Shown: positions 1 through 13,486 of the stretch, one piece after another
Position numbering within the stretch: the first letter of the stretch is position 1
How the letters are laid out: the number at the start of each line of letters is the position of its first letter
Origin: a virus
Reading direction: 5' to 3' (one strand)
DNA: 13,486 nt
UHGV virus genome: UHGV-1760545
Notes under the pieces: generated by a model
The model's database searches: none
What the model saw: the letters and a program-made list of their open reading frames with translations, nothing else
Told to the model about the DNA's origin: nothing
Program-made: the position numbers and the translations under genes

Positions 1-119
1 TCCTCATACCAGTTTTTTCCGTCTTCGGACCATAACCAGATAACATCAAAATTCTTTGTTAGCTGATATTGTTCTTTTGTTTTTGGATTACCTGACTTAA
101 TGTTCTTTAAATGCTGCAT
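1..119 (-). CDS. G: tail fiber assembly protein gpG, N-terminal fragment (truncated by window edge)
   Basis: Not in the ORF track (runs off the window). Manual minus-strand translation from ATG at 119..117, 3 nt after the H stop, gives [39 protein letters not shown] with no stop to nt 1. Position immediately downstream of H matches the P2 H-G arrangement; AT-rich like the 3' end of H. Confidence 0.7.
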
Positions 120-122
120 AAC

Positions 123-2132
123 TTACACCTGCGCAACGTTATACCATGTGCCATTGATGTATTTTTGTATCGGCCTGAAGATGGCTTCATCATCGCCATC
201 TACTTCACCAATGATTCTTAATCCGGTAATCGTGTGTCCGGCTTTTTCATAACGACCACCTCGCGCCATCAATTGAACAACTCGCGTACCCAGGCGAACA
301 TCTTTCACATAGCGGGAATCAAAATTCCCCCAGTTGCTGGGTTGCATCTGACCGTTAACAGCAAATATTACCGAGTTATCTGTATTTCGCTGGCTATAGA
401 AATGCCATCCGGCCTCATCGCCTAACTCTGCAACCACTGGACGGGTGGAAGTACCCCATAAATTAAAGGTAATATTCTTCGTGGATGTGTTAGAGCTGGA
501 TAGCGAGAACTTTTTACTATCCCCTGCCTGAATATTTTTAAAAGCAATAGCCACTCCATTCTGAAAACGGAATACACGCTGACTGTTAGCATAAACATCA
601 AGAATACCGTCTCCATTCTGTTTAAATCCGGTATCATTATCACCAAGAACAATAGAGCTACCACCTAGTGCATTCGTCGTACCAACTCCAAAACAGCCAT
701 TAATGACGGCATTAACAAGAATATTTAGTGCATCCCATTTCAACGTCATCAGGTCTTTTGTTGTGGTACTCTGGCGGCTTCTCCATTTGAAATATTCATT
801 GCCGTTATCCCCCGTTTCAAACCACATGTATGAATCAGTGTCACCATCGGCATCATTTTTAAATCCAATCTTCGCCCAGTCAGTATTTCGAATCCAGGCA
901 AGGATTGAGTCGTTTTCAAAAGTAAGCCCGCCGGACAAAGTATCGCCATTTTTTTGCACGGCGTTCCCGGCTCGGTTTACCGTTTCCTGTAAACCGAGAT
1001 ATTCGATAACAGCGGCAACGGTCGATTTCGCAAGAATATCTCGCCCGACTTTTGTCAGGATTGCCAGGCTGGCAACATCATTCCCCGTAAAATACGGAAA
1101 CCTGTCTGCCGCAGTAGCAAGCCCCGCCAGCGCCGTCAAAGTGGCATCTTTCGGTTGCTTACCCGCAAGCGCATTAGTCATGGTGGTAGCAAAATTCGGG
1201 TCATTGCCCAGCGCCGCCGCCAGCTCGTTCAGCGTATTCAGTGCGTCAGGCGACGAGTCTACAAGGGCGGCAATCGCGGCCATAACGAAAGCCGTGTTTG
1301 CGATCTGAGTATTATTCGTTCCCTGTCGCGCAGTTGGCGTCGTTGGCGTTCCGGTCAGTGCAGGACTGTTTAATGGCGCTTTTTTGTTCGTTTCATCCAT
1401 TACCGTCTTAACAGCTTTTGGTGTTGCCGCAAGCGTTTCAGACGTGCTGTTGGTCGCACTACTGAGCTGAACAAGGCCTTTTCGCGCCGTAGTGGCATCC
1501 TGCGCAGTATATTTCCCGTTAGCAAGGTCATATGCGGCCTTTACCGCTTTCGGCGTTGCGGCGAGCGTTTCAGACGTACTGTTGGTCGCACTGCTTAACT
1601 GAGTAAAACCTTTTGCGGTCAGCGAGGCGTCCGGGTGACGTCGTGACTGTTCATGCTCTGCAATCTTGTCATCAACGTAATCCTGCGTTGCCATCACTGT
1701 TGTGGTGTCAATGGTCAGCTCCACTGAGGCCACACTGCTGACGATAATGACCATGCGACAGGTCTGCGAACGCCCTGAGCCTTCGGCAAGAGCTGGCTTA
1801 TAACTTTCGGCCATGTTCGCCACGGCAATTAACGTTCCCGCATCATCGTACAGGCCAAGCTCACGCATCCAGAAACCGCCCACCTCCGGCGGAATAACCA
1901 GCTCTGCGATAATATAATTACTGTTTCGTTTGTCCTGGCTGATTTTGTTCAGCGCATGTCGCCAGACTTCGTGGATAAGCCCGGTCTGTCCGGCATCCGG
2001 AACAGGCAATTTACCACCGCCATCCCCGACGGCCATCGTGGTAATGTTGACCTTCCGCCCTCCCGGTGCGGTTGCCGCTGCCAGCTTTGCTGCACCGGCA
2101 GTGGTGATAACGGTTTTGAATTTTGTGCTCAT
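123..2132 (-). CDS. H: tail fiber protein gpH (conserved N-terminal domain, variable C-terminal receptor-binding part)
   Basis: 669-aa ORF starting MSTKFKTVITTAGAAKLAAATAPG..., recognised as a P2 H-type fiber. ATG at 2132..2130 preceded by GAGGA; TAA stop at 125..123. Position after baseplate gene I. Confidence 0.92.
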   Translation of the reverse strand: MSTKFKTVITTAGAAKLAAATAPGGRKVNITTMAVGDGGGKLPVPDAGQTGLIHEVWRHALNKISQDKRNSNYIIAELVIPPEVGGFWMRELGLYDDAGTLIAVANMAESYKPALAEGSGRSQTCRMVIIVSSVASVELTIDTTTVMATQDYVDDKIAEHEQSRRHPDASLTAKGFTQLSSATNSTSETLAATPKAVKAAYDLANGKYTAQDATTARKGLVQLSSATNSTSETLAATPKAVKTVMDETNKKAPLNSPALTGTPTTPTARQGTNNTQIANTAFVMAAIAALVDSSPDALNTLNELAAALGNDPNFATTMTNALAGKQPKDATLTALAGLATAADRFPYFTGNDVASLAILTKVGRDILAKSTVAAVIEYLGLQETVNRAGNAVQKNGDTLSGGLTFENDSILAWIRNTDWAKIGFKNDADGDTDSYMWFETGDNGNEYFKWRSRQSTTTKDLMTLKWDALNILVNAVINGCFGVGTTNALGGSSIVLGDNDTGFKQNGDGILDVYANSQRVFRFQNGVAIAFKNIQAGDSKKFSLSSSNTSTKNITFNLWGTSTRPVVAELGDEAGWHFYSQRNTDNSVIFAVNGQMQPSNWGNFDSRYVKDVRLGTRVVQLMARGGRYEKAGHTITGLRIIGEVDGDDEAIFRPIQKYINGTWYNVAQV
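1407..1604 (-). repeat. imperfect direct repeat inside H: two ~66-nt copies (about 1407-1472 and 1539-1604), 132 nt apart
   Basis: Aligning 1414-1470 with 1546-1602 gives 49/57 identical bases. The copies encode the duplicated peptide QLSSATNSTSETLAATPKAVK at H residues 177-198 and 221-242. Confidence 0.8.
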
Positions 2133-2142
2133 TATTCCTCAC

Positions 2143-2673
2143 TTATCCGGGGTAAACCGTAATTACATCGCCGTCGTAAGCCACACCACCGGCGAACAGG
2201 TAGCCGGGAATGTCCCGGGTAATGTTCAGGCCAATAAGGTGGCGGCTTGCAGGTTTGGCATCAGCAATCAGCCGTTCCATTTCCTGATACATTGCCTCTG
2301 TGATGCCGCTTTCCAGTACGCCAATATCAAGCCGGAAGGTGCCTGGCGGGTCACTGGTTTCCCACCACTCCGTCACGTTGATGAGATAGCCCAGCGGCTC
2401 CACCACACGCCGGATTGCACCTATAGTGCCTTTATGACAGTGGATGAAATAGGCATCGCGAATAACGGCGCGTTTGGTCGCTTCCGGCCACTTTTCATCC
2501 CATCTGTCGACCGAAAACGCCCACGCCAGCCACGGCAGCAGATTTGCCGGGCAGGTGTCCGGGCTCCACAGCTCACGAATACTGACCGGCGTTTTTTCAA
2601 TTTCCGCACAGGCTTTTGCAGCGGCGACTTCAAGCGGTGATGAGCCGGTCGGCAGCAGGCGCGAATCACTCAT
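2143..2673 (-). CDS. I: baseplate assembly protein gpI
   Basis: 176-aa ORF MSDSRLLPTGSSPLEVAAAKA...; ATG at 2673..2671 overlaps the 3' end of J by 8 nt; lies between J and H as in P2. Confidence 0.9.
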   Translation of the reverse strand: MSDSRLLPTGSSPLEVAAAKACAEIEKTPVSIRELWSPDTCPANLLPWLAWAFSVDRWDEKWPEATKRAVIRDAYFIHCHKGTIGAIRRVVEPLGYLINVTEWWETSDPPGTFRLDIGVLESGITEAMYQEMERLIADAKPASRHLIGLNITRDIPGYLFAGGVAYDGDVITVYPG

Positions 2674-3574
2674 CCGAGCCTCCGGTCACGACGCGGTATT
2701 CGGTACAGAAAGACGCCTGCGTACTGTTGAGCACGATGTCGGCCAGCGGTGCAGCCAGTTCGACACGCTGCACGCCTTCCACATGCAAAGCGGCATAAAT
2801 GGCAGACAGACGGATGTCACGCCCCAGCCGGTGCTGTGCCGTGATATACGCTTCCAGTTTTTTCACGGCGGCAGCGCGGATGGGTTCGCTTTCGGGACCA
2901 GGGTAAAGGTAAAGCGTGGCGTTTATCTGGTATTCAACAATGGCGGCAGACTGCACGGTCACGCGGTCGGCCACCGGCCTGACGTCCTCGCCATTAAGGG
3001 CGTTACGCACCACGGCCAGCAGATCTTCGGATGCGACGCCGTTATTTTCACGTGACAGCACGGAGATAGTGACGCAGGCCGGAGACGGACTGGTGACAGA
3101 GATATCCGCGACACGCCCGTCGGCACTGCGACCATGATACTGATAGGCTCCCACCGACCCGGCGACGCTTAAGCCTTCAAACGCCTGCTGAATACGCAGA
3201 CGATAATCGGTGTCAGACTCCATCACTGCCGGTGTCGGCGGGATGGTCGAATCATCTGCCGGGGTGATAGTCAGGCGCGTGGTGTTGTAATTGGCACCAA
3301 TCACATCAAGGTCATTACCGGCGGCACAGGCCAGCATCACCGCCCGCGCAGCCTCATTCACACGCTGACGCCAGATAAGCTCACGATAAGCATTTTCCTC
3401 CAGCAGTTTGACGAGAGGCTCGGATTCCAGCGTCAGGGTACGGGCGACCGCCTCCTGCTGGTCTTCCGGGTAAAGGGAAATCAGTGTCGCCTTGCGTTCG
3501 GCAAGAATGGTTTCAAAGTCCAGCTCCTCGACCACATCCGGTGCGGGTAGCTGGTTCAGGTCGATAATCGGCAT
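2666..3574 (-). CDS. J: baseplate assembly protein gpJ (T4 gp6-like wedge protein)
   Basis: 302-aa ORF MPIIDLNQLPAPDVVEELDFETILAERKA...; ATG at 3574..3572; TGA at 2668..2666; position between W and I. Confidence 0.9.
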   Translation of the reverse strand: MPIIDLNQLPAPDVVEELDFETILAERKATLISLYPEDQQEAVARTLTLESEPLVKLLEENAYRELIWRQRVNEAARAVMLACAAGNDLDVIGANYNTTRLTITPADDSTIPPTPAVMESDTDYRLRIQQAFEGLSVAGSVGAYQYHGRSADGRVADISVTSPSPACVTISVLSRENNGVASEDLLAVVRNALNGEDVRPVADRVTVQSAAIVEYQINATLYLYPGPESEPIRAAAVKKLEAYITAQHRLGRDIRLSAIYAALHVEGVQRVELAAPLADIVLNSTQASFCTEYRVVTGGSDE

Positions 3575-3578
3575 GGTT

Positions 3579-3926
3579 TCAACTCACAGGGATGGTTAAC
3601 GAAAGTGGCTGGCCGGTGTCGTTGTGCTGACCGGTTAACGTGACCGTCATTCGCCCGTCAAAACTGCGCGCCGTGGTGACGGATGACAGGGTGACGCGGG
3701 GTTCCCATTTCAGTACCGCCATGTAACAGGCGACCTTAATCTGCAACTCAAGCGCCGGAGTCTGCGGCTGGTCAATCATTGACGCCAGCAACGAGCCGTA
3801 ATCACGACGCATCACCCGTGAGCCGACCGGTGTGCGCAGGATATCGCCGATACTCTGGCTGATATGCTCAAGGTCAGTGACCGTCAGGCCATCACTGCGA
3901 TTCATTCCGAGATAACGCGCTGTCAT
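3579..3926 (-). CDS. W: baseplate wedge protein gpW (T4 gp25-like)
   Basis: 115-aa ORF MTARYLGMNRSDGLTVTDLEHISQSIGDILRTP...; its ATG (3926..3924) overlaps the V stop (3925..3923) as ATGA. Confidence 0.9.
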   Translation of the reverse strand: MTARYLGMNRSDGLTVTDLEHISQSIGDILRTPVGSRVMRRDYGSLLASMIDQPQTPALELQIKVACYMAVLKWEPRVTLSSVTTARSFDGRMTVTLTGQHNDTGQPLSLTIPVS

Positions 3927-4558
3927 AAAGGACTCCCGGTTGTGCCGCCGCTGTCGCCGGGGTGTTTGTGGGTATGCAGTACCTTACCGTTTGATGAGAG
4001 TTCACCGCCGGTGTGTTCAATGTTGCCGCGCATCGTCCCGCCCTTCTGCACTTCCAGCGTGCCGGTAGTCAGTTTGTTAGTGCAGACCACTTCCGGTGTG
4101 TCCAGGGTGACACGGGTTGACGCTTTCACCGTGACCACCGGTACCGTGGCAGTAACAGAATCAGAAGCCGTCACGCTGGCCGTTTTAATTCCGCTTACCG
4201 TGAGTGCACTGGTTTCGGGTTCATACTCAATCACCGCCCCGTCAGGGAAACGGATATGCAGGGCATCCGCCGACGCAGACGGCGGAGGGTTATCACCGGA
4301 ATAAATCCCCGGCAGAACGAACGCCGTGTCGAGTTCACCGCCCACGGCCAGAATCAGCACCTGTTCCCCCACGGAAGGTGCCCACCATGTGCGCGAACGT
4401 CCGGCGCGATGGGTCAGCCACTGAAGCCAGTCGGTGCACATGCCGCCGGTCTGCACACGGCAGCGACCGGCGTTAAGGTCGGTTTCGACGATAATGCCGG
4501 TGCGGATCATGTTGCGCAGTGCGCGCGCGAGTTCCTGAATATTTGCGAGAGTGTTCAT
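3923..4558 (-). CDS. V: baseplate spike / central hub protein gpV
   Basis: 211-aa ORF MNTLANIQELARALRNMIRTGIIVETDLNAGRCRVQTGGM...; ATG at 4558..4556; first gene after the S-V gap. Confidence 0.9.
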   Translation of the reverse strand: MNTLANIQELARALRNMIRTGIIVETDLNAGRCRVQTGGMCTDWLQWLTHRAGRSRTWWAPSVGEQVLILAVGGELDTAFVLPGIYSGDNPPPSASADALHIRFPDGAVIEYEPETSALTVSGIKTASVTASDSVTATVPVVTVKASTRVTLDTPEVVCTNKLTTGTLEVQKGGTMRGNIEHTGGELSSNGKVLHTHKHPGDSGGTTGSPL

Positions 4559-4570
4559 AACGGGAAGGAT

Positions 4571-4592
4571 GCCGCCGGGTCATACCGGCGGC
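4571..4592. other. perfect GC-rich hairpin in the S-V intergenic gap (8-bp stem GCCGCCGG / CCGGCGGC, 6-nt loop)
   Basis: Read directly: gccgccgg-gtcata-ccggcggc. Lies 33 nt downstream of the S stop and 13 nt upstream of the V ATG on the minus strand; no U-run follows, so it is not a canonical intrinsic terminator. Confidence 0.5.
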
Positions 4593-4624
4593 AATGTGAC
4601 GATGAGGTGTCGGGAATGGCACAA

Positions 4625-5077
4625 CTAACGGTCGAGGTGAGCCAGGATAATCTCTTCAATCATCTGCACATCCTCACCGGTAAAGCCGAGCAGAGGACGC
4701 GCCGGATAATCAATTTTCTTACCGTCTTTCCGGTTTTCTTCCGACAGACCGAACTGATGCACACTGGCGATTTTCGGTGACTTCCCGCCGTAAAATTCCA
4801 TTGATGCCTGTTCCGGGCTGGCGCGGATATGCAAAAAACGACTGGTGATAAGTTTCGCAAACATTTTTCGCTTAACGCGACCGGTCTTTTTTCTGGCGCT
4901 CTGCTGCTGGCGTGGCGCGTAGGGGGTGCCGTCCGGGGCTTTCTGTGCCATCACACGATGCTGCTGACTCTGCCGCAGACGTTTCGCCAGTTCGGCACTC
5001 AGTCGCCGACGCCCTGATGGTGACAGCGACTCAATCAGTCCGGTCAGCCGGTCTTCAAAACGCTTAAACTCATTCAT
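4625..5077 (-). CDS. S: tail completion protein gpS
   Basis: 150-aa ORF MNEFKRFEDRLTGLIESLSPSGRRRLSAELAKRLR...; ATG at 5077..5075 overlaps the end of R by 8 nt; TAG at 4627..4625. Confidence 0.9.
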   Translation of the reverse strand: MNEFKRFEDRLTGLIESLSPSGRRRLSAELAKRLRQSQQHRVMAQKAPDGTPYAPRQQQSARKKTGRVKRKMFAKLITSRFLHIRASPEQASMEFYGGKSPKIASVHQFGLSEENRKDGKKIDYPARPLLGFTGEDVQMIEEIILAHLDR

Positions 5078-5537
5078 CCCACTTACTCACCAGTTCACCA
5101 TTGATATAAAGCTCCATCGGGCGGGTGACCGGCTCCGGCGGCGGTGGTTCCGGGATATTCTTCACATGCAGCGCGCCGTCCACCTCACTGACCAGCGTGC
5201 GCTCGGTCAGCATCAGGCTGATGCTGATATCAAAGCTGCTGTCATTGTTGATGTCTGCATAAAACGTGAAGCCCTTTTTCTGGCCTTCGTCGGTGGTCAT
5301 GATGTCGGGCTGATTTTCCCGCAGCCACGCCAGCACCGGCACGATGAGCAGGTCAAAATCACCGGTAAAGTCGGTCACAATGACATTGAGCGTGTAACGC
5401 TTTTCGAATGACAGCGACGTCGCCAGTGTGGAGGCAATACTCCCGTTATCCACGAATATCCGCAGCATCTCTGGACTGGTTTTCAGCACCGTGACGGCAT
5501 CAGTCAGCGCCCTGCGCAGGCTGTCGGGTTTGAGCAT
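5070..5537 (-). CDS. R: tail completion protein gpR
   Basis: 155-aa ORF MLKPDSLRRALTDAVTVLKTSPEMLRIFVDNG...; ATG at 5537..5535; its first 38 nt overlap the 3' end of lysC. Confidence 0.9.
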   Translation of the reverse strand: MLKPDSLRRALTDAVTVLKTSPEMLRIFVDNGSIASTLATSLSFEKRYTLNVIVTDFTGDFDLLIVPVLAWLRENQPDIMTTDEGQKKGFTFYADINNDSSFDISISLMLTERTLVSEVDGALHVKNIPEPPPPEPVTRPMELYINGELVSKWDE

Positions 5538-5790
5538 CGTTTTCGTCCTGACAGTGTTTAATCATTTTTACCTGGCTGGCACAGCGTGCCAGCGCGTTCT
5601 CAAGCTGCCGGATATCAGCACTTAAATCGCCGTTCGTCTGCGGGTCACTGCCCGGCATCGGGCAAAGGCTCACTTTCGGGCAGGCGTTGGCGACAATCAC
5701 TGGCGTCTGCGCAGGCGGGGCGCTGGTGCAACCGGCGCACAGCATCAGGCAGGTCAGCGCCGTACCAGCGGCGAAAATCTTCGTTTTCAT
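5500..5790 (-). CDS. lysC: LysC, Rz1-like outer-membrane spanin lipoprotein, embedded out of frame in the 3' part of lysB
   Basis: The track ORF 5500..5907 contains an internal ATG at 5790..5788 preceded by GAGG, giving a 96-aa product MKTKIFAAGTALTCLMLCAGCTSAPPAQTP... with a signal-peptide-like N-terminus, lipobox-like LCAGC and a Pro-rich mature region. It overlaps lysB (5645..5790) in another frame. Confidence 0.85.
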   Translation of the reverse strand: MKTKIFAAGTALTCLMLCAGCTSAPPAQTPVIVANACPKVSLCPMPGSDPQTNGDLSADIRQLENALARCASQVKMIKHCQDENDAQTRQPAQGAD

Positions 5791-6070
5791 TAAGTAACCT
5801 CGTGATGGTTTTCTCGCGCTGTGCTTCACGCTTCGCGGCGTTCTCCAGTTCCTGACGCAGTGCCACCTGCGCCAGCTCGTTTTTGTCTGCCCTGGTGAGG
5901 GCAACATGAAGCTGATTTTTCAGCATGGTGATGGTCGTCTGCTGCCCGCTGGCGACGCTGTTCGCCCTGTCCAGTGAGGTGCGCAGTCTGGCGTTTTCAT
6001 GCTTCACCAGAAACAGCCCCGCCACCGCCAGCGATAACAACACGACCAGTGCAATCATCAGCTTTGACAT
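5645..6070 (-). CDS. lysB: LysB, Rz-like inner-membrane spanin
   Basis: 141-aa ORF MSKLMIALVVLLSLAVAGLFLVKHENARL... with an N-terminal transmembrane segment followed by a charged, coiled-coil-like region; ATG at 6070..6068 overlaps the lysA end by 13 nt. Confidence 0.88.
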   Translation of the reverse strand: MSKLMIALVVLLSLAVAGLFLVKHENARLRTSLDRANSVASGQQTTITMLKNQLHVALTRADKNELAQVALRQELENAAKREAQREKTITRLLNENEDFRRWYGADLPDAVRRLHQRPACADASDCRQRLPESEPLPDAGQ

Positions 6071-6483
6071 AGTTCCCGCCCCTCAAGACGCTGACGGCAG
6101 GCCGTGCGTATCAGCCGGAAAAACAGCGACGCCACGAGATAAATCAGCGCAGTAAAAATCCACCCGGCGGCAACCAGCGAGATAAACGTCGCCACCATCA
6201 CCACCAGAGCCGCCGCCCGTCTGCGCCACGGCACCGGCTGCAAAAACAGCGACGCGACAATCTTCACGGCCAGCGATTCCGGCGGCAGCTCCCGCCCGTA
6301 GCGTTCCAGCACATACTCAGTGGCATACACGCCGACACCACCGGCAACCACACAGATAACCGTCGCCAGAATCGCCCAGGTGGCGACAAAACTGACGGCC
6401 ACGCTCTGCGGGTAAATCAGGGACAGTGCCGGCATCAGCGCCAGCGACACGTTCAGCATCAGTGAAAGGGATAATTTCTTCAT
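6058..6483 (-). CDS. lysA: LysA, multi-pass membrane protein of the lysis cassette (lysis-timing / antiholin-like)
   Basis: 141-aa hydrophobic ORF MKKLSLSLMLNVSLALMPALSLIYPQSVAVSF... with several predicted transmembrane segments; sits between K and lysB as in P2. Confidence 0.88.
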   Translation of the reverse strand: MKKLSLSLMLNVSLALMPALSLIYPQSVAVSFVATWAILATVICVVAGGVGVYATEYVLERYGRELPPESLAVKIVASLFLQPVPWRRRAAALVVMVATFISLVAAGWIFTALIYLVASLFFRLIRTACRQRLEGRELCQS

Positions 6484-6497
6484 GGTGTTTACTCCGT

Positions 6498-6995
6498 TTA
6501 AGCCGGTACGCCGCCAGCGGTACGCCAGACGGTGACCAGTTTTTCCAGTGAATGCTCACGCTGACCGTAACCGGCTCCCGGCAGGGACGCCCAGATATTG
6601 CGACAGCGTGAAATGGCGCGCTCAATGCGTCCCGCCCGGATGTCATCCAGTGCACCGCGTTCGCGGATCAACTGAATGGCGAGTCTGTCCTGTGACAACG
6701 GACTGAAATCCGGCAGGGCAAGCTGTTTGCGGTAGTGCGGCCAGAACAGGTAAAGCTGCTGATAGCGACCGGAGGCCGTGGATTTTTCACCGCGACGGTT
6801 AAACACCTTCGCCGGTCGGCCATGCGCGAACGGGTGGTCACTGTAGTCGGTGAAAATTTCCGGCTTTCCGTCCAGTCCGGTGACTATCACGTCATAGCCC
6901 CGGTTTTTCGTCAGCGGATGGTTCGCCGTCCCTTCGGACACGGCCAGCATGTCGAGAAAGGCGGCGATATTCTGATGCGTGTTAATTACCGGCAT
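6498..6995 (-). CDS. K: endolysin gpK (lysozyme / lytic transglycosylase-like)
   Basis: 165-aa ORF MPVINTHQNIAAFLDMLAVSEGTANHPLTKNRGYDVIVTG..., resembling lambda R-family endolysins; its ATG (6995..6993) overlaps the Y stop (6997..6995) by 1 nt. Confidence 0.9.
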   Translation of the reverse strand: MPVINTHQNIAAFLDMLAVSEGTANHPLTKNRGYDVIVTGLDGKPEIFTDYSDHPFAHGRPAKVFNRRGEKSTASGRYQQLYLFWPHYRKQLALPDFSPLSQDRLAIQLIRERGALDDIRAGRIERAISRCRNIWASLPGAGYGQREHSLEKLVTVWRTAGGVPA

Positions 6996-7276
6996 TACTG
7001 TTTCCCCCTGCCCTTAAAACGGCGCTGAATGGCAATCTCAATCACCTGATAACCGGCGATACCCAGCATGGAGCCGATACCGCACACCGCAGGCAGTGAC
7101 AGGTCAGGAAACTGCACCAGAACAACACCGGCAACCATCGAGACAAAACCACCGAGCAACATGCGCCCGATAAACAGACGCGGGGTGATGGGTTCACCAC
7201 CGGCAAGCACCTTGCCGACAACAATCAGCACCCCAATCATGAAAAGCGACAGGACGCTTTTTTCTTCTGCTGTCAT
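6995..7276 (-). CDS. Y: holin gpY
   Basis: 93-aa ORF MTAEEKSVLSLFMIGVLIVVGKVLAGG... with hydrophobic transmembrane segments and a basic C-terminus (RRFKGRGKQ); directly upstream of the endolysin. Confidence 0.9.
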   Translation of the reverse strand: MTAEEKSVLSLFMIGVLIVVGKVLAGGEPITPRLFIGRMLLGGFVSMVAGVVLVQFPDLSLPAVCGIGSMLGIAGYQVIEIAIQRRFKGRGKQ

Positions 7277-7279
7277 GCG

Positions 7280-7483
7280 TTACTCCCACAGATTGACAGT
7301 TTCAGCCACGGGCGCGGTCTGAACGTCGGGCAGTTCGACGGCGGTGCCGTGTGGCAGCACCGCACCCAGTTCAGCCAGTCCCGGATTTGCGGCGAGCACG
7401 GTCTCAACCACGCCCTCAGTGCGCCCGTAATACCGGACACAAATGGCGTCGAGCGTGTCGCCCTGTAGCGCAAAGGTCTTCAT
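7280..7483 (-). CDS. X: tail protein gpX
   Basis: The track ORF 7280..7552 is an over-extension. The internal ATG at 7483..7481 gives a 67-aa product MKTFALQGDTLDAICVRYYGRTEGVVETVLAANPGLAELG... and overlaps the L stop (7485..7483) by 1 nt. Confidence 0.88.
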   Translation of the reverse strand: MKTFALQGDTLDAICVRYYGRTEGVVETVLAANPGLAELGAVLPHGTAVELPDVQTAPVAETVNLWE

Positions 7484-7992
7484 CAGATTTGACTCACGAT
7501 GCAGCGCGGCTTGTCCTGGATGCGCGCCACTGCCCAGCGCATATCCCGCCACAGCTCATCAATGGTGCTGTCAATGCTGTCGGCCTTCTTGTCGCCTTTC
7601 GCACTGGCATCCACACCGCGATAACGTTCATAAAGCGACGCGGTCGCCATCGCACACACGGCGCGCTCGTAGTAAAAAACTTTGATGCTTTCACCGTCGA
7701 TGTCGTCCGCCGGGACGTCCGCCAGACGCGTAAAACCGGCGGCAATTTTCTGTTCGCGGTACTCGTACAGCTCCGCATTCGTCTCCGCCATGCCTGACTT
7801 GATGGCCTCACGCAGACGGGCGGGGGCGACGGTCTGCTCAAGGCGCATACGTTCCCGGACGCGCTTCGGGTCGATATCGGGAAAAAAGAACGTGTTTTTA
7901 ATCACCGGCTCGTCGCCTGCCGGTTGCGGGATGACCACCGTACCCTCACCGGACACGGGAGCCTCCTTTCGCGGAATAATCAGCGTCATCAT
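7483..7992 (-). CDS. L: head completion / stabilisation protein gpL
   Basis: The track ORF 7483..8052 is over-extended. The ATGATG at 7992..7987, preceded by GAGGT, gives a 169-aa product MMTLIIPRKEAPVSGEGTVVIPQPAGDEPVIKNTFFFPDIDPK... Confidence 0.88.
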   Translation of the reverse strand: MMTLIIPRKEAPVSGEGTVVIPQPAGDEPVIKNTFFFPDIDPKRVRERMRLEQTVAPARLREAIKSGMAETNAELYEYREQKIAAGFTRLADVPADDIDGESIKVFYYERAVCAMATASLYERYRGVDASAKGDKKADSIDSTIDELWRDMRWAVARIQDKPRCIVSQI

Positions 7993-8010
7993 GACTACCT
8001 CTGAAAAGTC

Positions 8011-8069
8011 GGGCGGTGGACGCCGGTGCAGTGTCAGGTGATTCACCCTCACTGACCGGCGTGCCGCCC
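8011..8069 (-). terminator. candidate attenuator: GC-rich imperfect hairpin plus short U-run in the M-L intergenic gap
   Basis: Plus-strand 8011-8031 (gggcggtggacgccggtgcag) is an imperfect inverted repeat of 8052-8069 (ctgaccggcgtgccgccc), giving about 16 paired bases in blocks of 6, 7 and 3. On the minus-strand mRNA the stem is followed 3 nt later by UUUU (plus 8004-8007), then GAGGT and the L start. Structure is read from sequence; function is inferred. Confidence 0.4.
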
Positions 8070-8091
8070 TGGCGCGGGGCGCATTCGGTTG

Positions 8092-8835
8092 TTAACTGGC
8101 TTTCTTTTTCGGGCGTCCACGTTTTGCCGGTGTCACGCTCCGGATCTTACGCGGGGCGCGGGTGGCCGCTTTGGGCTGCGGCTCCGGCTTCGGTTTCAGC
8201 TCCCGCTCCAGTCGTTCAATCTCTTTTTTGACGCCTGCCTGACAGTCGAGCTGTGTCGCACGTTGCAGGTGAGCCAGCGCACCGGCGGCATCACCACCGT
8301 CACGCAGAAACAGACCGGTGATTTTGTGCAGCTTTGCGCGCACTTCATCAGGCATGTCAGCCGTGGCGGTCAGTTCAAGGGTCTCCGTCAGCAGGCGGGT
8401 ATCCACAGACTCACCGGCAGCGTGGGCACGCATGGCCGCAAGCGCTACCTCCTCGGTGAACATGTACGGCGGGGTACGGCGGTGTTTACCCGGCATGGTC
8501 AGACCGTACTTCAGGGCATAACGGGCAATCTCCAGCGCACCGGCAATATCGCCGGTATCCAGACGCCACAGCATGACCGTCATCAGAATGTCATCCTGTG
8601 CACCTTTGCCCTGCTCCAGCACGCCGTTCACCCACGGCAACCAGAACGGCAGCAGTTCGCGTTTTTTCGCGGCCTTCAGCTCTTTTGAATAAATCGCTTT
8701 CAGTGTGCGCTGGTCTGCGGCGAGCTTAACCAGCATCTGCTCATAGACAGTTGCATGTCGCAGCGGGGCGGCTTCCCGCTGCGCGGTCATCGCTGCCGAG
8801 ACCCGCATCATGTGGCGCTGTGCGGGACTCGTCAT
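8092..8835 (-). CDS. M: terminase small / endonuclease subunit gpM
   Basis: 247-aa ORF MTSPAQRHMMRVSAAMTAQREAAPLRHATVYEQMLVKLAADQRTLKAIYS... with a basic C-terminal tail (KRGRPKKKAS); ATG at 8835..8833, 3 nt after the N stop. Confidence 0.9.
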   Translation of the reverse strand: MTSPAQRHMMRVSAAMTAQREAAPLRHATVYEQMLVKLAADQRTLKAIYSKELKAAKKRELLPFWLPWVNGVLEQGKGAQDDILMTVMLWRLDTGDIAGALEIARYALKYGLTMPGKHRRTPPYMFTEEVALAAMRAHAAGESVDTRLLTETLELTATADMPDEVRAKLHKITGLFLRDGGDAAGALAHLQRATQLDCQAGVKKEIERLERELKPKPEPQPKAATRAPRKIRSVTPAKRGRPKKKAS

Positions 8836-8838
8836 CGG

Positions 8839-9912
8839 TTACGCTCCCGGCTCTGCGGTCGCTTTAGCCAGTGTGGAGAAATCACCGACCTTAATTTTTT
8901 CCACCAGACAACCGGCGGCGTAGTCTTCCACCACGTAATCAATGTTCATTGACTCGTAGTTCTCCACGCGGTCAAGTTTCGGGTTTTCCTCAATCACGCG
9001 GCGATGACTGTCATCCATGTAGTAGATGGACAGGTTTTCCAGCTTCGTGATGAGCATCGCATCCGCCGGGAAGTACGGGACGCGTACCGCCGGCAGGTTA
9101 CCGATGCGTTTCTGGCTGATGATGACGTCAGCGGCCAGCATTTCGCTGTTGTCCTGCTCCTTGTTGACGATGGGGAAATACTTGTCTGCCAGTAGCTGAC
9201 GTCCCACAATCACCACAAGGTCAGGGTCTTCCTGATACCACGGCTCAATCAGGTTGTTGGTCGCATCCATCACCAGTGCATCAAGGCTGGCATAATCACC
9301 GCCCTTACCCACGCGGATGACCTCAGAGGTGGTGTGCCCTTCCTCGTCAGTGACCTTGCTCATCACGCGCGCAGGGGCTTCATTGCGGTATTTCTGCAGC
9401 CAGCCGACCGCCACATCCTGCAGCATCGGATTGCTGCTGCGGTCAGAGGTTTCGGCACGCTTCACGCCGTTAAAACCGGCCATGATGAAATCAAGGGACT
9501 GGCGTTTGATAATGGCGTTACGGATACGGAGCTGGAAATCCTGATAACGCGCCCACAGATCCAGCGTTTTGTAGCGGATATAAAAATCGAAGTTAATCTG
9601 GTCGCATTCGTACTTGTTTGACGCCAGCTTCGAGAAGTCCTTCGGCTGACGCTCGGTGCCACCGGCGGTGTCGGTGGTGCTGGCGATGGAGCCGGTGACA
9701 CCAATACCAATTTTTTCCCCTTTCATTTCGCTGACCGGCACAATGTTGATGCGGGTCAGAAAATCAGAGGACTCCTGCATGGTGTTCATCAGGGTCTGGG
9801 TGACCGACGGTTCAACGGTGAATTTTTTCGACACATCACCGGCGTCGATGCCGTTCAGTTCGGCAACACGGGACAGGTAGGCATTAAATTTAAAGCGGGT
9901 TTCCTGGCGCAT
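8839..9912 (-). CDS. N: major capsid protein precursor gpN
   Basis: 357-aa ORF MRQETRFKFNAYLSRVAELNGIDAGDVSKKFTVEPSVTQTLMNTMQESSDFLTRINIVPVSEM...; ATG at 9912..9910 preceded by AGGAAA. Confidence 0.93.
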   Translation of the reverse strand: MRQETRFKFNAYLSRVAELNGIDAGDVSKKFTVEPSVTQTLMNTMQESSDFLTRINIVPVSEMKGEKIGIGVTGSIASTTDTAGGTERQPKDFSKLASNKYECDQINFDFYIRYKTLDLWARYQDFQLRIRNAIIKRQSLDFIMAGFNGVKRAETSDRSSNPMLQDVAVGWLQKYRNEAPARVMSKVTDEEGHTTSEVIRVGKGGDYASLDALVMDATNNLIEPWYQEDPDLVVIVGRQLLADKYFPIVNKEQDNSEMLAADVIISQKRIGNLPAVRVPYFPADAMLITKLENLSIYYMDDSHRRVIEENPKLDRVENYESMNIDYVVEDYAAGCLVEKIKVGDFSTLAKATAEPGA

Positions 9913-9970
9913 AGTTTTTCCTGAAATTAAGGGTTAATCGTGAAGGTTTTCCCGGACTGACTGACGCCGG

Positions 9971-10825
9971 TCAGCAGTTCGTCATCAGGGCGTCACCGCC
10001 ACCGCCGGTGGCCTTGCTGCGGCGCTGCTGGGTCAGACTTTCGGTATGGTCGAGGCTGTTTTTCAGGCGGGTGAATGCCTGGCTGGTTTCATCCGCCCTG
10101 TCAGCTACATCCTGCTTAAGTGCGGAAAAGGCGGTTTCCATCTCTGCGAGGCGCTGCTCAGTGGCGCTCAGTTTTTCCTGCACATGCTCAGCGACAGCGG
10201 TCACCGCTTCATGCACGTCATTCAGACGGGCGTCATCGCTGGCCTGTTTGCGGCCAAAAATGGATTTCACCTTTTCGGTCAGGGCTGTGAACACGGTTTC
10301 AGGCAGGTCTTCAAATTCCAGCTCAACAGGCGTTGCCACTGAAATCAGGTTTTCAGGGCTTAATTTGAAGCGGTTCAGGGGGTTGTGTTTTGCCGTGCGG
10401 CAGAATTCCAGGTATTCCGTGCCGAGGCTTGCCGGGTCATCGGTGACGGCCAGACCCACCAGATAACATTTGCCGGTGTTGGCAAAGTTCGGCTGAATTT
10501 CCATTGAGGTGTAGACCTTCTGCGCGGCCTTGTTCATCGCGATAAGGTCATCGGTCGGGGTGATTTTCGCAAACAGCGCCCATTTGCCTTTCAGCGCCGA
10601 ATCATCGTCAATCTTTTCGGCCTTCAGTTCGGCCACATCACCATAACGTTTAAAAATACCGTCAGGCAGGATGCCGCGCAGATGTTCCAGGTTAATACGG
10701 CAACCATAGACACGCGGGTCAAAGGTTTCGGCCATTTCCTGAATATCCTGCGCACTGATGACACGCCCGTCACAGGTGTCACCCTCAACGCCGATACGAA
10801 AGAATTTTGAGACTTTTTTTGCCAT
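9971..10825 (-). CDS. O: capsid scaffolding protein gpO (scaffold with N-terminal protease in P2)
   Basis: The track ORF 9971..10891 is over-extended. The ATG at 10825..10823 gives a 284-aa product MAKKVSKFFRIGVEGDTCDGRVISAQDIQEMAETFDPRVYG...; first gene of the leftward capsid operon. Confidence 0.9.
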   Translation of the reverse strand: MAKKVSKFFRIGVEGDTCDGRVISAQDIQEMAETFDPRVYGCRINLEHLRGILPDGIFKRYGDVAELKAEKIDDDSALKGKWALFAKITPTDDLIAMNKAAQKVYTSMEIQPNFANTGKCYLVGLAVTDDPASLGTEYLEFCRTAKHNPLNRFKLSPENLISVATPVELEFEDLPETVFTALTEKVKSIFGRKQASDDARLNDVHEAVTAVAEHVQEKLSATEQRLAEMETAFSALKQDVADRADETSQAFTRLKNSLDHTESLTQQRRSKATGGGGDALMTNC

Positions 10826-10998
10826 TGTCAGGAGTCCTGAATAGTGATTAGAGGAGTCACATGTCGGCATCAGTTTCCCGACGATGCGCATCCTCCGCCA
10901 TCAGTCCCGGATGGCTTATCACTGACACAACAGCACCTTAGCGAATCGCAGGGCGCGACTCAGTAGCCTTGCCGTGTATTCATCACGGCGAGGTATTC
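10826..10998. promoter_or_regulatory. divergent control region between O (leftward) and P (rightward); expected site of the activator-dependent late promoters P_O and P_P
   Basis: 173-nt gene-free gap between two divergent ATGs. It contains dyads GTCGG-N10-CCGAC (10863-10882) and GCCAT-N9-ATGGC (10897-10915), the perfect palindrome GATGCGCATC (10883-10892), and hairpin GCCGTG-tattcat-CACGGC (10971-10989) just upstream of the P ribosome-binding site. I could not find an exact TGT-N12-ACA match, so promoter positions are not assigned. Confidence 0.5.
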
Positions 10999-12771
10999 AT
11001 GACCATCACCACAGACACCACTCTTTTACACGACCCGCGTCGTCAGGCGGCGCTGCTGTACTGGCAGGGTTTTTCCGTGCCGCAGATTGCCGCCATGTTG
11101 CAGATGAAACGCCCGACGGTGCAGAGCTGGAAACAGCGCGACGGCTGGGACAGCGTTGCCCCCATCAGCCGTGTCGAAATGAGTCTGGAAGCGCGGCTGA
11201 CCCAGCTCATCATCAAACCGCAGAAAACCGGCGGTGATTTCAAGGAAATTGACCTGCTGGGACGCCAGATTGAACGACTGGCGCGGGTCAACCGCTACAG
11301 CCAGACCGGCAACGAGGCAGACCTTAATCCGAACGTCGCTAACCGCAACAAAGGCGGGCGGCGCAAACCGAAAAAGAATTTTTTCAGTGACGAGGCCATC
11401 GAAAAGCTGGAGCAGATTTTCTTTGAGCAGTCTTTCGAATATCAGTTGCACTGGTATCGCGCCGGGCTTGAGCACCGCATCCGCGATATCCTGAAATCCC
11501 GCCAGATTGGCGCGACGTTTTATTTTTCCCGCGAGGCGCTGCTGCGCGCCCTGAAAACCGGTCATAACCAGATTTTTCTGTCGGCCAGTAAAACGCAGGC
11601 GTATGTGTTCCGCGAATACATCATCGCCTTTGCCCGGCTGGTTGACGTTGACCTGACCGGTGACCCGATTGTCCTGGGCAATAACGGTGCAAAACTGATT
11701 TTTCTCGGCACCAACTCCAACACCGCACAGAGCCATAACGGCGACCTGTACGTCGATGAGATTTTCTGGATCCCGAATTTTCAGGTACTGCGTAAGGTGG
11801 CATCAGGTATGGCCTCACAGAGTCACCTGCGCTCGACCTATTTCTCCACCCCGTCCACGCTGGCGCACGACGCCTACCCGTTCTGGTCGGGTGAACTGTT
11901 CAACCGGGGACGCGCCAGCGCCGCCGAACGCGTGGAAATCGACATCAGTCATAACGCCCTTGCCGGAGGTCTTCTCTGTGCGGACGGCCAGTGGCGGCAG
12001 ATTGTCACCATTGAGGACGCCCTGAAAGGTGGCTGCACGCTGTTCGACATCGAGCAGCTCAAACGTGAAAACAGCGCCGACGATTTTAAAAACCTGTTCA
12101 TGTGTGAATTTGTTGACGACAAGGCGTCGGTGTTCCCGTTCGAGGAGCTGCAACGCTGCATGGTCGACACGCTGGAAGAATGGGAAGACTATGCGCCGTT
12201 TGCCGCCAATCCGTTCGGCTCCCGCCCGGTATGGATTGGTTACGACCCGTCACACCGTGGCGACAGCGCCGGATGCGTGGTGCTGGCACCGCCGGTGGTG
12301 GCCGGTGGCAAATTCAGAATACTTGAGCGTCACCAGTGGAAAGGCATGGACTTTGCCACCCAGGCTGAATCCATCCGCAAACTCACCGAAAAATACAACG
12401 TCGAATACATCGGTATTGATGCCACCGGCCTCGGTGTCGGCGTGTTCCAGCTCGTGCGCTCGTTCTATCCTGCCGCGCGCGATATCCGCTACACACCGGA
12501 AATGAAAACCGCAATGGTGCTCAAGGCAAAAGACGTTATCCGCCGTGGCTGTCTGGAATATGACGTCAGCGCCACCGACATCACCAGCTCGTTTATGGCT
12601 ATCCGCAAGACCATGACCAGCAGCGGACGCAGCGCCACCTATGAGGCCAGCCGCAGCGAGGAAGCCAGCCACGCCGACCTCGCCTGGGCGACCATGCACG
12701 CCCTGTTAAATGAGCCACTCACCGCCGGTATCAGCACCCCGCTGACATCCACCATTCTGGAGTTTTACTGA
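10999..12771 (+). CDS. P: terminase large / ATPase subunit gpP
   Basis: The track ORF 10969..12771 begins at an upstream TTG. The ATG at 10999, preceded by GAGGT, gives a 590-aa product MTITTDTTLLHDPRRQAALLYWQGFSVPQIAAMLQMKRPTVQSWKQRDGWD...; its TGA (12769..12771) overlaps the Q ATG. Confidence 0.92.
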   Translation: MTITTDTTLLHDPRRQAALLYWQGFSVPQIAAMLQMKRPTVQSWKQRDGWDSVAPISRVEMSLEARLTQLIIKPQKTGGDFKEIDLLGRQIERLARVNRYSQTGNEADLNPNVANRNKGGRRKPKKNFFSDEAIEKLEQIFFEQSFEYQLHWYRAGLEHRIRDILKSRQIGATFYFSREALLRALKTGHNQIFLSASKTQAYVFREYIIAFARLVDVDLTGDPIVLGNNGAKLIFLGTNSNTAQSHNGDLYVDEIFWIPNFQVLRKVASGMASQSHLRSTYFSTPSTLAHDAYPFWSGELFNRGRASAAERVEIDISHNALAGGLLCADGQWRQIVTIEDALKGGCTLFDIEQLKRENSADDFKNLFMCEFVDDKASVFPFEELQRCMVDTLEEWEDYAPFAANPFGSRPVWIGYDPSHRGDSAGCVVLAPPVVAGGKFRILERHQWKGMDFATQAESIRKLTEKYNVEYIGIDATGLGVGVFQLVRSFYPAARDIRYTPEMKTAMVLKAKDVIRRGCLEYDVSATDITSSFMAIRKTMTSSGRSATYEASRSEEASHADLAWATMHALLNEPLTAGISTPLTSTILEFY

Positions 12772-13486
12772 TGAGCAAGAAAAAAGGGAAAACACCGCAA
12801 CCTGCGGCAAAAACAATCACCGCCAGCGCCCCGAAAATGGAGGCATTCACCTTTGGCGAGCCGGTGCCGGTACTCGACCGCCGTGACATTCTGGATTACG
12901 TCGAGTGCATCAGTAACGGCAGATGGTATGAGCCGCCGGTCAGCTTTACCGGTCTGGCAAAAAGCCTGCGTGCTGCCGTGCATCACAGCTCGCCGATTTA
13001 CGTTAAACGCAATATTCTGGCTTCAACGTTTATTCCGCATCCGTGGCTTTCTCAGCAGGATTTCAGCCGCTTTGTGCTGGATTTTCTGGTGTTCGGTAAT
13101 GCGTTTCTGGAAAAGCGTTACAGCACCACCGGTAAGGTCATCAGACTGGAAACCTCACCGGCAAAATATACCCGCCGTGGTGTGGAAGAGGATGTTTACT
13201 GGTGGGTGCCGTCCTTCAACGAGCCGACAGCCTTCGCGCCCGGCTCCGTGTTTCACCTGCTGGAGCCGGATATTAATCAGGAGTTGTACGGCCTGCCGGA
13301 ATATCTCAGCGCCCTTAACTCTGCCTGGCTGAATGAGTCGGCCACGCTGTTCCGCCGCAAGTATTACGAAAACGGCGCACATGCCGGATACATCATGTAC
13401 GTCACCGATGCCGTGCAGGATCGCAACGATATCGAAATGCTTCGCGAAAACATGGTGAAGTCGAAAGGCCGCAACAACTTTAAAAA
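12771..13486 (+). CDS. Q: portal protein gpQ, 3'-truncated at window edge
   Basis: Not in the ORF track (no stop inside the window). ATG at 12771 in a TGATG overlap with P; translation MSKKKGKTPQPAAKTITASAPKMEAFTFGEPVPVLDRRDILDYVECISNGRWYEPPVSF... continues open to 13486 (238 codons). Confidence 0.9.
   Translation, partial: MSKKKGKTPQPAAKTITASAPKMEAFTFGEPVPVLDRRDILDYVECISNGRWYEPPVSFTGLAKSLRAAVHHSSPIYVKRNILASTFIPHPWLSQQDFSRFVLDFLVFGNAFLEKRYSTTGKVIRLETSPAKYTRRGVEEDVYWWVPSFNEPTAFAPGSVFHLLEPDINQELYGLPEYLSALNSAWLNESATLFRRKYYENGAHAGYIMYVTDAVQDRNDIEMLRENMVKSKGRNNFK

Follow-up and report, generated by a model that had tools for sequence, protein, structure and literature searches.

The left end of the window (the whole stretch of viral DNA analysed, 13,486 nt) is very probably the place where the constant part of a P2-type tail fibre meets a transferable host-range cassette, the two being joined at an invertase-type site. 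The constant part, H residues 1-374, would provide baseplate attachment and the shaft. The cassette would comprise the C-terminal, receptor-binding 286 residues of H and the cognate chaperone gene G. The boundary is a 26-bp site of the type recombined by Gin/Cin/Hin-family DNA invertases. A sequence-only reading had proposed a horizontally exchanged H-G host-range cassette as in P2, Mu and P1; this proposal is supported by a break in G+C content and codon usage and by the split relatives of H.

The H-G region of P2 was reportedly recognized by Haggård-Ljungquist, Halling and Calendar in 1992 as having been exchanged horizontally with Mu and P1. The 1992 report (Haggård-Ljungquist et al., J Bacteriol 174:1462) is cited in PMC9594776 and PMC13100340.

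Gene layout and identity

The window is 97.6% identical to the late-gene region of P2, and this match identifies it as the same region of a P2-like phage or prophage. The order of open reading frames is that of P2, with the V-W-J-I-H-G baseplate and fibre operon, and the H-G portion (1-2199) is 97.5% identical to P2. The coordinates first given for the open reading frames were right: H occupies 123..2132 on the minus strand and encodes 669 amino acids, as does H of P2, and G starts in 119..1. The orf30 insertion that P2 carries between S and V is absent from the window. The following features are distinguished in H and G.

1..119, minus strand: G, tail-fibre assembly chaperone, first 39 codons; G+C 33.6%
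123..337, minus strand: conserved distal tip of the fibre, H 599-669; G+C 0.465, GC3 0.437
338..695, minus strand: hypervariable core of the cassette, H 480-598; GC3 0.345, the lowest of the gene
696..983, minus strand: conserved proximal domain of the cassette, H 384-479; G+C 0.444
984..1009, plus strand: putative orphan Gin/Cin-type crossover site, TTCCTGTAAACCGAGATATTCGATAA; codes for H 375-383 (VIEYLGLQE)
1010..1406, minus strand: constant part of the shaft, H 243-374; G+C 0.549; corresponds to Sc of P1/P7
1407..1679, minus strand: tandem phage tail fibre repeat units, H 152-242; PF03406
1680..2132, minus strand: P2-family-specific N-terminal domain, H 1-151; PF12571

H residues 1-151 match Pfam PF12571 (Phage_tail_fib, E = 9e-59), and PF03406 phage tail fibre repeats follow in two stretches (E = 3.4e-38). 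With this domain order, its position in the operon and its near-identity to P2 H, the gene product can be classed as a P2-type (Peduovirus) tail fibre. Only 3 nt separate the H stop codon from the start of G. The G fragment differs from P2 G at one position in 119 nt, and its residues 1-39 are identical to Mu U at 37 of 39 positions (95%). In full-length P2 G and Mu U, the match to Pfam PF02413 (Caudo_TAP) starts only at residue 40, and the 39-amino-acid fragment therefore has no Pfam match. The rest of G lies past the left edge of the window.

Composition break

The G+C counts from which the exchange was first proposed (40/120 at 1-120, 24/60 at 481-540, 26/60 at 841-900, 32/60 at 961-1020, 38/60 at 1201-1260 and 37/60 at 8101-8160) are exact. 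G+C is 0.427 at 1-1000 versus 0.569 at 1001-13486; for 1-983 it is 0.427, versus 0.572 elsewhere. All other 983-nt stretches range from 0.532 to 0.616 (mean 0.572, sd 0.020), which places 1-983 about 7 sd below their mean. The transition had been put at roughly nt 900-1000, and a single-changepoint likelihood scan over the whole window agrees, with a changepoint at nt 925 (log-likelihood gain 40; 2-lnL support interval 863-1109). The most likely changepoint is some 60 nt within the cassette and not exactly at the 26-bp site, which falls within the support interval.

The drop had been termed sharp. The break is real, but it has the form of a ramp of about 300 nt: in 200-nt windows G+C rises from 0.415 (701-900) through 0.47, 0.485 and 0.53 to 0.595 (1101-1300). 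Likewise, the 3′ part of H is compositionally unlike the rest, as was claimed, but the 5′ part is itself intermediate: residues 1-374 have a GC3 of 0.553 versus 0.673 in 15 other genes, and their overall G+C is 6.4 sd under expectation. In P2, the low-G+C stretch extends as far as the pF promoter, with 43.8% in G, 37.5% in the intergenic region and 32.8% in fun(Z).

The probability that the drop is a chance fluctuation of base composition is practically nil. Nothing beyond the general noise of 60-nt counts speaks for it, and it is refuted by the likelihood gain, by the distance of about 7 sd and by the recurrence of the same step in 84/84 sequences (see below). An alternative that makes the low G+C a by-product of amino-acid composition, in a beta-rich receptor-binding domain (Asn, Ser, Thr, Lys, Gly) with no separate history, accounts for part of the drop. 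GC1 and GC2 are 0.49 and 0.42 in the 3′ part of H versus 0.57 and 0.51 in residues 1-374, and from the amino acids by themselves G+C is expected to drop from 0.574 to 0.534, some 30% of what is observed. Codon choice makes up the other 70% or so (GC3 0.41 versus 0.67). When the amino acids of H residues 384-669 are encoded with codons as used in the 15 other genes, the expected G+C is 0.534; the observed value, 0.442, is 10.4 sd lower, and GC3 is 0.413 versus 0.665 expected. This deficit, the different relatives of the two parts of H and the five-fold difference in their divergence from P2 make an explanation by amino acids very improbable. The break in G+C and codon usage is thus highly significant at the place where it had been described.

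Relatives on either side of the junction

The two halves of H also differ in their relatives, in keeping with the exchange first proposed. The segment 1-960 matches P2-like phages and, at 85-94% DNA identity, Muvirus (Mu, D108, vB_YpM_3) and Punavirus (P1, P7, RCS47), as well as D6 and a 49-kb Yersinia phage. In the Mu-like and P1-like phages the DNA left of the site is situated within invertible segments. By contrast, full-length matches to 961-2132 are all from Peduoviridae, as are matches to the N-terminal 242 codons (1407-2132). The latter stretch is kept at 75-97% identity across Peduoviridae, including 186, PSP3 and SEN1, with no match to any Mu or P1 relative.

Partial matches outside the Peduoviridae do exist to the right of the site. 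The constant part of gene S (Sc) of P1 and P7 matches the shaft at ~70% DNA identity over 990-1382, starting exactly at their cix site; the 49-kb Yersinia phage, which is unclassified, is 93% identical up to nt 1470; and one short motif is shared with lambdoid phages and mycobacteriophages. The constant shaft is also found in Xuanwuvirus/P88-type phages.

At the protein level, a phmmer comparison of H with Mu S (PDB 5YVQ) gives E = 2e-82. The alignments pair H 375-516 with S 166-304 and H 485-668 with S 320-503. Residues 375-478 of H are almost the same as S 166-268, and the C-terminus of S is aligned with H 585-668. The solved Mu S-U structure represents the region homologous to the H cassette. 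The DNA is 85-93% identical to that of Mu, P1 and P7 at 1-337 and 696-1016.

The same split, indicating a history of its own for the cassette, is seen in comparison with P2 itself, where the I-H-G order is the same. The low-G+C part is 99.2% identical (0.8% divergence at 1-983), whereas the constant part of H has diverged by 4.1% (1010-2132; Fisher p = 1e-6) and the backbone of the window by 2.7%. For mismatch density, the changepoint falls at nt 926. P2, HQ103, R18C and Wphi all have this H-G arrangement. Among complete E. coli genomes, with at least 80% of the query covered, the constant part is found in 659, the cassette part in 202 and both in 135.

A 26-bp crossover site at the junction

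The junction of modules is a specific 26-bp crossover site of the invertase type at 984-1009. The sequence-only reading had placed the junction near H residue 390, which is close; the homology junction is actually at H 375-383. Homology to Mu S ends at window position 1016 and that to Muvirus vB_YpM_3 at 1009, and P1/P7 Sc starts at 990; these limits coincide with the annotated gix and cix sites. Both annotated boundaries of the Mu G segment read TTCCTGTAAACCGAGGTTTTGGATAA, and cixR of P1 reads TTCTCTTAAACCAAGGTATTGGATAA. Compared with Mu gix, the window site matches at 23 of 26 positions; the three differences are all in the right half-site, and the left half-site is unchanged, as is the central GA. 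The site is identical in P2. A second 26-bp site was found neither in the window, which runs to G codon 39, nor in the complete P2 genome; each has one copy.

The features of a fibre 3′ end with its chaperone are present, namely homology to S of Mu and P1, a Caudo_TAP gene next to it and the 26-bp site in frame. As in the Mu G and P1/P7 C segments, the variable part of the fibre starts at the 26-bp site and the chaperone gene comes directly after it. Unlike these segments, the P2 type lacks a second inverted site, an S′/U′ set and an invertase, and the N-terminal part of H in the window is P2-type (PF12571). Of the hallmarks of the Din-family invertible segments (Mu G, P1/P7 C, p15B Min, e14 P), the inverted site pair and the invertase are missing from the window and from P2, and the second S′/U′ set is missing from P2. 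A tblastn search with a Hin-like query (E up to 1) gave no invertase gene in the window or the P2 genome. No U′ or Sv′ remnant was detected by blastn (word size 7) in the 400 nt downstream of P2 G on comparison with the loci of Mu, P1, P7, vB_YpM_3, vB_YpM_41 and 503458. Since no remnant of a second cassette was found, it is solely the site and the relatives that suggest descent from an invertible ancestor. P2_AC1 alone matches the region downstream of P2 G, over 73 nt.

Intact invertible segments do occur within the Peduoviridae, for example in Xuanwuvirus 503458 and the IMG/VR contigs L010, L016 and L028. Their constant part is homologous, mostly at 79-90% over the aligned part, and their site is at the same codon position. 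They differ from the window in having an inverted partner site 2.65-3.2 kb off, a Hin/Gin-like invertase about 90 bp past the partner, and G rather than A at position 16 of the site. The two variants are distinguished by one synonymous base (TAC to TAT, Tyr). With the G variant, the inverted partner 2.65-3.2 kb away and the Hin/Gin-like gene are found in 11 of 18 contigs. Among contigs with at least 5 kb of flank, all 15 with the A variant, the type seen in the window, lack both inverted partner and invertase; these contigs represent one closely related H lineage, so the association is not phylogenetically independent.

The orphan site might be a live docking point, at which co-resident invertases (P1 Cin, Mu Gin, e14 Pin) occasionally swap or capture cassettes. 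Its left half-site and central GA, shared with Mu gix, would favour this, as would the single synonymous base that separates it from the variant found in segments with a partner site and an invertase. That base, however, is the second G of the GG beside the core, and G is present there in every other site examined. In addition, none of the 15 window-type contigs has a partner site or an invertase, several breakpoints are located away from the site (see below), and invertases of the Gin/Cin family have a strong preference for inverted sites within the same molecule. The probability of a live site is consequently judged to be low.

Older papers on P2 and P1 tail fibres probably noted the cix-like site in H already. 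A full-text literature search, with these older papers outside its scope, gave no explicit statement of a cix/gix-like site in P2 H.

Modules of the H gene

By its sequence relationships the cassette is a mosaic, with conserved ends flanking the hypervariable core at 338-695. The distal tip has a DNA identity of 85-93% to Mu S (over 1-158), P1 S (1-329) and P7 Sv′ (1-337), and aligns with the Mu S C-terminus (PDB 5YVQ) as far as residue 503. Judged by its homology to Mu S-U, it would be the chaperone-bound end. The proximal domain at 696-983 is 88% identical to Mu S in DNA and nearly identical in amino acids to S residues 175-268; Pfam PF21446 (Gp34_trimer) corresponds to H residues 419-481. 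In many contigs the stretch 696-983 is kept at ~91% identity while the sequence that follows is replaced.

The core, in contrast to the homologous ends, has no detectable DNA match to Mu, P1 or P7. Its GC3 falls to 0.22 at H residues 481-540. It is common to vB_YpM_3 and vB_YpM_41 at 89-97% identity, and only 38-52% identical to P2_AC1, although the constant part there is the same. Residues 480-598 are likely to be the determinant of specificity. On the constant side, a direct repeat (1407-1482 and 1539-1614) lies within the tandem repeat units, and the N-terminal domain presumably attaches the fibre to the baseplate.

Cassettes found at the site

Of 93 viral contigs that have the site and its two flanks, 89 show homology on the constant side beginning 1-3 bases past the site. 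On the variable side, homology is full, partial or absent, and 40 contigs give no match. When 83 viral contigs and the present window (n = 84) were clustered, seven variable-side clusters and four constant-side clusters were seen in 12 combinations. The variable side is lower in G+C in every one of the 84 (mean 0.449 versus 0.553), and all seven cassette clusters have a G+C of 0.43-0.47 whatever the carrier. In Mu-type contigs, too, G+C in the cassette is below that of its flanks.

Not all exchanges map to the site. In P2-type phages, the breakpoint of some cassette swaps is near nt 695/696, or the sequences part gradually from around nt 900. These off-site breaks are fitted at least as well by homologous recombination in the conserved flanks as by site-specific recombination.

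The survey bears on whether the cassette reached this particular phage recently, in a single event, from one identifiable low-G+C donor lineage that could be named by its G+C. The cassette is 0.8% away from P2 versus 4.1% for the adjoining part, which suggests a fairly recent exchange among P2-like phages, and P1-type phages are lower in G+C than the backbone of the window. Yet the H-G arrangement is that of P2, HQ103, R18C, Wphi and 135 complete E. coli genomes, and the seven cassette clusters are alike in G+C, with Mu-type cassettes below their own flanks as well. A single import of this kind is therefore considered unlikely. The naming of a donor lineage from G+C was dropped, because every alternative cassette at the junction is similarly AT-rich. 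The universally low G+C could reflect a shared pool of cassettes with a mutational and selective regime of its own, independent of the carrier.

Proposed explanation

The preferred explanation is a constant P2-type fibre part joined to a transferable cassette. Mu-like and P1-like phages, and some of the P2 family, have at the position of the site one end of a 2.6-3.2-kb invertible segment, which carries two alternative cassettes beside an invertase gene. The P2 type has one site, one cassette and no invertase, and the arrangement is therefore fixed. Cassettes are reassorted among unrelated phage families, probably via recombination at or near the site and in conserved stretches of the cassette. 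These stretches are 696-983 at one end, and the fibre tip with the 5′ end of the chaperone gene at the other. The most variable unit is the core, residues 480-598, which may set receptor specificity. Low G+C is a trait of the whole class of cassettes, independent of the carrier and due mostly to synonymous codon choice, and a step is therefore expected wherever a cassette abuts a more G+C-rich phage backbone.

Significance

The exchange of H-G with Mu and P1 has been a standard example of tail-fibre mosaicism since 1992, and in this respect nothing is scientifically new. The finding is useful in practice, since it correctly places the part of a P2-type phage that determines host range. Retargeting of engineered P2/P4 particles and of R-type pyocins is done by swapping the same part of H plus the chaperone. 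Among functional P2-P1(S′) chimeric fibres, the best fusion was at P2 H residue 370 with the cognate chaperone U′ (PMC9942202), and the natural junction at H 375-383 adjoins this empirically best fusion point. Two small additions are made to the known picture: a quantified survey (n = 84) in which the step in composition and the reassortment of cassettes are found repeatedly at the site, and low G+C as a class property of cassettes, which hence gives no donor name. Were the site in H to be live after all, invertase-less P2-type prophages would be able to capture new host-range cassettes site-specifically.

The P2 H-G locus

Phage P2 (AF063097, 506-14865, opposite strand) aligns end to end with the whole 13,486 nt window at 97.6% identity, and the P2-like phages HQ103 and Wphi match it at 97-98%. 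As the top match in a complete E. coli genome reaches 99.5%, the window is an ordinary P2-type prophage or phage. Its open reading frames follow the order of the P2 late region:

119 to the left edge of the window, minus strand, first 39 codons of G (tail-fibre assembly chaperone)
123..2132, minus strand, H (tail fibre), 669 amino acids
After H, minus strand, I, J, W, V, S, R, lysis genes, L, M, N and O
Plus strand, P

The left end is the P2 H-G locus, which belongs both with P2-type H genes and with the S-U cassettes of the Mu/P1 type. Further along, a 66 nt spacer between the S stop and the V start (4559-4624) carries a G + C-rich hairpin (GCCGCCGG...CCGGCGGC) and stands in place of P2 9370-10307, which contains the non-essential orf30, the O-operon terminator and an annotated pV activator-binding site.

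Base composition across H and G

The sequence-only reading described a fall in G + C content at the left end of the window, and its six counts are all exact on recount. G + C is 0.427 in positions 1-1000 and 0.569 in the remainder, and the drop is confirmed by a likelihood scan of the full 13,486 nt for a single changepoint, which places the break at nt 925 (2-lnL support 863-1109, log-likelihood gain 40). All other 983 nt stretches of the window have a G + C of at least 0.532 (mean 0.572, sd 0.020). The transition is a ramp of ∼300 nt, from 0.415 to 0.595 in 200 nt windows, with no knife edge.

When H residues 384-669 were re-encoded with codons used as in the other 15 genes, the predicted G + C was 0.534; the observed value, 0.442, is 10.4 sd below this, which rules out amino-acid composition as the sole source of the drop. 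GC3, expected at 0.665, is 0.413, and of the 13-percentage-point drop, ∼9 points are attributable to synonymous codon choice and ∼4 to amino-acid content. The constant part of H (1010-2132, residues 1-374) is intermediate, a feature that the earlier reading missed: its GC3 is 0.553 (0.673 for the other 15 genes), with G + C 6.4 sd under the amino-acid-based expectation.

In P2 itself (13857-17555) low G + C extends past G to the pF promoter, ∼3.7 kb in all, with 37.5% in the G-fun(Z) spacer and 32.8% in fun(Z); the window stops short of this region. The profile agrees with the recognised status of the Z-region, adjoining G, as a gene-acquisition hotspot of P2-like phages (PMC3091744).

Relatives of the two sides

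The proposal that the step marks a horizontally exchanged cassette is supported, as the matches differ between the two sides. Positions 1-960 are matched by P2-like phages and, at 85-94% identity, by Muvirus (Mu, D108, vB_YpM_3/23/Tongde), Punavirus (P1, P7, RCS47), D6 and a 49 kb Yersinia phage; in these non-P2-like phages the counterpart lies within invertible segments adjoining hin, gin or cin. Full-length matches to window 961-2132 are exclusively in Peduoviridae, and the N-terminal 242 codons of H (1407-2132) are 75-97% conserved across that family, as far as 186 and PSP3. In amino-acid sequence, H 375-478 and Mu S 166-268 are nearly identical, the C-terminus of Mu S (solved S-U complex 5YVQ) aligns with H 585-668, and Mu U is 95% identical to the visible 39 residues of G; P2 G and Mu U, taken at full length, both belong to the Caudo_TAP chaperones.

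Two other features of the constant part were observed. A direct repeat of ∼76 nt, in two copies ∼80% identical (1407-1482 and 1539-1614), corresponds to the Pfam PF03406 tail-fibre repeats, and its boundary coincides with the left edge (1407) of the Peduoviridae-wide conserved block. An 89 nt segment, 1183-1271 (H residues ∼288-316, motif DALNTLNELAAALGNDPNFATT), has counterparts of 78-82% DNA identity in ∼229 records of Mycobacterium phages (lowest E 3e-16), in tail or minor tail protein genes where annotated, and the lambdoid phage HK629 matches at 83.6% over 171 nt. The conservation of this fibre motif in DNA, between phages of very distant hosts, is striking.

A crossover site at the junction

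Homology breakpoints with other phages cluster at one place. DNA similarity to Mu gene S ends at 1016 and that to the Mu-like phage vB_YpM_3 at 1009; the constant part (Sc) of P1/P7 gene S shows ∼70% similarity beginning at 990. These breakpoints are the annotated G-segment boundaries in the Mu record and the cixR/cixL sites in the P1 and P7 records. Here the window carries a 26 bp Gin/Cin-type site (984-1009, TTCCTGTAAACCGAGATATTCGATAA), which falls inside the G + C changepoint support interval and codes for H residues 375-383 (VIEYLGLQE). The sequence is TTCCTGTAAACCGAGGTTTTGGATAA at each of the two Mu gix sites and TTCTCTTAAACCAAGGTATTGGATAA at P1 cixR; compared with gix, the left half-site and central GA are identical and all three differences are in the right half.

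The site occurs once in the window and once in the entire P2 genome, no invertase gene was found in either, and no remnant of a second cassette was found downstream of G in P2. Having a single site and lacking both an invertase and a second cassette, the locus fails as an invertible segment, and the defining features of a Din-type segment are absent.

A scan of IMG/VR for the site, with the observed right-half variants permitted, gave 120 loci, and at 93 of them both flanks were usable. Constant-side homology to the window sets in 1-3 bases past the site in 89 of these 93; the variable side shows full, partial or no homology, with no match in 40. Variable-side G + C is lower in all 84 full-flank sequences (83 contigs and the window; mean 0.449 versus 0.553), which makes the composition step a regular feature of the junction. 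Low G + C is a class property of these cassettes and cannot name a donor. The 84 fall into seven variable-side and four constant-side clusters, paired in 12 different ways.

The window-type site, with A at position 16, is found only with a P2-type constant part. The inverted partner and invertase are absent in 15/15 A-variant contigs whose flank is 5 kb or longer, an association that is not independent evidence because these contigs are one closely related lineage. With G at this position, an inverted partner 2.65-3.2 kb off, followed by a Hin/Gin-like gene, is present in 11 of 18 contigs. The difference is synonymous (TAC/TAT), and the base belongs to a GG adjoining the core that is kept in all other sites examined. 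The A-variant pattern is consistent with a half-segment that has become frozen and retains the site as a relic.

Some P2-family members, among them Escherichia phage 503458 (Xuanwuvirus; sites at 2306-2331 and 5020-5045) and the IMG/VR contigs L010, L016 and L028, have two inverted sites 2.65-3.2 kb apart, and a gene for a Hin/Gin-like invertase lies past the partner site in the IMG/VR contigs. Such loci resemble intact invertible fibre segments, at the position where P2 has the orphan site alone.

A mosaic cassette with its own history

The cassette is a mosaic in its own right. Positions 696-983 and 1-337 are conserved in Mu, P1 and P7; DNA similarity to these three is absent from the core between them, 338-695 (H residues 480-598), where GC3 is at its lowest, 0.345. 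Against P2_AC1, whose constant part is ∼97% identical to that of the window, the core reaches only 38-52% identity.

Within P2-like phages, mismatch patterns indicate a cassette history independent of the constant part. Against P2 there are 8 mismatches in 1-983 (0.8%) and 46 in 1010-2132 (4.1%; Fisher p = 1e-6), with a mismatch-density changepoint at nt 926. Among complete E. coli genomes, 659 have the constant part (coverage at least 80%), 202 the cassette part and 135 both contiguously. The constant part is also the segment most diverged from P2, as divergence elsewhere is 1.8-3.1%.

Modular exchange of the fibre

Exchange of the P2 H-G cassette is already known; a 1992 paper by Haggård-Ljungquist, Halling and Calendar has as its title the horizontal transfer of the P2 tail-fibre genes among unrelated phages. 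Modularity has been shown experimentally with chimeric fibres that complement a P2 ΔHG helper, and of the P2-P1(S') fusions, the best one joined at H residue 370 and had its cognate U' provided (PMC9942202). Lipopolysaccharide is the native cellular target of P2 (PMC9594776), and the Mu tail-fibre assembly protein, as summarised in PMC10579305, is reported to stay on the fibre tip and to contact the lipopolysaccharide receptor. Most likely, the constant part would attach the fibre to the baseplate, and the cassette would provide the receptor-binding end together with the chaperone that folds this end and remains on its tip. Exchange probably relies mainly on homologous recombination within conserved sequence around the variable core and the site.

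Follow-up and report, generated by a model that had tools for sequence, protein, structure and literature searches.

The divergent late promoters PO and PP of phage P2 are silent until an activator contacts the alpha subunit of RNA polymerase, turning on both operons together. The pair was reportedly described by Christie and Calendar in 1983 and 1985, and the start annotation in the P2 record AF063097 presumably rests on nuclease mapping of that decade. For IS10, Davis, Simons and Kleckner are said to have described in 1985 an inverted repeat with its 5' arm located before the start at which the element itself is transcribed and its 3' arm over the ribosome-binding site, such that only longer transcripts fold. 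PMC13181058 cites that work on how folding back of read-through transcripts shields the IS10/Tn10 transposase from external promoters. The activator Ogr binds inverted repeats centred near -55 and requires the RNA polymerase alpha subunit (PMC3152322). Four P2 late promoters and a TGT-N12-ACA consensus have been described, together with a Stenotrophomonas relative in which the PP' and PO' sites are the same coordinates read in both directions (PMC3931495), and the record of phage 186 (NC_001317) annotates one B-protein site for 'activation of pV and p12 promoters'. Leaderless phage mRNAs form another described class, in which translation hinges on the exact transcription start; P2 gene V is an example, since AF063097 places the V transcript start on the V ATG. 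A paper on leaderless mRNAs cites Christie and Calendar 1985.

The window, by which we mean the whole stretch of 13,486 nucleotides analysed here, contains 173 non-coding bases from O to P (10826-10998). Gene O (capsid scaffold, gpO; 9971-10825, minus strand) has its ATG at 10825-10823, encodes a protein beginning MAKKVSKFF, and can be aligned with the O coding sequence of P2, whose start is AF063097 position 3167. Gene P (terminase large subunit, gpP; 10999-12771, plus strand) has its start codon at 10999 and begins MTITTDTT. The region has the position of a late-operon control region, lying between the scaffold and terminase genes of the head/packaging operons of a P2-like phage. Comparison with P2 (AF063097) revealed an intergenic region of the same length, 173 bp, identical at 172/173 bases; the sole difference, at 10950 (A in the window, G in P2), corresponds to PP -26 and lies outside every dyad. 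P2 PO/PP (AF063097 3016-3127) and the window also agree in their starts, -10 hexamers, activator site and hairpin. A search with 10700-11150 matched 145 phage records, 76 of them at an identity of at least 99%, phage P2 included. The intergenic region of one Escherichia prophage equals that of the window exactly, and in a second Escherichia prophage the sole difference from the window is at 10981, in the hairpin loop. The window and P2 are collinear at 97-98% identity; beyond the intergenic region they differ in orf30, which is present in P2 and missing in the window.

An earlier note on this DNA had proposed a divergent O/P control region of a P2-type phage, and both the 172/173 identity and the P2 annotation bear this out. 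Its description of the region as the only sizeable non-coding stretch was roughly right, apart from the 99-bp M-L gap of P2, which is expected in the collinear window as well. We conclude that 10826-10998 very probably holds the divergent late promoters PO and PP of a P2-type phage (Peduovirus), working as described for P2. An O/P control region with one common activator site is an already known and well-studied system; the identification made here recovers one classic activator-dependent divergent promoter pair and is, as a finding, ordinary.

Transfer of AF063097 feature 3057-3087 ('activator binding site; pO, pP promoters') placed the activator (Ogr/Delta) binding site of PO and PP at 10905-10935. 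Inside this annotated footprint, the sequence reads TGG-N12-ACA at 10912-10929, a core with 5/6 matches to TGT-N12-ACA; on the O strand it is TGT-N12-CCA, and the identical variant occurs in the P2 PF site. The core is a TGT-N12-ACA-type dyad at the expected distance of about 55 bp, its centre (10920.5) lying 55.5 bp upstream of the annotated PO start and of the annotated PP start alike. A single site for an Ogr-family zinc-finger activator, midway between the two starts, would serve both promoters; the ogr gene lies outside the window. As the earlier note had observed, exact TGT-N12-ACA is absent from 10826-10998, and our scan agrees. In the whole window the exact motif has one match (1987-2004, in the tail-fibre gene) against 3.25 expected by chance, and CTGTTGTG with one mismatch was found at chance-level frequency, so that motif scans alone miss the activator site. 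The note's suspicion that the consensus it used was imprecise proved justified, since P2's own PO/PP site is TGG-N12-ACA. Its suggestion of a non-textbook architecture, on the other hand, does not stand, as one site lies at -55.5 of both annotated starts; the apparent misfit with -55 arose because distances were taken from the start codons, which lie behind leaders of 40 and 23 nt, and because a perfect consensus was expected.

To compare the region among relatives, we aligned the intergenic regions of 56 Enterobacterales phages and prophages, whose P proteins share 58-100% identity. The right half-site of the activator site, CACAACAG (10926-10933), was invariant or nearly so in these relatives, and the left half varied between TGG, TGT and GTG. 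The annotated 186 B-protein site TGGACAACCGCCCACACAAC (20 bp) aligned column for column with window 10912-10931. The 186 pV/p12 region resembles the window in having divergent promoters with one activator site, a TGG-N12-ACA aligned with 10912-10929, and in carrying a TAGCCT hexamer and a hairpin over the ribosome-binding site. It differs in the length of the intergenic region, 165 bp owing to an O-side leader that is 8 bp shorter, in the left half and flanks of the activator site, in a C-C mismatch within the hairpin, and in the lack of the three dyads discussed below. Inspection of the region by eye revealed no good IHF-type (WATCAANNNNTTR) and no good Cox-box-type (TTAAAGNCA) sequence.

The PO and PP starts were transferred from the P2 GenBank annotation and are backed by comparative evidence. 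Through the 172/173 alignment, the PO transcription start (O operon) falls at 10865 on the minus strand (AF063097 position 3127), giving a leader of 40 nt, and the PP transcription start (P-Q operon) at 10976 on the plus strand (AF063097 position 3016), giving a leader of 23 nt. Both promoters exhibit a recognisable -10 hexamer and no good -35, the make-up of activator-dependent promoters, and a sigma-70 consensus scan reported neither PO nor PP. The PO -10 hexamer, GAAACT (10872-10877, minus strand), lies in the conserved block CAGTTTCC. The PP -10 hexamer, TAGCCT (10964-10969, plus strand), is included in the conserved block GTAGCCTTGC and is near-invariant in the 56 relatives, of which only L082 differs (TAGGCT). 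The bases for A-11 and T-7 are invariant in all 56 sequences, both in PP and in PO (10876 and 10872, respectively). Other conserved blocks in the alignment were (C/T)AGTTTC, which is the PO -10 on the opposite strand, TTAGCG in the PP -35 region (10938-10943, plus strand; -38 to -33), and the ribosome-binding sites. We also observed (A/T)T(A/G)GC at roughly -38 to -32 in all four P2 late promoters, as TTAGC in PP (10938-10942), as ATGGC in PO (10897-10901), and as ATAGC in PV and PF (10271-10275 and 17589-17593 of P2, L010), with the PO, PV and PF elements at about -37 to -33. In-frame start codons exist upstream of both genes, namely an ATG at 10889-10891 (minus strand), 22 codons before O, and a TTG at 10969-10971 (plus strand), 10 codons before P, and these give the longer O and P ORFs in the program-made list; as each precedes the annotated transcription start of its gene, neither is expected to be used.

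Dyads were counted if they had perfect arms of 5 bp separated by 0-12 nt; the region contained nine, at six centres, against a mean of 1.64 centres expected; six were reached in 0.4% of 2000 dinucleotide shuffles. The three dyads named by the earlier note are all present. Dyad 1, GTCGG-N10-CCGAC (10863-10882), spans PO -17 to +3, flanks the -10 hexamer and holds the PO start; dyad 2 is the palindrome GATGCGCATC (10883-10892) in the PO spacer, at -18 to -27; and dyad 3, GCCAT-N9-ATGGC (10897-10915), really has arms of 6 bp (GCCATC-N7-GATGGC). A further dyad, GCATC-N11-GATGC (10867-10887), had been missed, as had the palindrome TCAGGA-N1-TCCTGA (10828-10840, minus strand). The latter lies over the O Shine-Dalgarno AGGA (10836-10833), forms a 5-bp mini-hairpin within the native O leader, and is kept in most relatives as TCAGG(A/T)GTCCTGA. 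In addition, the PO -10 and start are located within a longer imperfect inverted repeat (10852-10896; GGAG...GTCGG / CCGAC...CTCC), and the direct repeat CATCAGT occurs at 10868-10874 and 10899-10905, 31 bp apart, each copy inside a CATC...GATG dyad. Read-through minus-strand RNA over PO would fold strongly, at -36 kcal/mol across 118 nt, but with an O Shine-Dalgarno accessibility of 0.31 either way.

The excess of dyads near PO (GATGCGCATC, GTCGG-N10-CCGAC and GCATC-N11-GATGC) might reflect operators for an extra protein that shuts PO, or a GC-rich block to opening without Ogr. The enrichment (P ~0.004) and the placement of dyad 1 around the PO -10 hexamer are in keeping with this idea, as is a double change (GTCAGG...CCTGAC) that preserves dyad 1 by compensation. 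This change is, however, limited to four Buttiauxella sequences, which probably represent one evolutionary event, and dyad 1, with 68% of cells paired in the 56 relatives, is missing in the 186 clade (GTCAAC...CCAGAC). Dyad 2 is not conserved, because its pairing (35% of cells in the 56 relatives) is at the level of the slid controls (32-42%). We know of no such additional regulator for the P2 late promoters, and we regard extra operators or an opening block at PO as improbable. Dyad 3 was paired in 64% of cells and its central pairs showed no double changes; the left arm falls within the PO -35 region, with invariant bases at C10898 and A10900, and the right arm extends over part of the activator site, in its left half, as no other arm of the three dyads does. 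None of dyads 1-3 is the activator site, and their conserved parts coincide with the PO -10, the -35 or the activator left half. The dyad excess is real, yet the symmetry, as judged from the alignment, is not conserved. Near-identity to P2, with an annotated activator site that is none of the three dyads, essentially amounts to one of the two outcomes that the earlier note had named as refuting its reading, although the PO start does lie in dyad 1 and the PP start in the hairpin.

Three comparative lines support the annotated PP start. At 10976, it lies 7 nt after the invariant TAGCCT hexamer. At PV of P2 the site centre (10252.5) and the start (10308) show a spacing of 55.5 bp, as in PO and PP, and at P2 PF this spacing is 55.5-56.5 bp. 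The end of the p12 promoter feature of 186 coincides with window 10976, 55.5 bp from the centre of the 186 B site. The ATG of P comes 6-7 nt after TAGCCT in Pectobacterium prophages and in Yersinia enterocolitica phages, which leaves no space for a ribosome-binding site, and no other in-frame start is available. The P ATG of Aeromonas, Halomonas, Plesiomonas, Paraburkholderia and other relatives is found 6-7 nt after a TAnnCT hexamer, and there, as in the Yersinia enterocolitica phages, it lies 55-57 nt from a TGT-N12/13-ACA dyad. The spacing of ATG, hexamer and dyad in these distant relatives independently fixes a start about 7 nt past the hexamer. P homologues of this apparently leaderless type occur in many P2-like prophages outside the P2/186 clade, Pectobacterium included (loci L007, L008, L049-L058 and L064-L090). 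On sequence grounds, the P genes of Pectobacterium, Yersinia enterocolitica phages, Aeromonas, Halomonas and others are apparently leaderless, and the 23-nt P leader of the P2/186 clade seems to have been inserted after a start that is itself conserved. The P gene of the window, with its 23-nt leader and a Shine-Dalgarno sequence, differs in this respect from the leaderless gene V of P2. An S1 or probe artefact at the stem-loop junction could in principle have produced the annotated PP start; we judged this unlikely in view of the invariant hexamer, the 55.5-bp spacing common to PV and PO, and the leaderless clades.

The inverted repeat across the PP start, CCTTGCCGTG-N7-CACGGCGAGG, extends over 10967-10993 (plus strand), with 10-bp arms at 10967-10976 and 10984-10993 that include one G.T pair. 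The earlier note had recognised its core, GCCGTG-N7-CACGGC at 10971-10989, and had let it end 1 nt before the GAGG of the P ribosome-binding site; the hairpin is present, whereas its end needs correction, as the 10-bp arms reach 10993 and cover GAGG. The 5' arm consists of the end of the PP -10 hexamer plus the discriminator (-9 to +1), and the 3' arm includes the Shine-Dalgarno GAGG (10990-10993). The heptamer TATTCAT occurs twice, in the hairpin loop (10977-10983) and at 10994-11000, where it runs into the P ATG. A search of 10700-11150 against Rfam 15 gave no match on either strand up to E = 1. As RNA, the 27-nt hairpin has a predicted folding energy of -17.1 kcal/mol (z = -7.1). The native transcript (10976-11035) is predicted to fold at only -5.9 kcal/mol (z = -0.2), and a transcript begun at 10960 at -20.2 kcal/mol (z = -3.8) with the Shine-Dalgarno sequence paired; the Shine-Dalgarno accessibility was 0.01 in the read-through form versus 0.30 in the native form.

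On a reading in line with the earlier note, the hairpin would belong to the P mRNA leader and throttle terminase translation, with the dyads as activator or operator sites in a non-textbook layout. That the hairpin is very stable and hides GAGG, that dyads are enriched, and that exact TGT-N12-ACA is absent would all suit such an arrangement. The annotated PP start is, however, the last base of the 5' arm, so that the two arms do not occur together in the translated mRNA; with the 5' arm at or upstream of the start, the native P mRNA cannot form the hairpin, essentially the second outcome that the note had named as refuting. Since this start agrees with the invariant -10, the 55.5-bp rule and the leaderless clades, since the annotated activator site is elsewhere (10905-10935), and since the region is 172/173 identical to P2, we consider modulation of native P mRNA translation by the hairpin highly unlikely. 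A P mRNA begun at PP would instead lack the 5' arm, leaving its ribosome-binding site open.

A stable stem in this position could also be an intrinsic terminator that stops transcripts from the O antisense side before P, and in two relatives (L053 and L057) UUUU does follow the stem (GAGGUUUUAUG). The tail of the window is UAUUCAU, however, and most relatives have CAUCAAUG or CAUCCAUG; a terminator scan reported nothing at 10967-11000. Termination at the hairpin thus appears very improbable.

Pairing of the hexamer end and discriminator with the Shine-Dalgarno region was found in 30/30 distinct leader-bearing relatives, with energies of -10 to -20 kcal/mol and z scores of -1.3 to -5.8. Read-through forms had a lower accessibility of the Shine-Dalgarno window than native forms in 40/40 sequences. 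The same comparison of the two transcript forms gave 0.31 against 0.31 for O and 0.59 against 0.51 for FI, which indicates that occlusion is not general to late promoters, as O and FI show no comparable effect. The fold-back geometry, with the 5' arm upstream of the promoter's own start and the 3' arm over the ribosome-binding site, was seen in the window and in all 30 distinct leader-bearing relatives. Counting against a selected function, both arms are also constrained by their roles in the promoter and the ribosome-binding site, and the relatives share ancestry. Several relatives form the hairpin through other registers or inner stems, namely TGCCCTC(AT)/(AT)GAGGGCA in Serratia, TCCCTCG/CGAGGGA in Edwardsiella, CCTCGT/ACGAGG in ENT4, and the inner stem GTTATC/GATAAC in one Buttiauxella.

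These observations suggest a fold-back safeguard. A longer transcript entering P from upstream, antisense to O, would fold back and hide the ribosome-binding site; terminase would then come only from transcripts begun exactly at PP, and clades without the leader would get the same outcome through a leaderless P mRNA. That the inverted repeat is kept so that read-through transcripts hide the P ribosome-binding site is a tentative reading, to which we assign somewhat less than an even chance. On the upstream plus strand, we found no promoter-like source of read-through beyond chance.

The hairpin may instead have no function of its own. It could be a by-product of two sequences that are each constrained independently, the -10/discriminator (CCTTGCC) and the Shine-Dalgarno region (GGCGAGG). 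It could also be left over from an inverted duplication by which the P2/186 clade gained the 23-nt leader together with its Shine-Dalgarno sequence. As AGG complements CCT, 4 bp of matching need no further explanation; the arms are nearly invariant, with almost no in-register covariation (RNAalifold on the fixed-register alignment gave a covariation term of -0.09). The leaderless relatives mark the leader as an insertion, and TATTCAT in the loop and before the ATG suggests duplication. However, when TAGCCTT, GAGG and ATG were held fixed in constrained shuffles, 25/30 sequences still folded better than 95% of the shuffles (p < 0.05), and Serratia, Edwardsiella, ENT4 and Buttiauxella keep a hairpin via the other registers and inner stems. 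A hairpin without its own function is the main alternative, and we give it about the same probability as the fold-back reading, somewhat below even.

The proposed fold-back safeguard would have its closest described counterpart in IS10/Tn10, whose inverted-repeat geometry matches that of the window. The window differs in that a phage late operon and not a transposase is concerned, and in that the 5' arm is the promoter's own -10 and discriminator. In the literature searched, primary P2 papers aside, no description of an IS10-like safeguard in a phage late operon was found. A wider proposal is that P2-like phages make translation of P depend on precisely where its transcript starts: most clades would be leaderless with the ATG at +1, 55-57 bp from the activator dyad, and in the P2/186 leader the Shine-Dalgarno sequence would complement its own -10/discriminator, so that transcripts started upstream fold and go untranslated. 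We regard this proposal as rather unlikely in its full breadth. If true, it would give P2 late control a fail-safe at the level of translation and make terminase synthesis dependent on the right promoter; in re-engineering of P2/P4 packaging, P placed under a foreign upstream promoter would be expected to yield little terminase.

The junction between S and V is the site at which the window lacks the orf30 module. There, 64 bp of the window (4559-4622) replace P2 9370-10307, which comprises the O-operon terminator, orf30 and the PV activator site, and the flanks of the junction share 97-98% identity with P2. The orf30-less junction is also present in WPhi, fiAA91-ss, pro483 and about 50 other phage records. 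Upstream of V, the window carries TGT-N12-ACC at 4623-4606 (minus strand), whose centre is 56.5 nt from the V ATG (4558); given this spacing, V in the window is probably leaderless, as annotated in P2. A GC-rich hairpin, GCCGCCGG-N6-CCGGCGGC (4592-4571), lies between TGT-N12-ACC and the V ATG, at the position expected for the PV core promoter.
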